Origin: a virus | Taxonomy: Duplodnaviria > Caudoviricetes | Direction: 5' to 3' (one strand) | IMG/VR virus record: IMGVR_UViG_3300032303_001800 | Span: 14,431-78,430 of that record | DNA: 64,000 nucleotides | In this document: positions 1 to 64,000 of the stretch, piece by piece | Position numbering within the stretch: position 1 is the first letter of the stretch | Layout of the letters: each line of letters starts with the position of its first letter | Made by a program: the position numbers and the translations under genes | The notes under the pieces: model-generated | Seen by the model: the letters and a program-made list of their open reading frames with translations, nothing else | Databases searched by the model: none | What the model was told of the DNA's origin: nothing

Positions 1-168
1 CGTAGCGAACGATGCCACCACTCCTAGAGCAAGTGAAACCAACCACACCAGAGCGGGCGCGGTCAAGTCACCTACTGCCTTAGTGCTGGCGATGTAGGCA
101 AACGCATAGACGATTACCCCCATGAGCAGAGCGAACAACTTTTCGCCCCTAGTACCTTCGCGTGTCAT
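1..168 (-). CDS. Small membrane protein, 3' end runs off the window (MTREGTRGEKLFALLMGVIVYAFAYIA...)
   Basis: Translated by hand: ATG at 168 after GAAAGG RBS; two hydrophobic stretches; own promoter at 207-234. Confidence 0.65.
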   Translation of the reverse strand, partial: MTREGTRGEKLFALLMGVIVYAFAYIASTKAVGDLTAPALVWLVSLALGVVASFAT

Positions 169-206
169 TGTTACCTTTCCGTAGGGCGTTTGCCCTAACA
201 ATGAAC

Positions 207-234
207 AGCATAACAGGATGAGCGATTAAGTCAA
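207..234 (-). promoter_or_regulatory. sigma70/SigA-type promoter of cassette A
   Basis: Minus strand TTGACT-16nt-TATGCT, followed by leader hairpin TAGGGC-AAAC-GCCCTA and RBS. Confidence 0.7.
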
Positions 235-364
235 GTATTTTTTTGCGCGATGGATACAAAAGCCCCTCGGAAAGTTCCCAGAAATCTTTGGGAGAACCTG
301 GCTACGCATGCGCGATTGTATGTGCGCGATTACATGTGCGCGATGCTCGGCGCAGGGGCAAAGC

Positions 365-391
365 AAAAGGGGCGGGCTTGCGCCCGCCCCC
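365..391 (-). terminator. Intrinsic terminator after the 32-aa gene
   Basis: Minus strand GGGGCGGGC-GCAA-GCCCGCCCC followed by TTTT. Confidence 0.7.
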
Positions 392-401
392 CTGCCGGTG
401 G

Positions 402-500
402 CTACTGCCAGAGTTTCCACCAGACCCACCCGCCCCCGATTTGGGCGCGGTCAGAGAAATGCGAGGTGATGCGACGGATAAGAGGGCGAACTGCCTTCAT
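402..500 (-). CDS. 32-aa micro-protein MKAVRPLIRRITSHFSDRAQIGGGWVWWKLWQ
   Basis: GAAAGGGG RBS, own promoter (528-555) and terminator; below the ORF-track cutoff. Confidence 0.6.
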   Translation of the reverse strand: MKAVRPLIRRITSHFSDRAQIGGGWVWWKLWQ

Positions 501-527
501 TTTAACCCCTTTCAGTTGGTTAGTTAC

Positions 528-555
528 ATTGTAGCAGATTTTTTAGACTTTGGAA
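528..555 (-). promoter_or_regulatory. Promoter of cassette B
   Basis: TTCCAA-16nt-TACAAT on the minus strand. Confidence 0.55.
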
Positions 556-623
556 GCATCGCGCGTGCGCGATGGACAAAAACTGTGCTAAACTTTGCGC
601 GATGTTAGGGGGGGAGTTGGGGG

Positions 624-637
624 CGAACACTTGTTCG
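624..637. promoter_or_regulatory. LexA/SOS-box-like palindrome
   Basis: CGAAC-ACTT-GTTCG, matches the Gram-positive/actinobacterial CGAAC-N4-GTTCG consensus. Confidence 0.65.
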
Positions 638-651
638 CCCCGCTCCGCGCC

Positions 652-774
652 CTAGAGCCACACCTCCGCAACCTCGCAGGGAGCGCACGCCTCAAGCGTG
701 ACGCACGAACGCGAGGCGGGTGAATACACCTCGACCTCGACCGTGGGGGCATCGGCCCCGCAAAAATCGCACAT
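652..774 (-). CDS. 40-aa CxxC...CxxC zinc-ribbon-like micro-protein (MCDFCGADAPTVEVEVYSPASRSCVTLEACAPCEVAEVWL)
   Basis: Hand translation; GGAAGGG RBS; paired CxxC motifs. Confidence 0.6.
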   Translation of the reverse strand: MCDFCGADAPTVEVEVYSPASRSCVTLEACAPCEVAEVWL

Positions 775-865
775 AATAACCCTTCCGCGGGGGAGCATCC
801 ACCGCTAGAACCACAATAGCAGGAAAACGCCGAGGTGGGGAAAATCGCGCATGCGCGATGACTTG

Positions 866-905
866 ACACGGGGCAAAAGAAGAGGGGCGGGTTTCCCCGC
901 CCCTC
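866..905 (-). terminator. Intrinsic terminator after the 59-aa gene
   Basis: Minus strand GAGGGGCGGG-GAAA-CCCGCCCCTC followed by TTCTTTT. Confidence 0.7.
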
Positions 906-914
906 CCCCGCGTG

Positions 915-1094
915 CTACATGTAGTCGCACGCCTCGTTTTCCGCGCCGTGCGTGGATGGGGTGCCCCAAACGATTTCGGTGGGGGTGCCATCGTAGAACG
1001 GTTCGATGTGACCGCAGGCGGAACAGCGAACGGAAAGCACATCCGAGATGGGGCAAAGGCGTGCGCCCTCGTCCCCGCAAAATGAACACTTCAT
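915..1094 (-). CDS. 59-aa zinc-ribbon-like protein (MKCSFCGDEGARLCPISDVLSVRCSACGHIEPFYDG...)
   Basis: Hand translation; GAAAGGG RBS; CxxC...CxxC; own promoter and terminator. Confidence 0.7.
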   Translation of the reverse strand: MKCSFCGDEGARLCPISDVLSVRCSACGHIEPFYDGTPTEIVWGTPSTHGAENEACDYM

Positions 1095-1135
1095 AAATCC
1101 CTTTCGTTTTATCGGCTTCGTTACCGATAGGAGAG

Positions 1136-1164
1136 AGTCTAGTCAGACTATTTAGGGAAAGCAA
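1136..1164 (-). promoter_or_regulatory. Promoter of cassette D
   Basis: TTGCTT-17nt-TAGACT, leader hairpin ATCGG-TAACGAAG-CCGAT. Confidence 0.7.
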
Positions 1165-1381
1165 CTATTTTTTTGCGCGATACAAAAAAGATACAGAAAC
1201 TTCACAGAAACTTTTCCAGAAAGTTTAGTGCGCGTGCGCGATTGCGTGTGCGCGATGATTTCCGGACAGAGAGTTTCCCAGAAATCGCGCACGCGGGAGA
1301 CAATACCGTGCGCGATGGACTCGGCGGGCAAAAAAAAGAGGGGCAGGGCTCACGCCCCGCCCCCCCCTCAAAGGCTCCCCC

Positions 1382-1600
1382 CTAAAACCATCGGGAGATG
1401 CCCGCCCAAAGGCGTAGGGCATCCTCTCGGGTGCGGTAGAGGTGTCCGTCATCGCTCAACGGCTTACCATCGGCGCCAAACAGGGTAAGCGTGAAGAAAG
1501 AGCCGTGGTCAAACTCATGGCTCGGGTTGTAGTGGCGGTTGATGGTCGCCGTGACCTCACCCGCGGGCGAAGTGAGAGTGTCAGTCAGTTCGTAAATCAT
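1382..1600 (-). CDS. 72-aa hypothetical protein
   Basis: ORF track; GAAAGGG RBS, own promoter; GC hairpin plus T-tract at about 1329-1370. Confidence 0.75.
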   Translation of the reverse strand: MIYELTDTLTSPAGEVTATINRHYNPSHEFDHGSFFTLTLFGADGKPLSDDGHLYRTREDALRLWAGISRWF

Positions 1601-1645
1601 TGTAAATCCCTTTCGTACTCACCGGCATTGTTGCCGATGGTACAG

Positions 1646-1674
1646 AGTTTAGTGAGCGTTTTTTAGAAAGTCAA
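1646..1674 (-). promoter_or_regulatory. Promoter of cassette E
   Basis: TTGACT-17nt-TAAACT, leader hairpin TCGGCA-ACAA-TGCCGG. Confidence 0.75.
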
Positions 1675-1744
1675 GCATCGCGCGTGCGCGATAGGGGAAA
1701 ACCCCGATAAACTTTGCGCGATGACGTAGGGTTTGGTTTGGGGG

Positions 1745-1758
1745 CGAACACTTGTTCG
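1745..1758. promoter_or_regulatory. LexA/SOS-box-like palindrome
   Basis: CGAAC-ACTT-GTTCG, identical to 624-637 including the GGGG/CCCC flanks. Confidence 0.65.
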
Positions 1759-1773
1759 CCCCCGCCCCTTGCC

Positions 1774-2052
1774 TTAGTCATCCTCTCGCGGGTTGGTGTG
1801 GGTGAGTAGGAGTTCGACTAGTGCGGTGTAGGCATCCTCGCTAGGGGAGCACCACGCTAGGCGGGTGTGGGCTAGGGCGTTCGCCCGCACCGCTTCCGCT
1901 TCCGTGGCGTACCAAAAGGCGAACAGGGAGAAATAGCGTTCGCCGTCAGATGCGCTGACCTGAACGCCGAAATAGGGGTGGGTGTCCTCGGCGTACCAAC
2001 CCCAATGACGGGGTTCGTTGGTCAAGGTAACTTGGGCGGAAGTGTAAATCAT
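1774..2052 (-). CDS. 92-aa hypothetical protein (MIYTSAQVTLT...)
   Basis: True start at 2052 after GAAAGGG; the 5' end (acaATGATTTAC) is shared with the 1382..1600 gene. Confidence 0.75.
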   Translation of the reverse strand: MIYTSAQVTLTNEPRHWGWYAEDTHPYFGVQVSASDGERYFSLFAFWYATEAEAVRANALAHTRLAWCSPSEDAYTALVELLLTHTNPREDD

Positions 2053-2098
2053 TGTAAAACCCTTTCGGTTGGTGTCGGTATTGTTACCGATGGTACTG

Positions 2099-2127
2099 AG
2101 CCTAGTGAGCAAAAAAGTAAAAAGCAA
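2099..2127 (-). promoter_or_regulatory. Promoter of cassette F
   Basis: TTGCTT-17nt-TAGGCT, leader hairpin TCGGTA-ACAA-TACCGA. Confidence 0.7.
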
Positions 2128-2135
2128 CTATTTTT

Positions 2136-2315
2136 TTGCGCGATACATTTGTTCGTCAGAATGTTTTCAGAAATCTCAGCGGGGGCGTTGGGTTACGTGC
2201 GCGATGGATTTTGTGCGCGATACATTTGTTTGTCAGAAAGTTTTCCAGAAACATCGCGCAGGGGTTTCCGTATGCGTGCGCGATACATTTTCTCCTCAGA
2301 AAGTTTCCAGAAATC
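2136..2315 (+). repeat. Three imperfect copies of a roughly 38-bp unit (GCGCGATACATTT...CAGAAAGTTTTCCAGAAA)
   Basis: Copies start near 2138, 2215 and 2278; related units near 246 and 1175. Confidence 0.7.
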
Positions 2316-2353
2316 CTCGGAGCGCGCAGGGGTTACGTGCGCGATGCCGATGG

Positions 2354-2465
2354 CGAACAAGTGTTCGCCGCAAAAAAGCGAACATTTGTTCGCTTTAGTT
2401 ATCCACAGACTTATCCACAGGCTGTGGTTTATTCTGTGGGTTATTGGATGGCGAACGCTTGTTCG
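2354..2465. promoter_or_regulatory. Cluster of three SOS boxes enclosing DnaA boxes
   Basis: CGAAC-N4-GTTCG at 2354-2367, 2379-2392 and 2452-2465; TTATCCACA at 2399-2407 and 2411-2419; degenerate inverted boxes at 2423-2431 and 2435-2443. Confidence 0.65.
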
Positions 2466-2583
2466 TTTTCTCCTATTCCTGACTAGTTAAGTCATGTTTC
2501 GGGCGGGCGTGCGGGGGTATGCGTTTTTATGCGTGGAGATGTGTTTTTAATCATCGGGCTAGATGTGCGCGATGTGGCGCGTA

Positions 2584-2693
2584 GGGCGCGGGATGTGATA
2601 ACATCCCGCGCCCATCGTGGCGCGTGCGTGATGCGTGATGCGTGATGCGTGATGCGTTGCGATAGGCGCGGGCGTGATGCCCGCGCCTATCGC
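2584..2693. repeat. Two perfect hairpins flanking a (TGCGTGA)4 tandem repeat
   Basis: 13-bp stem at 2584-2613, heptamer tandem at 2625-2657, 15-bp stem at 2659-2693. Confidence 0.85.
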
Positions 2694-2703
2694 GTGCGAT
2701 GCG

Positions 2704-3588
2704 TTACAACGCTACCGCGTGACCGCGCTTTACCACACGCGATGTCCAATCTTCGACATCTTCGATGTCATCCCATAGACCGGCGATGTCTGAGCGATGC
2801 GCAATACGCTGTCGAACATCGTTCGACATCGTAACGCTCTCATCGTGGCGGGCAAGGATGGACTCAGCGAGTGACCGCGCACCGGTAGCGATACCGCGAG
2901 ACTCCAGATTATCCAGATGCCCTACGGGGTCGCGCCACAATACAGGGCAACCACAAACGCGCACCGCGAGAAACTTTCGTTCCTCGTTGATGTGCGCGAC
3001 TGTCTCGCTTTCATCGCGACTCCATGCCGTCATTGGAGCCAACAACATCATCGCGTTGTTATCGTGACCGCCTGACGCGTAGAGCAGACTGTTTAGCAAC
3101 AGTCCATCGGCGTTAATAGTGATGATGTTCCATGCGCTCTGCGAATGTTGCGCGTTGCGAATGATAAGAACGCCACCATTCGTTAGGAACGATGTCATCT
3201 CTGCCAACGATGCGAAAGTGCCACTAGTCGCGATGACATCATCCATGAGCGCGCTTAGCACCTTGTCGCGCTTAGTGCGTGTTGCCATCTTCACGCGAAC
3301 ATCGTTCGCGGGCGTGATGACATTGACACCCTCGCGCTTTTTGTCTTTCGTGACATTGTCAGAAAGTTGCGCGATGACTGATGCGATGAACGCGTTAGCG
3401 CGATTGTAAGTAGTCATCGCTCCATGAGTGATAACACCACCATCACTAGGCGCGATGTTCGTTCGACAAATGTGTCGCTCTGCTATCTCATCGGCGATGT
3501 GTGATGCGATGCCGTTAGCGCGTGCCATGTCTCCAATCAGTTTGCGCGTACGGTCGCGGTCTTTCGTGTTGTTGTTGATGCGTGTCAT
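2704..3588 (-). CDS. 294-aa hypothetical protein (probably early)
   Basis: Long ORF; likely start MTRINN at 3588 after GAAAGG; no motif recognised. Confidence 0.75.
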   Translation of the reverse strand: MTRINNNTKDRDRTRKLIGDMARANGIASHIADEIAERHICRTNIAPSDGGVITHGAMTTYNRANAFIASVIAQLSDNVTKDKKREGVNVITPANDVRVKMATRTKRDKVLSALMDDVIATSGTFASLAEMTSFLTNGGVLIIRNAQHSQSAWNIITINADGLLLNSLLYASGGHDNNAMMLLAPMTAWSRDESETVAHINEERKFLAVRVCGCPVLWRDPVGHLDNLESRGIATGARSLAESILARHDESVTMSNDVRQRIAHRSDIAGLWDDIEDVEDWTSRVVKRGHAVAL

Positions 3589-3724
3589 GTTGTTACCTTT
3601 CGTTGAGTGGCGAACGCGGGCGCGCTCTTTAACCACACTCAAACAATACACCAACCATTACACGCAAGCAGCCATTGGGACCAATGCAGTGCCCACACGT
3701 CTGAATTTTACACCTCCTATATAA

Positions 3725-3771
3725 GAACATATGTTCAAACCGTAGACAGGCTACAAAAAGTATGCTATGCT
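3725..3771 (+). promoter_or_regulatory. Promoter with an adjacent SOS-core palindrome; leaderless start
   Basis: GAAC-ATAT-GTTC at 3725-3736; TAGACA-17nt-TATGCT at 3743-3771; ATG 7 nt downstream. Confidence 0.55.
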
Positions 3772-3778
3772 ATCACAC

Positions 3779-4552
3779 ATGGAGAATATTACCTATATTG
3801 ACAATGACGGCTCGTATCGGTCGGCCAAGGCCTACCAATTGCTCGGGCAGCGGGACTTCGCGGTGAACCAGGAGCGGATTCGGGCATTATTTACCAATAG
3901 TAGGGTCAATGTCTCCATCACGCCTGGTGGAGTCAAGGTTACCTGGCCCAAGGGTCAGAAGATTATCTTCACTGGTGAATTTTTTTTCCGGGGGGAAGAT
4001 GGAGAACTCGAGTCAGTACCAGAGTTCAGCATTATCGACCCACTCAAAGCCCTCAAGGACGCCTGGGGTGCAACAAGCAGCGCTGCTGCTGTTAATAGGT
4101 TTAAGGGGCTAGAATCGAACCTCAGAGGCCTCTACGACCATTCTGTTGGCGCAGTTAGGAACATTCGGGAAGACATTAACCAGTACTTCCATGTTACTAG
4201 TGATTTCGGGGGTGCTATGTTGCTCCAGGGGCCTTCTAAGGAGGACGAGGAGTTGATGCGTCACGAAGATTTGGCTGATGTGTTCAAGGTAGGGAAGTGT
4301 TGGGAAGAAAAGGATACTAGGGCGTTATTCTCATTTTTTTCTCAGACAAATTCCGGGGGGATTACTCCAGTTGTGAACGTGACACACCGTTACACTGGCT
4401 CACTTGACAATTGCTCCCTTAAAAGCCTATATATCTACGCATACGGCTTTGACGAAGGAGTCAACGTCTTCCCTAACGACGTAATAGTGCGTTACAATAA
4501 TAAGTACACAATTATTCGTAATGTTGTCCGTGAAGATAAGCACGTCGATTAA
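3779..4552 (+). CDS. Hypothetical protein (about 257 aa)
   Basis: ORF track 3767..4552; the second ATG fits the leaderless promoter. Confidence 0.8.
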   Translation: MENITYIDNDGSYRSAKAYQLLGQRDFAVNQERIRALFTNSRVNVSITPGGVKVTWPKGQKIIFTGEFFFRGEDGELESVPEFSIIDPLKALKDAWGATSSAAAVNRFKGLESNLRGLYDHSVGAVRNIREDINQYFHVTSDFGGAMLLQGPSKEDEELMRHEDLADVFKVGKCWEEKDTRALFSFFSQTNSGGITPVVNVTHRYTGSLDNCSLKSLYIYAYGFDEGVNVFPNDVIVRYNNKYTIIRNVVREDKHVD

Positions 4553-4760
4553 TCCTTTGCGATAGCAAAGACCCAATAACCCAAATTTTAAGAAAAATTT
4601 TTGATGCGCCGTTGGCGCGCGGGCAAAAAATTTTTTAGGCCTATGCCCAGAATTTTTTTAGGTGTTTCTACTGTTATGAACAAATGTTCAGAGGGGCCCT
4701 TAAATAAATAGAATGTGTCTTGCGTATTTTGGCAAAGCAGGTCAAACTAGACAGAAAGTT

Positions 4761-4997
4761 CTATAAATCTAGGTAGGGGGTTCCGCGGTCGAGCGCGGCC
4801 CGGATTTCGGCGGCCGCGGCGTCGGCCTCGGCGCGAGTGGCGTATTCGGCCAACGGAACGCGCAAGTACCGAAAGGGAACGGTTTCGCTACTCGAGGTGC
4901 ACGCCATAAGAATGTAGGTTTCCCCTACGGCCCTGCATTGCTCCTTCTGGCGCGGGATGTCCCAGTCGGGTTTGCCCATCACAAGAATGCTAATCAT
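4761..4997 (-). CDS. Small hypothetical protein
   Basis: ORF track; lies downstream of the tRNA cluster in the same orientation. Confidence 0.5.
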   Translation of the reverse strand: MISILVMGKPDWDIPRQKEQCRAVGETYILMACTSSSETVPFRYLRVPLAEYATRAEADAAAAEIRAALDRGTPYLDL

Positions 4998-5033
4998 TTT
5001 ACCCCCAAAATTGGCCGTTCAGCCACGTTTCCT

Positions 5034-5121
5034 TGGAGGAAGTGGAGGGATTCGAACCCCCGGAGGCTCTCACCTCTCCTGTTTTCAAGACAGGTACCAT
5101 AAACCGCTCGGTCACACTTCC
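5034..5121 (-). tRNA. tRNA-Ser(UGA)
   Basis: Cloverleaf read by hand: GGAAGTG/CACTTCC acceptor, CCTGT-CT TGA AA-ACAGG anticodon arm, long variable arm, TTCGAAT T-loop, encoded CCA. Confidence 0.92.
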
Positions 5122-5126
5122 GTTAG

Positions 5127-5193
5127 CGCAGGCGGTAGGACTTGCACCCACACCGAGACCCGAAGGTCCCTGCTACTTTTACACCACGCCTGC
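5127..5193 (-). ncRNA. Anticodon-less tRNA-like RNA
   Basis: GCAGGCG/CGCCTGC acceptor stem, D-like TGGTGTAAAAGTAGCA, GGGACC-TTCG-GGTCTC hairpin in place of the anticodon arm, GTGGG-TGCAAGT-CCTAC T arm; packed between two tRNAs. Confidence 0.7.
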
Positions 5194-5194
5194 T

Positions 5195-5280
5195 TGGTTG
5201 CACGAGAGGGATTCGAACCCCCGAACTCAAAAGAGGGATGGTTTACAGCCATCAGCGTTTGACCACTTCGCTATCGTGCA
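5195..5280 (-). tRNA. tRNA-Tyr(GUA)
   Basis: TGCACGA/TCGTGCA acceptor, GATGG-CT GTA AA-CCATC, long variable arm, encoded CCA. Confidence 0.92.
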
Positions 5281-5414
5281 ATGTTGAGGGCCCCAGGCGT
5301 ATCGCAATTTTCCCTAGAGCCATTCCCGCACTCATATGATTCGCGTTATCATACAAAGTACACGTACCCCCGTTGTACACCGGGCGGTACGTTTAAATTA
5401 CGACGGGTATCAGA

Positions 5415-5870
5415 TTACAGCGAGGCCTGGAGTTGCCAGTTCCACTTCTGATGAGCGTCAAGACGCTCGGCAATGAAGTTGGCAATACCTTGCTGATTGG
5501 CTGAAGAAGCAACGCGGAACGCAGCGTTCAGTGAAACTATTACGCCAGTATTGGTAGCCAACAAATCTTCGACCAATGTTCTTGCACTGAAGTTGGCGGC
5601 GTTTTCGTCGTCAACCGTGGCATGCTCGGAAAGGTCCCAGAGACAAAACGGTGCAACTGAGCCCATCTTGCGAATGTTCTCTGCAAAAGGGTCAAGGCTA
5701 CCGTAGACATCTTCATAGATTTCGGCAAATTTATCGTGCCACTGTGGAAAATCGGGGTCCACAACATTCCAGTGAAAACCGTGCGCGCGGTGATACATAA
5801 TCGTAGCATTAGCCAGAACTGGCATCAGCGCATCTGCGACTGACTTCATGCTTTCATCTTGAGTAATCAT
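5415..5870 (-). CDS. dps: Dps family ferritin-like DNA-protection protein
   Basis: HGFHWNV..PDF...HDKFAEIYE...LDPFAENIRKMG ferroxidase-centre signature; 151 aa. Confidence 0.92.
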   Translation of the reverse strand: MITQDESMKSVADALMPVLANATIMYHRAHGFHWNVVDPDFPQWHDKFAEIYEDVYGSLDPFAENIRKMGSVAPFCLWDLSEHATVDDENAANFSARTLVEDLLATNTGVIVSLNAAFRVASSANQQGIANFIAERLDAHQKWNWQLQASL

Positions 5871-6059
5871 TTACTCCTCTTCCTCTTTGGGGATTAGATT
5901 GATAGTAAGTTCGTAGCGCCCATCTTCCACAAAATTCCACGGGTCAGTCATTTCAACCTCGCCGTAGATATTTGTGTGTTCGACGGTGATAATATCAGGA
6001 TTTGACTCCTGGCGCTGCATCACTAACTTGATTTGAAAATTCATTTCAAAATTATTCAT
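5871..6059 (-). CDS. Hypothetical protein
   Basis: ORF abutting dps; AAGGA RBS. Confidence 0.65.
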   Translation of the reverse strand: MNNFEMNFQIKLVMQRQESNPDIITVEHTNIYGEVEMTDPWNFVEDGRYELTINLIPKEEEE

Positions 6060-6069
6060 AATTTCCTTG

Positions 6070-6141
6070 CTGCTCGGGAGGGACTCGAACCTTCAACCTT
6101 TGCATTAACAGTGCACTACTCTGCCATTGAGTTACCGAGCA
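6070..6141 (-). tRNA. tRNA-Asn(GUU)
   Basis: TGCTCGG/CCGAGCA acceptor, CT GTT AA anticodon loop, TTCGAGT T-loop; CCA not encoded. Confidence 0.88.
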
Positions 6142-6149
6142 AAATCCGG

Positions 6150-6479
6150 CTACTTGACCTGACGAGTCTTAGCCGCCGGAGCGGCCTTCTTGGTGGCAGT
6201 CTTCTTGACAGCCTTTTTAGCCGGAGTACCATCCGATGCAACGGGGATGGTGAGAGACATTGGTTCTGGCTTTTGAAGCGCAGAAATAGCCTTAGTGACA
6301 TCCTTGGAAATCTTGTCGATTTCTTCAAGAATCGTGTCTACATCATCGGTCACCTGAACAAGCATAGTCTGAACTTGTGTTTCAAAGTTCTTGGCCTGCC
6401 TAACAAAAGCGGCGACGCTACTACCGATGCTACCGGCAAAGCCGACTGCTACGGTGATGAGGGTGGGCATTGAAGACAT
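6150..6479 (-). CDS. Membrane-anchored coiled-coil protein with a Lys/Ala histone-like tail
   Basis: N-terminal hydrophobic segment, heptad-like middle, PAKKAVKKTATKKAAPAAK tail; GGAGG RBS. Confidence 0.7.
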   Translation of the reverse strand: MSSMPTLITVAVGFAGSIGSSVAAFVRQAKNFETQVQTMLVQVTDDVDTILEEIDKISKDVTKAISALQKPEPMSLTIPVASDGTPAKKAVKKTATKKAAPAAKTRQVK

Positions 6480-6513
6480 CTGGGTTCCTCCAGTTAGATT
6501 TAGTTGCAGGTCA

Positions 6514-6542
6514 AGTGTACAGCATCACATGCAACCTGTCAA
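6514..6542 (-). promoter_or_regulatory. Strong leftward promoter of the tRNA/Dps operon
   Basis: TTGACA-17nt-TACACT on the minus strand. Confidence 0.75.
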
Positions 6543-6550
6543 GAGTTACA

Positions 6551-6688
6551 GCAGAATTTTCTGTAGATGATATGTAGTATTAGTTAATATATATTATTAT
6601 ATATAGGGTGGTAACTGGCTGCCACCCCAAAGTTTCAAGAGAAACGCCCATTTACCCTGGTCAAATACCTGGCAACTGGCTGCCACCC
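6551..6688 (-). repeat. Non-coding iteron plus AT-rich element, homologous to the interior of the initiator gene
   Basis: GGGTGGCAGCCAGTT(A/G)CCA at 6609-6627 and 6670-6688 (minus strand); AT-rich tract at 6565-6605; GCAGAA-A/T-TTCTG palindrome at 6551-6564. Confidence 0.85.
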
Positions 6689-6694
6689 ATACCC

Positions 6695-6722
6695 TTGCTT
6701 ATTGTACCACCTCTGGTACAAT
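6695..6722 (+). promoter_or_regulatory. Rightward promoter with an overlapping operator-like inverted repeat; leaderless start
   Basis: TTGCTT-16nt-TACAAT; ATTGTACCA-N4-TGGTACAAT at 6701-6722; ATG at 6729. Confidence 0.65.
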
Positions 6723-6728
6723 TAATTT

Positions 6729-6932
6729 ATGGCAACCCCCAGCGAAAAAGAGCGCATGACTGCGATTATGGACCGGATGAATATCATTTACGGTCTTGAG
6801 GGGGTCAACCCAATTCTTATTGATGTATTGGACGCAATAACGCTTGACGTGGAGTGGCTGTATGATAGACTGAACTCTGCATGGTCAACCGTTGAGGTTT
6901 ACCAGCAGGAATTAAGACAAATTTACCGATAG
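6729..6932 (+). CDS. Hypothetical protein
   Basis: ORF track. Confidence 0.7.
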   Translation: MATPSEKERMTAIMDRMNIIYGLEGVNPILIDVLDAITLDVEWLYDRLNSAWSTVEVYQQELRQIYR

Positions 6933-6949
6933 TCCTAATTGGAGGAACA

Positions 6950-7171
6950 ATGAACTGGCTGCTATGGATTCTGGCATTTTATCTGGGGATTGGCCTGTTG
7001 ATTGCGGGTCGCCTTCACTATGTTTTGGTCAAGTTGTCCCGCGAACTTGCTGTACGGGCAATTGCTATTCGTAAACGCAATTTCATTAAAACTGTAATTT
7101 TTGACGGCCTCAGTTGGCCCTACTACGTGCTCTGGTACGGACTTAAGGATTTTTTCCAGGACATCAAGTAA
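6950..7171 (+). CDS. Small membrane protein
   Basis: Hydrophobic N-terminus; GGAGG RBS. Confidence 0.7.
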   Translation: MNWLLWILAFYLGIGLLIAGRLHYVLVKLSRELAVRAIAIRKRNFIKTVIFDGLSWPYYVLWYGLKDFFQDIK

Positions 7172-7710
7172 TGCTTATTGGACTTTGCGGTTACGCGCAA
7201 TCTGGCAAGGACACGCTTGGCGCACTATTAGTTCGCCACAACGCATTTGAGCGTCGCGCTTTTGCTGACCCCATGCGCCAAATGCTTTATGCCATGAACC
7301 CGTTTGTGTTGACTTACGAAGAAACTGGTCAGCCCAATCTAAAGCGTGTCCGCGCTATTGTTGACACCTATGGGTGGGAATATGCCAAGAAACACTCCGA
7401 GGTCCGCGACCTTCTTCAACGACTGGGGACCGAGGGTGGTCGCGACATCCTTGGTGATGACGTTTGGGTCGAAGCACTTTTCCACAGACCCTATGAAGAC
7501 CTAGTCATTACTGACGTGCGTTTTCAAAATGAGGCGGATGCTATTCATGCCCGCGGCGGTACAATTTTGCGAGTTGTCCGCGATGGGGTGTCGGCCGCAA
7601 ATAGCCACATCTCTGAGTTTTCCTATAACGACCAAGACCACATTATTTTCAATGACGGCACAATCTTTGATTTACACGAAAAGTTCCTGGAGATGTTCAG
7701 ACTAGTATGA
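7171..7710 (+). CDS. Deoxynucleoside monophosphate kinase (T4 gp1-like)
   Basis: IGLCGYAQSGKDT P-loop, FADPMR, LLQRLGTEGGR, ITDVRFQNEA. Confidence 0.88.
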   Translation: MLIGLCGYAQSGKDTLGALLVRHNAFERRAFADPMRQMLYAMNPFVLTYEETGQPNLKRVRAIVDTYGWEYAKKHSEVRDLLQRLGTEGGRDILGDDVWVEALFHRPYEDLVITDVRFQNEADAIHARGGTILRVVRDGVSAANSHISEFSYNDQDHIIFNDGTIFDLHEKFLEMFRLV

Positions 7711-8042
7711 GTAAAGCCCGCGCTAAAGGAACCAAGTTTGAAACGGATATTGTCAATTTCCTAAAAGAAAATGGCTATCCGGATGCAGAACGTTGGGGCA
7801 GTAGCAATATGGACCTCGGAGACATTCGTGGAGTTCCCATGGTTCTAGAGGCAAAGGACCAGAAGACCATGACGCTTGCTGAGTGGTGCAAGCAGGCGGC
7901 GGTATCCGCTCTTAAGGCAAACAAACTCTGGGCAGTTATCCACAAGCGCGCCCGCAAGGGGACTGGCGAGGCATATGTCACAATGTCTCTTGAACAGTTT
8001 GTTGTTTTAATGCGCGCGTATGAAAAAAGTTTAAACACTTGA
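7707..8042 (+). CDS. Holliday junction resolvase-like PD-(D/E)XK nuclease
   Basis: KAKGTKFE...D.GDI...LEAK motif pattern. Confidence 0.8.
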   Translation: MSKARAKGTKFETDIVNFLKENGYPDAERWGSSNMDLGDIRGVPMVLEAKDQKTMTLAEWCKQAAVSALKANKLWAVIHKRARKGTGEAYVTMSLEQFVVLMRAYEKSLNT

Positions 8043-8088
8043 CACAGGGTTATTTTTGTGATAGACATATTGCTATAAATGGCAACTA

Positions 8089-8688
8089 GTGCCCCAAATA
8101 GAGGAACTGATGGCTACTAAGTTAAGCAGAAAAGGCGAACAGCGACTACGTCGTTTGTCCGAAGGCCTGGAACATATTTCCCAACTGGTTAACAGAGTAA
8201 GTCTTGAAGAGATGAGCGAATTGCTTCGTCGTTCAGAAATACGCATTGACCCCAGTAGTATTTCTGGCGGAAGTGTTATTCAGGCACGCACCAATTCAGA
8301 CCCATCATCCTCCCCTGTAGAACGAGCAGTAATGGCCCGGTTGGACGGTCGCGCAATGCGTGACCCCCTGACTGAATTGGTCCGAGAAATTGAAAAGTTA
8401 ATTATAGAAGCCGAGGGCGCTTTAGCACAGGCTCACCGAAATATCCATCTCATTAAAAACCCGCTCGAGAAAACTCCAGTCCGGAAAACACCAACGCCGT
8501 GTGACTCCTGCCTTATTTTCCCAGCAGTACGTACTGGTTTTTGCGTTGAGTGCTATGGGGAGTGGGTTGATGCGGGTTCACCCGACAGGCAGCGTTGGGT
8601 CGCCTTTAAGCGTCAACTGACCTCTAGCGATGGTCAAGTTTTGGTTGAGCATCAGCCACCCCCGCGCCCCGGCATTCGAAACACTTGA
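8089..8688 (+). CDS. Hypothetical protein with a C-terminal Cys cluster
   Basis: ORF track; CDSC...CVEC; TTGACA at 8039. Confidence 0.75.
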   Translation: MPQIEELMATKLSRKGEQRLRRLSEGLEHISQLVNRVSLEEMSELLRRSEIRIDPSSISGGSVIQARTNSDPSSSPVERAVMARLDGRAMRDPLTELVREIEKLIIEAEGALAQAHRNIHLIKNPLEKTPVRKTPTPCDSCLIFPAVRTGFCVECYGEWVDAGSPDRQRWVAFKRQLTSSDGQVLVEHQPPPRPGIRNT

Positions 8689-8700
8689 CATTTAGAAAAT

Positions 8701-8889
8701 GTGATGTATATTATGTGTAAGGATAGGGAAAAGTCTGCTCCGACAGATGACGAACTAATCTATCTTGGTTTTGAGCAGTGGCAAATTTCTGCAATGCGGA
8801 GATTGCCCAGTGGCTCTCAATGGATTATCCACGACGAATTTATACGTCGAATAATGTCCGGTGAAGATGTTGATGGATTCCAACTGTAG
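8701..8889 (+). CDS. Hypothetical protein
   Basis: ORF track; start uncertain (8704 or 8713). Confidence 0.6.
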   Translation: MMYIMCKDREKSAPTDDELIYLGFEQWQISAMRRLPSGSQWIIHDEFIRRIMSGEDVDGFQL

Positions 8890-8897
8890 GGGCTACA

Positions 8898-9161
8898 ATG
8901 TCTGAAGAATGGGATAAAAGTTTTGAGGAACTCGTTGCCAAAATTAATGGTGATGACCCCGAAAAGTCCGCTCAGGATAATGCTCTGAGGGAAGAAGAAA
9001 TTGCCTTCAACCGTTTGGGCGTAATTCTTTCTCTTGAGAAGGAAAAGTCTCAGATTACCTATCTGCAGGTTTTGGCCTCGTTGCAAAAAACATCCTCCCG
9101 CGTTATTGCGGTTGTAGGGGTTCTTTCAGTTATGTGGTCTTTTTACTTCTGGTTGTCATAA
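8898..9161 (+). CDS. Hypothetical protein with a C-terminal TM helix
   Basis: ORF track; stop overlaps the terL start. Confidence 0.7.
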   Translation: MSEEWDKSFEELVAKINGDDPEKSAQDNALREEEIAFNRLGVILSLEKEKSQITYLQVLASLQKTSSRVIAVVGVLSVMWSFYFWLS

Positions 9162-10681
9162 TGGCAAGTTTTGCAGATTTTATTTCCAATTCTGTTGTAC
9201 CGCCAATGGTCGATGCTTTTGCCGCAATGGGGTACACCCCCACTGAACGGCAGCAAGTTTTTCACGAATCCTCACGGAATCGCGTCGATGCCATCCTTTA
9301 TGGTGGTGCGGCCGGTGGTGGTAAATCTTGTGCGTTCCTAATGGACGCTATTTGGCACGCTGCCAATATCCCTGGTATGAAGATTGGCTGTTTTCGCCGC
9401 TCGTATCCAGAACTTGAAGAGTCATTCTTGGCCGAACTCGGTCGCCGCGGCTATGCCCGCGACCTCGGCGCAAAATGGAACTCCACCAACAAGGTGTTGA
9501 AGTTTGCCAATGGCTCTGTTATTAATTTTTCTTACGCAGAAAACCTTGTTGACGCATCCCGAATCCTCGGTGGTGAGTACCAGGCTTTCTACATTGACGA
9601 AGCAAGCCTCATGCTCCCTGCTGTTATTCAGCACATTGAGGAGCGTCTTCGTTCCGGTAACAAACTTGTTCCGGTTATTGGCCTTCGACTTGCAACGAAC
9701 CCCGGTGGTGTCGGTCACAAGTATTTGAAGGACCGTTTCATCAATCCCACCAAGCGCGGCAAGGAAATCTACATTGAAACTGTAGATGGTTCCAAGGTTG
9801 CCCGTAAGGTTGCCTTCATTCAGGCCAAAGCGTCAGACAATCCTCACCTTAACGAAGGTTATGACGCAGTCCTTAACTCCATTCCCGACCCCGCCCGCCG
9901 TGCAGCAATGCGTGATGGTGACTGGGACGCGATGGTTGGACAGTTTTTTGAACAATGGCAATACTCCAAGCATGTCGTACGTTCTTTCCCAATTCCGAAA
10001 GAATGGCCTCGTTACGCTGGTATTGACTATGGCTACGCCGCCCCCTGGGCCGTTGTCTGGCTTGCCCAAGATAACGACGGTCGCATTTGGGTTTACCGCG
10101 AAATTTACTCGACAAAGGTCAATGCCGACGGTCAAGCCAGAAACATTTTAGAGACCGAACGAAGCGCTGGCGAGTTCGAAGTTGTGCGCGTTGCTGACCC
10201 CTCAATGTGGGGACACCGTGGAACACCACTCTCTATTGCAGATATTTATGGTCTTGAAGGTTGCGGTATTATGCCCGCCGACAACGACCGAATTAACGGA
10301 TGGTCACGCGTTCACCATTATCTAAATAATGGTCCTGCCTGCGAAATCCACCGTTTAGAGGGCAAGGATACTTGCCCTATGCTTCACGTTTTTGAGGACA
10401 AATGCCCGATGTTCATTGAGACCATCCCGGCATTGCCAAGAAATTCTGCCAAGCCAGACGATGCTGAAACTCGTAACGTAGAGGACCACATCGCCGACGC
10501 GCTAAGATATGTAATTATGGCAGTAGGAACTTACGCACGTCCCGTTATTTACGACGAAGACCCCAGCATGCGTAGCGGACTCCCAGACACGATGGTTTCG
10601 GTCGGGGAAGAGGCTGCGGGTAGAAAATTACCGATGTTCGGTGGTTTGTTTGTAGGGGACCTAAACATTAGCCCCTTTTAA
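9161..10681 (+). CDS. terL: Terminase large subunit
   Basis: LYGGAAGGGKS Walker A, YIDEA Walker B, LATNPGG, AGIDYGY RNase H-like nuclease motif, DHIADALRY. Confidence 0.95.
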   Translation: MASFADFISNSVVPPMVDAFAAMGYTPTERQQVFHESSRNRVDAILYGGAAGGGKSCAFLMDAIWHAANIPGMKIGCFRRSYPELEESFLAELGRRGYARDLGAKWNSTNKVLKFANGSVINFSYAENLVDASRILGGEYQAFYIDEASLMLPAVIQHIEERLRSGNKLVPVIGLRLATNPGGVGHKYLKDRFINPTKRGKEIYIETVDGSKVARKVAFIQAKASDNPHLNEGYDAVLNSIPDPARRAAMRDGDWDAMVGQFFEQWQYSKHVVRSFPIPKEWPRYAGIDYGYAAPWAVVWLAQDNDGRIWVYREIYSTKVNADGQARNILETERSAGEFEVVRVADPSMWGHRGTPLSIADIYGLEGCGIMPADNDRINGWSRVHHYLNNGPACEIHRLEGKDTCPMLHVFEDKCPMFIETIPALPRNSAKPDDAETRNVEDHIADALRYVIMAVGTYARPVIYDEDPSMRSGLPDTMVSVGEEAAGRKLPMFGGLFVGDLNISPF

Positions 10682-10693
10682 GGAAATAGACGA

Positions 10694-12274
10694 ATGGCTA
10701 TTACATCTTTTAGAAGGGGAATCGAGGAAATGCTCGCGCAACCTGTCGACGAAAGCATCGTCGAAGGTCGTCAGCGCACCACCGAGAAGCGTACAGGTTA
10801 CGCTGTTGGTATCCCCGTAGGCGGAAGCACCGAGATTAACGCTGGCGGAAATGTCAGCGCCAGCACTCTTGACCGCCCCACTTTTATGCTGCAGTTGCTG
10901 CAGGCGTACCTTTCGTGCACCTGGTCCTCTGCTTGTATTGACGTAATTGCCCGAACCTGCACAGCAGGCGGCATCGATGTTGTTTACATCAGCGGTGTCG
11001 ACAGCGACGCTGTTATGCCAGAACCACCTCCAGAGGTGGCAAAGGTCCAGCAGTTGCTTGCATACGTTAACCCGCACGACGATATTCGTCAACTTATGCG
11101 GGCCATGATTACTGACCTTATGATTTTTGGCGACGCCTTCTTGGAAGTTGTCTGGGTCATGGGCGAGCCTGCTGCTCTTTATCCTTTAGACCCGACAACG
11201 ATGACCGTCATTGCTGATGAACACGGCGTTGTCAAGGGTTACTTCCAAAAGACGCAGACCAACCGCCAAGCGCGTTTTAAGCCGCGCGAGGTTATTCACG
11301 TCAAGTTTGACTCCCCAGGAGACACCCTTTACGGTGTCTCCCCTACGCAAAAGAACATCCTGCCGATTACGTCGTGGTTATTCACCGCTGCGCTCATCAA
11401 GGAAACGATGAAGCGTGGAGACCCAATGCGTGCTCACGTTGACTGGCCTATCGCTCTTCCGGAATCGGAAATGAAGCGTCTCCAGCAGCAGTACGCAACC
11501 CGCAACCTTGGTGCTAAAAACATTGGAAACTTGTTCGAGACCAAGGGTGGCGCTGTTGTTAACGAAATGGGAACAAACCAGATTAATAACTGGCTCAGCA
11601 CCCTTCAGCAACGCCGCGATGAAATTCTTTCAGGTTACGGTGTCCCGCCGTCAAAGGTGGGCGTTATCGAGGCAGGAAACCTCGGTGGTGGAACCGGAAC
11701 CCAACAGGACAAGACGTTCCGCGTCAACACCTGTGGTCCTATTCAGGAACTCCTTCTTGAAAAGTTGACCTTCGCTATTTTGTATCAAGCATATGGCCTC
11801 ACTGACTGGATTTTCAAGTTCGGTGCAGTCGACTGGCGAGACGACGAAGTTATCGAAAAGATTCGCGACATGCGTATCCGAAACGGTACTTGGACTCTCA
11901 ACCGAGGTCGTGCAGACATCGGAGAGCCAGCCGTCGATGGCGGTGACAACCCAATCCTGGTTGACCGACAGAACATGGTTCTTTGGTCAGACCTTGAGGA
12001 ACTATCACACGCCAACCTCGATGCTGTTAAATTCAAGGGCGAACCTAAAAATTCTATGCAGATGGGGCAAACAAACCCCGATGCAACAGTCAGCGACCGT
12101 CAGCAGGCGTCGAGTCTTAAGACTCCCGCCAAGAACGTTCGCCCCACGGAATCAGCACGTGGCCCCGAAGACGAATCTTCCGCTCTTGAGGGTGCCTGGA
12201 ATAAGGCATACCAAAAGCGTCGCAAAGAAGTCCTAAAGGAACTGCCCCATCTAGAGGTAGGCGATGCCGAATAG
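10694..12274 (+). CDS. Portal protein
   Basis: Follows terL; GDAFLEV, LYPLDP, EVIHVK, YGVSP, YGVPPSKVG motifs of HK97-like portals. Confidence 0.92.
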   Translation: MAITSFRRGIEEMLAQPVDESIVEGRQRTTEKRTGYAVGIPVGGSTEINAGGNVSASTLDRPTFMLQLLQAYLSCTWSSACIDVIARTCTAGGIDVVYISGVDSDAVMPEPPPEVAKVQQLLAYVNPHDDIRQLMRAMITDLMIFGDAFLEVVWVMGEPAALYPLDPTTMTVIADEHGVVKGYFQKTQTNRQARFKPREVIHVKFDSPGDTLYGVSPTQKNILPITSWLFTAALIKETMKRGDPMRAHVDWPIALPESEMKRLQQQYATRNLGAKNIGNLFETKGGAVVNEMGTNQINNWLSTLQQRRDEILSGYGVPPSKVGVIEAGNLGGGTGTQQDKTFRVNTCGPIQELLLEKLTFAILYQAYGLTDWIFKFGAVDWRDDEVIEKIRDMRIRNGTWTLNRGRADIGEPAVDGGDNPILVDRQNMVLWSDLEELSHANLDAVKFKGEPKNSMQMGQTNPDATVSDRQQASSLKTPAKNVRPTESARGPEDESSALEGAWNKAYQKRRKEVLKELPHLEVGDAE

Positions 12275-12398
12275 CATTCCAGAAGACGAGCCTATGGGTG
12301 GCGCTCTAAACTCCTCAGAGCGCACAGGCACCTATGTTGCCTTTCCTGGGCAAACCGCTGAAAAAGTTTGGATGCTCGTTAACAAGCAGGTTGACTAA
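12264..12398 (+). CDS. 44-aa hypothetical protein
   Basis: Hand translation MPNSIPEDEP...; fills the gap and is coupled to the next ATG (taATG). Confidence 0.5.
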   Translation: MPNSIPEDEPMGGALNSSERTGTYVAFPGQTAEKVWMLVNKQVD

Positions 12399-12883
12399 TG
12401 GCTAGTAGTTACTTAGCATCTGCAGCCGCTTACCGCATGCACAAGCGTTATCCTGCTGGACAACAGACCGCTGCTCAGTTAAAAGCCCAACGCGAAAACC
12501 TCAAAAAAGCGCGTGCTGCACGTGGTCTTGTGCACCACACAAACAGTACTCGCTACCACGGCCTTCGTCGTTCTAGCGCAAAAAGTCGCGCCAGCAGTGC
12601 ATCCGCGAGGATGTATTACGGTCGTGATTTGCGACTCAATAAACCTAGACCCCTTGGTTCAAGGTATATGACTTTTAGGTCGACGGTACGTTTTAAACGT
12701 CCGCGCATTAACGGTATCAACAAGCGTTTCCGAAGCCGTGTTTCCCCAGGTGGTTACTACAAAAGAACCGGGTGGGGCGCATCCCGAGGACATGGTTTCC
12801 GCAAGCGCCTAGTTAAGCGTTCGCGTCGATTCCGTCAACAGTCTCACTGGAAGCAAAGGGGAAAGCGATACACTCCGAGATAG
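12398..12883 (+). CDS. Extremely basic (protamine-like) protein in the head module
   Basis: About 45 of 161 residues are Arg/Lys; only two acidic residues. Confidence 0.75.
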   Translation: MASSYLASAAAYRMHKRYPAGQQTAAQLKAQRENLKKARAARGLVHHTNSTRYHGLRRSSAKSRASSASARMYYGRDLRLNKPRPLGSRYMTFRSTVRFKRPRINGINKRFRSRVSPGGYYKRTGWGASRGHGFRKRLVKRSRRFRQQSHWKQRGKRYTPR

Positions 12884-13071
12884 CAATTTACGCACGCTCC
12901 TCTTTTGCGAACGGGTATGCGAAATACACAGATTTAGTAACCGACGAAGCCAAATCCGATTGCATTACTGCTATGCAATATGCGATTGAACACGTTGATA
13001 ACGAAAACGTAATGAAAATTGTCGAGCAGATGGGCTCCCTTGCGGGACTCAAGGCATTTTCAAGTAAATAA
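12880..13071 (+). CDS. 63-codon ORF with an apparent ATA start
   Basis: Open frame (AIYARSSFANGYAKYTD...) fills the gap; ATA overlaps the upstream TAG; AAGGGG upstream. Confidence 0.4.
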   Translation: MAIYARSSFANGYAKYTDLVTDEAKSDCITAMQYAIEHVDNENVMKIVEQMGSLAGLKAFSSK

Positions 13072-13073
13072 TA

Positions 13074-15383
13074 ATGGCTACCAATTTTTCACCTCCCGAA
13101 CAAGTACGCAAGAACGCTGCACGTTCCCTGGAATTACGCAGGAAACACGGACGCGGCATGACCGCCGTCGGCGTTGCCCGCGCTCGTGACTTGTCTAATG
13201 GCAAAAACATACCTGCAGACACCATTAGGCGTATGCACTCGTATTTTGCACGACACGAAGTAGACAAGAAGGGGAAAGATTGGGCTAACCAGTCAAACCC
13301 TTCTGCTGGATATATCGCCTGGCTTGGCTGGGGCGGTGACGCAGGTCGTTCTTGGGTTAACGGGATTATTAAAAAGTTGGATGCCAAAGAATCCGAAGGG
13401 ACTTTAAATATGGCTTCAACAAAGTCAGCCATTATCCGTGGCATCTTTATCCGACCCGGTGTCTCCAAGAATCGACGCTTGTACACGCGTGAAAATATTG
13501 GCAAAGCCATTGAGCGTATGAAAACTCAATTGGCCAGTGGCGAAGGCATGCCCATCAGCATGGCTACAAGTCACGGAGCCGCATTCAACGACGATGCTCT
13601 TGCAACCGTTGGACGTATCACGCACGTTGTGCAACTCCCCGATGGCTCCGGTCAATTCGAGGCAGAGATTGCCAACACCTCCCAGGGCCGCGACATCGCA
13701 GCGCTGACAGTTGGTCGATTTATTAAGGGGGTCTCCATCCGCGGTGAGTGGATGGGAAACCTAGACACTGTTGCGCACAGCGATGGCGAAGAGGCGATGA
13801 CCGCTCACGACCTGAGAATTCTCGGCGTCGACTTCACTCACAGCCCCGGCGTTGATGGCGCCGAAGTACAGTACGCTGTACTGGCCGAATCCTACACTGC
13901 AAGTCCCTACAATATTGTAGAGTCAATTGAGCAGGTAGAGGTTATCGAGCGTGATGAGTCACTCATTGCTAACGAAGCCGAAGAACTTATTCGCGCGGCG
14001 GTCGAAGATGTTGTCTCATCCATCATGGAAAAAGACTCATCTAAGCCGTACGGTAGCGTTACTTATGCGGACCCTGGATACCAGGCCGACAAAAAGAAGC
14101 GCTACCCGGTTGATACCGCAAAGCACGTTCGCGCCGCTTGGTCATATATTAACCAAGCCGGTAACGCGTCCGTTTACAGTGCCGCTCAACTACGACGCAT
14201 TAAGTCAAAGATAAAGTCCGCTGCCAAGAAATTTGGCATTGATATTCAAGAAGAATACAGTGGTCTTATCTCTGATTTGCGTGATGCTATTGAAACGCAA
14301 AACTTTTTAGACACCGCTAAGTCAAGCGAAATTGCCGCTCGCCTTGCCCACATTACCCTTATAAACGCAGATGAAGGTCACGTAATGCTTAATGCTCGCG
14401 GAGAAGACTTAGCAACAATTCTTAGGCACGACGCCGGTCACGACGACTGGCATGCTAAGCACGGCGACCCGCCCTGCAAATCACCGGAAGACTGCGCCCG
14501 TATGGCCGCAGCCTACGAAGAAGAAGAAAATAACTTGGACATGTCAAACGAGGGTGGCATGTCCGACGACCCAAACATGGAATGCCATGAATGCGGGACT
14601 GAGTGTCGTGACGGTGCGGCTTATTGCCACGCTTGCGGGGCAAATCTTCCCACGGAAATGCATGCAGATGTTTGTGGAAATTGTGGCGCAGAATCTATGG
14701 ATAGCGCTATGTATTGCCCCACATGCGGGCACCCCGTACCACAAGCCGAGTCAACCGACGACGCTCTAACTCAAACTAAGGAGAATGTCCAAGTGGATGA
14801 GAACATCACCGCCGCTGAGACTTCAGCCGAAGAGTCGGGGCACGCGCCCGTTGAGGCTCGAACGCTGAACGACGCGGACCTAAAGGCACTTGCCGCGATG
14901 GTTATCGCTGGCTTGAAGCCAACCGAAAATGCCCCTGAAGCCGAAGTTGAGGCCGAAGTTGAAGCACACGCCGAAGAAGTTGAGGCTCCAGTAGCCGACG
15001 CTGAAGAGGTAGTTGCTGACGCTGAAGTTTCAAACGAGGAAGCAGAGGCCGAGACACCACAGGAGAATACCGTGGAATCAAACCTTTTCACCGCCGAGCA
15101 AGTTGCTGCTATGATTTCCGAGGCTGCCTCTAAGGCCGCTACGGAAGCCGTTGCCGCTACGCGCAAGGAAGCCGTTGAGTCGTACCGTTCAACTGGTGGG
15201 GGCCGCAAGGGCCTCGTCAGCGGTTCTGCCGGCACCGACGCATCGGACCTATCAGAGTCCGAAATTACCTCAGAGTCATTGGCCGAGATGAACTCGTCCG
15301 ATTTCCGCAAGGTCCAAGCAGAAGTTTGGGGAAACACCAACTTCTTTTCAACCAAGTTCGCTCAAGCGGACCGCGGTTTCTAA
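13074..15383 (+). CDS. Multidomain prohead protease/scaffold protein
   Basis: Located between portal and MCP; protease-like block (ATSHG...GVSIRG...GVDFTHSPGV), KPYGSVTYADPG..KKRYP domain, double zinc ribbon, acidic Ala/Glu scaffold tail. Confidence 0.85.
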   Translation: MATNFSPPEQVRKNAARSLELRRKHGRGMTAVGVARARDLSNGKNIPADTIRRMHSYFARHEVDKKGKDWANQSNPSAGYIAWLGWGGDAGRSWVNGIIKKLDAKESEGTLNMASTKSAIIRGIFIRPGVSKNRRLYTRENIGKAIERMKTQLASGEGMPISMATSHGAAFNDDALATVGRITHVVQLPDGSGQFEAEIANTSQGRDIAALTVGRFIKGVSIRGEWMGNLDTVAHSDGEEAMTAHDLRILGVDFTHSPGVDGAEVQYAVLAESYTASPYNIVESIEQVEVIERDESLIANEAEELIRAAVEDVVSSIMEKDSSKPYGSVTYADPGYQADKKKRYPVDTAKHVRAAWSYINQAGNASVYSAAQLRRIKSKIKSAAKKFGIDIQEEYSGLISDLRDAIETQNFLDTAKSSEIAARLAHITLINADEGHVMLNARGEDLATILRHDAGHDDWHAKHGDPPCKSPEDCARMAAAYEEEENNLDMSNEGGMSDDPNMECHECGTECRDGAAYCHACGANLPTEMHADVCGNCGAESMDSAMYCPTCGHPVPQAESTDDALTQTKENVQVDENITAAETSAEESGHAPVEARTLNDADLKALAAMVIAGLKPTENAPEAEVEAEVEAHAEEVEAPVADAEEVVADAEVSNEEAEAETPQENTVESNLFTAEQVAAMISEAASKAATEAVAATRKEAVESYRSTGGGRKGLVSGSAGTDASDLSESEITSESLAEMNSSDFRKVQAEVWGNTNFFSTKFAQADRGF

Positions 15384-15419
15384 CAATCCTTCAACCCTAA
15401 TTCATAGGAGAATATAATC

Positions 15420-16919
15420 ATGGCTAATGATTTGCAAGAAGCCCTGACTGCTGCGGGTGCTGCTGCACTCGTACAAAAGCAGATTGACCCAGTTTTGCTT
15501 GAGTACCAGCGTCGCTATGCGCCGCTCGTTCGCTCGCTTCCCTCGGTCAAGTGGGGCTCAACCGTTTACTATTTCAACAAGCGTACGTCGCTGCCTTCTG
15601 GTGGTTTCGTAACCGACGGCGGTGCTCGCACTGTCTCGACCTCTAACTACGCCCAGGAGAACTTCCAGATTCGTCTGCTCCAGAGCGTCGGTGCGGTCAC
15701 CGGTTACTCACAGGCTGTTACGCAGGACCTGATTGGCGACCTCCGGGCTCGCGAAATCGAAGGTGCTGCTCGCGGTCTCTACTGGGACATCGAAAACGCC
15801 CTTATCTGGGGTAACGAAGCCGCCACCAAGAACGGCGCTTACCCGCAGTTCGACGGTCTCGACACTATCGTTGCTTCATTCACCTCTGGCTCAGCGCTTC
15901 CCGCTTGGCAGTCCGGTGGTGCTATTGACAACTACGGTGGCGCTCAGGGCGCTAACGGCTGGGGTACTGAACTTTCATCAGCGGGCGTGCCTAACGCTTA
16001 CACGCCTTGGACCGATGGTGTAGACCAGAACGCTATTGACGCGGCTGGCGCAACCCTTTCACTCGCTTACCTCGACCAACTCATCGACATGGTTGAATCC
16101 AACGTCGCCGAGCCAATCGACAACTCCGAGTGGAACTTCGTAATGTCACCTACCGCCAACAGCAAGTTGGCCCAGTTGCTCACCAACCAGCAGCGTTTCG
16201 TTGACCAGGTTGAAGTTGCAGCCGGTTTGATTGTTCCCACCTACCGTGGCGTTCCAATCATCAAGTCGTCGTTCCTGTCACCTCGTTCCAACGTTATGGG
16301 CGCAGTGACCGCAGCAACGACCACCACCGGTGGTTCAATTGGTGCAAGCACGACGTACCACTACCGTGTGTCGGCTGTAATCGCCCGCTTCGGTGAAATT
16401 CAGGCTTCTGCCACCGTTTCACAGGCGAGCGGTTCAGGCACCTCCACGAACACCGTGGTTCTGTCCTTCTCGGTTCCTACGGGTCCTGACGGCGCTCAGC
16501 CTACGCACTACAAGGTGTACCGCGGTACGTCTTCAAGCAACCACACTCTTCTGGGTTGTGTTGACGCTTCGTTGGTTGACTCCAGCGGTTCGCTCTACAA
16601 CACCATCAAGATTACTGACACTGGTGGCGCTTTGGTTCCCGGCAACGGCGCGAATGTTCCTGCCATTGCTCCTTCAGCGTACTACTACACGAACACCGGC
16701 TTGAAGCCTCTGGACGCCGGTTCACAAAGCATCTTCTTGATGTCACGTGACCCCAACTACATCGTACGTCCTTACGTTCGTGAGATGCAGCCAATCAACG
16801 TGTACCCAACCACTGCTTCGCCTGACAGCCTGCCATTCGCCTTCGTTGCGGACACCACGCTGGCAGTTCGCGGTCCCAAGTTCTTGGGCCGTCTTGCGAA
16901 CATTGTTGCGGCACTGTAG
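15420..16919 (+). CDS. Major capsid protein (HK97 fold) with inserted domains
   Basis: Position; strong codon bias; ENALIWG...QFDGL, YRGVPII motifs. Confidence 0.9.
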   Translation: MANDLQEALTAAGAAALVQKQIDPVLLEYQRRYAPLVRSLPSVKWGSTVYYFNKRTSLPSGGFVTDGGARTVSTSNYAQENFQIRLLQSVGAVTGYSQAVTQDLIGDLRAREIEGAARGLYWDIENALIWGNEAATKNGAYPQFDGLDTIVASFTSGSALPAWQSGGAIDNYGGAQGANGWGTELSSAGVPNAYTPWTDGVDQNAIDAAGATLSLAYLDQLIDMVESNVAEPIDNSEWNFVMSPTANSKLAQLLTNQQRFVDQVEVAAGLIVPTYRGVPIIKSSFLSPRSNVMGAVTAATTTTGGSIGASTTYHYRVSAVIARFGEIQASATVSQASGSGTSTNTVVLSFSVPTGPDGAQPTHYKVYRGTSSSNHTLLGCVDASLVDSSGSLYNTIKITDTGGALVPGNGANVPAIAPSAYYYTNTGLKPLDAGSQSIFLMSRDPNYIVRPYVREMQPINVYPTTASPDSLPFAFVADTTLAVRGPKFLGRLANIVAAL

Positions 16920-16960
16920 TAATTGCTGTAAATTCGCTGCAAAATAATTTGTAGCCCCGT

Positions 16961-17011
16961 TCAGATGGGGGTGGGTGGTTCCCTCGTTCCTCCCCACCCG
17001 CCCCCCATCTG
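16961..17011 (+). terminator. Long hairpin after the MCP gene
   Basis: CAGATGGGGG...CCCCCATCTG stem; no clear U-tract. Confidence 0.45.
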
Positions 17012-17035
17012 TCTTAAGATTTGAAAGGCTTTACT

Positions 17036-17323
17036 ATGGGCGTTTTCCTCGCCAAAACAGAAGTCAATGGTGAGACCACCATTGCAGGCGTTGCGTGGAC
17101 TAAGGCTGGCGCTGAAGGCGCTCAAGAGGTACACCCTCGCCTTGCACACGAATTAATGCTTATCTCCGGCGACCACTTCTTCGTCGTTGAAGCCCCTGCC
17201 AAGAAGGCAAAGGCTGAAGAGCCCAAGGTTGAAGAACCCGAGGCAGAAGAGGCACCAGTCGAAGAGACTGTTGTTGCTGAAGAAAAGCCAGCCCCCAAGC
17301 GTCGCACAACCCCCAAGGAGTAG
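17036..17323 (+). CDS. Small head-associated hypothetical protein
   Basis: GAAAGG RBS; acidic Ala/Glu/Pro tail. Confidence 0.75.
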   Translation: MGVFLAKTEVNGETTIAGVAWTKAGAEGAQEVHPRLAHELMLISGDHFFVVEAPAKKAKAEEPKVEEPEAEEAPVEETVVAEEKPAPKRRTTPKE

Positions 17324-17326
17324 CCA

Positions 17327-18013
17327 ATGACCAAGCCGGTGTCTCAATACAATGACCCGGTAGCATTGGCCACGGTCGAGGACTTTAAACGTCGCTACCC
17401 CGAGTTGACTGTTAATATCGACGACAGTCTCATTGCGGACATCTTGGTTGAGGCTACGTCTCACCTTGAAGACCGCACCGGTCGCCGTCTTGCCCCGTTC
17501 ACAGGGCACATCTACGAAGACCGACTTTTCGGCATTGACCCATCTGAGTATGGTAATAATGCCGACCTTCCAGTTGACATCTATGCGTCACTGGGAATGT
17601 CATTTTCTATTGCACTTGGTTCTTCCAACCTTGTGCGCCATTTTTGGCTGGACCAGTTCGCGCCGGTATACCCGGAGTTGTGGACATACGACATCCAGTC
17701 AATTACGCTTTACCGTACCTACGGCGACTACCAGCCAATTGACTTCCGCAATGGCGGAATCCGTGGCCCTTCTATTACCGACGGTCACTGCTGGCTCCGT
17801 TTGGGTACTTTTGCTCCCGAAGGCTCTCGAGTCCGCGTTGTTTACAATGGCGGATACACAAACGGCATTCCGCCCTCGTTGCGGCGTGCCTGTCTTTTTA
17901 TGGCAGCAAAGTTCATTATTCTTGAATTTGAACCTCAGTTGCGCGCATCTATGGACTTAAAGGAGATAGACGAGCAGGTTGATAACCTAATCGCCTCCTG
18001 GATTCGAGGCTAA
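17327..18013 (+). CDS. Head-tail adaptor
   Basis: Position; LATVEDFKRRY, ATSHLEDRTGR, VVYNGGY..IPPSLRRAC motifs. Confidence 0.8.
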   Translation: MTKPVSQYNDPVALATVEDFKRRYPELTVNIDDSLIADILVEATSHLEDRTGRRLAPFTGHIYEDRLFGIDPSEYGNNADLPVDIYASLGMSFSIALGSSNLVRHFWLDQFAPVYPELWTYDIQSITLYRTYGDYQPIDFRNGGIRGPSITDGHCWLRLGTFAPEGSRVRVVYNGGYTNGIPPSLRRACLFMAAKFIILEFEPQLRASMDLKEIDEQVDNLIASWIRG

Positions 18014-18015
18014 AC

Positions 18016-19524
18016 ATGGCCACATCCCGCAAACCCACTGGGTCAAAATCTACCCAGCCGCGGTTATCTAATGGTCGATTTGCGTCCAACAAAAAGGTAA
18101 CCCCCAAAAAGGTCGCTGCTAAAAAAGCAGCGCCTAAAAAGGTTCAGGCCAAAAGAGCGCCTACTAAAAAAACTGCCGCTGCGCGCGTGGCTTCTTCATC
18201 CAAGTCTCTCTCTAAGAGGTCAGCGCCTAAAAAGGCAGCACCCAAAAAGGCCGCTGTTAAAAAGGCTGTTGCTAAAAAGGCCGCGCCTAAAAAGAAGGCC
18301 CCTATTAAAAGGGCTCCAATAGCGCGTGCGTCAGTTAAGCGTAAAATGGACCCAAGTATGGTCCCGCAGTCAAAAGACTTTAAAAGTTCCGTTGTCACAG
18401 ACAATGGCGGTCTTTCGTACTACTTAGAGTTGGTTTACCAACGTGCCAAGACTCCGCAGGTGCTTTATAAGCAGATTGCGGCAGAGTTTGCCAACATGTT
18501 GGCTGAGCGTTTTAAAAACTCCGGCCCTGCCCCTTCATACGGGGTTAAGGGTAAGTGGAAGGCGCTTAGTACTAACACCTATGGCGCAACAAGTGCAGGC
18601 CGTCGCCCGTTAAACCGTTACGGTCATTTATATCATGCTGCTACGCACCCAAAGATTGCCTTTTTAGGCGGCATGGGTATGACTATTGAAATTGACCCGC
18701 GTAATGCTAAACCGGCTCCCGGAAGTGCTTATTCGCGAGGCCAAAATTATGCTACTTTCCATCAAACCGGAAGCGGCAGTACGCCTAAACGTGAAATTGT
18801 CCCAAAGATTGTACCAGGAAGCGGCTTTGGCCTGCTTGTTGGCCAAATGGCCAAGAACTACTTTATACCCAGTAAACGGCAGGCTAAATTGCCTTCCGAA
18901 AGGGGTCATAGAGTAGAGCACGCTCCACCCAGCAGTCGTGCACTTCAGCAAAAACGTCAAGCAAGAACTCGCCGCGATAAACGTAGTGCTGAGATTAAGT
19001 CTGAAAAATTTGCTCGCCAGCAACGTTCGGCTGAACGCTCCAAGGTTGCCAAAGCCCGTCGTGATGACATGGCCATTAAGCAGGCTCAAAAACTTGAAGA
19101 CCGCCTAGCCAAGCAGGCCGCTCGAGAGCGGATAGCCGAATCTAAGAAGAAAATCGGCACTGCTAAGACTATGGACCGAAGTACCTATATGGGTATGGAC
19201 GCCAAGGCTAAGGCTAAAAAGGTCGAAGAAGCGGCAATTGCCAAAGAGGCTAGTTTTGCTGAACATGTTTTTGAGTCAGATGCAAAGGTCCGTTTTGCTA
19301 AGCACATGGGCCGCGTCGACGCAAAGATAACGACCAAAGAACACTTGGCTAAAGTTCAACATTTTAATACCCACGATACCAAGTATCGTAAAGCGGCGAT
19401 TGAAACCCACCCGGCTGAATACGTACCACCAGGTACTAGGATGCCACTTGGTGAATATAAAAAATACCGAGGTCTGGCTAAAAACTGGGCACGTCGCGAA
19501 ACGTTTGACCGTGGTCGTGGGTAA
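18016..19524 (+). CDS. Neck/virion morphogenesis protein with histone H1-like and basic extensions
   Basis: Central KWKALS...YATFHQTGSGSTPKREIV core; KKAAPKK repeats at the N-terminus. Confidence 0.7.
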   Translation: MATSRKPTGSKSTQPRLSNGRFASNKKVTPKKVAAKKAAPKKVQAKRAPTKKTAAARVASSSKSLSKRSAPKKAAPKKAAVKKAVAKKAAPKKKAPIKRAPIARASVKRKMDPSMVPQSKDFKSSVVTDNGGLSYYLELVYQRAKTPQVLYKQIAAEFANMLAERFKNSGPAPSYGVKGKWKALSTNTYGATSAGRRPLNRYGHLYHAATHPKIAFLGGMGMTIEIDPRNAKPAPGSAYSRGQNYATFHQTGSGSTPKREIVPKIVPGSGFGLLVGQMAKNYFIPSKRQAKLPSERGHRVEHAPPSSRALQQKRQARTRRDKRSAEIKSEKFARQQRSAERSKVAKARRDDMAIKQAQKLEDRLAKQAARERIAESKKKIGTAKTMDRSTYMGMDAKAKAKKVEEAAIAKEASFAEHVFESDAKVRFAKHMGRVDAKITTKEHLAKVQHFNTHDTKYRKAAIETHPAEYVPPGTRMPLGEYKKYRGLAKNWARRETFDRGRG

Positions 19525-19543
19525 TTGAACAACGAGGATTCTT

Positions 19544-20209
19544 ATGGCTAGAGCATGGTGGACAGACTGGAACTTATCGTATCTCGATGATGCTTTTGGC
19601 CCCCTTTACGGTGGACATTCAGTCCAAGAGGCTTTTTACAAGACACTCGAGAAGAATCTTCCGGCTTACGTCGAACAATTTAATCGCAACCTCGGTTCCG
19701 AAGTCTTGATGCTCCCATATGAGTATCGGCATCGACCCGAGTACCGCACTCTTCCTAAGGTTGCCGCCGCGGCAGTCTTGGTAGAAGTGCCATCTACTAC
19801 AGGCCACCCAGAAACCTACCAGTCCGGTATTCGTACCAACTGGATGGTTGAAGTCATAGTTTACGTTTACGGAACTCAGGACTGGCAAGAGACTCAGGCT
19901 TTGACGCAAGCGTACGCTGCATGTGTACGCGCTTGCATTATCCAAAACCGAGGCCTCGGTGGTCTTGCAGAAACTACCATCTGGGATGGTGAGCAGTACC
20001 TCGAAGGCGAACACAGTGGTACACGTACCACTGGAATAGCCCACATTAGTTTTACCGTCACGGTTGGAAACGCCATGAACATGAACGGCGGACTGCCATT
20101 GCCTCAATTTGCACCAACAGGTGCGGTTGTGGCTCCTTCTACGCAGCCAGCAACTCAAGTTCCACGCGTGACCAACCCCAACGTAACAATCATTAAGGAA
20201 CAATTGTGA
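19544..20209 (+). CDS. Probable tail terminator/completion protein
   Basis: Position between neck and sheath genes; size and predicted beta/alpha pattern. Confidence 0.6.
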   Translation: MARAWWTDWNLSYLDDAFGPLYGGHSVQEAFYKTLEKNLPAYVEQFNRNLGSEVLMLPYEYRHRPEYRTLPKVAAAAVLVEVPSTTGHPETYQSGIRTNWMVEVIVYVYGTQDWQETQALTQAYAACVRACIIQNRGLGGLAETTIWDGEQYLEGEHSGTRTTGIAHISFTVTVGNAMNMNGGLPLPQFAPTGAVVAPSTQPATQVPRVTNPNVTIIKEQL

Positions 20210-20469
20210 GTAAGAAAGTCACAGTTGTCGTGCAGTGCGCCCATGTGCTGCAAGACATCGATGGCAATTTAATGAACCAGTGGGAATACCACGTGGTAGA
20301 GTTAAACGAGCACATCGAACAATATATTTCTGATGGTCATTTGATTGTCTTAGATTCCGAGGAAGAGGTTGAAGAAACCCCGGCCGAGGATGAAGTCAAG
20401 AAGACGACCCCCGTAACCAATAAATCCAACAAGCAGGCAACTGCTTCTGTTCAACAGGAGAACGTATAA
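20206..20469 (+). CDS. Hypothetical protein
   Basis: ORF track; overlaps both neighbours. Confidence 0.7.
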   Translation: MSKKVTVVVQCAHVLQDIDGNLMNQWEYHVVELNEHIEQYISDGHLIVLDSEEEVEETPAEDEVKKTTPVTNKSNKQATASVQQENV

Positions 20470-22109
20470 TGGCTAGTTCAGCCCCCGGCGTTAACATCAC
20501 CGTCAGCGCCTCCGCCGCAAGCCCCCGTAGCGTAAGCCCTACCGGTGTCTGGTTCGTAGCCGGCACCGCCAATGGTCCCTCTGGTATTGCCGTTCCGATT
20601 ACTTCGATGAGCGACTTTACCACGTACTTTGGAGCCGTTGTCAACTCTCAGTTGACTGGCCGCTACTCAATTGCTGCGTCAATCGCTTCCGGTGGTACTG
20701 CATTCAATATCACCAGCAACACCCTGTACGATTCACTGGACCTTTTCTTCCGCGAAGGCGGAGTTCAGGCCTACGTAAGCCGTATGGTTTCTTCAACCGC
20801 TACCAACGTCCAGAACGCCAAGGCGACCATTACTAGCGGTAAGATTACTCTTACGGCTATCAGCGGTGGTTCGTGGGCTAACGTTCCTGGTACGCTTCCC
20901 TCGAGTGGACCGGTTCCCGGCCTTCGTCTTACCGTTTCCGCGCCAGTTAACAGCGTCTACTACGCAAGCATTGCATTAAACGGCACCACCATTGCCAACT
21001 CACCCGGATTGGGTAACGAGCAGGACATTGTTAACTGGGTTAACTCACTGCCTGCCTACCAGTCCCTCTGCGTTGCAACTTTTGTCTCTGGCGGTACCTC
21101 AAACATCTCAAGTGGTGTAACAATTTCGCTGGCTGCTGGTACGGACTTTGCACCAGTTGACGCCGACCTCAACCTCACCCTCTCCGTGTTTACAGCGGAC
21201 CTTGGCGTTGGCCAGATGTCGTACCCCGGTGGTACCTCAACTGCCAACTATTCAATGTTGACTGCCTATTCTCAGTTGACAAACCGAATCGCCGTTCTTG
21301 ACGCTGTCGACACGGCAACTGCTTCAACGATGACCACTGCGGTCAACGCTCTGGCCACCACTTTGGGCTCTGTTACAACGCTCCTTGGTGCTGTAAATCA
21401 GATTGACGCATCGTACGCTGGTATGTACGCTCCCTGGATGAAGGTTCCTGGAATCACCCAGACCAACCCCAACCAGGTTACCGGACTTGTTTTTCAGCGC
21501 ACTGTTCCTCCCTCCGCCTTGGCCGCTGCCAAGATGGCTCAGAACGACCAGGCCAATGACTGCAACGTCCCTGCCGCCGGTGTCGGTCCAGGTGCTTCGT
21601 TCTACGCTACGGGTGTTACCCAGACGTACAACGATACGGACCGTGCAAGCCTGAATAATGGTGGTGTCAACGTCGTCCGTCTTATCCCGAACGTCAACCA
21701 GATTGTTATCTACGGCTCACGCTCTTGCTCAAGCGACGCCAACTGGGTCTACCTGAACAACTGCCGTTTCCGTATGCAGGTTATCCGTGAACTCGACCTT
21801 ATTGCCGAAAACTTCACGTTTGACCAAATTGACGGTCGCGGACAAATCTTTGCTCGACTGAATGGCGCCCTTGCCGGACAGTTGCAGACCTACTGGATTC
21901 GCCGTAGCATCTACGGCGCCAACCCAAGCGACGCGTTCCAGGTTAACACTGGCACCACTGTCAACACCCCAGCAACTATTGCTGCAGGTCAGATGAACGC
22001 TCAGGTCGGTCTCCGTATGTCCCCATTTGGTGAATTCGTCAACGTCAGCGTCACTAAGTACGCTACGAACGCGTCTCTGCCTAACTACACCAACAACTTC
22101 GTACTCTAG
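20469..22109 (+). CDS. Contractile tail sheath protein
   Basis: APGVNIT start; C-terminal GVNVVR...IYGSRS..SDANWVYLN..R...FDQID sheath domain. Confidence 0.92.
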   Translation: MASSAPGVNITVSASAASPRSVSPTGVWFVAGTANGPSGIAVPITSMSDFTTYFGAVVNSQLTGRYSIAASIASGGTAFNITSNTLYDSLDLFFREGGVQAYVSRMVSSTATNVQNAKATITSGKITLTAISGGSWANVPGTLPSSGPVPGLRLTVSAPVNSVYYASIALNGTTIANSPGLGNEQDIVNWVNSLPAYQSLCVATFVSGGTSNISSGVTISLAAGTDFAPVDADLNLTLSVFTADLGVGQMSYPGGTSTANYSMLTAYSQLTNRIAVLDAVDTATASTMTTAVNALATTLGSVTTLLGAVNQIDASYAGMYAPWMKVPGITQTNPNQVTGLVFQRTVPPSALAAAKMAQNDQANDCNVPAAGVGPGASFYATGVTQTYNDTDRASLNNGGVNVVRLIPNVNQIVIYGSRSCSSDANWVYLNNCRFRMQVIRELDLIAENFTFDQIDGRGQIFARLNGALAGQLQTYWIRRSIYGANPSDAFQVNTGTTVNTPATIAAGQMNAQVGLRMSPFGEFVNVSVTKYATNASLPNYTNNFVL

Positions 22110-22128
22110 TACCCGACAAGGAAAATAA

Positions 22129-22566
22129 ATGCCTACTCAAGTTTCTAACCATTTTTACGGCTCAGAGCAGCAGTGGCTTGCTACCCTGACTGTGAACGGC
22201 GTCGATTACGGCGTGTTTGACCGCTTTAGCGGTGGTGACGTATCTGCCGCCGTCAACAAGCACCGTCCTGGTGGCATGGGCCCAGAAATCAGTTACCTCT
22301 CGCTGCCGACCTATTCGGATGTTTCGTTGACCAAGGTCTACGAAACCCAGCGTGACCACGACCGCGTCGCTACCCTGCACACTCTCGTTGGCAAGGCCCT
22401 CGCCTCTGTCACACTTCAGCCTTTGGACGACAATGGCTCACCTTGGGGTACTCCTCGTACCTACCAGGGTCGCCTCGTCGCTGTAAAGGACGGCGGCACT
22501 GACTCGCAGTCAAATGCTGCTAGAATGTTCGAAGTAGACCTTTCGGTCGAGACCGTAACAAACTAA
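22129..22566 (+). CDS. Tail tube protein
   Basis: 145 aa, directly after the sheath; DRFSGG..HRPGGMG..SDVSLTK. Confidence 0.85.
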   Translation: MPTQVSNHFYGSEQQWLATLTVNGVDYGVFDRFSGGDVSAAVNKHRPGGMGPEISYLSLPTYSDVSLTKVYETQRDHDRVATLHTLVGKALASVTLQPLDDNGSPWGTPRTYQGRLVAVKDGGTDSQSNAARMFEVDLSVETVTN

Positions 22567-22595
22567 CAACTCACTACAAACCATAGGAGGAACCA

Positions 22596-23135
22596 ATGGT
22601 TGAATTTAATATCACCAATGAAGAGGGAAGCGGTTTTCCACAGGACGAGACGGTGGCGGTGTTTTCTAACACGGAAATCACCCCACTCGTCTCCCTGCGA
22701 AACCGTCGTGAAGAGATTGTCAGCAATCTTTTTATTGACATCAAAGTCCCACGCTGGGAAGACCCGGAAATTTTTGTCCGGTTCAAGCCAGTGTCGGCAA
22801 CCCGACTTAACTCTGCTATCGAAAAGCGCCGTAAGCAAAAGAGTGACGACTGGTCGCTCCTTGCTAACGCCGACATGCTTGTCGATTCATGCGTTGGTAT
22901 TTATGGCGTTATTGATGGGGACAAGGACAACAAGTTGTCCCTCCGCATCGGTGACCCAAATGGCTCACTTACAAAGTTCGACCCCGAACTTGGTGCCGCT
23001 CTTGGCGTAGACGCTCAACGTGCCGTTGACGTTTGCACCTCACTCTACTTGACCGAAGGCGACCTCCTTGAAGTTGCCAACCGTCTTTTCCAGTGGAGTG
23101 GCGTAGCATCAGATGAGGCTGACGAAACTTTTTAA
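22596..23135 (+). CDS. Tail assembly chaperone (G-like)
   Basis: Position between tube and tape measure; ends at ACT TTT TAA. Confidence 0.75.
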   Translation: MVEFNITNEEGSGFPQDETVAVFSNTEITPLVSLRNRREEIVSNLFIDIKVPRWEDPEIFVRFKPVSATRLNSAIEKRRKQKSDDWSLLANADMLVDSCVGIYGVIDGDKDNKLSLRIGDPNGSLTKFDPELGAALGVDAQRAVDVCTSLYLTEGDLLEVANRLFQWSGVASDEADETF

Positions 23136-23359
23136 CAAGCCTGGGGACAGATGATTTCGTAGAGAGCGCTTCATACGCACTCACAATGGGTATGAACCCC
23201 TACGATTTTCTGTCCCAAGGCAAAGAAGATTACCTTATTAGCATTGCAATAATACAAAAAGCCCTTCAAATCAGCAACGAACGAAAGTCAGAGGAAATTA
23301 AAGTTCTTGCAGAATTGACTGGGCTCGAAGTAGCGAAGGTAATCGCTAACATCTTCTAG
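23132..23359 (+). CDS. Tail chaperone extension (T-like), probably reached by -1 frameshift
   Basis: The -1 frame is open from the T5 run: LTSLGTDDFVESASYALTMGMNPYDF...VIANIF*. Confidence 0.6.
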   Translation, partial: LTSLGTDDFVESASYALTMGMNPYDFLSQGKEDYLISIAIIQKALQISNERKSEEIKVLAELTGLEVAKVIANIF

Positions 23360-23385
23360 TCCGTCTTATATTAGGCGGCGACTTA

Positions 23386-23419
23386 AGCCGCTATCTCCTG
23401 CCCGGAGGTAGCGGTTTTT
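23386..23419 (+). terminator. Intrinsic terminator upstream of the tape measure gene
   Basis: CCGCTATCTCC-TGCCC-GGAGGTAGCGG-TTTTT. Confidence 0.7.
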
Positions 23420-23436
23420 CTCTTGAGGCAAACTAT

Positions 23437-26400
23437 ATGGCAGATGTAGAAAGATTAGGACTAGAACTAGTCACCAATGCGGGTGGTTCGTATCCTCGTG
23501 ATGTAATGCGAGGCAAGGAAGCCACCGACGCACTCAGCGGTTCAGTCGAGCGCGTTGCAGTTTCTGCCGATGCTATGTCCGCGTCTGTTGCTGGTGCTGC
23601 CGATTCTACCGCGGCACTAGCCGCCGAGGCCGGAGCCGCGACTAAAGCGTGGCAGATGTACCTCAGCGGTAATCCGCAAAATGTGGCAGCGCTCAATGCA
23701 ACCGCTGGTGCCGCCACCCACGCTGCTGATTCAACAGCCGCTGCAGCCGGTGCTACTGTTGAGTATGCCGAGGCTTTGCGCCTTGCCAGTGCCTCCTCAT
23801 CAGAGTTTGTTGCCGCCTCGGAGAGAGTTGCGGCAGCCGAAGCGCAGCGTTCAATGCAAATGGCTTCGTCGTCTGTCAGCATTGCTGCGGCCGAAGCCAA
23901 TCTGGGCAGATACTACAAAACCTTCTCCAAATTGGAGAAGATGGGAACCCCCGCCATTATGAAGGCGGGGACTTGGACTGCCCTGGGTTCGGCCGGATTG
24001 ATTTACTCATCCGTTCATCAATTTACCGAACTTAACGCTAAGATGATTCAGATTACCACCCAGGCGGGTATTGCAAAAGCCTGGCTTCCCGACCTGCAAA
24101 AAGAAGTTATTAGAATCGGCAAAGAAACCGGTCAAAACTTCAATGACATTGCCGACTCTATGTACCGAGTTGCTTCTGGTACCGCTTCCTGGACTCACAC
24201 TCTGAAGGACGGAACCAAGGCCGCTGGTGCTAGTAAAAAGCAAATCATGGAACTTACCGATGCTGTTTCCAAGTTGAACTTGCTTGGAAACGTCCCCGGT
24301 GGAGTGCAAACTGAACAGACCAGTCGTATTATGACGGTTATGCTCAACGCCGGTCTTAGAGACATCGGCACGGACCCCAAGAAAGCGCTGCGACTTCTAA
24401 ACGCTGGTGCTGGTGCGGGTGACGTTCGACTTGGTGGTTTGATTTCTGGTTTGGGTCGAGGCGTGCTTGCGTCCGCCAGTGCAACTGGCCTTACAGCCAC
24501 AGACGCACTTTCCTGGATGGACTTGATGACCTCGATGGGTACTACGGAATCTGTCGCCGGTACCTACGTCCGTAGTGCTATTATTAACCTTGCCGCCTCG
24601 GGTGGTAAGGGTCAAAAGAGCCTTGCCATGTTGGGCATTAAGCCTGGAGAACTCCAGGGCTTGATGGCTGGCAAGGGTGGGCTTATCTCTGCTGCCCAGC
24701 GTCTTAAGACGGGACTCCAAAAGTGGGACCCCCTTCCAACCTTCCCTAAGTTCAAGGGCAAGACCGGCGTTGCGGCTGCTAGGGAGCAGTTGCAAGCCTG
24801 GGGTGCAAACAGTCTTGACCCCGAGTTGTTGTCAAACTGGTCTAAGGGCAAGTTAACCGACAAGCAAAAAGAATACATCAAGGTATTTATGCTCGCCAAT
24901 GCTTTTGGTGGAGCAAAGCAATTGACCCCTATTCTCACCCTTATTCAAAGTACATCCGTTAAGGGCGACCATGCCCAGCGTGAAGACACCATTGAGGGTA
25001 TTCACAAGGCAATTACAGACCACGCAACTGATGCAAACGTTAAGCGTAGCCTTAAATTAGCCACAGACCAGCCACAGACTCAGTTCCGCATTCTTAAACA
25101 AACACTTAGGGCTGACCTTGTTCAAATTGGTCAGACTATTACTCCTGCTGTTTTGAGCATTTCTAAAGCACTTGTTCACTTCATTGACAAGATTGCCAAG
25201 ATGAAGTCGGTCATTATTCCGCTGACTCTGGCGGTAAGCGGTTTTATTGCTGTTGCCGGTCTGGCAAAACTTGGCTCACTAGCCAAGGGTATGTATGCTC
25301 CGCTAGGCAAGGCCTACGGAATTACCGATAAACTGTGGGGCGGACTGTCCCACATCCCGGGACTTGGCTGGACTAAGAATTTTGTAGGCAAGGGTGGAGG
25401 TCGCTTCCGCGATGCTGCCTTGACCAGCGACCGCACAGCACTTAAAGAGGCTGGAGACACGCTTACTAAGGCCGGCATGGGGCTTATGGGCGCCGCTGAA
25501 GCCATTGAACGAGCCGCCTATATGGGTGGTGGTGCTGGCGGCCGTGGCGGCCGTGGCGGCCGTGGTGGCGGTGGCGTGCACCCAGGCGCTTCTGGCATGG
25601 GCGGTGGCGGCCGTGGCGGCCGTGGCGTGCACCCAGGCGTTTCTGGCATGGGCAAGGGTATTACCGGCTCCCACGCAGGCATTGGCAAGGGCAGTGAAGG
25701 TTATTACAACCTCATGGGTAACATGAAGAAGGACCCTCGTTACGCCTACTACGCTATGCATGATAACATCGGCTCGGCTATGAAGGTTGAAGAAAAGGTA
25801 GCCAAACGCGGCCTCTTTAGCCGCATGTTTGGACGCACCACCCCTACCGGCTTTAGCGGTAAATCACGGATGTCTGGCCCCATGATGGGTGGCGCTCGTG
25901 GGTTAATAGCAAGCATGGCCCTGAACTTTGCCGCCTTGCGTGGACCTCGAGGCAAAACTGCCTACGAACGCCGCGGCGCAGCCGAACCCACCTCTATGTA
26001 CATTGGTGACATTATTGGGGGTCCCGGCAAAGTCAAGAAGGTAAACCCTCGCAAGATGAAGGGTGTTTCCAGGTACGGAAGCCGTGGCTTGACTAAGATG
26101 TTAAGCAAGGCGGACATTGCCGAAGAAGCAGCCGCTAAATTACGTATGCCTCACGGTTTGCCTCGCAGCAAATACGCCGGCTCTGCCGTTAAGAGCGTCG
26201 AGAGCAAGGCACTTGGACTTGCAGGACGCATGGCCGGTAAGGCCGGCATTGTTGGCAAACTTGGCAGTATAGCCGCAAAGGTTGGCGGCGGCAGTATTAT
26301 GAAAACGGCCGCGGGCGGTCTTGCCAGGTTTGGCGGCACCGCTGCCCTTGGTGGTATAGCATCGGCTGCCGGAGGAACCGCTCTTGGTTCTATCGCCGGA

Positions 26401-27549
26401 GGAGCCCTTGGTATGCTTGGTGGCCCACTTGGTATGATAGCCATGTCGGCCCTCATGCCCATAGCAATGCCTTACATTATGAAGGGCATGGGCGGTATTG
26501 GCAACTTTGTTGGTGGACTTTTTGGCAACAAACCCACCCCCAAGGTTACCGGCCCAACTGCCGTCACCACTCAGGGCAAAAAAATTGCAGCCAAACTCAC
26601 CCAGCAAGAAAAGCAACTTGCCAAGGACGAAAAAGAACTTGCTAAGCGCATTAAAAATGGTGGTAACACTGACGAAGTTCTTCGTTGGATTAATCGCGAT
26701 AAACGTAACATTGCCGGCCTTAACAAAAACATGGGCAACGTCGACAACGCTAAGTCTTTCAAAAAGATTTACGACAAGACAAACGCTATGGAGAGCGTCC
26801 GCAACGCCATCGCACATCACAAGAAAATTAATCTTGCGGATGTAAAAAAGTTGCCAAAAGAAGTGCGAATGCAGATTTTTGGCAAAGATAACGTTAAAGA
26901 GTACGATGTAGGCAAGTACGTCAAGGGCTCAAAATGGTACACCGGTGCAAACGAACGCTACCTGAAGAGGCAAGTTGGTGCTTACGAAAAGTATATGGGC
27001 GGCAAAGAGGGCTCCCAGTATCTTAATAAGATTGACAAGAACTACTTTGCTCGTCGTGAGGCTTCCAATGCTATTGGCGGGGACGCATTGAATCGTCTCA
27101 ACAAGGACCAGAAGGCAACGTTGCGAGAAGGCGAAGGCCACTTCCGCAACAACCTGACTAAGACTGAAGCCCAGGGCAAGTACATGAAGATTGAGCAGAT
27201 GGCCGGTACGCTGGTTGCTCAAGCCGCAGATTTCCGTAAAAAGGCTGCCGCCACCACCTCAACTTTTGCCAAAACGCAATACAAAGCAGAGGCAGTTCGT
27301 CTTGAGACTAAGGCCAAGCAGATGGAAGGCAACGCTAAGAAATTGGCAGCCAAATTCCACCTTGAAAAAGCAACAATTACCGATTTGGCATCTGCGATAG
27401 CAACCGCCAACAAAACCATGTATACTTCAATGGGACTTACCAAGCAGGGTTACATCGACGCATTTACTGCCGCCATGAACGGCAGCGGTGGACAGGGGCT
27501 TGCAGCAGCCGTTGCCAAGGCAATGGGCAACTCACAAGCCTTCTCATAG
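23437..27549 (+). CDS. Tape measure protein
   Basis: 1370 aa, Ala/Gly-rich helical; phage tail tape measure core (IADSMYRVAS...AGAGAGDVRLG). Confidence 0.92.
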   Translation: MADVERLGLELVTNAGGSYPRDVMRGKEATDALSGSVERVAVSADAMSASVAGAADSTAALAAEAGAATKAWQMYLSGNPQNVAALNATAGAATHAADSTAAAAGATVEYAEALRLASASSSEFVAASERVAAAEAQRSMQMASSSVSIAAAEANLGRYYKTFSKLEKMGTPAIMKAGTWTALGSAGLIYSSVHQFTELNAKMIQITTQAGIAKAWLPDLQKEVIRIGKETGQNFNDIADSMYRVASGTASWTHTLKDGTKAAGASKKQIMELTDAVSKLNLLGNVPGGVQTEQTSRIMTVMLNAGLRDIGTDPKKALRLLNAGAGAGDVRLGGLISGLGRGVLASASATGLTATDALSWMDLMTSMGTTESVAGTYVRSAIINLAASGGKGQKSLAMLGIKPGELQGLMAGKGGLISAAQRLKTGLQKWDPLPTFPKFKGKTGVAAAREQLQAWGANSLDPELLSNWSKGKLTDKQKEYIKVFMLANAFGGAKQLTPILTLIQSTSVKGDHAQREDTIEGIHKAITDHATDANVKRSLKLATDQPQTQFRILKQTLRADLVQIGQTITPAVLSISKALVHFIDKIAKMKSVIIPLTLAVSGFIAVAGLAKLGSLAKGMYAPLGKAYGITDKLWGGLSHIPGLGWTKNFVGKGGGRFRDAALTSDRTALKEAGDTLTKAGMGLMGAAEAIERAAYMGGGAGGRGGRGGRGGGGVHPGASGMGGGGRGGRGVHPGVSGMGKGITGSHAGIGKGSEGYYNLMGNMKKDPRYAYYAMHDNIGSAMKVEEKVAKRGLFSRMFGRTTPTGFSGKSRMSGPMMGGARGLIASMALNFAALRGPRGKTAYERRGAAEPTSMYIGDIIGGPGKVKKVNPRKMKGVSRYGSRGLTKMLSKADIAEEAAAKLRMPHGLPRSKYAGSAVKSVESKALGLAGRMAGKAGIVGKLGSIAAKVGGGSIMKTAAGGLARFGGTAALGGIASAAGGTALGSIAGGALGMLGGPLGMIAMSALMPIAMPYIMKGMGGIGNFVGGLFGNKPTPKVTGPTAVTTQGKKIAAKLTQQEKQLAKDEKELAKRIKNGGNTDEVLRWINRDKRNIAGLNKNMGNVDNAKSFKKIYDKTNAMESVRNAIAHHKKINLADVKKLPKEVRMQIFGKDNVKEYDVGKYVKGSKWYTGANERYLKRQVGAYEKYMGGKEGSQYLNKIDKNYFARREASNAIGGDALNRLNKDQKATLREGEGHFRNNLTKTEAQGKYMKIEQMAGTLVAQAADFRKKAAATTSTFAKTQYKAEAVRLETKAKQMEGNAKKLAAKFHLEKATITDLASAIATANKTMYTSMGLTKQGYIDAFTAAMNGSGGQGLAAAVAKAMGNSQAFS

Positions 27550-27566
27550 GATATAGGATATAACAC

Positions 27567-28343
27567 ATGCCCGCTAGTTTTGCACATTCAGCACCAACTA
27601 TCGTTACCATTTCGCCGGTTGCCATACCTGCCACTAATGCAAAGTACAGTCCGATTTCTCTTGGTCTTCTTGGGAGCGCGGAGTACGGCATTATTGGTCA
27701 GGGTGGTTGGCAAATTATTGACCGGCCCAAAATGGTTGCGGCTACTCAGTGGTTTGACCGCTCTCCATATTCCCTGAAGTTTTCAGCAATAATTGACCAC
27801 TCCATCACGGCACCCGTTACTCCGGGCGCCCCAATTTTGTCAACGTCGACTTCGGTGGAAAACGACTGTGAACAACTTGAACTTTGGCTGGAAAAAGTAG
27901 ACGCTACTTACTCGCCTCCCGTTCTTTCGATTACAGGGCCAGTTCCAGGCATTAAACGGCTGTACGTTCTTTACGGCCTCTCTTTCCGCGATGCACTTCG
28001 CGACCAGGAGGCCGGGTATAGAATTCAACAAACTGTTGACATCACGCTTTATGAGTATAGCCCACCACTAGGCAATACTCTAAATCAATATTCATATGCA
28101 CCATCGCAAACATTTGCAGAGCAACAGAACAGTTCGGACATAACGGGTACACAACAGTTTATCATTTACACCGTTAAAGACGGCGATACACTGACAAGCA
28201 TCTCTAATAATTTTTACGGCAACCCAAGTATGACCCAACAGATTAAAACCTTTAACGGCATACGAGATGATTCGGTTCTTTCCATCATGTCCGGTCAGGT
28301 TTTGAAAATGCCTAGACTGACTGCAACGGGAGCGTTCCAATGA
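27567..28343 (+). CDS. Tail tube initiator / baseplate LysM-domain protein
   Basis: C-terminal YTVKDGDTLTSISNNFYGNP...IKTFNGI...GQVLKMP LysM; located after the TMP. Confidence 0.85.
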   Translation: MPASFAHSAPTIVTISPVAIPATNAKYSPISLGLLGSAEYGIIGQGGWQIIDRPKMVAATQWFDRSPYSLKFSAIIDHSITAPVTPGAPILSTSTSVENDCEQLELWLEKVDATYSPPVLSITGPVPGIKRLYVLYGLSFRDALRDQEAGYRIQQTVDITLYEYSPPLGNTLNQYSYAPSQTFAEQQNSSDITGTQQFIIYTVKDGDTLTSISNNFYGNPSMTQQIKTFNGIRDDSVLSIMSGQVLKMPRLTATGAFQ

Positions 28344-29308
28344 CAACTGCAGGATTTGGTCCTTTTGACCTAAACCAGATTACCATCAACGGTGCGGCTC
28401 TTGACCCCGACTACAAACGCGCTGTAACTAACATTTTGATTCAACGTAGCAACATGGGTTCTTCACTGTTGACCATGCAGTTGACCGACCCTGAGCGTCA
28501 AATTATTCAAAAAGTGGCAAAGCAAGGTGCCACATTAAAAATTGACGGTCTCTCATACACGTTAAGTCAATTTGTAAAAGCATCGGACCAGGTTCAGTTG
28601 ATTTTTGAGTCTAGCGGTGTATATGCTCTTCGCGGGCAACGTAAGCCTACCAAGGCCCAAACCGGAAACCAATATGTAACGCCTTTTATGAAGTCGCTAG
28701 TTTGGGCAATTAGAGGCATGACGTATGTGGGCCCAGATTACGCTGCCACTTACCCTCAACTAATTGCTCTGAAGGCAAACAAGGGGATTACTTTAAAAAC
28801 TGTCCCGCCTTTTGCCGTGGGTCGAGGCAGCGGTGCTACTACTGACACCAACGAAGATTCTTGGACATGTCTGTCTCGTATTGCGTCCACTATTGGATGG
28901 CGATTGTGGGAAAGCGGCAACGTAGTTTACTGCGGACCAGACGAATATTGGTTAGGTAAATTGCCCGGTCAAAAGGGAATTCCTCCAGTTAACAAAGCAG
29001 TTTCTAATAGCAAAATTCCTGACTTAAAAGAATTTACACGAACCACTCAGTTGATTGACTTTGACTGGAACGTCAACAAACCTCTTGGTCAAGCAAGCGT
29101 TACCTGCATGCTGGATGGTTTTTCTTACAACATTGGTCAGATAGTCAACCTTCAAGGCGTTGGTATTGCAAACGGTCATTGGATGGTCTCCTCTATTCAA
29201 AGAAACATGTTTATGCCCACTGCGGCGATGGTGCTCAATGTTCCAATGCCGCTTGCAACTTACGTCAATCCAACCTCGCTTCCGCTCAGCGCCTTCCCCC
29301 TTAAGTAA
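28340..29308 (+). CDS. Baseplate hub protein
   Basis: Position; EDSWTCLSRIASTIGW, C-terminal GQIVNLQGVG..NGHWMVSSI. Confidence 0.75.
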   Translation: MTTAGFGPFDLNQITINGAALDPDYKRAVTNILIQRSNMGSSLLTMQLTDPERQIIQKVAKQGATLKIDGLSYTLSQFVKASDQVQLIFESSGVYALRGQRKPTKAQTGNQYVTPFMKSLVWAIRGMTYVGPDYAATYPQLIALKANKGITLKTVPPFAVGRGSGATTDTNEDSWTCLSRIASTIGWRLWESGNVVYCGPDEYWLGKLPGQKGIPPVNKAVSNSKIPDLKEFTRTTQLIDFDWNVNKPLGQASVTCMLDGFSYNIGQIVNLQGVGIANGHWMVSSIQRNMFMPTAAMVLNVPMPLATYVNPTSLPLSAFPLK

Positions 29309-29317
29309 AGACACTTT

Positions 29318-31324
29318 ATGAGAACTACAGACCCCAACGTACTTCTCCAGTCATTTTTCCGTTATTCACACGGTCAAATTTTAGCAACTAGCCCTATGGG
29401 TCAGGGTGTCTATTACGGTACAGTTATCGAGACTAACGCAACTAACACTAGCCTTGCCGCTGGTTACATGCGCGTCAGCATTCCGTATCTCATTGCAGAC
29501 GAAGTGTACGCAGAAATTCCATTTGCGGGAACAACTGCTCCCCCCAATGGGACTACCGCTGTTGTTGGGTTTTCCCCCGACGGCAATCTTATTTCGCTTG
29601 GTTTCATTGGATGGGAATCATCCGGCGGCGGCGGCGCGGGAACACAGGGTCCACAGGGTTTTCAGGGCAACGCCGGGGCTAACGGCTCTCGGGGTTACCA
29701 GGGTTACCAGGGCACCGCTGGTGGACAGGGTGCCGGTGGAGCACTCGGCTACTGGGGTTCTTTTTACGATACCACCACACAATCTTGCGCCACAACCAAC
29801 ACGGCGTACGGGGTGCTTTGTAACACTACTGCTGGCTCTAACGGAGTCAACGTTGACCCGGTTATAAAAAGTCGCCTTATTTTTGACCACTCTGGTGTTT
29901 ATAACTTGCAATTTTCGTCGCAGTTTGAAAATCAGGGCGGTGGCGGTAGCGGAACAACAGTTCGGATTTGGCTTCGCGTAAATGGGACTAACATAGTAGA
30001 GTCCGCGGGTAGTGTTGACGTTAACAACAATAGCCCACTCGTAGTGAGTTCTTGGAACTATGTTCTGCAATTATACGCCAACGACTATGTAGAATTAATG
30101 TGGGCAACCACAAACACCCACATTGTCATGTTGCACAACACAACTGCAACACCGGCACCAGGCACTCCATCGGTTATTTTTACCGCTACCCAGGTAATGT
30201 ACACCCAAGAAGGTCCCCAGGGGTTTAGTGGTGCACAAGGCTACCAGGGAAATCAGGGCTCGACCGGAATCTTTGAAGGTGCTACGCCCCCAGGCGATGT
30301 TACTCTTGTCTGGGCAGACACCTCGAGCCCCTACCAGGTTGGCCCGCAGGGTTATCAAGGTTATCAAGGCGCTGGCTACCAGGGTTCGCAAGGCTCGCAG
30401 GGTTACCAGGGTGTAACTGGCGTTTACGTCAATGCCACCGCTCCGTCTAACACGTCTCTTGTTTGGGCCGATACCTCAACTGCCTTTTCCGTGGGCCCGC
30501 AAGGTTACCAGGGCGCCACTGGTTCGCAGGGAAATCAAGGTTCCACCGGTCCCCAGGGTTCGCAAGGAACGCAAGGTACAAATGGCTCGCAAGGCTCAAC
30601 TGGAACCCAAGGTTTGCAGGGATATCAAGGCTATCAGGGTTATCAAGGCAAAACTGGCGTTTACGTTAACGCCACGGCGCCCACCGATACCTCTCTTGTG
30701 TGGGCTGACACTTCAACTGCTTTTTCCGTTGGTCCACAGGGTTATCAAGGAAATCAGGGAAATCAAGGCGCTGGCTATCAGGGGGTTCAGGGTGCAACTG
30801 GCTCACAGGGTTATCAGGGAAACCAAGGTTTAACAGGTGCAGGTACGCAGGGTAGCCAGGGCGCATCAGGCTCTCAGGGAAACCAGGGTGCTCAAGGTGC
30901 TGCTGGTTCCGCGCCAAATGCTTGGACCACTGGTCAATACACTACTAACGTTACAATTTCCAGTACAAATGTTAACGCCGTTAACCCCGGCTCCCAAAAC
31001 GTAACTGTTAGTGGGTTTACCACTTATTTTGTTATTTATAACTGTAACGAATCTGCTAACGCATCAACCACTGGTCGCGCTATTAACTTGTACTTTATTG
31101 CAACTGGAGGCTCAATTACTGGAGTTGGTAGCACTAGTAGTAACGTCCTTATTTTGGGCAACACCAACAACGTTACGGGTGTTCGTGCAAACCACGCCGG
31201 TTCGACTATCATAACTACGTCAACAACTGGTTCTGTAACGTTTACACCTTGGATGTACCTTGGTGGTACAACTGACACAGTTTCAATGGCTCTCTTTTCA
31301 ATGCAAGTAATAGGAATCCGATAA
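29318..31324 (+). CDS. Baseplate spike (gpV-like N-terminus) fused to a collagen-like fibre
   Basis: GVYYGTV...MRVSIP...PPNGT.AVVGF OB-fold-like start; G-X-Q repeats; repeated VYVNATAP..TSLVWADTS modules. Confidence 0.7.
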   Translation: MRTTDPNVLLQSFFRYSHGQILATSPMGQGVYYGTVIETNATNTSLAAGYMRVSIPYLIADEVYAEIPFAGTTAPPNGTTAVVGFSPDGNLISLGFIGWESSGGGGAGTQGPQGFQGNAGANGSRGYQGYQGTAGGQGAGGALGYWGSFYDTTTQSCATTNTAYGVLCNTTAGSNGVNVDPVIKSRLIFDHSGVYNLQFSSQFENQGGGGSGTTVRIWLRVNGTNIVESAGSVDVNNNSPLVVSSWNYVLQLYANDYVELMWATTNTHIVMLHNTTATPAPGTPSVIFTATQVMYTQEGPQGFSGAQGYQGNQGSTGIFEGATPPGDVTLVWADTSSPYQVGPQGYQGYQGAGYQGSQGSQGYQGVTGVYVNATAPSNTSLVWADTSTAFSVGPQGYQGATGSQGNQGSTGPQGSQGTQGTNGSQGSTGTQGLQGYQGYQGYQGKTGVYVNATAPTDTSLVWADTSTAFSVGPQGYQGNQGNQGAGYQGVQGATGSQGYQGNQGLTGAGTQGSQGASGSQGNQGAQGAAGSAPNAWTTGQYTTNVTISSTNVNAVNPGSQNVTVSGFTTYFVIYNCNESANASTTGRAINLYFIATGGSITGVGSTSSNVLILGNTNNVTGVRANHAGSTIITTSTTGSVTFTPWMYLGGTTDTVSMALFSMQVIGIR

Positions 31325-31857
31325 TGACCGTATTAAGACAATACAATTCAGGAACAGGAACATGGGACGCAGTAATTTCGGGGGTTCAGGGGGCACAGGG
31401 CAGTCCAATGTCGACCAACGCCTCTTTTACGGCACCATTTGAAACATTTTCGGTTGTCTCAAGCGCCTATAGTGGTTCCAGCGCCGCAACGGTTGCTTTG
31501 GCGACCTCAAGTATTTATGTAAATACAGCCGGCTCTACCGCCAATTATGCTCTTAACATCACAGGTGCTCCGACTACGGTTGGTCAATCGGTTACGGCAG
31601 TTGTTGCGGTTAACGAAGGCGCATCAGCCTTCCTTCCAAACACAATCACAATTAACACGTATGCCACGGCGGCATCTGGCCTGCCAGCCAATGCTTCTAC
31701 CTACACGCCTAGTGGCGGACCAACTTTTAAGAATTTTTGGCAGGGCGCGGCCGCACCTTCATCGGCCTATGTGAGTACTCTTGCTACATACAGCATTACA
31801 ATTATGTGCGTTGCCACTAACAGTTACTACGTTTTGTATTCTCTTGTAGGTTTCTAA
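31324..31857 (+). CDS. Tail fibre/minor tail protein
   Basis: VLRQYNSGTGTWD start; Ser/Thr/Ala-rich. Confidence 0.65.
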   Translation: MTVLRQYNSGTGTWDAVISGVQGAQGSPMSTNASFTAPFETFSVVSSAYSGSSAATVALATSSIYVNTAGSTANYALNITGAPTTVGQSVTAVVAVNEGASAFLPNTITINTYATAASGLPANASTYTPSGGPTFKNFWQGAAAPSSAYVSTLATYSITIMCVATNSYYVLYSLVGF

Positions 31858-31858
31858 A

Positions 31859-32854
31859 ATGCCTTTAACTGGAACAATCGGAAGTTCGTCTTCGCGTGCG
31901 TATGGTGAATTTCTAAAAAATAGATTTGCTGTAGTTAACGGCTATACTTTTACTGGTAATGATGGGTATGCGTACGCCGTTTTTAATACCCCTACCTCTG
32001 CGGGTTCTCTTTCTGTTGCTGGAAGCGGCCTAGCCCTTGAATACATAGTTATTGGTGGCGGCGGTGGTGGGGCCTACGGTCCCTACCTACGCACTGGTAC
32101 TAACCTTTCCAACTATGCCTACTATTCCGGTGGTGGTGGTGGTGGTGGAGCGGGACAGTTGCTATACGGCACTCTCAGTTCCGTTTCTGGCACAATTTCC
32201 GGAATTACCGTTGGAACTGCTGGCTCTGGAAATGACACGCAGGGCAGCAACGGCGGCAACAGCGTTTTAAGTTCAATCACTTCTATTGGTGGCGGCGGTG
32301 GTGGTGGGTACACCGGAACCTCCCCAACGGAAAGTTCTGCAAATGGTCTTACCGGCGGTTCTGGCGGTGGTGGTTCAGGTGAGGCTACAACCGGTGGTGG
32401 GGCCTACGGCGGTTCTGCGGGAACTGGGGCAAATGTTTATGCCGGTGGTCAGGGTGCATTTGGTGGCGGTGGTGGCGGTGGTGCTACTACGGCTGGTACT
32501 CCAGGTTTCTCCTTTACGGGTACTTCCTCTGCCGGTGGTAACGGAATATCGACTTACTCCACTTGGTACGTTTCGCCTTCAACAACGCTTGGTGCCGTCT
32601 GCGGCGGTGGCGGTGGGTCTGCCGCTCAGTGGGTAGACAGTGGAGGGTGGTCTGCCTACACCGGGGGTCCCGGCGGTTCTGGCGGTGGCGGCAGAGGGGC
32701 CTATACGAGTAGCGGTCTTACTGCCGGTAATGGTACCGCATACGGTGCGGCCGGTGGTGGAGGTTGTCAAAGTGTCCCGGGCCACGGCAGCCTTCTCTAT
32801 GGCAACGGTTATAGCGGTCTTGTAATTGTTCGCGTACCAGTGTCGTCTTTGTAA
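31859..32854 (+). CDS. Glycine-rich tail protein
   Basis: IGGGGGG...GGGGAG...GGSGGGG repeats; GYSGLVIVRV end typical of glycine-rich phage tail domains. Confidence 0.75.
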   Translation: MPLTGTIGSSSSRAYGEFLKNRFAVVNGYTFTGNDGYAYAVFNTPTSAGSLSVAGSGLALEYIVIGGGGGGAYGPYLRTGTNLSNYAYYSGGGGGGGAGQLLYGTLSSVSGTISGITVGTAGSGNDTQGSNGGNSVLSSITSIGGGGGGGYTGTSPTESSANGLTGGSGGGGSGEATTGGGAYGGSAGTGANVYAGGQGAFGGGGGGGATTAGTPGFSFTGTSSAGGNGISTYSTWYVSPSTTLGAVCGGGGGSAAQWVDSGGWSAYTGGPGGSGGGGRGAYTSSGLTAGNGTAYGAAGGGGCQSVPGHGSLLYGNGYSGLVIVRVPVSSL

Positions 32855-32893
32855 TTACTTGCTATACTTGCTATAATTATAGCGAGGAGTGCC

Positions 32894-34126
32894 TTGATTA
32901 CTGTCTTCACGCCCAGCCATAATCCCAGATACCTAGATGAGTGTTACGCATCTCTTGCCGCTCAAACTTACGCAGACTGGGAATGGGTCGTTTTGTTGAA
33001 CGGCAGAGTAGAATGGTCTTGCGACGACAAACGCGTTATTGTTAGTTACGCCAAACCTAACGTTAAAGGTGTGGGGGCTCTCAAAAAGGAAGCCGTTAAT
33101 CGTGCAAGCGGAGAAATTCTAGTCGAACTAGACCACGACGATTTACTTCTGCCTAATGCGCTCAATGAAATTTACGCTGCTTTTGGCCGCTGGGGCGATG
33201 TTGGCTTTGTATACTCAGACACCATTCAGATTAATGAAGATGGCTCGCCTAACACCTCTCGTTATGATGAGCGATTTGGCTGGGAATATTACAACTACAA
33301 CGAATACATTGTTCCGCGTACGTTTGAACCACATCCTCAAAATGTTTCCCATATTTGGTTTGCCCCCAATCACGTAAGAGCCTTTAGGCGCTCTGTTTAT
33401 GACCTGGTTGGTGGTTACGACCAAGCCTTAGACGTTCTTGACGACCAAGATTTAATGTGCAAAATGTATCAAGTCACGGAATTCCGTAAAATTGGTACAC
33501 CTCTTTACAAACAGCGTATTCATCAAAAAAATACTCAGCATGTTCCCGAAATCAATGCACGCATTCAAACGGAAACAGTTGAAATTGCCGATAAATATAT
33601 AATGGGCAACATTCTTGCTTGGGCATCAAGGAACAAACTCTTAGCCCTAGACCTTGGCGCGGCACATGATAAGCCAGCAGGGTTCTTGGGGGTTGATTTA
33701 CGCGAGCGCCCAGGGGTGGACATCGTTGGCGATTTTCTTGCGCTTGACTTGCCGGAAAGTTCTGTTGGCGTTATTCGTGCCTCCGACTTTCTTGAACACA
33801 TTGCAGACAAAACGGCTGTAATGGAAAAGATTTACTATTTGCTCGCAGATGGTGGAATGCTTTTATCCATGACTCCAAGCACGGACGGCCGCGGTGCCTT
33901 TCAAGACCCAACTCACGTTTCGTACTGGAATGAAAATTCGTTTTGGTATTACACCCGCGCGCAAACTGCCGCTTACATTGATTCACAACTTCGTTTTCAA
34001 GTTTCGCGTCTCCGAACGTTTTTTCCATCGGAGTGGCACGAGCACAACAACATTTCGTACGTTCAGGCCAACTTGATTGCCATCAAGGAACCGGGCAGAA
34101 AGTACGGCGGAATTTTAGAGATATAG
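32894..34126 (+). CDS. GT2 glycosyltransferase fused to a SAM-dependent methyltransferase
   Basis: VFTPSHN..YLDECYASL..QTY..WEWVV, ELDHDD (DxD); C-terminal LDLGA...GVDL...DFLEHI; TTG start after GAGGAG. Confidence 0.85.
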   Translation: MITVFTPSHNPRYLDECYASLAAQTYADWEWVVLLNGRVEWSCDDKRVIVSYAKPNVKGVGALKKEAVNRASGEILVELDHDDLLLPNALNEIYAAFGRWGDVGFVYSDTIQINEDGSPNTSRYDERFGWEYYNYNEYIVPRTFEPHPQNVSHIWFAPNHVRAFRRSVYDLVGGYDQALDVLDDQDLMCKMYQVTEFRKIGTPLYKQRIHQKNTQHVPEINARIQTETVEIADKYIMGNILAWASRNKLLALDLGAAHDKPAGFLGVDLRERPGVDIVGDFLALDLPESSVGVIRASDFLEHIADKTAVMEKIYYLLADGGMLLSMTPSTDGRGAFQDPTHVSYWNENSFWYYTRAQTAAYIDSQLRFQVSRLRTFFPSEWHEHNNISYVQANLIAIKEPGRKYGGILEI

Positions 34127-34132
34127 GTCAAC

Positions 34133-34810
34133 ATGGCTGAGCCAGTTACAAATTTTAATCTTACGTGGGGCCAAAACGTTGGCATTACCGCGTCTTGGAC
34201 TGCCGCGGAGGATGTGACAACTAATTCGTACTATTTGCTTTACATTTTTGACCAAAATTTGACTTATCCAAACTATATGTTTTGGAAAAAAATAGTTCCT
34301 TTTGCACAAAAGGTGTCAGGTCAAGCCGGATACGTGCTGCAACCGCCGTCAACTGTTTACCTTTTGCCCTGGTCCGATGTTCTTAATTTTGGCAAAAATA
34401 ATCGAGCACCCGCTGCTATTTCTATGAAAATAATTCATGTAGACAGCACAGAAGCATTTAGCGACCCCGTGAGCGATACCGCCTACCCAAGGGCAGTTTC
34501 AAATTTTATTGGGGCCCCTCATCTCAACAATTACTTTGATTTTGACAGTTTTGGCCAGGCAAGAGTCACCCCACAAGATTCGTACGAAGAAATTTCAGAC
34601 AACGTCAAAATGCTTCTTGACACCCCACTTGGTTCGCGTACTGCTGTTCCCGGTTATGGAACTGAAGATACGCCACTTACCACGATTAACACCCAAATGA
34701 TAGAAACCTCTATTCGCCAATGGGAAACTCGCGCCAATCCAATTGTAACCGTCACTTATGACGATGACAATAATGCATCACTTAACGTCTTTATAAAAAC
34801 TAATAATTAA
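34133..34810 (+). CDS. Baseplate gp25/W-like protein with an N-terminal extension
   Basis: C-terminal QDSYEEISDNVKMLLDTPLGSR..VPGYGTED...WETR. Confidence 0.8.
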   Translation: MAEPVTNFNLTWGQNVGITASWTAAEDVTTNSYYLLYIFDQNLTYPNYMFWKKIVPFAQKVSGQAGYVLQPPSTVYLLPWSDVLNFGKNNRAPAAISMKIIHVDSTEAFSDPVSDTAYPRAVSNFIGAPHLNNYFDFDSFGQARVTPQDSYEEISDNVKMLLDTPLGSRTAVPGYGTEDTPLTTINTQMIETSIRQWETRANPIVTVTYDDDNNASLNVFIKTNN

Positions 34811-34819
34811 GGAAAGTAA

Positions 34820-37471
34820 ATGGCTACCAGTACCGGATACATTCAGTTACCAATCACAACTGACGTCGATGCACTCATCCAGACTTCACTTCAGAACATT
34901 TCAAAAAACCTTACCGGCTGGGTACCAAGAGAAGGTAACCTTGAAGTTTTGCTAATAGAGCAATTTGCCTACATGGTTGCTGAGGCGGCCAACGTTGCGT
35001 CCGACGTGCCAAAATCTATTTTTCGTTACTTTGGCAATCTAGTCGGCATTACGCCCAAAGACGGAACCAAGTCTCAGTTGAAGGCTGCCTGGACCCTTGT
35101 CAACCCAGCCCCTACCGGTGGACAGTTTATTGCCGCGGGTTCGGTTGCGGGATTTTACTACCAAGGAAACGCTTACCAATTTCTTACAATTTCAGATGTT
35201 ACAATTGCAGCGGGAGAACGCTCGGCAGAAATTGTTATGGAGGCCTCAGAAGCGGGAATTGGTTACAATATTGACAGTTTAACTGGCTTTACAGCAGTTG
35301 GAACATACCTAACGCCTACGCCCAACAACCCACTTTTAAGCCAAGTTGCTATTACGGGTACTCCTGCTAGTAATAGCAGTTTGCTTTCTGGTGTTGACCC
35401 TGAAACTGACGCAGCATATCTTGACCGCTTGTCCGCCGAACTACAGTACTTGACTCCTCGTCCTATTACCGCAAATGACTACGCTCAGATTTCTACGAAT
35501 GTTGATGGAGTATACCGCTCGGCTGTTTTGGACGGATTTAACCCTTTTGCTAATCGTTTTCACGTTCAAGATGCCTACACGGGCCCAACTACGACTACAC
35601 CAGTTGCATCATGGGGCGTTGTAGGTAACGGTACCAACTTCCCCTCCATTGCCGCCCCCACTTCAAGTGTGCCACTGACCATCACTACGTCATCGGTTGC
35701 CCTGGGTTCCACTTACATTACAACAGCAACCACCGCTGGTGCCACCACCCTTAATGTTAAGGGTCAGATTGTGCTGTCCGCCACAACCTCGACGCCTGTT
35801 TTTATCCTTATTGAAGAAGCGGGCGCCCAAGAAATTGCTATGGTTACCGCAGTGGCATCAGTTGGTTCCGGTGGCAGCACTACCTACAACCTTACTATTG
35901 GCGGTAGCGGGCTGGTGTATCCTCACGCAGCCGCATCTTCAGGAACTTACGTTACCGCCCTACAAGGAGTTAAGACCCCCACTGTCACTGGTTTGGCTGC
36001 CAATACCGATTGGTACCAATTAGGCGCACAGGTTAAGTGTGGAACTGGAACAACCAACACGGCAAGCGTTTACGTTGCTGGACTGGCTACTTACAACGAC
36101 AATACCAAGCGTGTTTTTAGTTCTGCACCAATAAGCGGTCCTGCTCTGTTTGACCACACTAATCAAGTTAAAACTATTTTTTGCCCCGTAGACTCGCATG
36201 GAAGTTCCTCTCTAGCAAATGCTGCTTCAAGCGCTTTTACTGGAATTAAACAAAACATTTCTTCGCTACAGGCATATGTGCTCATTAAAACTACGGAACT
36301 TTCCAGAACTCACTTCATTTATACTGCTGGTTTAATGCAAACGCCGTTTAACTTTTCCGCTGGTGGCAACGAAGACTTAAACAATTCTAACTCTAAATAC
36401 AACTTTTTGCCCGACGCCACATTCAGTAGTTATAACGCAACTTCATTTTCTTCTTGGTATGTGCCCCCGTCTTCTAACCTTGTTGTTCTTCCTGGGATTG
36501 GATTGCAATTAGTTGGCACGGGCAGTGCGTCAGTTGCTGACGTTACTGTGCCTTCACAATTTTTTACATTAAGTAATATTGCAACATCAGGCACAGCAAC
36601 CACTTCGCGTCAATATACTGTTTTTGCCAACATCGACACAACTTACTGTGGTGCAACGTATGACAAAATTGCTTTAGAAATTATTGATGCAGGCTCTAAC
36701 TCAATATTGGCTACCGTTAGTCCTACTAATAACAGTATTCAGACTGTAGTAGCAACTTTTACACTTGCAAGTGCGCCAGCAACCGTTTTTGTTCGTTTAA
36801 ATTTTCAAACAGGTTTAAATGTTATTAACGGTTCAAGCATTATTATTTCTCAAATTGGCCTTCTTTCCGGTTCCCTTTCTACCGCTCAATTGCCAAGTAA
36901 GTATCAGGCTGGGTATACGTGGTCTCCTGGTGACCAATACGTTACAAACGCATATGTTGCCCCAAGGAGCGTTGCATTAGTTCCGGTCGACCAAAGCGGT
37001 CTGGCTGTTAACACTGCCGTGAACAAAACGCTTGTGGACTACCTAGAAACTTACCGAGAAATTAATTTTAACGTTTACTCGTTGAGCCCAAATTACGTTC
37101 CTATCGATGTTGTGTGGACCGGGACGGTTAATCCTGGTTACGCTGTAGGAGACGTGCAAACTGCAGGCAACGCAGCAATTCGTAAATTCCTGTCTCCCGC
37201 CAACTGGGGTGGGGGGGACCAAAGCCCTCCCAAATGGGATATAACACAAACCAATTTAACTATTCTGGACATTGCCGGTGTTTTGAGTATTGTTCCTGGT
37301 ATTGCAAACATAACGTCAATTAAAATTGCAGTAACCAGCACAACGCTTTTCCCAACAACCGTTGGAACCGGGAATGTAGGAATGACTGGTGTTGCACCAT
37401 TGCCAATTGCCAACAACGTTGTTGGAACCGTTTACTCCAATAGTTCTGACGTAGCACTGGGAAGTGTATAA
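34820..37471 (+). CDS. Baseplate wedge J-like protein with a large internal insertion
   Basis: GVDPETDAAYLDRL...RPITANDY J motif; C-terminal J-like fold; 883 aa. Confidence 0.85.
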   Translation: MATSTGYIQLPITTDVDALIQTSLQNISKNLTGWVPREGNLEVLLIEQFAYMVAEAANVASDVPKSIFRYFGNLVGITPKDGTKSQLKAAWTLVNPAPTGGQFIAAGSVAGFYYQGNAYQFLTISDVTIAAGERSAEIVMEASEAGIGYNIDSLTGFTAVGTYLTPTPNNPLLSQVAITGTPASNSSLLSGVDPETDAAYLDRLSAELQYLTPRPITANDYAQISTNVDGVYRSAVLDGFNPFANRFHVQDAYTGPTTTTPVASWGVVGNGTNFPSIAAPTSSVPLTITTSSVALGSTYITTATTAGATTLNVKGQIVLSATTSTPVFILIEEAGAQEIAMVTAVASVGSGGSTTYNLTIGGSGLVYPHAAASSGTYVTALQGVKTPTVTGLAANTDWYQLGAQVKCGTGTTNTASVYVAGLATYNDNTKRVFSSAPISGPALFDHTNQVKTIFCPVDSHGSSSLANAASSAFTGIKQNISSLQAYVLIKTTELSRTHFIYTAGLMQTPFNFSAGGNEDLNNSNSKYNFLPDATFSSYNATSFSSWYVPPSSNLVVLPGIGLQLVGTGSASVADVTVPSQFFTLSNIATSGTATTSRQYTVFANIDTTYCGATYDKIALEIIDAGSNSILATVSPTNNSIQTVVATFTLASAPATVFVRLNFQTGLNVINGSSIIISQIGLLSGSLSTAQLPSKYQAGYTWSPGDQYVTNAYVAPRSVALVPVDQSGLAVNTAVNKTLVDYLETYREINFNVYSLSPNYVPIDVVWTGTVNPGYAVGDVQTAGNAAIRKFLSPANWGGGDQSPPKWDITQTNLTILDIAGVLSIVPGIANITSIKIAVTSTTLFPTTVGTGNVGMTGVAPLPIANNVVGTVYSNSSDVALGSV

Positions 37472-38304
37472 TGACTGTCGTTTTAACTTCGGACATGGAC
37501 CCTTTAACATCCTTTCCTAGTTATAGTACCAATCAAGTTTATGGTGCCGTCCCTGGATTTATTCGTAAATGGGACTCGAGCAATTACTTCATGTTGTACT
37601 ACTTCCTTTTTGGAGCCGCCCAAATTATTGACATTATTGACTCATATAGTCGAGACAATATTGGCGTAGATGGTGTTAGGGACGTTGTTAATTACCCTAA
37701 TGCTCAAGGGTGGTCGCAAATTCTGGACACAGGATTGACGGTAAACGGTGTAGTCGAAAAACCAAACCGTGTGCCGGAAGCGGCGTTGCCTTGGCTCGGG
37801 CAATTTGTTGGGGTTCGTCTTGACCCTGCCTCCACCGCGCCTAAGTCGGATAAAATTAACAAAATTCAAACGCACTCGTCTTTTCAACGTGGGACAGTAT
37901 CGGCACTTATTTCATCTTTAATTGCGGCTTTAAATGCCCAATTAAAAAGTAGAGGTTTATCCGTAGCAATGAAACAAGTTATTGTTATGGAGCAAACGCA
38001 ATACGTCGACAGCGGTTACAACCATGCCGATTATGCATTTACTATTTTGTTGCCTAGATATTGTTTTAATCTTTTTTCGTATCAACAATTAGAAACCATA
38101 GCAGATACTCAAGATATTAACGGAAATATCACCTACAACACTCGATATAGCGACGTTGAAACTTACGTTCAAAGTATTGGTGGCGCCTCTGGTTCCTATT
38201 CAGGGTTGAACCCCAGCACCACCCCAACGACAAACTCAAAAGTAACATCGTACATTTACCGTTACCGGCCAGCCGGTTTGATTATTTATATCGGAGGATA
38301 TTAA
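37471..38304 (+). CDS. Baseplate wedge I-like protein
   Basis: PEAALPWLGQFVGV...QRGTVSAL...YRPAG. Confidence 0.75.
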   Translation: MTVVLTSDMDPLTSFPSYSTNQVYGAVPGFIRKWDSSNYFMLYYFLFGAAQIIDIIDSYSRDNIGVDGVRDVVNYPNAQGWSQILDTGLTVNGVVEKPNRVPEAALPWLGQFVGVRLDPASTAPKSDKINKIQTHSSFQRGTVSALISSLIAALNAQLKSRGLSVAMKQVIVMEQTQYVDSGYNHADYAFTILLPRYCFNLFSYQQLETIADTQDINGNITYNTRYSDVETYVQSIGGASGSYSGLNPSTTPTTNSKVTSYIYRYRPAGLIIYIGGY

Positions 38305-39264
38305 ATGAACCACACTTCACGACTTAACATTCCATACCCCGCCACTACGGACCAGGCAAACATCTCTAGCGACATGGGCAACATTGCCTTGGCTATTGAC
38401 GGCGCGACCATTTATCATCAAACCGCCAGCGGGGCAACCACCCCCTCTGGGGCCATTGGCGACATTTGGTGGTGCAGCGACCTTACAAACACCAACGGTT
38501 ACTACGGTTTGAACTATTACGACGGGACCTCGTGGCGTAACCTTGGGCCCGATGTTGTCTCATCGTCAACAACTCCAAGTGCACCTTTCCCGGGTTTGGT
38601 TTGGATTAACCCTAATGGCACCATCCAGGTATATCAGTCTGGTGCGTGGACCAACCTTATTGCTTATAAAATTCCGCTTGCAACAACAGATGGTCAGTTT
38701 CTTCAGTACAGTTCGGGACTTGGTGCGCTTCAGTGGGCTACTATCAGTACTGTTCCTACTGGTGCAACCGCCGGGCAAATACTTCAATATAATGGTTCTG
38801 CAAATGCTTGGCGCAACCCACCCGCCATTGTTGCGGGGTATGTTGCTACCGCAGGCGTTAACATTTCTACAAGTGGTGCCACGCTTGTGCCATCATCCTC
38901 TATGAGCGGGACGCTTACTGGATTTACTCAATATCTATTGTCTGTCAATTTTGACACCAATGGCGGCACCTACACCACACAAATCCAGGCAGGTCAACCC
39001 TCAGTGCAGGCCGGCACCAAACCCACGGTAAACGGTGCGGTGATTGTTGACTTTGCCGCCACGCCAACGGGTGGCGGGGCAGTTATTCAAGAACGTGCTT
39101 TTGCTGGTACTTTTATTGCAAATATTGATAGCGGTGGCACTGCAACAGCAGTTATTAACACGGCCATCTCTACAACGGTTTATGCATTTAGCGTCCTCGC
39201 TGCTACCACCGTCGGCAGTATGATAGTTAAAAACGGTCAATTCAGCGTTACCGGAATCAAGTAA
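38305..39264 (+). CDS. Tail fibre / minor tail protein
   Basis: TSRLNIPYP..TD start typical of actinophage tail proteins; GDIWW, YYDGTSW. Confidence 0.75.
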   Translation: MNHTSRLNIPYPATTDQANISSDMGNIALAIDGATIYHQTASGATTPSGAIGDIWWCSDLTNTNGYYGLNYYDGTSWRNLGPDVVSSSTTPSAPFPGLVWINPNGTIQVYQSGAWTNLIAYKIPLATTDGQFLQYSSGLGALQWATISTVPTGATAGQILQYNGSANAWRNPPAIVAGYVATAGVNISTSGATLVPSSSMSGTLTGFTQYLLSVNFDTNGGTYTTQIQAGQPSVQAGTKPTVNGAVIVDFAATPTGGGAVIQERAFAGTFIANIDSGGTATAVINTAISTTVYAFSVLAATTVGSMIVKNGQFSVTGIK

Positions 39265-39274
39265 GGAATAATTT

Positions 39275-39826
39275 ATGCCTATTTTAAAACCCGACATGCG
39301 CGCCAATATTGTGCAAACTGCTCGTATTATGGCCGCCAACAAAGGCGGCGGTCACATGCATTACACCCAGGACCTGTCTAAGCGCATGGCTTTTGAGCAT
39401 TTAAATCAATTGGTTTGGCCCATTGAAACCGACTGTTCAGGCTGGTACACAATGCTTTATTACGTCAATGGCTGCCTTGACCCCAATAAGGCCGGCTACC
39501 GTGGATGGGGTAACACCGCTACGTTAATCACCGGCGGTAAGCAAATCCCGATGGCCAAGGTTCGCCCCGGTGATGCTGTTATTTACGGTCCCGGTGGCGG
39601 AGACCACGTTGCTATTGTTGTTGAAGTACATGGCACCAATATCATGACGCTCTCCCACGGTAAAGAAGGCGACCCCAGTTATGTTTGGGTTAACAAGCCA
39701 ACCGGACTTATTCTTCCTCAAAATCAGGGCGTTAAGGCCGTTGACGGGCGTACCCCGCAGCGTTTCTTTACATACGACACTATCCAGCGCCGACCCAAAG
39801 TTGGTTTGCCTCCCATGAAGGCATAG
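39275..39826 (+). CDS. NlpC/P60-like cysteine peptidase (putative endolysin)
   Basis: TDCSG catalytic Cys, RPGDAVIYG, DHVAIV His, SHG. Confidence 0.8.
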   Translation: MPILKPDMRANIVQTARIMAANKGGGHMHYTQDLSKRMAFEHLNQLVWPIETDCSGWYTMLYYVNGCLDPNKAGYRGWGNTATLITGGKQIPMAKVRPGDAVIYGPGGGDHVAIVVEVHGTNIMTLSHGKEGDPSYVWVNKPTGLILPQNQGVKAVDGRTPQRFFTYDTIQRRPKVGLPPMKA

Positions 39827-39832
39827 TGCGTT

Positions 39833-40222
39833 ATGTTAGCAAATTTGCTTAACTCAGCAAACTTTTGGTTTACATTTATTTCGTCAATTTTTCTGGTATG
39901 CGGTGGTGTGTGGGGTCTTGTTAAGGGCTACCACCAATTTGTTGCTCACATTGTTGAACAACGCAGGCATGAACAAGAATTGACCAGTAATATTCATCAA
40001 CTTCAAACGGAACAAACTCAACTCAGGACAGAACTGCATACCATTAGCAAGGACATTACTCCCAACGGTAAAAATACTCAACGACTTGGCGACATTGTTG
40101 CTCGGTCTGAGGAAAAAATTGACAATTTGACGGACTTTATAACCCGCTATGCGGAAAAAGTTGACAGTCTTGAACAAAAATTAGCCAAGCATATTGGTTA
40201 TCACGAAGGCGCAGACCTTTAA
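39833..40222 (+). CDS. Putative holin-like membrane protein
   Basis: Single N-terminal TM helix plus coiled coil; adjacent to the peptidase. Confidence 0.55.
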   Translation: MLANLLNSANFWFTFISSIFLVCGGVWGLVKGYHQFVAHIVEQRRHEQELTSNIHQLQTEQTQLRTELHTISKDITPNGKNTQRLGDIVARSEEKIDNLTDFITRYAEKVDSLEQKLAKHIGYHEGADL

Positions 40223-40256
40223 CAATGGCATTAAATAAAAGGCTGGAGGCCAAATA

Positions 40257-40979
40257 ATGCAACGTACTGCAGGGATGAAGGGAATGGAAGTAGGGGACCC
40301 AATTGCCATTGGCACCCTGCAGGAATACGTAAGAGGCTCATTAATTGTGCCGCCGCAATCGTTTGATTACGCCAAGAAAGTAAAAAACTTTCCTTTAGCG
40401 TTAAACGATGTCTTAAACAACTGCACTATTGCCAGTGCCATACACCTACTACAATTGGCTTACGCTGAAGTTAGCGAAATTTTTGAATACCCCGGCGACG
40501 ATGTTGTTGCAGAAACTTATCGCAATCTTGCCGTTGACGGTAACGGGCTTGTTGAGCGAATTGTTCTTGACCATTGGATGCGTCAGGGACTTTTTAACAC
40601 AAAAATTATTGCATATGCCCCGGTTGATATTAAAAACCGAAAAGAAATGACCGCCGCAATTTATGCTTTTGGCGGTTTGCTATTGGGCGTTCACATGACC
40701 GAGGAAACCGAACGTCAATTTACGACTGGGAATGCTATTAGTTTAACCGGCAAGGAACAAGGAATTATTGGCGGTCACGCTATGGTTGCCACTGGCGCCA
40801 GCCCCTCCGGAATGGGCGTTGTCACCTGGGGGCACAAAGAACATATGACCTGGGACTGGTGGGACAAATATGCCCACGAAGCCTGGGCAATTATACCTGA
40901 AGTTTTTGTCGAGGCTGACCACGGTCCAATATGGAACGTTGACATTCTTGGACTGCGACATGATTTGGAGAACTTATGA
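40257..40979 (+). CDS. Papain-like cysteine peptidase
   Basis: ND.LNNCTIA (Cys), GGHAM (His), VTWG. Confidence 0.65.
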   Translation: MQRTAGMKGMEVGDPIAIGTLQEYVRGSLIVPPQSFDYAKKVKNFPLALNDVLNNCTIASAIHLLQLAYAEVSEIFEYPGDDVVAETYRNLAVDGNGLVERIVLDHWMRQGLFNTKIIAYAPVDIKNRKEMTAAIYAFGGLLLGVHMTEETERQFTTGNAISLTGKEQGIIGGHAMVATGASPSGMGVVTWGHKEHMTWDWWDKYAHEAWAIIPEVFVEADHGPIWNVDILGLRHDLENL

Positions 40980-41494
40980 TTAAAAACTCTAGCATTCGTC
41001 CTGGTGATGCCGTTTTTGCACACACCCGCAATGTTTACGGTGTTGTTATTCGCTTTGGCCAAGCACTTCGTTGGTGGAAATACCGTTCTTGGAACCACAT
41101 GGCCATTGTCAGCAAAATTGACTCCAACGGTCAAATTTGGGTAATTCAAATGGCTCGTCGTTGCGAAGAAGTAAAACTTGAAGACGTAGCACCCAAGGGC
41201 AAACTAAAATTTGTAGAAATACCCGAAGAAGTTAGCCGTATTAACTCTGTAGAATATGCTTACAAAAAACTGGGCACAAAGTATGGCATACTTACTATTG
41301 TTAGCATTGCCATTAATCTTGCTTTACCCAAGCAAATTGTGTTTGATGTTCGCAGCAAAGGAACTCTTATTTGCTCAGCCCTTGTAGCAAAAGCCTGGGA
41401 ACATGGAAACTGGGATTGCCCGGTGGACTCTGGACAAATTACTCCAGCCGAATTTGACGGAATCATGGGCGGCGTAGGTAACGAACTCCGATGA
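40976..41494 (+). CDS. Permuted papain-like amidase (YiiX/YebB type)
   Basis: RPGDAVF, WNHMAIV (His before Cys), LICSALVAKAW. Confidence 0.75.
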   Translation: MIKNSSIRPGDAVFAHTRNVYGVVIRFGQALRWWKYRSWNHMAIVSKIDSNGQIWVIQMARRCEEVKLEDVAPKGKLKFVEIPEEVSRINSVEYAYKKLGTKYGILTIVSIAINLALPKQIVFDVRSKGTLICSALVAKAWEHGNWDCPVDSGQITPAEFDGIMGGVGNELR

Positions 41495-42147
41495 GCCAAC
41501 CAGTTGATTTTACAATCGTACAAACACCTGCAATGGGTGTAAAAATTGCAACATTTCCCCTTGAAAGTCACTCTATGTATATGCGTCCGCCTTATCAGTT
41601 CCCTCAAGGTACCAAATTCCGCATCAAAGTATCTCCTCCGTTTACTGATGCTAACGGCATGCCTGTAACTCCAGACAAGGTAAAATTAGGGTTTCAAGTT
41701 AATGACGACCCGGCTACTCTTACCACGTTTACCTATACACAGGGAACCGGTGACCCAACCAACACCATCATTAAGCCAACCTTTACCGGCACTTTGACTA
41801 AGAATTCTAATCTTATTACCAATGTTTCCGATATTTCTGGCGGTGTAACGGGTGCCATTATTACTTGTGGTCAAAGTGGTTTTGTTAGCGGTTCCGTAGT
41901 GACAAGTTGCAACTATAACCCTAACACTATTGAACTATCTCAAGTTTACTTAGGAACAACCATTAACAGCGTTTCCTTTGGCACAGTAGGAGTTTACTAC
42001 GCCGATATTGACACATCTTTGTATACTGCTGGTTCGTGGAATGTTTCAGTTGCTTGCACCAATGTAACCGGTGGCGCTGATGCCAGCAAGACAAAAACTC
42101 GTCAAAATTTTAGCCTAACAGTCCTAAACAATCCATTTGTGCTATAA
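41491..42147 (+). CDS. Probable virion structural protein
   Basis: Beta-rich Thr/Gly sequence; TGTLT..SN.ITNV motif. Confidence 0.6.
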   Translation: MSQPVDFTIVQTPAMGVKIATFPLESHSMYMRPPYQFPQGTKFRIKVSPPFTDANGMPVTPDKVKLGFQVNDDPATLTTFTYTQGTGDPTNTIIKPTFTGTLTKNSNLITNVSDISGGVTGAIITCGQSGFVSGSVVTSCNYNPNTIELSQVYLGTTINSVSFGTVGVYYADIDTSLYTAGSWNVSVACTNVTGGADASKTKTRQNFSLTVLNNPFVL

Positions 42148-42155
42148 TTCTTAGC

Positions 42156-42392
42156 ATGAAGGGAACGGTGATGGTCAAGGTTGATTTGTCTGAATTTATT
42201 CGAGTAAAAAAATGTTTGGTTGGTTCGTTAGAACTATCCGAAGAACAATGGAAAAAACTGAACGCCGCATTGGCGTATGCAGTTGAGGAAATTCCTACAA
42301 CTGAAATTATGAGAGTTCTTGGGACGTGGGGCTTTAAAGTAAAGCGGACCACGCTATCCGAGCACCGGAGGCAGGTTTGTTGTTGTGAGTGA
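42156..42392 (+). CDS. Small protein coupled to the phosphoesterase gene
   Basis: ORF track; overlaps the next gene. Confidence 0.7.
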   Translation: MKGTVMVKVDLSEFIRVKKCLVGSLELSEEQWKKLNAALAYAVEEIPTTEIMRVLGTWGFKVKRTTLSEHRRQVCCCE

Positions 42393-43542
42393 TGTAAGCG
42401 AATTTGTAAGCGGTGCTAAAAAGAAAAAGGCTACTCTCGAGCAGATTGCCGGTATTCTTGAGCGCAATGGTATTGACATTGAGGACATTGGCTCCGTAAG
42501 CCGCATTAATATTACGGAAAAGTTGACTAAGGGTCAAGACGGTGAGGTTGTTCAGTCTGCCTCTCATTCCATTACTCTTAGCCCCAAGTGGGAAGAGGGT
42601 CCGGCATGGCCAACCATTCAGCAGGCTAAACCAACCGTAATTAAATTCTCATCAGCAAAGTCCACGAAAACCACAGGCGCCAAGACAACCGTAATACTTC
42701 CAGATACTCAGATTGGTTACCTTCGCACCACCGACGGTGAATTGATTCCGATGCACGACGAAGATGCAATGGCTGTAGGTATCGAGATAGTCAAGGCAAT
42801 GAAGCCTGACGTGATTATCAACCTTGGCGACTACCTTGACATGAGCGAGTGGTCTTCTAAGTTCACCGTTTACCCAGAGTTTGTATTGACGACACAGGCC
42901 GCCTTAGACCGCGGCCACGAATACCTTGCCGAACAGCGTGCCGCCGTTGGCCCCGATGCCGAAATTTATCTTCTTGGTGGCAACCACGACAATCGGCTTG
43001 AACTGGCAGTCGCAAGAAACACAATGTCTGCATTGCGTCTTCGACAGGCCAAGGCCCCTGAATCATGGCCGGTTCTCTCCATACCTTTTCTGCTTCGCCT
43101 GCAGGACTTAAGCGTTACCTATGTTGGTTCATACCCAGCAGGCCGCATCAAGTTGGCTGAGGCGCACGGCGAACAGACTCCCCTGTACGCTTTGCACGGT
43201 GAGAAGTTGGACATGAAGAAGCAAGCAAATTCAGAACGTCAAAGCACCATCCAGGGCCACACACACCACGTTTCCATGCATTGTGAAACTTACGAAATCG
43301 ATGGGCAGGCTCAACAAGTTCAATCTTGGACCCTTGGCTGTCTTTGCCGCATTGACGGTGCCGTACCCTCTACTAGAGGCGGTATGGATGAATTTGGACG
43401 CCCTTATAAGCGTCAAGAATCATGGCAACATGCAGTAGGCGTTCTCACGGAAACCGAAGATGGTTGGTGGATTGAACCCATCATGGTCCACGATGGTGTA
43501 GCATTGTTCCGTGGAAAAAAATACAGCGCTCATGGGGCGTAG
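42385..43542 (+). CDS. Calcineurin-like metallophosphoesterase
   Basis: LPDTQ, NLGDYLD, GGNHD, LHG, QGHTH motifs. Confidence 0.88.
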   Translation: MSDVSEFVSGAKKKKATLEQIAGILERNGIDIEDIGSVSRINITEKLTKGQDGEVVQSASHSITLSPKWEEGPAWPTIQQAKPTVIKFSSAKSTKTTGAKTTVILPDTQIGYLRTTDGELIPMHDEDAMAVGIEIVKAMKPDVIINLGDYLDMSEWSSKFTVYPEFVLTTQAALDRGHEYLAEQRAAVGPDAEIYLLGGNHDNRLELAVARNTMSALRLRQAKAPESWPVLSIPFLLRLQDLSVTYVGSYPAGRIKLAEAHGEQTPLYALHGEKLDMKKQANSERQSTIQGHTHHVSMHCETYEIDGQAQQVQSWTLGCLCRIDGAVPSTRGGMDEFGRPYKRQESWQHAVGVLTETEDGWWIEPIMVHDGVALFRGKKYSAHGA

Positions 43543-43789
43543 AAAAAAAGAACTACCGCCTACAGACAACACGTCAGTAATGGCGACAATGCAAAGACGT
43601 GAACCTGACAATCAGTTTGCCGTTTGCCCCGTATGCAACCAATGGGCGTTGCTCTGGGACCTAGACGGTAAGGTAAACTTCTACTCAGATATGCACCCAA
43701 TGGGGTGCTGGGACTCTGTGGCGGGAAGAAAAGTTTTATCAGACAACAAGCGCACCGGAGCGGCAAAGACTAACGTCAGTCTTTTTTAA
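43511..43789 (+). CDS. Hypothetical protein
   Basis: ORF track; CPVC; start uncertain. Confidence 0.55.
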   Translation: MEKNTALMGRRKKELPPTDNTSVMATMQRREPDNQFAVCPVCNQWALLWDLDGKVNFYSDMHPMGCWDSVAGRKVLSDNKRTGAAKTNVSLF

Positions 43790-44099
43790 ATTCCTGCCAA
43801 GCATCGTCCTCTGAAGTACCTGATGAAAGCCATTTTTTACGGTCTTCCTGCGAGGCTCCGCCCCAGATACCATATTCGACTTTGTTCTCCAGAGCGTATT
43901 TAAAACATACGTCCTGTACGGGGCAAGTATTGCAGAGTGCTACCGCCTTCTTAGCGAGGTGAGATTTCCCCTGACCGGGGAAGAAGTTTTCCAGACCGCT
44001 ATCAAGACAAAGTCCATCAAAATAAAACGAGGGCCTCATGCTGTCGACAAGGCGCATGAACATCAGCATCTCGTATTCTTCAAATGAACTAGCGCGCAT
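43776..44099 (-). CDS. whiB: WhiB family Fe-S transcription factor
   Basis: Four Cys (GLC...CNTC..QDVC), FFP, GIWGG. Confidence 0.92.
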   Translation of the reverse strand: MRASSFEEYEMLMFMRLVDSMRPSFYFDGLCLDSGLENFFPGQGKSHLAKKAVALCNTCPVQDVCFKYALENKVEYGIWGGASQEDRKKWLSSGTSEDDAWQEFKKD

Positions 44100-44100
44100 G

Positions 44101-44247
44101 TTAAGCAGCGTAGCGTTCTACAATATGAAGGTGTGCCTGCACTCTTGCTTCATTCTGGGATTCTATTTTCTTCGACCAGTAGCAAGAGCATGCTACTTCG
44201 AACCCACCCTTCATTAAGGGTGTTATTTGAACGTAATGAACTTTCAT
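44101..44247 (-). CDS. 48-aa hypothetical protein
   Basis: Hand translation MKVHYVQITP...; ATGA overlap with the HNH stop. Confidence 0.5.
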   Translation of the reverse strand: MKVHYVQITPLMKGGFEVACSCYWSKKIESQNEARVQAHLHIVERYAA

Positions 44248-44630
44248 TCCCATGACCATTTTCTAAATCCTCGTCTATGCGCTTCTTGCGGGTAATTGTC
44301 TATCTGCATGTGACAATAACGGCATACCGCTAGGTATTCGCTTTCGTCACCACCAACTATCTTGCCGCCAGCGCTTCGCGGTTTAATCTCGTGGACATCG
44401 ACAGACCTTTCAAAACAATTGTTATTCCAATAAACTTGGCATAACGGGTGTTCCGATAAAAACTTTTCTACAAAGGGCCGACGCTCTTTATAAATTTGCT
44501 CCATTTTTTTGGAGCGGGGCTTGAGCGCACTACGCGTCTTGAGCCCTTTTTTGCTTTTCAGCGACGTTCGCGACTGAAGCGGGGTCTTGGTCTTTAGGGC
44601 CTTGCCCCGCTTCAGCGGTGAACGCTTCAC
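44244..44630 (-). CDS. HNH endonuclease-like protein
   Basis: CQV...C....DVHE..PRS.GG.......LAVCRYCH..I. Confidence 0.8.
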   Translation of the reverse strand: MKRSPLKRGKALKTKTPLQSRTSLKSKKGLKTRSALKPRSKKMEQIYKERRPFVEKFLSEHPLCQVYWNNNCFERSVDVHEIKPRSAGGKIVGGDESEYLAVCRYCHMQIDNYPQEAHRRGFRKWSWE

Positions 44631-44806
44631 TAGAGATAATAGTGAATGAGTTGTTCTTGAAGAACTGAAATCTGCCGATGAGCATCCGACAGTTGGGAAC
44701 GAAGACTTATCACTTCATCTTTCAAGTTGTCAACCCACAAATAAAGTTCGTGAAGTTCAACCTCTAGTTCATGTGCGTAATCGCCCATTGCATCATCATA
44801 GGACAT
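44630..44806 (-). CDS. 58-aa coiled-coil protein
   Basis: Hand translation MSYDDAMGDYAHELE...; GGAGG RBS. Confidence 0.6.
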   Translation of the reverse strand: MSYDDAMGDYAHELEVELHELYLWVDNLKDEVISLRSQLSDAHRQISVLQEQLIHYYL

Positions 44807-44807
44807 T

Positions 44808-45191
44808 TCAGCCTCCTGATTCTCGGTACGAAGCCATAAGGCTACGTAGTGACTCTTGGTTACTGCGTGCAGTCAAAATAGCCTGCTTAGTAGCATCGTG
44901 CTCTGCCCGCAAACCCTCGGCTTTACGCCGAAATTCTACAGTTGCCATTACAGCGATGTCTTCTGCCATGTCTGCTGTTACCTTCATGCCGTGTTCACCA
45001 CTAACGCGAGCCTCATAGCGTGCTATGTGAAAGTTGGCTTTGTGGTCGGCTTCGGCGGCTGACATGTCTCTCGCAAGTTCAGCAAGGCGCTCAGTCATTG
45101 ACTCCTGATGGTTCATAAGACGAATCATTTCGTTTTCGATGTCAACGTAACTAAGCGTCTTGCCAGACTTTGCTTGGCTTTGTAGGCCCAT
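44808..45191 (-). CDS. Helical hypothetical protein
   Basis: ORF track; coupled to ssb. Confidence 0.75.
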   Translation of the reverse strand: MGLQSQAKSGKTLSYVDIENEMIRLMNHQESMTERLAELARDMSAAEADHKANFHIARYEARVSGEHGMKVTADMAEDIAVMATVEFRRKAEGLRAEHDATKQAILTARSNQESLRSLMASYRESGG

Positions 45192-45595
45192 TAGAAGGGT
45201 TCGTACGAACTTCCACCGGAGTTACCACCACGGGCGCCAGCGCCAGCGGTAGCACGTTCGGTCTTAATGACACTAGCGCGGTCAAAGCGGAGCGATACGC
45301 CCACTTCATCTGCAATAACTTCTACTGAAGTTCCGGGCGTGCCATCCTTCTTTTCGTAACTGCGGACCTCAAGGCGACCAGAGACGGTAGCGCGGTTGCC
45401 ACGGGTGAGCGTGTTTGCCACGTTCTCAGCCATACCGCCGAAAGTAACAACGTCATAGAAAGACGTGCGTTCTTCACCGCTCTTATCCTTGTGATTTACG
45501 GCTACGGCAAATCGTGCAACCTGCATACCGCTGTCCGTAAAACGGATTTCTGGGTCGCGGGTCAAATTGCCTGCAATTGTGATGTGTGAATTCAT
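45191..45595 (-). CDS. ssb: Single-stranded DNA-binding protein
   Basis: ITIAGNLTRDPEIRFT..G..VARF, GRLEVRSYE, acidic/aromatic EPF tail. Confidence 0.95.
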   Translation of the reverse strand: MNSHITIAGNLTRDPEIRFTDSGMQVARFAVAVNHKDKSGEERTSFYDVVTFGGMAENVANTLTRGNRATVSGRLEVRSYEKKDGTPGTSVEVIADEVGVSLRFDRASVIKTERATAGAGARGGNSGGSSYEPF

Positions 45596-45604
45596 TATAA
45601 CTCC

Positions 45605-46459
45605 TTACTGAAGTGACTTAAAGTGTTCGATGAGAATCTTGGCTTCATCCATCGACAGGTCGGTCAACTTGTCCGAGCGACGGTGGATAACTGCGTCAAT
45701 CGCATCCCACATCTGGGGGTCGTCCATGCTGAGACCCTTGTGTGTGATTGCCCAAATAGCGCGGGTTTGCGCTTCTGATGCCATCTTGCCACCACCACCG
45801 ACCGATACGGCCTGTGTTGGCTTGCCGGCAGCCGCACGCACGGTGTCACTAAGACTCTGTGGCGCCTGCTTGCGTACCGGCTCTTGGTAAGAACTGTAGG
45901 ACTGCTCCTCGTGAGAAGCATCTGGGTCTTCGTCTCCCGTAGGAATCCAGAAGAACTGCTTAAAGAAATACTTAGCCGCGGTAGCAAGAGCCTTGTTCAT
46001 CGCCTTGTCTGCGGTGTCTGAAGCCTCTCCGACCATCGTAGAGACAATAGTGTCACCGGCGGGACCGACAATGGTGTATTCCACCACTACGGTTGCAAAG
46101 TGAGCAATGGTTGCCTTGCCGGAAGAGTTCACACCCTCACGGTCGTAAGCACTCTGGCTAATGATGTTCGGGTAGATGGTAAGACCGTTCTTGATAAGAG
46201 CGGGCTGTACCTCTGCAGTAATGGCTTCGATGCCGAGAAACTTGTAACGCTGATTCTCGTTGTAGCCATTCTTGGCGATAAAACCAACGTCTTCCATAGC
46301 CCCACGCACCGCTTCGTAAACGGTAGGCAGTCCACTGTTGGATGCTGTCATGTTGTTTGTTCCTTCCTCATATTCGGTCATATCGACCTCTTCAAATGAA
46401 ATGTTAGCCGCTTCCAAGAGTTGTGTCAAGTCTGGCGGGGTAATTTTTGCGGCGGTCAT
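45605..46459 (-). CDS. ERF family ssDNA-annealing protein
   Basis: KNGYN..QRYKF, GEASD.ADKA.NKA...A.KY, IPTGDEDPD. Confidence 0.85.
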   Translation of the reverse strand: MTAAKITPPDLTQLLEAANISFEEVDMTEYEEGTNNMTASNSGLPTVYEAVRGAMEDVGFIAKNGYNENQRYKFLGIEAITAEVQPALIKNGLTIYPNIISQSAYDREGVNSSGKATIAHFATVVVEYTIVGPAGDTIVSTMVGEASDTADKAMNKALATAAKYFFKQFFWIPTGDEDPDASHEEQSYSSYQEPVRKQAPQSLSDTVRAAAGKPTQAVSVGGGGKMASEAQTRAIWAITHKGLSMDDPQMWDAIDAVIHRRSDKLTDLSMDEAKILIEHFKSLQ

Positions 46460-47478
46460 TACTTCACTCCTCTAAGTGTGCGAGAACTGGGGCGGAACTT
46501 CTTGAACTGCTCAAAGATTTCGGGGGCCTCACGCCTCAAACGGTCGGTGTCCAAAGATTCTACCTCTTTACCAGCCTTGTAAGTCAGAATAACGTTCCCG
46601 TCCACAGTAGCGTACTCGGCGTTACCGACTACTTCAATAATCTTGGCACGAAGACCCTTGCGGACTTTATCGGCCTCTTCTGCGGCCACCTTGGCGGCAC
46701 TGAATTCCTCCCAGAGCGACTTCAGTTCCATGCCACCCTCAAGGCCCTTGCCGGCTTCGTGGCGAGGGTAACGGGCTGCTTGCGCTGCTTCTGTGGCATC
46801 AGAACCGTCGACTTCGGGTGCAGTGTTGGTCTGAACAAGGTCCCAAAACTGTTGCTCAATGATAACTAGGTTTTCCGCGAGTTCTTCGTCCCAAGCAAGG
46901 TGACGAACCTGCAAACCCGTTGGCGGCAAAAGCGCCGCAAAGATAATCTCGTGAACGCCTGTGACAATTCCGTAGTGAACGGTTTGCAAAACGTAACTTT
47001 GAGGGATGGAATTGTTCGACCACTGGTGCACGGTGCCGGGGCTGGCAATGCCCGAGGTCTTGACTTCAAGGATTGCCTTGACCCCCGCTGGCTCAATGTT
47101 GTTCTTCCAGTCGGTTACAACGCCGACAGGGAAATCCGGGGTGGGCTCGACAATCCAAAAGTCGATATTGGCGAACATAAAGTCATTCTTTTCTGATACA
47201 AGAATGACCGGCCATGCCACGACGGCCTGCTTGTGGTCGTGGGCGTACTTCTCTGCAATAACGCGCTCTAGTCGGTGGCCCCAATCGGTAGCCTCATTGC
47301 CTACGTTTTCACGTTCAATAAGGTTGGTACGTTCAGCCCACAAAGCGTAGGCAGACTTGTACTTGTTGACACCACAAACGGTACCGGCGTCAGAACCGCC
47401 GAGACCATTGGCGCGGTAGGCCAACCACTCTTCTTCGGGCATGTCCCACGTTGGGATGATTGCTTTGAACTTATTCAT
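46459..47478 (-). CDS. YqaJ/lambda-exonuclease family recombination nuclease
   Basis: WL.YR..GLGGSD....G.NKYKS, ANID, LEVKT, Y.LQ..HY. Confidence 0.92.
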   Translation of the reverse strand: MNKFKAIIPTWDMPEEEWLAYRANGLGGSDAGTVCGVNKYKSAYALWAERTNLIERENVGNEATDWGHRLERVIAEKYAHDHKQAVVAWPVILVSEKNDFMFANIDFWIVEPTPDFPVGVVTDWKNNIEPAGVKAILEVKTSGIASPGTVHQWSNNSIPQSYVLQTVHYGIVTGVHEIIFAALLPPTGLQVRHLAWDEELAENLVIIEQQFWDLVQTNTAPEVDGSDATEAAQAARYPRHEAGKGLEGGMELKSLWEEFSAAKVAAEEADKVRKGLRAKIIEVVGNAEYATVDGNVILTYKAGKEVESLDTDRLRREAPEIFEQFKKFRPSSRTLRGVK

Positions 47479-47701
47479 TGTTACTTTCCTTTATCTTAAT
47501 AGTGCGAGCGACATTGTCCTCAAACTCGAGGGTCCCACTCTCTCGCAACTCCTGACACACATTATACACAGTTCCGAGCGATAGTCCAGTCAATTTTGCA
47601 AGGTCTCTAAAACTAGGACCATACTTGTGACTGGAGTACCAAGAAACAACCGCCTCCCTGACGGCAACCGTGTTAGAAACTCTAGTATTAAATGTCGTCA
47701 T
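47471..47701 (-). CDS. LexA N-terminal DNA-binding-domain-only protein
   Basis: [44 protein letters not shown] matches the LexA wHTH pattern (PS.REI...G....V..HL..L...G.I.....AR.I.I); no peptidase domain; overlaps the recA stop. Confidence 0.75.
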
Positions 47702-48722
47702 CTTCAACAACCTCTTCGACCTCAACAACTCCGATGGTTTCCATCACGCGGTTATAAATTTCTTGATACAACGCTGGGTCTTCCTTTAGACGCTTTTTGG
47801 TTTTTTCTTTACCCTGACCAATGTTTTCGCCTTCATAGTTGAAGTACGCACCGGCACGGCGCAAAATCCCCAAGTCAGTAGCGCAATCAATAAGCACACC
47901 ATACCTAGAAACGCCAACACCGTACTCAAGGTCAAACTCTGCCTGACGGAAAGGTGGTGCTACCTTGTTTTTGGCAACCTTGACGCGGGTGCGGTTAGCA
48001 GTTGATTCCTCGCCGGTTTTAATGGTCTGAATACGACGAATGTCAAGACGGACTGACGAGTAGTAAGGCAGGGCTTTGCCACCGGGGGTGTACTCGCTAG
48101 GCCCATACATCACACCAATCTTTTCACGCAATTGATTGATGAAAATAACCAACGTGTTGTTAATGGACGCGGCGTGGGTCATCTTGCGAAGTGCCTGACC
48201 CATAATTCGAGGCATGAGCCCGACGTGATGGTCGCCCATCTCGCCTTCAATTTCGGCACGGGGGACCAATGCGGCTACGGAGTCAATGACAACAAGGGCC
48301 ACCTCGCCGGACTCGATAACCCGAATGGCGGTCTCTAAACCCTGCTCCGCGTTGGCGGGCTGGGAGAGAATAAGAGACTGAACATCAATGCCAATAGCCT
48401 GTGCGTACACAGGGTCAAAAGTGTGTTCAGCGTCAATGTAGACACAGGTCAAACCGAGCGATTGTGCAGATGCAATAGCGTGCTGAGCAACGGTTGACTT
48501 GCCCGACGAAGTGGGGCCGAAGAACTCGACAATACGGCCTCGGGGCAAGCCACCAACGCCCAAAGCCATGTCCAACGGCAAAATGCCGGTAGAAATAGTT
48601 TCTACGGGGACAATATCTGAGTTGTCAAGGCGCATGATTGCACCTGCACCAAACTGCTGATTGATGGAGTCAATGACGGATGCGAGGCTTCCACCGCGCG
48701 GGGCTGAGGTTTTCTTAGCCAT
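47688..48722 (-). CDS. recA: Bacterial-type RecA recombinase
   Basis: [79 protein letters not shown]. Confidence 0.97.
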
Positions 48723-48810
48723 ACCAATCCTTTCTTAGATTGAACATCAGTATAGCAACTTTGCTGTACATCCGTTCATTTACATGTTAAGATTACCAGT
48801 AAGGAGGATT

Positions 48811-50862
48811 ATGCAACTTTCGTATAACTACGCGTGGCTTGTCGAAGATGAAATTTTTGTGCGTGCCCGTTTTCAACCAGGGTTTGTAGAGGACTGCCGA
48901 GACATTGAGGGTAGGCGCTGGGAGCCAAAAGACAAACTGAATGTCTTCCCTACCTCGCAGGCAGTTTCCGTTAAGGCGCTCGCAGACAAATGGAAGGTTA
49001 TGCTTTCACCGGAAGTGTACGCGCTTCTATCCGTTTCGGAAGACGAACTGTCAATGCCAGCCGGGGAATTCAACCTGGATGTAGAAGAAGGTGAAGTAGT
49101 AGTTCGCTTTCCCTACAATCCACGACTCATTAATACCATTAAATCTATGGTCCCCGGTTGTAAATGGAATAACGAAAAAAAATTTTGGCAAATTCCACAG
49201 TCAAATTACGTTAATCTCCTAGAGTTTGCTACCGCAAACACCTTTACGTCATCTGAAGAATTTTTGATTCTTATGAATGACACAGTGAAACTCATTGATG
49301 AACAACGTACAGCGTCATCTGCGTTAGATGCAGACATAGTTATTCCGAACATGGTAGGCGAGTTGATGCCGTATCAGCGTGCTGGGGTTGCGTACTTAAA
49401 AAAGGCTAGGAAGGCAATCCTCGGCGACCAGCCCGGACTTGGAAAAACCGTCCAAGCACTCGCGACTATTGCGTCGGAGGACGCGTGGCCGGTGGTTATC
49501 GTGTGCCCGAACACCCTGAAGTATAACTGGATGCGGGAGACCGCCCGTTTCTTTCCCCATCTCAATGTGGTCATGTTGGACGGCACGAAGCCTACCGAGG
49601 GTGGCTGGAGTAAGAAGATGGATGTGATGATTGTCAATTACGACATCTTGCAGGAGCGTACCCCGGAATTTTATGCCAATGGGTTTAACTCGTTGATTGT
49701 CGATGAATCGCACGCCATCAAGAACGGTAAGCGTAGTCATATATGCCCCGATTGCAAGTCGGTAGTCCGTTCTAACACTAAGAATTGCAAGATTTGCGGC
49801 ACGGTTGGCATTACGCCCGTTGAAAAATGGAGCGTCAAGCGGACTGGTGCGGTAATGAAGTTGGCGAAGAGCCTCCCCAAAAATAATTTTGTTCTTTTGC
49901 TCACGGGAACGCCTATCACCAATAGGCCAATGGAACTGGTGCCGCAGTTAGAAGCCATTGGAATGCTAGAGCATTTTGGCGGAGCGTGGCGGTTTCAGAA
50001 CCGTTATGCACCCCAACGGAACGTGGCTACCAATACCAAAGAACTCAACGAACGGATGCGGTCGCTGTGCTTTGTACGCCGGTTGAAGAAAGACATCTAC
50101 GAGGAACTACCTGAACTGCGTAACGCCGTACAGTATCTCGAGGTGCCCAATGACCAAATGGAATGGTACAAGCAGGTTGAGCGGGATGTTGTCGAATACT
50201 TTGCTGAGAAGGCTATGTTGCTGGCGGCTGAAGCCGGTGAGGATGAGGTAGAGGCCTACTGGCACAAAAAGATTACGCTGATGAACGCTGAGCACCTTGT
50301 ACGCCTTACCGGGCTGCGGGACGCTGCGGCAAGGATTAAGCACAGCACTATCACCGATTGGATTGATAATTTTCTTGAATCTAGCGATGGTGAGAAGGTC
50401 ATCGTCTACGCCGAACACATTGAGTTGGTAGAGAAGATTTACGCTCGCTACCGTGATGTGGCGGTCAAGATTCGTGGTGGTGTATCTACTGCTGACCGTG
50501 ATGCCGCTGTCACCCGCTTTCAGACCGACCCCGAATGTCGTGTATTCGTAGCCAACATGACCGCGGCCAGCGAAGGTCTTACCCTTACTGCCGCTAGTGA
50601 CGTTGTCTTTTGTGAACTTGGATGGACCCCCGCACTGCACGAACAGTGCGTATCCCGTGCCTACGGTCGAGTGAATGACATGCACGGCGCTACGGCGTGG
50701 TATCTTCTTGCCCCCGATACGATTGACGAGGACATATACTTGCTCTTACAGAAGAAGCAACTAATTGTAGAATCCGTCACCGACGGAGTTGACAATGTCA
50801 AAACTGCGAGTATAGTTAACGACCTAATCATCCGATTAGCGGAAAGAGGAATGAAGAAATAA
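48811..50862 (+). CDS. SNF2-family helicase with two HARP-like N-terminal modules
   Basis: DQPGLGKT, DESH, LLTGTP..NRP, EGLTL, WTP...EQC..RAYGR; N-terminal RF..GF...RRW and FPYN.....KW repeats; AGGAGG RBS. Confidence 0.88.
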   Translation: MQLSYNYAWLVEDEIFVRARFQPGFVEDCRDIEGRRWEPKDKLNVFPTSQAVSVKALADKWKVMLSPEVYALLSVSEDELSMPAGEFNLDVEEGEVVVRFPYNPRLINTIKSMVPGCKWNNEKKFWQIPQSNYVNLLEFATANTFTSSEEFLILMNDTVKLIDEQRTASSALDADIVIPNMVGELMPYQRAGVAYLKKARKAILGDQPGLGKTVQALATIASEDAWPVVIVCPNTLKYNWMRETARFFPHLNVVMLDGTKPTEGGWSKKMDVMIVNYDILQERTPEFYANGFNSLIVDESHAIKNGKRSHICPDCKSVVRSNTKNCKICGTVGITPVEKWSVKRTGAVMKLAKSLPKNNFVLLLTGTPITNRPMELVPQLEAIGMLEHFGGAWRFQNRYAPQRNVATNTKELNERMRSLCFVRRLKKDIYEELPELRNAVQYLEVPNDQMEWYKQVERDVVEYFAEKAMLLAAEAGEDEVEAYWHKKITLMNAEHLVRLTGLRDAAARIKHSTITDWIDNFLESSDGEKVIVYAEHIELVEKIYARYRDVAVKIRGGVSTADRDAAVTRFQTDPECRVFVANMTAASEGLTLTAASDVVFCELGWTPALHEQCVSRAYGRVNDMHGATAWYLLAPDTIDEDIYLLLQKKQLIVESVTDGVDNVKTASIVNDLIIRLAERGMKK

Positions 50863-51836
50863 TGACAGAGGTAACAACTTCAACGACCGATGGAAAGGAA
50901 GTCGTTGGACAAATCACAGTGGGGAACGATGTAATTATTGGCTCGCTTACGGCAGAACGCTCTGTTGTAATTCCGGGCTGGATTGTCACTCACCCAGATT
51001 TGTCTGACCGCGCCGTGAGGCTGTGGGGTTACATGAAGGGTGCGCTGAACGGTTCGTTCACTATCCCCGGAACCACACACAAGTCTTTGGCGCTCCTTCT
51101 TGACGTATCCGAGCGGACGGCTCGAGAGGCTATTTACGAACTCCGCGATGCTGGCGCACTTATCGCTGAACACGTTGTTGTGAACGGCCGCCAGATGGGA
51201 AATCGCTACTACTTGTGGCCCGCTAAGTCGGAGCACGTTGGGGTGGCAGCCAGTAGCCAGGGTGGCAGCCAGTTGCCAGCCGTATATAGTATTAATAATA
51301 ATACTATTAATACTACTAATAATACTGCAGAAATTTCTGCTTCATCGGAAACTTCATCTCGCAAGAACGCCAAGAACGATTACAGCGAAGACTTTGAATC
51401 ACTCTGGCAGATTTATCCTCGACGCATTAACAAATCAAACTCGTACAAGGCATTTTGCTCAACGCTTCGTCGTGGTGTATCGTTAGAAGAACTTACTCTT
51501 GCCACCCGCAACTACGCATCAGAGCGTATTGGGCAAGAAGAGCGTTATACTCTTCACGGCGCAACGTTCTTTGGTAAGGGCGAACGCTGGCGGGACTGGT
51601 TGCCCAAGGTCGAGGTACCATTCATCTTGGATGCCGAGACAGAGAAGGTCGCCCTCATCTGGGACCTCTACGACCTCACGGGTGTATGGCACCCAGGAGA
51701 GCGTGGACTTGACAATCCCGCAAAGCACGGCTACAGTCGTGTACGGAATACAAAAGGCCAGTTGGTCGACGTGAGTGGAATTCCCTACGAGTTAGATGCT
51801 CAAGGGGCGCGTCGCCAAATTGGTTACTGGAACTAG
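50862..51836 (+). CDS. Replication initiator (N-terminal HTH, internal iterons)
   Basis: LSDRAVRLWGY...LA.LLDVSERT.R.AI.EL..AG HTH; YSEDFESLWQIYPRR..K..FL.G..W domain; followed by a helicase gene. Confidence 0.82.
   Translation: MTEVTTSTTDGKEVVGQITVGNDVIIGSLTAERSVVIPGWIVTHPDLSDRAVRLWGYMKGALNGSFTIPGTTHKSLALLLDVSERTAREAIYELRDAGALIAEHVVVNGRQMGNRYYLWPAKSEHVGVAASSQGGSQLPAVYSINNNTINTTNNTAEISASSETSSRKNAKNDYSEDFESLWQIYPRRINKSNSYKAFCSTLRRGVSLEELTLATRNYASERIGQEERYTLHGATFFGKGERWRDWLPKVEVPFILDAETEKVALIWDLYDLTGVWHPGERGLDNPAKHGYSRVRNTKGQLVDVSGIPYELDAQGARRQIGYWN
51241..51340 (+). repeat. Candidate replication origin: two tandem 19-bp iterons plus AT-rich tract
   Basis: GGGTGGCAGCCAGT(A/T)GCCA at 51241-51259 and 51260-51278; AT-rich 51283-51325; GCAGAAATTTCTGC palindrome. 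Confidence 0.8.
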
Positions 51837-51851
51837 AAGAGGAACAACGTA

Positions 51852-53063
51852 ATGACAACTAACAAAATTCCCCATGACCAAGTCGCTGAGGATTCCCTCA
51901 TTGGGGCGATGCTCCTCTCATACGAGACCGCAAGTCGTGTTATGGACATGTGTGAGGCTGATGCCTTTTACAATCCTCGCCACCGCCGGACGTTTGAAGC
52001 AATTGGCAATCTGGTTCAAGACGGAGTAATCCCAGACCCAATCGTGGTGTGCGCCGAGATGCATACGCCCGATTTGGTCAACATCCTTACTGATTTGATG
52101 GTAAACACCCCCGGAACCGCCAATGTCGAGGGTTGGGCAAAGATTATTACTACCCACCACGCTTCTCGCAGGCTGATTGAGAGCCTTATACGCTCCGCAA
52201 ACGTGGTTACCGACGGCGTGGACCCCTACGAGGAGGCGGGACGAGTAGAGAAGTTCATTTCTGGGCTTGGTACCGCCCAAACGTCAGAGCCAGAGGCTAT
52301 GACCATCGATGAGTTGTCGATGAACGCTGAGAGTCTCGCCCCGACCGTAATCCCGGGAATGATGAACCAAGACTACCGAACCATTGTTGTCGCCGAGGAA
52401 GGGGCCGGTAAGTCGCTTTTGCTTCGTACAATTGCTATGTCTGCCTCGCAGGGCATTCACCCCTTCTCACACCGGGCTATTAAGCCAATCCGCGCTTTGG
52501 TAATCGACCTTGAAAACCCAGCACAGGCTATTTTGCAAACGGCTGTTCCTTTTGCCAACTTTCTTGAGTCTCGGGCTGAAGACTACGACTCAGAGCGATT
52601 GAAGATTTTTCGTCGGCCCGGTGGTATTGAAATTCGCAAACTGGCTGACCGCTCTGAGATTCAACGCGAGATTGCCCACCACAAACCAGACCTTGTCTGC
52701 ATTGGCCCCATCTACAAGATGTATCGACGCGGCTCTAGTGAATCCTACGAAGATTCTGCCGATGAAGCGATGGCTGTCCTTGATGACCTTCGCATCAAGT
52801 ACGGTTTTGCCCTAATTATGGAGCATCACGCCGCAAAGGGTAAGTCTGGGGAGAAGCGAGACCTTACCCCTATGGGTTCACAGCGATGGATGGCATGGCC
52901 AGAAATTGGTATCTCGCTCTACAAAGACCAAGATGACCCCACAATGATGCACGTTAAGCGTTACCGTGGAGACCGCTTGACTGGCGTTGACTGGCCTGAT
53001 AGGATTCTCCGTGACAGGAATTGGCTTGTTGATGGGGCATGGGACGGACCGGTGGGTGAATAA
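51852..53063 (+). CDS. Replicative helicase (DnaB N-terminal domain plus RepA/AAA_25-like motor)
   Basis: IPHD..AE.SLIGAML...FYNPRHR.TF.AI; AEEGAGKS; LVIDLEN; EHHA.K; GSQRW. Confidence 0.85.
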   Translation: MTTNKIPHDQVAEDSLIGAMLLSYETASRVMDMCEADAFYNPRHRRTFEAIGNLVQDGVIPDPIVVCAEMHTPDLVNILTDLMVNTPGTANVEGWAKIITTHHASRRLIESLIRSANVVTDGVDPYEEAGRVEKFISGLGTAQTSEPEAMTIDELSMNAESLAPTVIPGMMNQDYRTIVVAEEGAGKSLLLRTIAMSASQGIHPFSHRAIKPIRALVIDLENPAQAILQTAVPFANFLESRAEDYDSERLKIFRRPGGIEIRKLADRSEIQREIAHHKPDLVCIGPIYKMYRRGSSESYEDSADEAMAVLDDLRIKYGFALIMEHHAAKGKSGEKRDLTPMGSQRWMAWPEIGISLYKDQDDPTMMHVKRYRGDRLTGVDWPDRILRDRNWLVDGAWDGPVGE

Positions 53064-53572
53064 TGAGCGTAGTGGTTGCTTACAGAACTAAAAACGAGGC
53101 GTGGATGGCTTTTGACTCCGCGCTTTCTGGTGACGGTGTTATTTACGAAACTACCACCCCCAAGGCTATCAAGCACGCTGGTGAGGGTTTAATTGGAGCG
53201 GCGGGAGATTGGAGCGTTATTAACGCCATTGAATCCCTCAAGGCTACGAAATGCACGCCCTACAACGTCCTTGGGGCCCTTAGGGAACTAAAGAAGGACA
53301 ACGACGCACTGGATACCGAAATCCTTTTTGCCTACCCAAATAAGCCTCTTTCGCTTATTCAGGTTGATTTTTCGGTCATTGACCTAAAGTCACCGTTTAT
53401 GGCCATCGGCGCCGGTGCGCCTTATGCCTTGGGGTACCTAGAAGCCTGCGAAGAAATTGGCAAGGCTGAACTAATCACCGCGGTGGAAGTAGCCGCTAAA
53501 TACTCACAAAGTGTTATGAAGCCCGTAAAGGTTTTGCGGGTCACCTTAAAGGAGGACAACAATGAATTGTGA
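53063..53572 (+). CDS. Ntn-hydrolase, HslV/proteasome-beta-like protein
   Basis: MSVVVA...FDSA.SG; AIGAGAPYALGYL...AV.VAAKYS. Confidence 0.7.
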   Translation: MSVVVAYRTKNEAWMAFDSALSGDGVIYETTTPKAIKHAGEGLIGAAGDWSVINAIESLKATKCTPYNVLGALRELKKDNDALDTEILFAYPNKPLSLIQVDFSVIDLKSPFMAIGAGAPYALGYLEACEEIGKAELITAVEVAAKYSQSVMKPVKVLRVTLKEDNNEL

Positions 53573-53828
53573 TGGAAATTGCAAATGCAAGCAAGAAAGC
53601 GCTATAATGACCAGTCCCCTTTTTACTTACAATGAATGGATTGAATATGGCATTTCTAACGGGTTCTGCTCTCGAGTTGTATGCGAAATACACGACGGCG
53701 CGCCGATTACGGAGACAGAAGGCGAACTATTTGACGCCGGACTGGACCCGTGTGCGTTCATCGTACGACTTGGAACGGAAACTTCTTGGGAAGAAGACGC
53801 CGTAGCAATGAAAAGTCTTATTCTTTAA
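53562..53828 (+). CDS. Hypothetical protein
   Basis: ORF track; GGAGG RBS. Confidence 0.65.
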   Translation: MNCDGNCKCKQESAIMTSPLFTYNEWIEYGISNGFCSRVVCEIHDGAPITETEGELFDAGLDPCAFIVRLGTETSWEEDAVAMKSLIL

Positions 53829-53846
53829 CTGTCCGGAGGGACAACA

Positions 53847-54272
53847 ATGATTTCACAACAGTGGGCCGACAATTCAATTTGCCGCGGAAGCGGTGAGGAT
53901 TTTTACGGCACAGAAATTACAGAGAAAATGACAGCACTTTGCGGGGCTTGTCCCGTGCGTAAAGAGTGCCTAAGTCACGCTTTAACCTATGAAGCACACG
54001 GCTATTGGGCGGGTACAACTGAACAATGGCGTGCTAAAGAGCGACAACGACTGGGCATGAAGCAGCCCTTCATCGACTCTGGCGTTGCCCGCGTTGTCTC
54101 TAAGTCGGCTTACGAATTAAAACCTATTGAACATAACACCGAGCGGGGCTACCAAGCCCATCAACGGCGAAAGATTCCGTTTTTCTATGACGGAGCCAGA
54201 ACGGAATGCGGTTGCCAAGAGGCACATCGAGCCTACATCAAAAATTATCGAGCAAAGAAAGTGTCAAAATGA
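53847..54272 (+). CDS. whiB: WhiB-like protein with a C-terminal His/Cys extension
   Basis: SIC...LCGACPVRKECL.HAL...GYWAG; C-terminal H.TERGYQ.H...C.C..AH. Confidence 0.82.
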   Translation: MISQQWADNSICRGSGEDFYGTEITEKMTALCGACPVRKECLSHALTYEAHGYWAGTTEQWRAKERQRLGMKQPFIDSGVARVVSKSAYELKPIEHNTERGYQAHQRRKIPFFYDGARTECGCQEAHRAYIKNYRAKKVSK

Positions 54273-54481
54273 CAAACACAGTAGCAGTAATTATGATTTT
54301 GTTGGGCCTGAGTATGATAATCAGCGCAACAATTATCCAAATCAAAACTCGCAAACAAGTTCGTCGAAGGTTGAAGAGTATGTCCAACCATCCGGCGTTT
54401 ACTTATTACGCCACCGGGGGAAACGTTTTCTCCGAAGTGACCATTGAGGGCGTATCAGTCAAAAGGAACTTAAATGACTAA
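54269..54481 (+). CDS. Small membrane protein
   Basis: ATGA overlap; hydrophobic N-terminus. Confidence 0.6.
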   Translation: MTNTVAVIMILLGLSMIISATIIQIKTRKQVRRRLKSMSNHPAFTYYATGGNVFSEVTIEGVSVKRNLND

Positions 54482-55184
54482 CGAAGAAGTCTGGGCCGCA
54501 ATGTACCCTGACAACAAAATGCCGGGCAACGCTGAACCGGTAGAAGGCAAGTGCAACGCTAAGGTCAGAGACAAGCGACTCAAGGAACTTGGTTTTGTTC
54601 GTCATTGCAACAAAACGGCTGGCATGGGAACAAACCATCTGGGCGAGGGAACCTGTAAGTTCCACCTTGGGGCAACCCTTAATCACGTCAAAAGTGCAGT
54701 AAGGGTACAAATGGGAAGGGAGTTATCAACTCTTTCGGAACGGTTGGGAGAAGCCGCACCTATTGGGCCCCCAGAAGTCGAGGCATGGATGCTTGCTTCT
54801 AAGATGAAGCAATGGTCTTTAATGATGGAGAGTAAACTTGACGAACTTAACGGTGCGATTGAAACCACTGACAAGGCTGGCGTGGAGCACGCCCGAGCAC
54901 TTATTGAGATTCTAGAACGAGCGTGGGAACGGTTCCAATCTTCTCTTGAGTTTATGATGAAGTACGACCTTCGTAAGCGCGTAATTGAACTTGAGGAACA
55001 TCAGGCATCCTTAGTCGGCGCTGCATTTATGGCTATCATTCTGAGCCAGGACCTTAAGTTGTCCGAATCGCAGATTGACCTTGCACGCAATTTGTTTGCA
55101 ACCAAGATGCGTGAAATGGGTCCGGACATCGAACCCACTTGGGCTGCCAACATTGTTGACATCACCGTAGTTCGCAAAGCCTAA
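54474..55184 (+). CDS. Hypothetical protein, possibly terminase small subunit-like
   Basis: C.AK...C...AG.GT.H.G.G.CKFHLGAT resembles HGGxSTG-type domains; helical C-terminus. Confidence 0.45.
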   Translation: MTNEEVWAAMYPDNKMPGNAEPVEGKCNAKVRDKRLKELGFVRHCNKTAGMGTNHLGEGTCKFHLGATLNHVKSAVRVQMGRELSTLSERLGEAAPIGPPEVEAWMLASKMKQWSLMMESKLDELNGAIETTDKAGVEHARALIEILERAWERFQSSLEFMMKYDLRKRVIELEEHQASLVGAAFMAIILSQDLKLSESQIDLARNLFATKMREMGPDIEPTWAANIVDITVVRKA

Positions 55185-55191
55185 CAAGACA

Positions 55192-55229
55192 AGAAAAAAG
55201 GGGCCGGGTTAATCCCGGCCCCTTTTTCT
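55192..55229. terminator. Bidirectional intrinsic terminator
   Basis: A-tract-GGGGCCGGG-TTAAT-CCCGGCCCC-T-tract between convergent operons. Confidence 0.9.
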
Positions 55230-55237
55230 GTTCCCAC

Positions 55238-55564
55238 CTACGCGTTAGCGTATTCGCGGTCTTCGCCCACATAGCGGACGTAAACGCACCACGTCTTGTC
55301 CTCGTTCACACGAGACGTGGATTCAAATGGGAGAGCCTTGCGGTCTAGACCCTTAATAGAGGTCAGACCAAGAAGGGTACGAAGAGCCTGACCAGTGTCA
55401 CCAGCAGTTTTAGCGTTTTCCTTCCACACAAACCATTGGCCTGGGTTGTTCGTCAATTGTGCTCGACGTGCCAACGTGCGGCTGTTACTACCACGGTAGC
55501 CCTTCTTGCGGGGTCGTGGGTCTTCCTGCTTCATCGGCTTTGCCGAATCTGTAATTTCACTCAT
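55238..55564 (-). CDS. Hypothetical protein
   Basis: ORF track; GGAGA RBS. Confidence 0.75.
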   Translation of the reverse strand: MSEITDSAKPMKQEDPRPRKKGYRGSNSRTLARRAQLTNNPGQWFVWKENAKTAGDTGQALRTLLGLTSIKGLDRKALPFESTSRVNEDKTWCVYVRYVGEDREYANA

Positions 55565-55631
55565 AATTTCTCCTGTCCTAGAGTGTTGTTGTTAGTTTAG
55601 CGGAGTTGCACCGCAGACGCAAATCGGCAGG

Positions 55632-56030
55632 TTATTTACCTGTCGATTTAGCAGCCTTTCTTTCTGCCTTGCCATCTCTGACAAGATAGAGACCTCGTTT
55701 AATGGGGCTAAAGTAATCGATGTTGTCCCTGATGACCTTATAGGCGGTCGACTCCGACACGCTCAGACCATCTGCAACATCAATCTTCTTTACTTCGCGG
55801 CCAATGTTCTCAACCGCCCAAGCGTGCAGTTTGGCTCCTGAGTTGTTTCTACTTCGCTTTGAGGAACGGTCGGGCTCCTCGCCGGTCAGTTCGAGAATCA
55901 AAGACAACGGAACCATGTGCATAACAAGGGAATCGACCACGTTGGTCTCTTCTCTCTGCGCTTTTTCAATAACAGCCAAAGCACGCATTCGCTCTAAGCG
56001 GGCGTATATCTCAGGGCTAGTTAATTTCAT
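55632..56030 (-). CDS. Putative winged-helix DNA-binding protein
   Basis: VADGLSVSESTAYKVI...KRGLYLV; start refined to MKLTSP. Confidence 0.6.
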   Translation of the reverse strand: MKLTSPEIYARLERMRALAVIEKAQREETNVVDSLVMHMVPLSLILELTGEEPDRSSKRSRNNSGAKLHAWAVENIGREVKKIDVADGLSVSESTAYKVIRDNIDYFSPIKRGLYLVRDGKAERKAAKSTGK

Positions 56031-56379
56031 CTTCGTGTCCGCAGTCGTATTGTGACGATGGTTCGTAACCTTCAAGAATGTCACGAGCCACATCGGTCAT
56101 CATCTGACCAACAAAGGAACCAAGAGCGTACGCCCCCATCATTTTGCTGGGCGACGATTCTAAGATGTGGTTAACAAAATCAACTGAAATAGCAATTATA
56201 ACGTCTCTGCTACCCTCGATGTTGATAACCTCGTATGGGTCATCTTCCTTGCTAATGGCAGATTGGTCAACCATCAAGGCAGAAATTTCTGCTCCGTTGC
56301 TGACAATGGCCTTACTGATGCAACGTTCTCCGCCGTCATCAAAACCTGCCACAAATTCAAACTCTTCAAATTCTTCCAC
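56017..56379 (-). CDS. Hypothetical protein
   Basis: GTG start after GAGGAG. Confidence 0.7.
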   Translation of the reverse strand: MEEFEEFEFVAGFDDGGERCISKAIVSNGAEISALMVDQSAISKEDDPYEVINIEGSRDVIIAISVDFVNHILESSPSKMMGAYALGSFVGQMMTDVARDILEGYEPSSQYDCGHEDEIN

Positions 56380-56381
56380 TG

Positions 56382-56825
56382 TTACTCCTCTTCGTTGTTC
56401 GACGCATTGTCGACAAGTCTTAGCATACCAAACTCTAACAACTCTTGCAAGTCCCATTCATCAGGGGTCGCCGCAAGTGAGGCGTCAATGTCTATTTCCA
56501 TTTCGATTCGCATGGTAACAATCGGGTTTTCCATCATGTCTTTGATGAGAGACTTCATAACGGCATTGTTCCAACCAATGTGTGCACCCTGATAGCCGGT
56601 GCGGACCTCGATAAGACGTATCTCGTAAAAAGCGTAATCCGGATTTTCGCTGGCGTGTATAACAAGGTTGCGAGGAGGAACGGGCCCAACTAGGTCTAGA
56701 AAAGTTTCGTATGCCTCATCGAAGGAAACTTCTTCCTCCCAATAGGTGCAGACCGGCTGATAAATGCGGTTGCACTTTCCGTAGGCTTCAATTTTCCAAT
56801 TTTGCTTTTGCTCTAAATCGCTCAT
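56382..56825 (-). CDS. Hypothetical protein
   Basis: ORF track. Confidence 0.7.
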   Translation of the reverse strand: MSDLEQKQNWKIEAYGKCNRIYQPVCTYWEEEVSFDEAYETFLDLVGPVPPRNLVIHASENPDYAFYEIRLIEVRTGYQGAHIGWNNAVMKSLIKDMMENPIVTMRIEMEIDIDASLAATPDEWDLQELLEFGMLRLVDNASNNEEE

Positions 56826-56834
56826 GTGGTAAGT

Positions 56835-57242
56835 CTACCATCCCGAGCAGGTGCCGTCTTGGTCGGGAACATAATTGGGCACGCCCCCGGAGGCCTGTAT
56901 GCGTCGGGCCACAACAACCTGTTGTTCGGGTGTGGCCAAATGCGCTTCGGGGGCAAACTGACGCCCCCCGAAGGCGTACCAGTTGGCCCGCATAATTCCA
57001 AGGCCGCCGTCATAACGAGAACCGTTAAAATGCCAGTTGCCGTGTTGCTCACACCAAGCCACCTTTTCCCACTGTGCCATGACGGACATCGGGACCAACG
57101 TGGTCGTGGTTGAAGTGGTGGCAAGTACGTCTGCTACTTGAGTAGTAGCACCGTCCGCCATTATTCTGGGGAAACCTATTAAAGAGAAAATTATGATTAT
57201 GCCCACTACGGGCAATCGATAGTGTTTGCTTTTGCTTCGCAT
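56835..57242 (-). CDS. Secreted or membrane-anchored Rpf-like lytic transglycosylase
   Basis: Signal/TM, Thr linker, WEKVAWCE..GNW..NGSRYDGGL....ANW...GG.......ATPEQQ..VA.RI. Confidence 0.88.
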   Translation of the reverse strand: MRSKSKHYRLPVVGIIIIFSLIGFPRIMADGATTQVADVLATTSTTTTLVPMSVMAQWEKVAWCEQHGNWHFNGSRYDGGLGIMRANWYAFGGRQFAPEAHLATPEQQVVVARRIQASGGVPNYVPDQDGTCSGW

Positions 57243-57418
57243 TGGTCGGAGAGTCCTTTCGAGTTTCTTTTGACTACTGCTACTGCTTACCGTACCTTAG
57301 CACGGAATTCTGTTTTGTGCCACCCAGACGGGTCGACATCCATGTTCATAATAACTAGTGATTTACTTAGTTACTAACATTATACCACACATTATTTAAG
57401 AAGCAACCCTTTGGAACA

Positions 57419-57450
57419 GAGAAGACCCCCTCTTTCGAGGGGGTCTTCTC
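57419..57450. terminator. 14-bp perfect hairpin in the divergent intergenic region
   Basis: GAGAAGACCCCCTC-TTTC-GAGGGGGTCTTCTC; no U-tract. Confidence 0.5.
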
Positions 57451-57559
57451 CGGAAAGGAGGTAACAACAACAAGATGACACCGGAGTGGGCGGTGAGGCC
57501 TTGTAGAAATAGTGTACAGCACGATTTTGCAGAGTCAAACATTTACACGGAAAATTGTT

Positions 57560-57598
57560 AAACATTTGTTTGACAAGACCTCGTCTGGACTGTATACT
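57560..57598 (+). promoter_or_regulatory. Strong promoter with a degenerate SOS-like palindrome over the -35
   Basis: TTGACA(57570)-17nt-TATACT(57593); AAAC-ATTT-GTTT at 57560-57571. Confidence 0.65.
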
Positions 57599-57622
57599 GA
57601 ACTCACTCTAGAAAGGAGTGGC

Positions 57623-58045
57623 ATGCAAACGTTCCTGCCGTATCAAAACTTTTCAGAATCAGCCAAGTGTCTAGACCGTCAACGTCTAGGTAAACAGCGA
57701 GTAGAAAACCTGCAGATTCTTAAGGCTCTTAATGACCCCGACTACGGATGGCAAAACCACCCAGCGGTCAAAATGTGGCGAGGCCGACGGGGTGCCCTGT
57801 TGATGTACCAAGAGGCTATTTGCTTTGAGTGGACCAGCCGCGGGTACAAGGACACTTGCCTCGAAAAGTCCAAAAATCTTGTTGTGGACATCCCGCCGTC
57901 AGAGTGGTTTGCTCCGTTTTGGCTGGGCAATTACGACCTGCACAAAAGCCACCGTAGCAACTTGTTACGCAAAGACCCCGACCACTATGTAACTATCTTT
58001 GAGAGCGGACTGTCTGATACACTTGAATACGTATGGCCGGCATAG
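57623..58045 (+). CDS. Pyrimidine-dimer DNA glycosylase / MSMEG_6728-like protein
   Basis: MQTFLPY..F.ESA.CLD.QRLGKQRVE.LQI...HPAVKMW...HRSNLLRKDP..Y. Confidence 0.85.
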   Translation: MQTFLPYQNFSESAKCLDRQRLGKQRVENLQILKALNDPDYGWQNHPAVKMWRGRRGALLMYQEAICFEWTSRGYKDTCLEKSKNLVVDIPPSEWFAPFWLGNYDLHKSHRSNLLRKDPDHYVTIFESGLSDTLEYVWPA

Positions 58046-58052
58046 GAGCGTA

Positions 58053-58289
58053 ATGAACAGTCCAATCAACCTTTTGTTGTCAAAAGAAGAGACAGAAGTC
58101 CTTGTCAACATCTTTTACGATTTTAAGTTTTATCGCATGCACCTAGAAGAGTTTGGCTGGGCCGACGAAAACGTTATGGAATCGCTTCTTACAAAACTAA
58201 ACCTTGTTTTTGACCAGGTTCCCGATACCTTTATACCACCATCATTCCCCTTCTGGAAAGGACACCCCAACTATGTCGAGCACAAGTGA
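58053..58289 (+). CDS. Hypothetical protein
   Basis: AGGAG RBS. Confidence 0.65.
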   Translation: MNSPINLLLSKEETEVLVNIFYDFKFYRMHLEEFGWADENVMESLLTKLNLVFDQVPDTFIPPSFPFWKGHPNYVEHK

Positions 58290-58476
58290 GGCGCGGAAAC
58301 GGCGTGAAGAGCGTGAGGCGGAAACCGTCCCCGTGCCCGTCAGCCTAACCTTTGCGGAAATAGACCTCATAATGGAGGCGCTGGATGCCCCTAGATGGTG
58401 GCGTGAAGTCAACGGACAACCCATTGACGACATCAACGAAGTATCATTTAAACTATGGCGAGCAACCGCTCAATAA
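58273..58476 (+). CDS. Hypothetical protein
   Basis: GAAAGG RBS. Confidence 0.6.
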   Translation: MSSTSEARKRREEREAETVPVPVSLTFAEIDLIMEALDAPRWWREVNGQPIDDINEVSFKLWRATAQ

Positions 58477-58494
58477 CGGAATAGGAGTTCCACA

Positions 58495-58947
58495 ATGACC
58501 ACGCAAGAAGATTTTCTTTACAACGATTGGACCGACCACATTTCTGGCGGCCACGTTCGATTCACACATGCCCCATCATCTCTAGACGAGGCCGATGCTT
58601 CTTCGATTCGTTTGATTGAGCGTGAAGGCATTTCATTCGTACTTATCAACGACACCGAAGTTGCTTCGTTCGACACCTCCCTTGAGGCTGTTGTTTATGC
58701 CAACCGCATCGCAGAGGGCATCAACGGTTCGCTGGACGCAGTAATGATGAACCTTGCCGGAGACAGTTTCAAGTGGCGCACAGCCTCTATGATTGCCGCT
58801 TCTTTTTTGGTAGAGAACGTTAAAGCCGGCGAATACTGGGAAGAGGGAACGGAACCTCAGCAGATTTTTGAGTGGCTAGAACAGTCTGCGATTATCGCAA
58901 TGACGCCACAGCCTGCCGAAGAGGATGTCCCCGCTACGGAGGAGTAG
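58495..58947 (+). CDS. Hypothetical protein
   Basis: ORF track; AGGAG RBS. Confidence 0.75.
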   Translation: MTTQEDFLYNDWTDHISGGHVRFTHAPSSLDEADASSIRLIEREGISFVLINDTEVASFDTSLEAVVYANRIAEGINGSLDAVMMNLAGDSFKWRTASMIAASFLVENVKAGEYWEEGTEPQQIFEWLEQSAIIAMTPQPAEEDVPATEE

Positions 58948-58950
58948 CAA

Positions 58951-59295
58951 GTGGCAGGCCGTAACCACAAATTTAAGCGAACCGCATATTTTGACATCAA
59001 CGAAGGTTGGGTTGAACTTGTGGCCGACCTTGACCGACGTATTAAGACAATTTGTCCCAATTACGTTGTTGAGCAAGTAAAGGAAAAATTTGGTGGCTTG
59101 CGTTACTACGTCACCATTCCTGACGGTTTGCCCGAAGCGGCGCACACGGCAATCCGCAGTTTGATTCGTCAGGCCGAAGAAATGTCTTATATTATTTGCG
59201 AACAATGCGGTGCAGATGGTTCTCTCCGCAAGCACGGCTGGTGGCGAACTTTTTGCGACAAGTGCCTCAAGGAAGAGTTAAACCCCAATGGATAG
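58951..59295 (+). CDS. Conserved phage protein with CxxC motifs
   Basis: GW..LV..L...QVKEKFGGLRYY...S..ICEQCG..G.LR..GWW.T.C. Confidence 0.75.
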   Translation: MAGRNHKFKRTAYFDINEGWVELVADLDRRIKTICPNYVVEQVKEKFGGLRYYVTIPDGLPEAAHTAIRSLIRQAEEMSYIICEQCGADGSLRKHGWWRTFCDKCLKEELNPNG

Positions 59296-59890
59296 TAGCG
59301 TTGCAAAACTGCAAGAACACGCCATTTGGACTCCCTTGTACCCGTGGGAAGAAGAACTTGCCTATCGAGTGGGCGCCGGACGTGACCGCGAAAATCAAGG
59401 CAAGGGCGACAGGGCGTCGTACGATGCTTCTAAACTCATGCCAGACAACATATTGGCCAACGTTCATGCCTCGTCTGCTGAAATTGGCGCGTGTCGGCTT
59501 ATTGGCGCTTATTGTTATGCCGGCATTTGGGATGTTGCGGACCACAAGACTTACAGCGCATTACCCGACGGTCTTTGGGGCATCAACGAATTAGAGATTA
59601 AGTGGCGCCGCAGTAGTGGCTCTATGCCCGTAGACAAGAAAGATGCTGACGCCGGTAGATTAGTTCTATGGGTCGAAAGTAAACTTGCCGAACAATACAA
59701 TTGTGTTTGCGACTTTTGTGCTTCTAAAACAAAAAATCAGTTGACAACCGTTCGTATTTTAGGCGGCGGTTTTGCCGATAGACTATGGAGTTTGGGAGAC
59801 TTCTATAACGGAGATACACAACGTGTGGCAGTAAAGGCCCAACACTTAACTCCCATCAAGGAAATACTTGCTTCAAAGGAAAACTGGTAG
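59288..59890 (+). CDS. Hypothetical protein
   Basis: ORF track. Confidence 0.75.
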   Translation: MDSSVAKLQEHAIWTPLYPWEEELAYRVGAGRDRENQGKGDRASYDASKLMPDNILANVHASSAEIGACRLIGAYCYAGIWDVADHKTYSALPDGLWGINELEIKWRRSSGSMPVDKKDADAGRLVLWVESKLAEQYNCVCDFCASKTKNQLTTVRILGGGFADRLWSLGDFYNGDTQRVAVKAQHLTPIKEILASKENW

Positions 59891-59892
59891 TT

Positions 59893-60117
59893 ATGTGGTC
59901 ATGGATTCTCGAGTTTGTCGGCCTCACCGGAGCGTATTTTATTGGTAGAAAATATTACTGGGGCTGGGCTATACTTATTGTAAACACAATTTTGTGGGGA
60001 GTTTACTCCGTTGCCTCCCATCAGTACGGTTTTCTTGTGGCAAGTTTTTTCTACGCACCCGTCTATTCAAGGAACTTATTAAGATGGTACAAACAAAAAA
60101 ACGATGGTGGAGCATAA
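59893..60117 (+). CDS. Small multi-TM protein (PnuC-like fragment)
   Basis: WSWILE..GL.G.Y..G.K..WGW.I...N..LW..Y.....QYGF. Confidence 0.65.
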   Translation: MWSWILEFVGLTGAYFIGRKYYWGWAILIVNTILWGVYSVASHQYGFLVASFFYAPVYSRNLLRWYKQKNDGGA

Positions 60118-60178
60118 TGACGGCGGGAATAATACTGTTGCTTGTTTTGATACTAGTATGGATGTGGGAGGTGGAAGA

Positions 60179-60439
60179 ATGGTAGAACCGTGGGAGTCAT
60201 GCAAAAAGTGCGATGAGCCGGAGTATCGCTGTGTCTGCCGGGAAAAAACGTCTAGCATTGATTTTGACCTAACTGGCGAAGAGTTGATTGCAATAGGTCA
60301 GGCTTGCGTTATTACGGGGGAAACTCTTTCGGAGTTTATTGTACGAGCGGTTATGACCGCCGCGGAAAAACATTTTACTTGCAAAGTTGACGAAACTCAA
60401 CTACAATTACCATTAGCCCAGAAGGAGGCACAACAATGA
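60179..60439 (+). CDS. Hypothetical protein
   Basis: CKKC...C.C; start refined. Confidence 0.6.
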   Translation: MVEPWESCKKCDEPEYRCVCREKTSSIDFDLTGEELIAIGQACVITGETLSEFIVRAVMTAAEKHFTCKVDETQLQLPLAQKEAQQ

Positions 60440-60576
60440 GTAAAAATGATTGGTACGATGACCCATCTATTGTGAACGAACCGTGGTGTTTGAACTGCGG
60501 GGCGGGAGGACCAAGTTCTTGCCGATGCATTGAGGTAGACGGCGAAATCATTGTCCCCGAGGATGATGAAGAATGA
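60436..60576 (+). CDS. 46-aa Cys-rich protein
   Basis: Hand translation; AGGAGG RBS; ATGA overlaps at both ends. Confidence 0.6.
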   Translation: MSKNDWYDDPSIVNEPWCLNCGAGGPSSCRCIEVDGEIIVPEDDEE

Positions 60577-61046
60577 GTTTCCCCAAACCAATATTTAAAG
60601 TGGGTGACGAGGTAACGCGTACCGGCGGCGGCGATGTAATGAAGATTGTCAATGTTGATTACGCCATTTTTTATCAGACTTTAGTCCCAAACAAATGGGG
60701 TACGGATAATGTGTGCGACTGGACCGAAGAAGAACTACGTTTAGTTCAAGCGAGCAGCCACGTTCTCGACCTGCGGGACCTACGAGATAAACATCGGCCC
60801 TGCGTCTGCGGTTACTGTTCGAACAACGAGTGTGAGGCTGGGTGCGTTGGCGAATACCCCTGTGACGTAATCAAAGTGCTCGATGTCATTGAGCCAGCAG
60901 TCACAGATATACGTGCAAGTGCTACTTCTGACACAATGCCCACAAACGAGTGCAACCACTCAGAGGGTGGACTTATTCCGAATGGCGAAGGCGAGTTGGG
61001 TGTGATTGAGTTCACCTACTGCCCTAAGTGTGGAGAGAAACTGTGA
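60573..61046 (+). CDS. Cys-rich hypothetical protein
   Basis: ORF track; ends FTYCPKCGEKL. Confidence 0.7.
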   Translation: MSFPKPIFKVGDEVTRTGGGDVMKIVNVDYAIFYQTLVPNKWGTDNVCDWTEEELRLVQASSHVLDLRDLRDKHRPCVCGYCSNNECEAGCVGEYPCDVIKVLDVIEPAVTDIRASATSDTMPTNECNHSEGGLIPNGEGELGVIEFTYCPKCGEKL

Positions 61047-61123
61047 GTGAGACTATTGGCTTCTGGGCCGTCTGGTCTGCGTTGATGGCGTTTGCTATCT
61101 GGTGCATGTGGATAAGCCGATGA
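61043..61123 (+). CDS. 26-aa membrane micropeptide, copy 1 (MSETIGFWAVWSALMAFAIWCMWISR)
   Basis: GTGA/ATGA overlaps at both ends; paralog at 62230. Confidence 0.65.
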   Translation: MSETIGFWAVWSALMAFAIWCMWISR

Positions 61124-62139
61124 CGTTACTTAAGGGCAATTGCCTAGAAACGCTAAAAACTTTAGAGACTGCCTCCGTGGATTCTATTGTCACCGACCCG
61201 CCCTACGAGTTAGGGTTTATGGGCAAGGCATGGGACAACTCCGGTATTGCTTACAACCAAAACCTATGGGCTGAGTGCTTGCGGGTGCTAAAGCCAGGTG
61301 GACACCTTCTAGCCTTCTCCGGCTCTCGCACCTATCACCGCATGGTCGTAGCCATTGAGGACTCCGGCTTCGAAATACGTGACCAGATTATGTGGCTCTA
61401 TGGCTCTGGTTTTCCCAAATCGCACAACTTGAAAGACGAATGGCAAGGCTGGGGAACGGCACTTAAACCAGCGCACGAACCAATCGTGGTCGCTCGCAAG
61501 CCCCTTATCGGGACTGTCGCTAACAATGTTCTGACTTACGGAACGGGTGCCCTGAACATTGACGGGTCAAGGGTTGGAACTGAAACCGTAGTCACCACAA
61601 ACGGTAAGGGCTTTAACGGCTCATTTGAGGGTGGCACAAACAATAATGGTGGCGCTGAACGAGAAGGTCGCTGGCCTGCCAACGTAATCCATGACGGGTC
61701 AGATGAAGTGCTGGCAGGGTTCCCTGAAAGTAAAAGTGGAAAGGCTGGGATACGGACTTCTGACGGGTTTAACAATGGTGTCTATGGCAACGGTATGGGC
61801 ATCAAGGCTGGACAACCTAATGGGGAATACGGTGATTCCGGTTCCGCAGCACGTTTCTTTTACTGCGCTAAGGCATCTAAGTCAGAACGAAACGCTGGAA
61901 CAGACGGCGCAAACAACCACCCCACAGTCAAGCCCCTAGCCCTAATGCGTTACCTTGTCAAGTTAGTTACTCCCCCAGGTGGGATAGTCCTAGACCCGTT
62001 CCTTGGTTCAGGCACAACCGCTATGGCTGCTGTTATGGAAGGTTTTGATTGGGTCGGTTGTGAGATGACTGAGGACTACTGGCCGATTATTGAGGCTAGG
62101 GTTGAGTGGGCTAAGAACCAACAACAGCCAATGCTATGA
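61120..62139 (+). CDS. DNA methyltransferase (N4-C/N6-A, beta class)
   Basis: VTDPPY near the N-terminus; NNHPTVKP..LM.YL...VLDPFLGSGTT near the C-terminus. Confidence 0.93.
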   Translation: MTLLKGNCLETLKTLETASVDSIVTDPPYELGFMGKAWDNSGIAYNQNLWAECLRVLKPGGHLLAFSGSRTYHRMVVAIEDSGFEIRDQIMWLYGSGFPKSHNLKDEWQGWGTALKPAHEPIVVARKPLIGTVANNVLTYGTGALNIDGSRVGTETVVTTNGKGFNGSFEGGTNNNGGAEREGRWPANVIHDGSDEVLAGFPESKSGKAGIRTSDGFNNGVYGNGMGIKAGQPNGEYGDSGSAARFFYCAKASKSERNAGTDGANNHPTVKPLALMRYLVKLVTPPGGIVLDPFLGSGTTAMAAVMEGFDWVGCEMTEDYWPIIEARVEWAKNQQQPML

Positions 62140-62237
62140 GTCTCTGTAAGAACTGCGGAAAGCCAATCGACACCTATAACATCAAGCCTGTGTGGTACCA
62201 CTGTGATACCGGCAGGGAGATGTGCGACTATGACTGA
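62136..62237 (+). CDS. 33-aa Cys-rich peptide
   Basis: MSLCKNCGKPI...; ATGA overlap. Confidence 0.55.
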   Translation: MSLCKNCGKPIDTYNIKPVWYHCDTGREMCDYD

Positions 62238-62310
62238 CCTGCAGGGTTTCTGGGCTGTCTGGTCTGCGCTCATGGTGTTTGCTATCTGGTGCTTTTGGAT
62301 AAGCCGATGA
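62230..62310 (+). CDS. 26-aa membrane micropeptide, copy 2 (MTDLQGFWAVWSALMVFAIWCFWISR)
   Basis: Direct-repeat paralog of 61043..61123. Confidence 0.65.
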   Translation: MTDLQGFWAVWSALMVFAIWCFWISR

Positions 62311-62525
62311 CCCCCGAAACACTTCAGGCCATCCAAAGTGCCCTTGCGTCACAGCCGGACTCAACCCATTACGAAGGTTGTTGGGAATACCACGGCTGGT
62401 GCGCCGTTGCATACCTATTGGCCGATATTGCGCCCTTAGAACCCTGCGACCACGTTGGTCGCTCAACTATTGCCCGGCTGGTTGACTTAGGTTTGCCCTG
62501 TCCGGAGTGTGGAGTAGAATTATGA
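62307..62525 (+). CDS. Cys-rich hypothetical protein
   Basis: ATGA overlap; H..GCW..H.WC; CPECG. Confidence 0.65.
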   Translation: MTPETLQAIQSALASQPDSTHYEGCWEYHGWCAVAYLLADIAPLEPCDHVGRSTIARLVDLGLPCPECGVEL

Positions 62526-62707
62526 CATGGGGAACTGGACCCGAATTTGAAACGACCAAGACCTTTACTTGTCGTCATTGCGGCAGACAAATAACAGCCA
62601 CCGCCAACGAAGCGCATTCCGACCACGGCTGGGATGTTCCGCCGTATTTTACTATTACAAGTTGCTCGACGCGATGCCTCATGGCGTCGAGGGGAATCAA
62701 ACTGTGA
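62507..62707 (+). CDS. Hypothetical protein with CxxC motifs
   Basis: ORF track; start may be 62522. Confidence 0.6.
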   Translation: MWSRIMTWGTGPEFETTKTFTCRHCGRQITATANEAHSDHGWDVPPYFTITSCSTRCLMASRGIKL

Positions 62708-62880
62708 CATTTAGGTACTACAACACAAGCAAAGGAAGGTACCCAAGCCCGACTAAGCGTTTCGGTTGGGTTTTTGCGTCGTGCCCTAAAGTTGGAATCA
62801 ACTTGGACGTATTTTTGGGGCGACACATCTGGGTTTTCTGGTTCTACCCTACAAAAAAATACGGGAGAGGCACACGATGA
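62704..62880 (+). CDS. Hypothetical protein
   Basis: GTGA overlap within ORF 62569..62880. Confidence 0.5.
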   Translation: MTFRYYNTSKGRYPSPTKRFGWVFASCPKVGINLDVFLGRHIWVFWFYPTKKYGRGTR

Positions 62881-62952
62881 CTTGCAAAAAATGCGGCGAA
62901 TGGGTCCCCGAAAGTATTTTTCACGATTGCTCTAACCGATAAGGATTTTGTT

Positions 62953-63897
62953 ATGCAACCTTTAGTTTTTTTACACATTCTGGCAAAGGACAAAGAGCCT
63001 GTTTTGCCGTTGTATCTAGAGACCCTTGACAACTGGGACTACCCCAAAGACCGGATTATTATTTACCTCAGAACAAATAATAATTCAGACGCAACGGCAG
63101 ACATACTTGCGGAGTGGGTTGAGGCTAAGGGTGGCGAATACAAATCTTTACTCTTCGACTCAATGGATGTTGCCGAACCCATTACCGACACCGGCTCCCA
63201 CGACTGGACTCAAGACCGCCTTGAGGTAATCAGAAGGCTAAGGGATGAAGGGCTAAGTGTTGCACGCCGTTACAATGCTGACTTCTACTTCACCTCGGAT
63301 GTTGATAACTTTATCGCTCCCGACACCCTTAGTTCCCTCGTTGGCCTAGACCTACCCGTTGTTGCTCCTTTACTGCGATACGCCTACGACCCAAACGAGA
63401 ACGCAAAAAACCAATGGGCAAACCCGTGGTACTCCAACTTTGCTAACAAAGTGAACGACTACGGCGATGTTATGGACCACCCTGACTACTACCCGCTTCT
63501 AGAGCGCTCCTCCCCTGGCATCCACGAAGTCGAACTTGTCCACGCAACTTATTTGATTCGTCGAGATGTTCTTAGTGTTATTTCGTATCAAAATGGAACT
63601 ATGGGCTGGGATTACATTATTTTTGCTAGTAATCTGCGTAGGGCTGGCATTCCGCAACTTCTTGACAATCGAAAAGTTTATGGCTGTATGACCCTCGCTG
63701 AAAACGAACCAGCCTGTCGTTTGATGATGCAAGAACTCGGATTTCTGAAAGAGAAACAAGAAAGTCCGTCGCAAACTTTTACAAAAACCAAGCGTCGCCT
63801 TCGTCTGCGTATGTGGGGATACTTCTCCTTGCTTATGGGTATGGTTATTTGGTCCCTTTTCTGGTGGGGACTATTTATCTGGGCCATTGCGCGCTGA
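62953..63897 (+). CDS. GT-A glycosyltransferase resembling the N-terminal domain of procollagen galactosyltransferases (COLGALT/PLOD type), with a C-terminal TM helix
   Basis: ILAKDKE..LP.YLE.L...DYPK.RI.I..RT.NNSD.T..IL.EW...HDWT.DR......R.EGL..AR..NAD.YF..DVDNF.....L..L....LPVVAPLL...YSNF...VH.TYLI. Confidence 0.8.
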   Translation: MQPLVFLHILAKDKEPVLPLYLETLDNWDYPKDRIIIYLRTNNNSDATADILAEWVEAKGGEYKSLLFDSMDVAEPITDTGSHDWTQDRLEVIRRLRDEGLSVARRYNADFYFTSDVDNFIAPDTLSSLVGLDLPVVAPLLRYAYDPNENAKNQWANPWYSNFANKVNDYGDVMDHPDYYPLLERSSPGIHEVELVHATYLIRRDVLSVISYQNGTMGWDYIIFASNLRRAGIPQLLDNRKVYGCMTLAENEPACRLMMQELGFLKEKQESPSQTFTKTKRRLRLRMWGYFSLLMGMVIWSLFWWGLFIWAIAR

Positions 63898-64000
63898 TAC
63901 ATTTTCTCATCAGAAAAACTTCACGAATACCGCAGCAGGTTGAGTCAGGCGCACCCATGCACGATAGACCGACCGTCTGGGGTTAGAAAATAGTTCTAAA

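Follow-up and report, generated by a model that had tools for sequence, protein, structure and literature searches.

A large phage of uncultured freshwater-type actinobacteria carries perfect copies of the actinobacterial LexA operator in its early arm, and most of these SOS boxes lie at gene boundaries, not in promoters. Within the window, the whole 64,000-nt stretch of DNA that was analysed, CGAAC-N4-GTTCG occurs exactly at 624, 1745, 2354, 2379, and 2452, as the initial annotation had listed, and three further full boxes lie to its left (genome positions 8089, 10134, and 11717), giving eight in the entire 78,430-bp genome. Three of the eight are in a conserved control region and five are in hairpins that separate early genes. 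Judging from these patterns in the sequence, the phage probably senses the SOS repressor of its host, uses it as a block, or titrates it, and we give about an even chance to the more specific reading that the boxes are host LexA operators working in cis on phage transcription, in one way at the boundary of the early array and in another at its gene junctions. They may in addition serve as a LexA sink. We favor this reading because of the enrichment of the motif, its identity with the cellular operator, its spacer rule, the hairpin loops, conservation in relatives, co-occurrence with DnaA boxes, recurrence in unrelated phages, and placement in the terminator slot.

Copies of an actinobacterial operator

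A chance origin of the five boxes was rejected, since dinucleotide shuffles of the window gave a mean of 0.12 full boxes and none of 100 shuffles reached five or more. A scan with an actinobacterial LexA matrix had been proposed in the initial annotation, and a position weight matrix built from 27 recA-upstream cellular sites gave eight phage sites of at least 17.8 bits, compared with 0.4 expected at a threshold of 14 bits. All eight are confined to the early arm; the scan found none in the vicinity of recA or of the winged-helix gene described below, which counts against a cis role for LexA. The presence of shorter core sites (GAAC-N4-GTTC), reported earlier at 3725 and 4678, was confirmed as well. 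One more core site, at 29952, breaks the spacer rule given below and is probably due to chance.

The motif had been taken for the LexA operator of Firmicutes and actinobacteria, and actinobacterial genomes bear this out: it lies 50 to 250 nt upstream of recA in 42 Actinomycetota recA loci and is also carried by four lexA genes. The 14-mer CGAACACTTGTTCG of boxes 624 and 1745 is identical in six of the 42 recA loci, CGAACGTCTGTTCG (the phage box at genome position 11717) is found upstream of a lexA gene, and the motif stands upstream of recA and lexA in the actinobacteria whose RecA is nearest to that of the phage, with some 14-mers identical, among them ones at recA and lexA of Acidimicrobiia. 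Every phage box obeys the cellular spacer rule R-NN-Y (R at position 1, Y at position 4), and because such a spacer is not required of a 4-nt hairpin loop, this obedience counts in favor of operator identity. As a point against, the -1/+14 flank is G/C in seven of the eight phage boxes, and G there is rare (10%) in cellular sites. The phage also has two WhiB genes, from which we infer an actinobacterial host. By their sequence, the phage sites are genuine copies of the host-type, actinobacterial LexA operator and are predicted to be bound by LexA.

Three Acidimicrobiia genomes of ~4 Mb, from the clade nearest the phage RecA, contain 13 to 15 perfect boxes each compared with 8 in this 78-kb phage, which corresponds to a ~30-fold higher box density and to more than half the box number of one Acidimicrobiia chromosome. 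Replicating phage DNA would outnumber the chromosomal sites, and the boxes might form a sink that titrates host LexA and induces the host SOS regulon without damage, with position irrelevant beyond a location in non-coding DNA. Box number has also grown across the lineage: G032 has 1, G002 and G003 have 3, and G000 has 8 to 10. In addition, the junction boxes lie at too great a distance from promoters to repress in the classic way. We nevertheless regard a sink as unlikely, given that box placement is highly regular (in the terminator slot, at the array boundary, and beside the gene L promoter), that unrelated phages also fix the position of the box after a terminator, and that relatives with one to three boxes could titrate little LexA. 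Moreover, any binding of LexA would bring titration with it, whether or not titration was selected for.

Gene junctions and the array boundary

Table 1. Features of the early region and the recA locus (positions in the window)
Feature	Position	Strand	Description
Promoter downstream of box 624	528..555	-	-35 TTCCAA (550-555), 16-nt spacer, -10 TACAAT (528-533)
SOS box CGAACACTTGTTCG	624..637		Core of minus-strand hairpin 620-641
Promoter downstream of box 1745	1646..1674	-	TTGACT (1669-1674), 17-nt spacer, TAAACT
SOS box CGAACACTTGTTCG	1745..1758		Core of minus-strand hairpin 1740-1763
Boundary SOS box CGAACAAGTGTTCG	2354..2367		Weak 7-bp hairpin only (2352-2369, -10.5 kcal/mol)
Boundary SOS box CGAACATTTGTTCG	2379..2392		Minus strand AGCGAAC-AAAU-GUUCGCU then UUUUUU, terminator-like
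DnaA boxes TTATCCACA	2399 and 2411, within 2399..2444		Plus two inverted degenerate copies
Boundary SOS box CGAACGCTTGTTCG	2452..2465		Top matrix score, 20.3 bits; extended stem absent
295-aa gene	2704..3591	-	Half of conserved divergent pair
Core box GAACATATGTTC	3725..3736		Divergent promoter region; ends 6 nt upstream of -35
Gene L promoter	3743-3771	+	TAGACA, 17-nt spacer, TATGCT
Gene L	3779-4552	+	257 aa, near-leaderless, conserved ORFan
Core box GAACAAATGTTC	4678..4689		Convergent-terminator gap, 9.1 bits
76-aa winged-helix protein	47471..47701	-	Overlaps end of recA
RecA, bacterial-type	47688..48722	-	344 aa, E 7e-111

Boxes 624 and 1745 are the cores of 9- to 10-bp G+C hairpins in the terminator slot, a feature absent from the initial annotation (Table 1). 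Box 624 starts 14 nt past the stop of a 40-aa zinc-ribbon gene (652-774, minus) and box 1745 starts 15 nt past the stop of gene 1774-2052 (minus), and the promoters beside them are likewise on the minus strand. The hairpins are GGGGCGAAC-AAGU-GUUCGCCCC (-17.1 kcal/mol) at 620-641 and a 10-bp stem with the tail AAACCAAACCC (-20.4 kcal/mol) at 1740-1763. Their G+C-rich stems and their distance from the stops are those of intrinsic terminators, but the U tract is absent, with one T (624) and none (1745) in the 8 nt after the stem; a U tract is present at the genome 11717 hairpin and at box 2379. Several junction hairpins of the phage that hold no SOS box also have no U tract.

The two boxes lie 68 nt (624) and 70 nt (1745) from the -35 of the next promoter, which agrees with the ~70 bp originally noted; the promoter at 528-555 comes after a ATCGCGCacGCGCGAT palindrome (559-574) and a half-site (596-603). 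With the next transcription start ~105 nt downstream, the junction boxes are too distant to occlude the promoter, the overlap with a promoter that marks LexA operators was not seen at 624 or 1745, and no promoter-internal LexA box was found in the phage. Of the earlier proposal that the early genes are wired to LexA, the cellular SOS motif and its retention in relatives stand, but 624 and 1745 are hairpin cores and not promoter operators.

These two sites could instead act as hairpins only, serving as terminators or insulators of mobile modules in which an SOS-like stem had a single origin and was passed on by recombination between modules, with any LexA binding functionless. Besides the regular spacing of 14 to 15 nt after stops, the stems reach 4 to 5 bp beyond the box, G.U wobble pairs are kept, folding energies range from -17 to -32 kcal/mol, and the genome 11717 copy has its U tract. 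Hairpins without an SOS box have matching tails and downstream modules, the 624 and 1745 modules being near-copies of the non-SOS modules h14396 and h14062. The 14-mer is also identical in all but one of the five junction boxes, and recombination between modules could have spread it with no selection involved. Among the relatives, only this phage has junction boxes, which are absent even from G003 and G032 with the same array type, and cassettes shuffle between relatives as do the promoter-early stem-loop cassettes (PeSLs) of T4-type phages (PMC2839356). The inner stem, however, is the exact cellular operator, including the R..Y rule, and its loops are not of the GNRA type. Loops of the GNRA or UNCG type are found in 12 of the 18 junction hairpins that hold no SOS box, whereas the loops of the five SOS hairpins are AAGU or GUCU, which suggests that the operator, and not RNA stability, sets the loop. 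The 14-mer also stayed perfect while its flanks diverged, its A·T pairs weaken stems that are otherwise pure G+C, and stemless copies of the motif occur in the boundary cluster and in relatives. Consequently, we find a hairpin-only role distinctly unlikely.

The early cassette array is separated from a divergent gene pair by a control region that contains boxes 2354, 2379, and 2452 as well as the core box at 3725, and DnaA boxes are sandwiched between its SOS boxes. No promoter could be assigned to the boundary boxes at 2354-2465. Box 2452 was considered as the -35 of a plus-strand promoter and rejected, as acceptable spacing was not found. The box beside gene L sits upstream of the -35, which is unusual for a repressor and was counted against control in cis, and the core box at 4678, with no hairpin and no promoter nearby, is a weaker candidate. 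The 295-aa protein is 27% identical to its G032 homologue (E 3e-5); searches of Pfam, PHROGs, and the ESM Atlas assigned no function to it or to gene L, and Rfam gave no RNA family at the boxes.

Single-protein queries (295-aa protein, ArdC-like protein) gave no relatives, and an alignment query was needed; a search for cultured relatives, in which the early arm was compared by megablast and blastn with 50,697 phage records, returned tRNA matches only. Two to three array-boundary boxes are kept in the diverged relatives G002 and G003/G009, without G+C stems, and they persist although the array is inverted and the cassettes are shuffled. A box also lies 6 to 23 nt upstream of the gene L -35 in G000, G002, G003, and G032, all four of the genomes holding this region. 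Neither boundary nor junction boxes occur in G032, a complete relative, or in the early arms of G004 and G005; most of the boxes are therefore dispensable. G001 has no boxes and is uninformative, as this fragment lacks the early arm.

In the unrelated viral contigs L225, L216, L247, and L209, a box occurs at nearly every early-gene junction, outside hairpins, and unrelated phages set it at a fixed point after the terminator (for L225, nucleotide search gave nothing useful). Across 80 viral loci, stretches within 300 bp of a LexA box show a 10-fold enrichment of DnaA boxes. Such modules, often accompanied by DnaA boxes, suggest a widespread reading of host chromosome status by phages. The cluster at 2354-2465 might alternatively be a replication origin or hub that depends on host DnaA and is gated by LexA, and not a transcriptional region. 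Its two perfect and two degenerate DnaA boxes between SOS boxes, the same composite in G002, and the interleaved DnaA and LexA boxes of L190, L196, and L241, where some arrays adjoin helicase or replication genes, would all fit an origin. We consider it highly improbable, as the phage encodes its own initiator, DnaB-like helicase and helicase elsewhere, the G003 boundary boxes are present without perfect DnaA boxes nearby, and boxes 624 and 1745 would be left unexplained.

RecA and the 76-aa winged-helix protein

The phage RecA reported in the initial annotation is clearly a RecA, and the neighboring "LexA-DBD-only protein" may fit its description in predicted fold but not in family assignment. 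This 76-aa protein is, as modeled, a small winged helix with a LexA-DBD-like fold that falls below the family threshold. Against Pfam LexA_DNA_bind (PF01726) it scored 13.4 bits (E 0.068), missing the gathering cut-off of 23.7 bits, and a six-frame family search of the phage did not find LexA_DNA_bind. Its seven homologues are annotated HTH_24 or IclR (HTH_IclR), and the HTH_IclR model also matches genuine LexA at about 30 bits. The closest superposition of its AF2 model (pLDDT 81) is the LexA DBD 1lea (TM 0.76, rmsd 1.3 A), with Foldseek E-values all 5e-3 or weaker and many winged helices scoring alike, and hhalign against four Acidimicrobiia LexA DBDs, run with no control profile, gave 93% probability over the whole domain at 24% identity. 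The fold and the hhalign probability make a remote relationship to LexA possible. Relatives exist with 82 to 83% identical winged-helix proteins.

The 76-aa protein could be a diverged LexA DBD that replaces host LexA at the boxes or competes with it, with a precedent in gp6 of the Bacillus thuringiensis tectivirus GIL01, a truncated LexA homologue (PMC6182141). Besides the LexA-like fold and profile match, its recognition helix is invariant across the seven homologues, and the protein is kept beside RecA in G001-G003. We judge this very unlikely in view of the Pfam score and homologue annotations, the weak Foldseek values shared with many winged helices, and an identity to LexA of 24% versus 44% for gp6. 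One-box relatives of the G032 type do not tie the boxes to this protein, nor do unrelated box-array phages in which no homologue was detected, although its absence from five of the unrelated box-array contigs is uninformative, as these records are only 12 to 60% complete. Furthermore, since the boxes are identical to the cellular operator, binding by host LexA would be expected in either case. Neither Peptidase_S24 (a cleavable repressor) nor integrase was found in the phage.

Proposed control by host LexA and known systems

If the boxes are host LexA operators acting in cis, LexA on the boundary boxes 2354, 2379, and 2452 and on 3725 would keep this region repressed or sealed off for as long as LexA remains. 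LexA on the junction hairpins may act as a stoperator-like roadblock to read-through, so that a weak terminator with no U tract would gain a second control that responds to damage. Both boundary and junction control would be relieved once LexA is lost, either by host SOS induction or by cleavage that the phage RecA might stimulate. LexA is not known to block elongation in this manner, which counts against this cis reading. Should LexA bind, the early programme would be coupled to the DNA-damage state of the host, the host SOS response would probably be disturbed too, and testable sequence rules would follow for a host-repressor-gated terminator. A broader proposal, which we advance only tentatively and with considerable doubt, is that of "LexA stoperators": a phage without integrase or cleavable repressor would hold the host LexA operator in its terminator stems and further copies by DnaA boxes, read-through of its 17-kb early array would be gated by host proteins of DNA damage and replication status, with release by phage RecA and box number. 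Under this proposal, the comparable units of terminator, LexA box, and promoter in unrelated viral contigs would point to a general layout of phage early regions that has not been described before.

Most known cases in which LexA controls a phage involve temperate phages with one or two promoter boxes, such as CTXphi and coliphage 186. A full-text literature search found no LexA-box arrays at phage gene junctions and no pairing of "LexA" with "stoperator." Relative to the cellular LexA operator (SOS or Cheo box), the phage sites share the 14-bp palindrome, the R-NN-Y preference, and identical 14-mers at recA and lexA, but they are phage-borne at ~30 times the chromosomal density, their flanks are G/C where cellular flanks are A/T, and five copies sit in terminator-slot hairpins, not promoters.

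The stoperators of cluster A mycobacteriophages are asymmetric, orientation-dependent sites bound by the phage immunity repressor (PMC9283540). Here, too, many operator copies are spread across the intergenic gaps of an actinophage, where they are placed to stop elongation and not initiation; unlike stoperators, these are palindromic copies of a host operator in a phage without a detected Peptidase_S24 repressor or integrase, and their stopping activity is only proposed. PeSLs, which join a promoter to a stem-loop terminator (PMC2839356), resemble the junction modules as repeated units of stem-loop terminator and early promoter between small non-essential genes in shuffled cassette order. They differ in that some stem-loops here are a LexA box, while PMC2839356 mentions no host repressor site.

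GIL01 is the closest known case of phage LexA control, in which host LexA and gp7 repress P1 and P3 (PMC4551915, PMC6182141). Like GIL01, the phage described here carries SOS boxes of its host, some of them in tandem, encodes a small winged helix with a LexA-DBD-like predicted fold, and has no detected cleavable repressor of its own. The GIL01 boxes are inside promoters, whereas those described here are at gene junctions; gp6 is 44% identical to host LexA, compared with 24% for the 76-aa protein; and GIL01 is a 15-kb temperate linear plasmid-prophage, in contrast to a 78-kb myovirus-like phage with RecA and no integrase found. By analogy, this phage is best read as a variant of GIL01-type LexA use.

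SOS boxes in the early arm

The five perfect SOS boxes (CGAAC-N4-GTTCG, the actinobacterial LexA operator) reported in the initial annotation are real: the exact pattern occurs at 624, 1745, 2354, 2379, and 2452, while dinucleotide-preserving shuffles of the window gave a mean of 0.12 boxes and none of 100 reached five. Core boxes (GAAC-N4-GTTC) are present at 3725, 4678, and 29952. The whole genome contains eight full boxes, including three outside the window (genome positions 8089, 10134, and 11717), and all eight lie in its first 19 kb. Because 4-Mb Acidimicrobiia genomes have only 13 to 15 perfect boxes each (n = 3 genomes), box density is ~30-fold higher in the phage. The scan with an actinobacterial LexA-type matrix that had also been suggested was run with a PWM built from cellular recA-upstream sites; it returned eight phage sites of 17.8 to 20.3 bits, against 0.4 at ≥14 bits in shuffles, and no such site beyond the early arm of the genome.

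The phage motif is identical to the cellular LexA operator. Among recA loci fetched by similarity to the phage RecA, 42 of the ~44 from Actinomycetota carry GAAC-N4-GTTC 50 to 250 nt upstream of recA, with the consensus CGAAC-R-NN-Y-GTTCG, and every phage box follows the R..Y spacer rule. The commonest phage 14-mer, CGAACACTTGTTCG, is the recA box in six of those genomes; the box is also found at four Acidimicrobiia lexA genes, one of which carries CGAACGTCTGTTCG, the same as phage box 11717. The base flanking the box is G or C in seven of the eight phage sites, whereas G is rare at that position (10%) in cellular sites. A separate contig, L222 (IMG/VR 3300050509_000427), has nine copies of CCGGCGAACGCCAGTTCGCCGCTAC, whose arms match the SOS box; its spacer, GCCA, violates the R..Y rule, so these copies may represent another kind of repeat, bound by a protein of its own.

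The record is complete in IMG/VR (78,430 bp with terminal repeats), and the window covers its bases 14431-78430. PHROGs and Pfam identify a myovirus-like structural module (terminase, portal, major head, sheath, and tape-measure proteins), a recombination operon (RecA, a 76-aa winged helix, YqaJ exonuclease, and Erf), and a replication module (helicase, initiator, and DnaB-like helicase). Searches of the phage found neither a Peptidase_S24 repressor nor a tyrosine integrase, and no cultured relatives were present in the phage collection searched. An actinobacterial host is suggested by two WhiB-family genes, which mark phages of actinobacteria, and the closest RecA proteins are those of Acidimicrobiia (56 to 60% identity). 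Left of the window is a gene for a 300-aa ArdC-like anti-restriction protein (L186:8119-9021, minus strand; phrog_7245, E 1e-74) with an HExxH motif (FHETAHSTGH); its stop codon is 16 nt before SOS box 8089.

Coordinates of genes, the divergent-region core box, and interleaved box arrays (window coordinates unless a locus is named)
Feature	Coordinates	Strand	Remarks
295-aa gene	2704-3591	minus	next after boundary cluster
Core box	3725		divergent promoter region beyond 295-aa gene
Gene L, nearly leaderless	3779-4552		promoter TAGACA-17-TATGCT
WhiB-family gene	43836-44015	minus	E 1.6e-18
WhiB-family gene	53862-54035	plus	E 1.3e-11
Strictly interleaved DnaA/LexA box arrays	L190:10790-10940; L196:14230-14440; L241:2850-3080		IMG/VR contigs

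Junction boxes and terminator-slot hairpins

On the minus strand, the coding strand of early-arm genes, boxes 624 and 1745 start 14 to 15 nt past the stop codon of the upstream gene, and the three other junction boxes, left of the window, start 16 to 27 nt past theirs. All five junction boxes are the core of longer G+C palindromes with stems of 9 to 15 bp (-17 to -32 kcal/mol, G.U wobble pairs kept), and a U tract is present only at genome 11717. Each hairpin is followed by a C-rich tail, a ATCGCGCA half-site, an ATCGCGC-N2-GCGCGAT palindrome, and the next promoter. The spacing of about 70 bp between box and -35 described in the initial annotation was borne out (68 nt for box 624 and 70 nt for box 1745).

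At the ~18 other junctions the same slot is occupied by ordinary hairpins with GGGGCGGGC-type stems, several of which also lack U tracts and have tails as in the SOS hairpins, and the modules that come after boxes 624 and 1745 closely copy two modules without an SOS box, those at genome 14396 and 14062. The shared slot and the near-copied modules therefore place these two boxes in a terminator slot, not a promoter. Such sharing might suggest that boxes 624 and 1745 are nothing but hairpins. GNRA or UNCG loops, however, close 12 of 18 ordinary hairpins, while in the five SOS hairpins the loop is AAGU or GUCU, as the operator R-NN-Y rule demands, and the inner stem includes A·T pairs; the operator sequence has thus been kept at some expense to the hairpin, and we consider the hairpin-only explanation improbable. 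If host LexA binds here, it could form a roadblock against read-through at weak, U-less hairpins, promoter occlusion being impossible at these positions; stoperators of cluster A mycobacteriophages, repressor sites that stop elongation, offer an analogy (PMC9283540).

The genome also has 99 GCGCGAT/ATCGCGC half-sites and 19 ATCGCGC-N2-GCGCGAT palindromes, all in its first 20 kb. A set of them precedes nearly every early promoter at genome 2.5 to 17 kb (window 1-2600 and left of the window), with TTTCTGGAAA-type motif repeats alongside, and the GCGCGAT/ATCGCGC motif is shared by relatives G002, G003, and G032.

In four unrelated contigs (L225, L216, L247, and L209) nearly all junctions of a small-gene array carry a box, which adjoins lineage-specific palindromes and is not inside a hairpin; the boxes of L225 come after the T-rich terminator tail of the upstream gene. 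A pair of boxes no more than 30 bp apart occurs in more than 120 IMG/VR contigs. Our literature search found no published description of LexA-box arrays at phage gene junctions.

The boundary cluster and its conservation

The cassette array is headed by 570 bp without genes, in which boxes 2354, 2379, and 2452 flank DnaA boxes at 2399-2444. These three boxes have short stems, and a U tract follows box 2379 on the minus strand. The core box of the divergent region ends 6 nt upstream of the promoter of gene L, a 257-aa ORFan paired divergently with the 295-aa gene. Downstream of the latter, window 2560-2700 holds two long perfect palindromes of 13 bp (-27 kcal/mol) and 15 bp (-33 kcal/mol), and a GCGTGAT heptamer is tandemly repeated at about 2627-2655. 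A short conserved stretch, TCCTGAC...TTAGTCATGTTTCG, follows the last boundary box in this phage (2466-2496) and in G003 (L089:1575-1600); neither a promoter nor an ORF could be placed there.

Close to LexA boxes (within 300 bp), the density of perfect DnaA boxes is raised 10-fold (0.33 vs 0.032 per kb; 80 loci), and some contigs carry strictly interleaved arrays (see table). The L196 array also alternates with GTGAC-N4-GTCAC palindromes, upstream of small early genes. The recurrence of these two unrelated host-protein sites together in non-homologous phage regions argues that both are used as host-factor sites; that the boundary cluster marks an origin, as the DnaA boxes might hint, seems very remote to us. 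If LexA binds the boundary and divergent region, it would, along with DnaA, keep the control region repressed or walled off.

Syntenic relatives retrieved by RecA-based searches, several of them fragments, share 40 to 80% amino-acid identity over structural and replication modules. In G002, DnaA boxes and then three perfect boxes mark the array boundary, and two core boxes lie at least 19 nt upstream of its gene L -35, TTGACA. The boundary of G003, G009, and L326 carries two perfect boxes and a 13/14 box, none with G+C stems, the last-named lying 23 nt upstream of the gene L promoter. The G003 array runs in the opposite sense with respect to the structural genes, and its cassettes come in another order than in this phage (L183-L185), yet the boxes are still at the boundary; this rearrangement is consistent with shuffling through repeated junction modules, like that of the promoter-early stem-loop cassettes (PeSLs) of T4-type phages. 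Junction boxes are absent from the full G003 array. The relative G032 (complete, 78.9 kb), whose ATCGCGC array is of the same type, carries one box only, CGAACATCTGTTCA, which sits between gene L and the 295-aa gene homologue, 15 nt upstream of the gene L -35. No boxes occur in the early-arm fragments of G004 and G005, and G001 lacks an early arm altogether. The gene L proteins are homologous (G002-G003, E 1e-13; G032-G002, E 3e-17; G000, this phage, to G002, E 1.6e-5). From this distribution, the site next to the divergent pair is the oldest; three lineages share the boundary cluster, and the expansion to junction boxes is particular to this phage.

Candidate LexA-box binders and known systems

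Judged from sequence, the boxes could well be cis-acting operators for host LexA, a reading to which we give about even weight. Given the number of boxes, any binding would physically titrate some LexA, an effect that may be under selection in its own right; that the boxes were selected to serve as a LexA sink is possible but unlikely. The phage RecA, being bacterial-type, is a plausible putative co-protease; no box lies near recA in the phage genome.

A phage-encoded binder would be the 76-aa protein, whose gene overlaps the end of recA, a location conserved in G001 to G003. The initial annotation called it a LexA-DBD-only protein. Its Pfam scores are 22.4 bits for HTH_IclR, 20.5 for HTH_24, and 13.4 for LexA_DNA_bind (below its cut-off of 23.7), which speaks against membership in the LexA family; so do the top PDB hit by sequence, to an IclR regulator (E 0.02), and the HTH_24 or IclR annotation of its seven homologues. 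HTH_IclR also scores ~30 bits, above its own cut-off, on genuine Acidimicrobiia LexA (G025:C5:60465-60620 and G026:C1:1948622-1948741), and an IclR hit is therefore compatible with a LexA-type domain. The winged helix did stand, and a remote kinship with LexA is conceivable: the best superposition of the AF2 model (pLDDT 81) is on LexA DBD 1lea (TM 0.76, rmsd 1.3 Å), with weak Foldseek E-values throughout, and hhalign against four Acidimicrobiia LexA DBDs, run with no control profile for comparison, gave 93% probability and 24% identity over 59 columns. The protein is possibly a remote LexA-DBD relative, and we think it quite doubtful that it is what binds the boxes. GIL01 gp6, from a Bacillus thuringiensis tectivirus under host-LexA control, is by contrast 44% identical to host LexA (PMC6182141).

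Phage use of LexA is already known, and GIL01 comes closest to the present system (PMC4551915, PMC6182141). New in this phage are the host clade, the apparent absence of lysogeny genes, the high box number, and the pairing of LexA boxes with DnaA boxes. Also new are LexA boxes as the core of terminator-slot hairpins in shuffling modules that resemble PeSLs (PMC2839356) but differ from them in having LexA boxes at the hairpin core.

Follow-up and report, generated by a model that had tools for sequence, protein, structure and literature searches.

The non-proteinogenic glycine tRNAs of the staphylococcal cell wall are complete tRNAs that carry both the anticodon and the identity elements of glycine, and in them GUGC replaces GUUC and the D loop lacks GG. 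In phage T4, the tRNA cluster includes the stable RNAs rnaC and rnaD (species 1 and 2), the first with a canonical T arm near its 3' end, and their function is to our knowledge still unknown. RNase P and the CCA-adding enzyme read the acceptor, T-arm and elbow half of a tRNA and not its anticodon arm, and the anticodon is not read by seryl-tRNA synthetase. In Bacillus cereus, the tRNA-like gene tRNA-Other, a predicted pseudo-tRNA, is reported to have no translation function and yet a cellular effect (PMC3399842). Phage tRNAs, finally, are known counter-measures against tRNA-directed defences (PMC10264068, PMC11464382). Here we analyze an element in a phage tRNA array that shares features with each of these systems and carries no anticodon.

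The locus and its neighboring genes

The virus record, IMGVR_UViG_3300032303_001800, is a complete genome of 78,430 bp with direct terminal repeats, and the window, i.e., the whole stretch of 64,000 nucleotides analyzed here, corresponds to its bases 14431-78430. This freshwater phage is a myovirus, in which PHROGs recognizes a large terminase and a portal protein as well as a major head protein and a tail sheath. Three tRNA genes were detected in the window by ARAGORN and Rfam, all on the minus strand: Asn(GUU), Tyr(GUA) and Ser(UGA). A first-pass annotation had reported a 67-nt element between tRNA-Tyr, 1 nt away, and tRNA-Ser, which we locate at 5193-5127 on the minus strand, in the following setting:

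6514-6542, minus strand: promoter-like site upstream of ORF109 (TTGACA, 17 nt, TACACT), a consensus match only
6069-6141, minus strand: tRNA-Asn(GUU), first tRNA of the leftward transcription unit (ARAGORN, Rfam)
5195-5280, minus strand: tRNA-Tyr(GUA), CCA encoded, ending 1 nt before the element (ARAGORN, Rfam)
5127-5193, minus strand: whole tRNA-like element, 67 nt (fold, shuffle test, Rfam score, copy count)
5034-5121, minus strand: tRNA-Ser(UGA), CCA encoded, beginning 5 nt past the element (ARAGORN, Rfam)
4636-4649, minus strand: terminator-like hairpin and T run downstream of ORF78, a consensus match only

Read leftward, the gene order is ORF109, tRNA-Asn, ORF62, a ferritin/Dps-like gene, a 133-nt spacer, tRNA-Tyr, the element, tRNA-Ser and ORF78, and further promoter-like sites (consensus matches only) occur around 6540-6600, at the start of this gene run. 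From the gene layout and the consensus promoter and terminator matches, we infer that the element sits inside an mRNA-tRNA operon and is probably co-transcribed with its neighbors. The 133-nt spacer (window 5281-5414) is non-coding and extends from the stop of the Dps-like gene to tRNA-Tyr. Pfam and PHROGs scans identified no gene for a tRNA-acting enzyme near the element, only the ferritin/Dps-like protein and a dNMP kinase. No relatives of ORF78, ORF62 or ORF261 were found at the loci of related phages identified via the Dps-like neighbor or TerL, and ORF78 was an orphan in a search of 5.8 billion proteins. On the plus strand, mechanically called ORFs overlap the element region.

Anatomy, predicted fold and detection of the element

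The structural description given in the first-pass annotation was borne out in full. The acceptor stem is perfect over 7 bp (7/7 Watson-Crick pairs), the D-like arm lacks GG, the T arm joins a 5-bp stem to the reported TGCAAGT loop, and the anticodon arm is replaced by a 6-bp stem closed by cUUCGg, the closed form of which is thermodynamically dominant. In 5' to 3' order of the element, its parts are:

5187-5193, minus strand: acceptor stem 5' strand, GCAGGCG, 7/7 pairs with 5128-5134
5171-5183, minus strand: D-like arm, a 3-bp stem with 7-nt loop AAAAGUA, in which a single G stands where tRNAs with U55 have GG
5155-5170, minus strand: closed 6-bp hairpin with UUCG tetraloop at 5161-5164, an anticodon-arm replacement or a retained long variable arm
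5152-5154, minus strand: 3-nt linker GGU, the variable-region equivalent, its final pyrimidine like position 48
5135-5151, minus strand: T arm, a 5-bp stem with loop UGCAAGU at 5140-5146, in which U54, C56, purine 57 and A58 are kept and position 55 is G
5128-5134, minus strand: acceptor stem 3' strand, followed by discriminator G at 5127 and then CUAAC, not CCA

The D-like stem consists of U-A, G-C and U-G pairs, and the closed hairpin has six pairs, including one G-U, with C-G as the closing pair of its cUUCGg cap. All of the 21 predicted pairs are standard, i.e., no helix is broken by a mutation, and U8, G9, A14, A21, U54-A58, C56 and G53-C61 can be read in the element. At the elbow it retains the covariant A18/G55 combination, which decoding phage tRNAs also use. 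Unlike both flanking tRNAs, from which it is separated by spacers of 1 nt (Tyr) and 5 nt (Ser), the element has no encoded CCA. The cloverleaf-like fold is predicted at -27.3 kcal/mol, 1.1 kcal/mol from the minimum free energy (MFE) of -28.4 kcal/mol, and the MFE z-score is -2.35. When the 73-nt gap between tRNA-Tyr and tRNA-Ser was shuffled, a 7/7 acceptor stem, a 5/5 T stem and a UNCRA T loop were obtained together in 5 of 200,000 shuffles. The element occurs once in the 78,430-bp genome.

As anticipated by the first-pass annotation, which had expected ARAGORN to make no anticodon call, this program calls nothing at the element. The Rfam tRNA model (RF00005, gathering cut-off 29 bits) scores it at 30.2 bits, above the cut-off, only when the 73 nt are searched alone, compared with 56-61 bits for the flanking tRNAs; searches of the whole window and of a 451-nt segment with the same model miss it, as it is lost to filters in these larger searches. 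Held against the features that define a tRNA, the element has the 7-bp acceptor stem, the 5-bp T stem and the 7-nt T loop with U54, C56, R57 and A58. For the elbow contacts 18:55 and 19:56, judged from sequence, it offers a 3-bp D stem, a single loop G and the A/G55 combination. Instead of a 5-bp anticodon stem and a 7-nt loop with U33 and purine 37, it has the 6-bp stem and 4-nt UUCG. Because this defining anticodon-loop feature is absent, we do not file the element as a tRNA, despite its marginal pass in Rfam. Since the third arm is a closed and very stable hairpin, the sequence indicates that codon pairing is impossible. Taken together, the element is a real tRNA-derived body with an intact acceptor/T half, an elbow that appears intact from the sequence, and no anticodon.

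Homolog searches and the arrays of related phages

Homologs were sought with exact and degenerate DNA patterns for the hairpin, for either half of the element and for both halves jointly. Across ~2.9 million viral contigs, a metagenome collection and 185,579 genomes, these scans identified no homolog with the same hairpin, and returned instead ordinary tRNAs, a tRNA-like lineage found at loci L041 and L237 (see below) and unrelated closed-arm bodies. By synteny, the element was absent from 25 loci with the Dps-like neighbor and 79 TerL loci, where the arrays are variable. Relatives with 61-85% TerL identity, mostly from freshwater metagenomes, carry tRNA arrays in the same place with a content that differs from phage to phage. 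Four contigs encode an identical Dps protein, and the same gap of 417 nt recurs on at least one of them.

In several relatives (L033, L078/L079 and L093), the slot after tRNA-Tyr holds a tRNA-Gln(UUG), at a distance of 1 nt in L033, and this gene is missing from the element's phage. Descent of the element from tRNA-Gln(UUG) is no more than possible, with the identity at only about half (~51% overall in a hand alignment). A rearranged tRNA-Gln gene was also seen: at L093:1180-1360 (minus strand), ~100 nt that carry a second, different tRNA-Gln(UUG) interrupt the anticodon loop of a tRNA-Gln(UUG) gene like that at L033:928-1001, with UGGAU repeated at both edges of the insertion. This arrangement has the look of one gene nested within another, or of a target-site duplication.

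The best foreign match to a covariance model built from the element was a gene labeled tRNA-Ile(AAU) at L041/L098 (43.8 bits), followed by tRNA-Gln at ~35 bits. The closest bodies share ~80% of 38 comparable positions, and unrelated Leu, Trp and Thr tRNAs share 30-32 of the 38; the L041 gene was considered as an ortholog and dropped, as these unrelated tRNAs match the body equally. No near-identical intact parent tRNA was present in the collections searched. The first-pass annotation had named homologs with normal 7-nt anticodon loops and random decay as a finding that would speak against its reading. The most similar sequences are all tRNAs or tRNA-like sequences with 7-nt loops, but none of them is a demonstrable ortholog. 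Full-text literature searches turned up no account of phage tRNA-like genes with a sealed anticodon.

The UUCG hairpin and the origin of the shape

The extra-stable cUUCGg cap had been taken, in the first-pass annotation, to argue for design rather than decay. This argument loses its force when the variable arms of phage tRNAs are considered: tetraloop variable arms are found in 97 of 182 long-variable-arm phage tRNAs (Leu, Ser, Tyr), and the tetraloop is UUCG in 8 of these 97, including the tRNA-Tyr of relatives L085 and L090, i.e., UUCG caps are normal in this position. Variable-arm stems of at least 6 bp were observed in tRNA-Ser (26/76) and not in tRNA-Leu (0/61) or tRNA-Tyr (0/45). A long-arm tRNA without its anticodon arm would match the shape of the element exactly, so that this shape is possible without design, and since UUCG variable arms and Ser variable arms of at least 6 bp both exist, a single deletion could create it.

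Origins were scored by comparing the element with long-arm tRNAs from which the anticodon arm had been removed (best scores 76 and 73) and with short-arm tRNAs lacking three loop bases (best score 72). Collapse of a short-arm tRNA's anticodon loop and loss of a long-arm tRNA's anticodon arm thus score alike, and either product is without an anticodon. In other closed-arm bodies, the caps are CUUU, UAGA, UUAU and UAUA; most of these are not of the extra-stable kinds, which suggests that an extra-stable cap is not the rule.

Covariation at the elbow

To place the GTGC sequence and the GG-less D loop of the element, which had been said in the first-pass annotation to recall the non-ribosomal tRNA-Gly, we used a survey of ~2.7 Mb of phage and metagenome loci comprising 1,562 ARAGORN tRNA calls. 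The elbow was evaluated in 1,019 distinct ARAGORN-called phage tRNA bodies with perfect acceptor and T stems and normal anticodon loops. In this set, the D loop is GG-less in 26 of the 33 bodies that have G55, and U55 is accompanied by GG in 922 of 956, GG being missing in 34 of the 956 U55 bodies. Bodies with G55 and normal anticodon loops span the isotypes Met, Lys, Tyr, Gly, Thr, Asp, Leu, Asn, Arg, Trp, His and Glu, and the tRNA-Met of the element's own phage group is also G55/GG-less. At L145, L153, L188 and L214, whole arrays are built with this elbow.

GUGC with a GG-less D loop is therefore an 18:55 elbow covariation that is common in decoding phage tRNAs, and the likeness to the cell-wall tRNA falls away as a functional clue, since the same pairing is seen in those 26 of 33 decoding tRNAs with G55. 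As a mark of non-ribosomal use, it is present in the element and is not diagnostic; as a covariation of decoding tRNAs, it argues for an intact elbow and not for work outside the ribosome. The glycine identity set, which we take to be U73, G1-C72, C2-G71, G3-C70 and a glycine anticodon, is not that of the element, in which the discriminator is G, pair 3:70 is A-U and the anticodon is absent. More broadly, this means that two textbook-looking marks are a common feature of the phage elbow and no sign of a non-ribosomal role.

Other unusual tRNA bodies in phage loci

Beyond the element, closed-arm bodies with perfect acceptor and T stems were found at L173, L175 (two), L192 and L270 (6200-6263), and bodies with odd loops at L092 (5-nt loop) and L084 (8-nt loop). 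A closed or missing third arm is a recurrent outcome in phage DNA.

Several unusual sequences cluster at L041. One is a 66-nt tRNA body (L041:2759-2824, minus strand) whose third arm has 5 bp and a CUUU cap and for which the sealed cloverleaf is itself the MFE structure; its position is 3 nt past the Ile(AAU)-labeled gene and before a tRNA with anticodon UCA. This body is identical in L098, L108, L261, L262 and L285 (six loci in total), and therefore provides no covariation information. Another is an 88-nt tRNA-like sequence (L041:3216-3303, minus strand) between tRNA-Met and tRNA-Tyr, which is predicted to fold with a terminal stem of 8-9 bp, has a T-like arm of 4 bp (loop UUCGAUU) and is called by neither ARAGORN nor Rfam. 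In phage arrays, tRNAs of ordinary length with anticodon UCA, which read UGA and are labeled SeC by ARAGORN, occur at L041:2661-2732 and L255:2385-2457; they could act as opal suppressors or signal that UGA is recoded.

A non-coding module of ~125 nt, ~90% identical between phages and with no Rfam match, is found at L041:2828-3050, L237:3409-3610 and L270:6460-6660, as well as in L261, L280 and others, directly upstream of a tRNA-like gene. This downstream gene has a 7-bp third arm with loop CUAAUUA or CUAACCA, and is labeled Ile(AAU) or Val(AAC) by ARAGORN. The body of this L041/L237 lineage is nearly identical between phages, and its apex differs by one two-sided and one one-sided pair change. 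At L270:6030-6265, ~140 nt of non-coding sequence separate a promoter-like site from a downstream 64-nt tRNA body with a truncated third arm. This body has its T arm and acceptor 3' strand in common with the Val(AAC) gene 320 nt downstream, and the unit as a whole may be a small RNA that ends in a tRNA-like signal for processing.

Two further designs were noted. Armless solitary bodies of 56-57 nt (L111:2354-2410, L137:1013-1069, L183:1640-1695) have perfect acceptor, D and T arms, with 9-10 nt replacing both the anticodon arm and the variable loop, and no tRNA genes were found beside them within the flanks retrieved. A D-armless tRNA-like design of 75-76 nt, missed by ARAGORN, is present at L120:1732-1807, L124:10605-10680, L138:5064-5138, L147:8849-8923 and 8934-9009, and L165:9245-9320. 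It has normal acceptor and T arms and a normal 7-nt anticodon loop (anticodons UAU, GAU, ACG, UCU), and its anticodon hairpin stands atop an extra stem, which is followed by a long single-stranded stretch with UUGG or CUGG.

Possible origins and roles of the element

The explanation we favor, to which we give about an even chance, is that the element derives from a tRNA, no longer decodes, is still cut out of its transcript as a tRNA would be, and is a leftover of array turnover rather than a purpose-built device. As the layout and consensus matches suggest, it would be transcribed with its neighbors on one leftward transcript, and would fold into a tRNA shape with a coaxial acceptor/T helix and a D-loop/T-loop elbow. 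Since RNase P and the CCA-adding enzyme recognize the acceptor/T/elbow half, the element should be excised like a tRNA. RNase P would cut its 5' end, which would also free the 3' end of tRNA-Tyr (CCA plus one base), and its own 3' end would be set by an RNase P cut at tRNA-Ser and subsequent exonucleolytic trimming. The body may have arisen when the anticodon loop of a short-variable-arm tRNA collapsed, or when a long-variable-arm tRNA lost its anticodon arm and kept a UUCG-capped variable arm. Between tightly packed tRNAs, the sole remaining constraint on it may be to stay foldable and excisable; deletion of the whole element would be equally good for the neighbors, so that being kept for processing is a weak selective reason. 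We favor this leftover reading because the element is a singleton in a hypervariable region, has a possible one-step origin and adjoins no gene for a tRNA-acting enzyme. It also accords with the arrays of relatives, which vary and hold rearrangement products (the split tRNA-Gln at L093, sealed and odd-loop bodies), and in which the slot past tRNA-Tyr is occupied by a normal tRNA-Gln(UUG) that the element's phage is missing. What fits it less well is that no close parent was found in the collections searched, that the hairpin cannot be derived by a single deletion from the closest bodies and that all 21 pairs are intact, a combination more in keeping with long-term structural selection than with recent decay.

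Such intactness leads to the main alternative, which we rate as distinctly possible though short of an even chance: a selected tRNA mimic which, after excision and CCA addition, would have a trans-acting job of its own exerted through its acceptor end or elbow. Candidate targets would be defence toxins that modify the CCA end or cut the acceptor, the CCA-adding enzyme, modification enzymes or EF-Tu, with the sealed arm keeping the RNA off the ribosome. Roles put forward in the first-pass annotation were a decoy, a synthetase or EF-Tu sink, an aminoacyl donor and a processing spacer. In favor of a mimic, all helices are intact and the elbow contacts appear so despite the lack of a close parent, and few tetraloops are as stable as its cap. 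Bodies with a sealed or missing third arm are found repeatedly on unrelated phage contigs (L041, L173, L175, L192, L270, L111, L137, L183), and the 7-bp third arm of the L041/L237 lineage has been kept through its two-sided and one-sided changes while the loop varied. Moreover, phage tRNAs counter tRNA-directed defences (PMC10264068, PMC11464382). However, the element is a singleton, and in the collections searched no diverged relative had the closed arm with compensatory changes; no gene for a tRNA-acting enzyme adjoins it; and anticodon nucleases, the best-known tRNA-directed defences, require the very loop that is missing. A broader form of the proposal, in which the element is a kept anticodon-less sponge or substitute substrate within a wider undescribed class of phage tRNA look-alikes, is one we regard as tentative and on the unlikely side.

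The remaining explanations appear far less probable. An aminoacyl carrier outside translation, in which the closed arm would act as a serine-type variable arm for charging by SerRS, or in which the element would donate glycine to the cell wall, seems very improbable. The 6-bp, 4-nt arm with its 3-nt tail does match, among long-arm phage tRNAs, only the variable arms of tRNA-Ser, and the discriminator is G. However, the acceptor stem and D arm are unlike those of any tRNA-Ser here or in relatives, with C-G at 2:71 and U-A at 11:24, where we take the tRNA-Ser identity set to be a long arm, G73, G2-C71 and C11-G24. By the identity rules that we assumed for other amino acids (G3-U70 for Ala, A73 for Leu and Tyr, G-1 for His, and U73 with G3-C70 for Gly), the element likewise has no G3-U70, A73, G-1, U73 or G3-C70, and its GUGC/GG-less feature is no non-ribosomal mark. 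A carrier is thus unlikely, as the major determinants for Ala, Ser, Leu and His, whose synthetases are anticodon-independent, and for Gly are missing. Slightly more doubtful again is that the element still decodes, its C-G closing pair opening to give a 6-nt loop, CUUCGG, equal to a tRNA-Arg(UCG) loop minus one base. A phage tRNA-Arg at L188 does have the loop CUUCGGA, and loops of 6 or 8 nt are called by ARAGORN in a few phage tRNAs. Nevertheless, the closed cUUCGg form dominates thermodynamically, the Rfam alignment shows a short D stem and no position 26, and ArgRS presumably requires A20 and the anticodon in a normal loop. Least credible of all is that the locus has no RNA gene and that the hairpin arose by chance, terminates transcription, is left over from an attachment site or belongs to a plus-strand feature. 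The overlapping plus-strand ORFs might suggest the last of these, but the same mechanically called ORFs run through true tRNA genes, and the shuffle test (5/200,000) speaks against any reading without an RNA. We rejected a terminator, as no U run follows the hairpin, and an attachment-site remnant, as the body spans an entire tRNA rather than a 3' fragment of one and the phage has direct terminal repeats.

Overall, the arguments for a designed function of the element are weakened, and it is a single, unconserved instance. It adds to a kind of phage tRNA look-alike that recurs and apparently has not been described. If selection maintains such bodies, phages produce RNAs with the shape of a tRNA that are excluded from decoding. 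This would hint at tRNA-directed interplay between host and phage via the acceptor end or elbow, not via the anticodon, and would widen the current view of phage tRNAs in counter-defence. If they are relics, they show the turnover of phage tRNA arrays, in which a dead tRNA between live ones may stay foldable and excisable. Relic or mimic alike, standard tRNA finders miss them.

Comparison with known systems

With canonical bacterial and phage tRNAs (RF00005), the element shares the acceptor and T arms, the predicted elbow contacts, U8, A14 and A21, the position in an array and spacers of 1-5 nt. It differs in having no 7-nt anticodon loop, no loop U33 or purine 37 and no position 26, in its 3-bp D stem, in its unencoded CCA where both neighbors encode it, and in the silence of ARAGORN. 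It resembles phage tRNA pseudogenes and internally deleted tRNA genes in belonging to a fast-changing array, in its loss of decoding, in being a singleton and in its possible deletion origin, but unlike these it has no intact parent among the sequences found and no disruptive mutation in its 21 pairs or its elbow. The staphylococcal cell-wall tRNA-Gly has GUGC for GUUC and a GG-less D loop in common with it; the element, however, lacks an anticodon and the Gly identity pairs. tRNA-Other of B. cereus is likewise reported to be a tRNA-like gene outside translation (PMC3399842), although bacterial, chromosomal and not in a phage array. By analogy, the nearest classical precedent appears to be rnaC and rnaD of phage T4: both are non-tRNA stable RNAs that directly follow tRNA-Arg in a tRNA cluster, with spacers of 1-6 nt (NC_000866 annotation), but at 139 and 119 nt they are not cloverleaf-shaped, share no sequence similarity with the element and have no 7-bp acceptor stem at their annotated ends.
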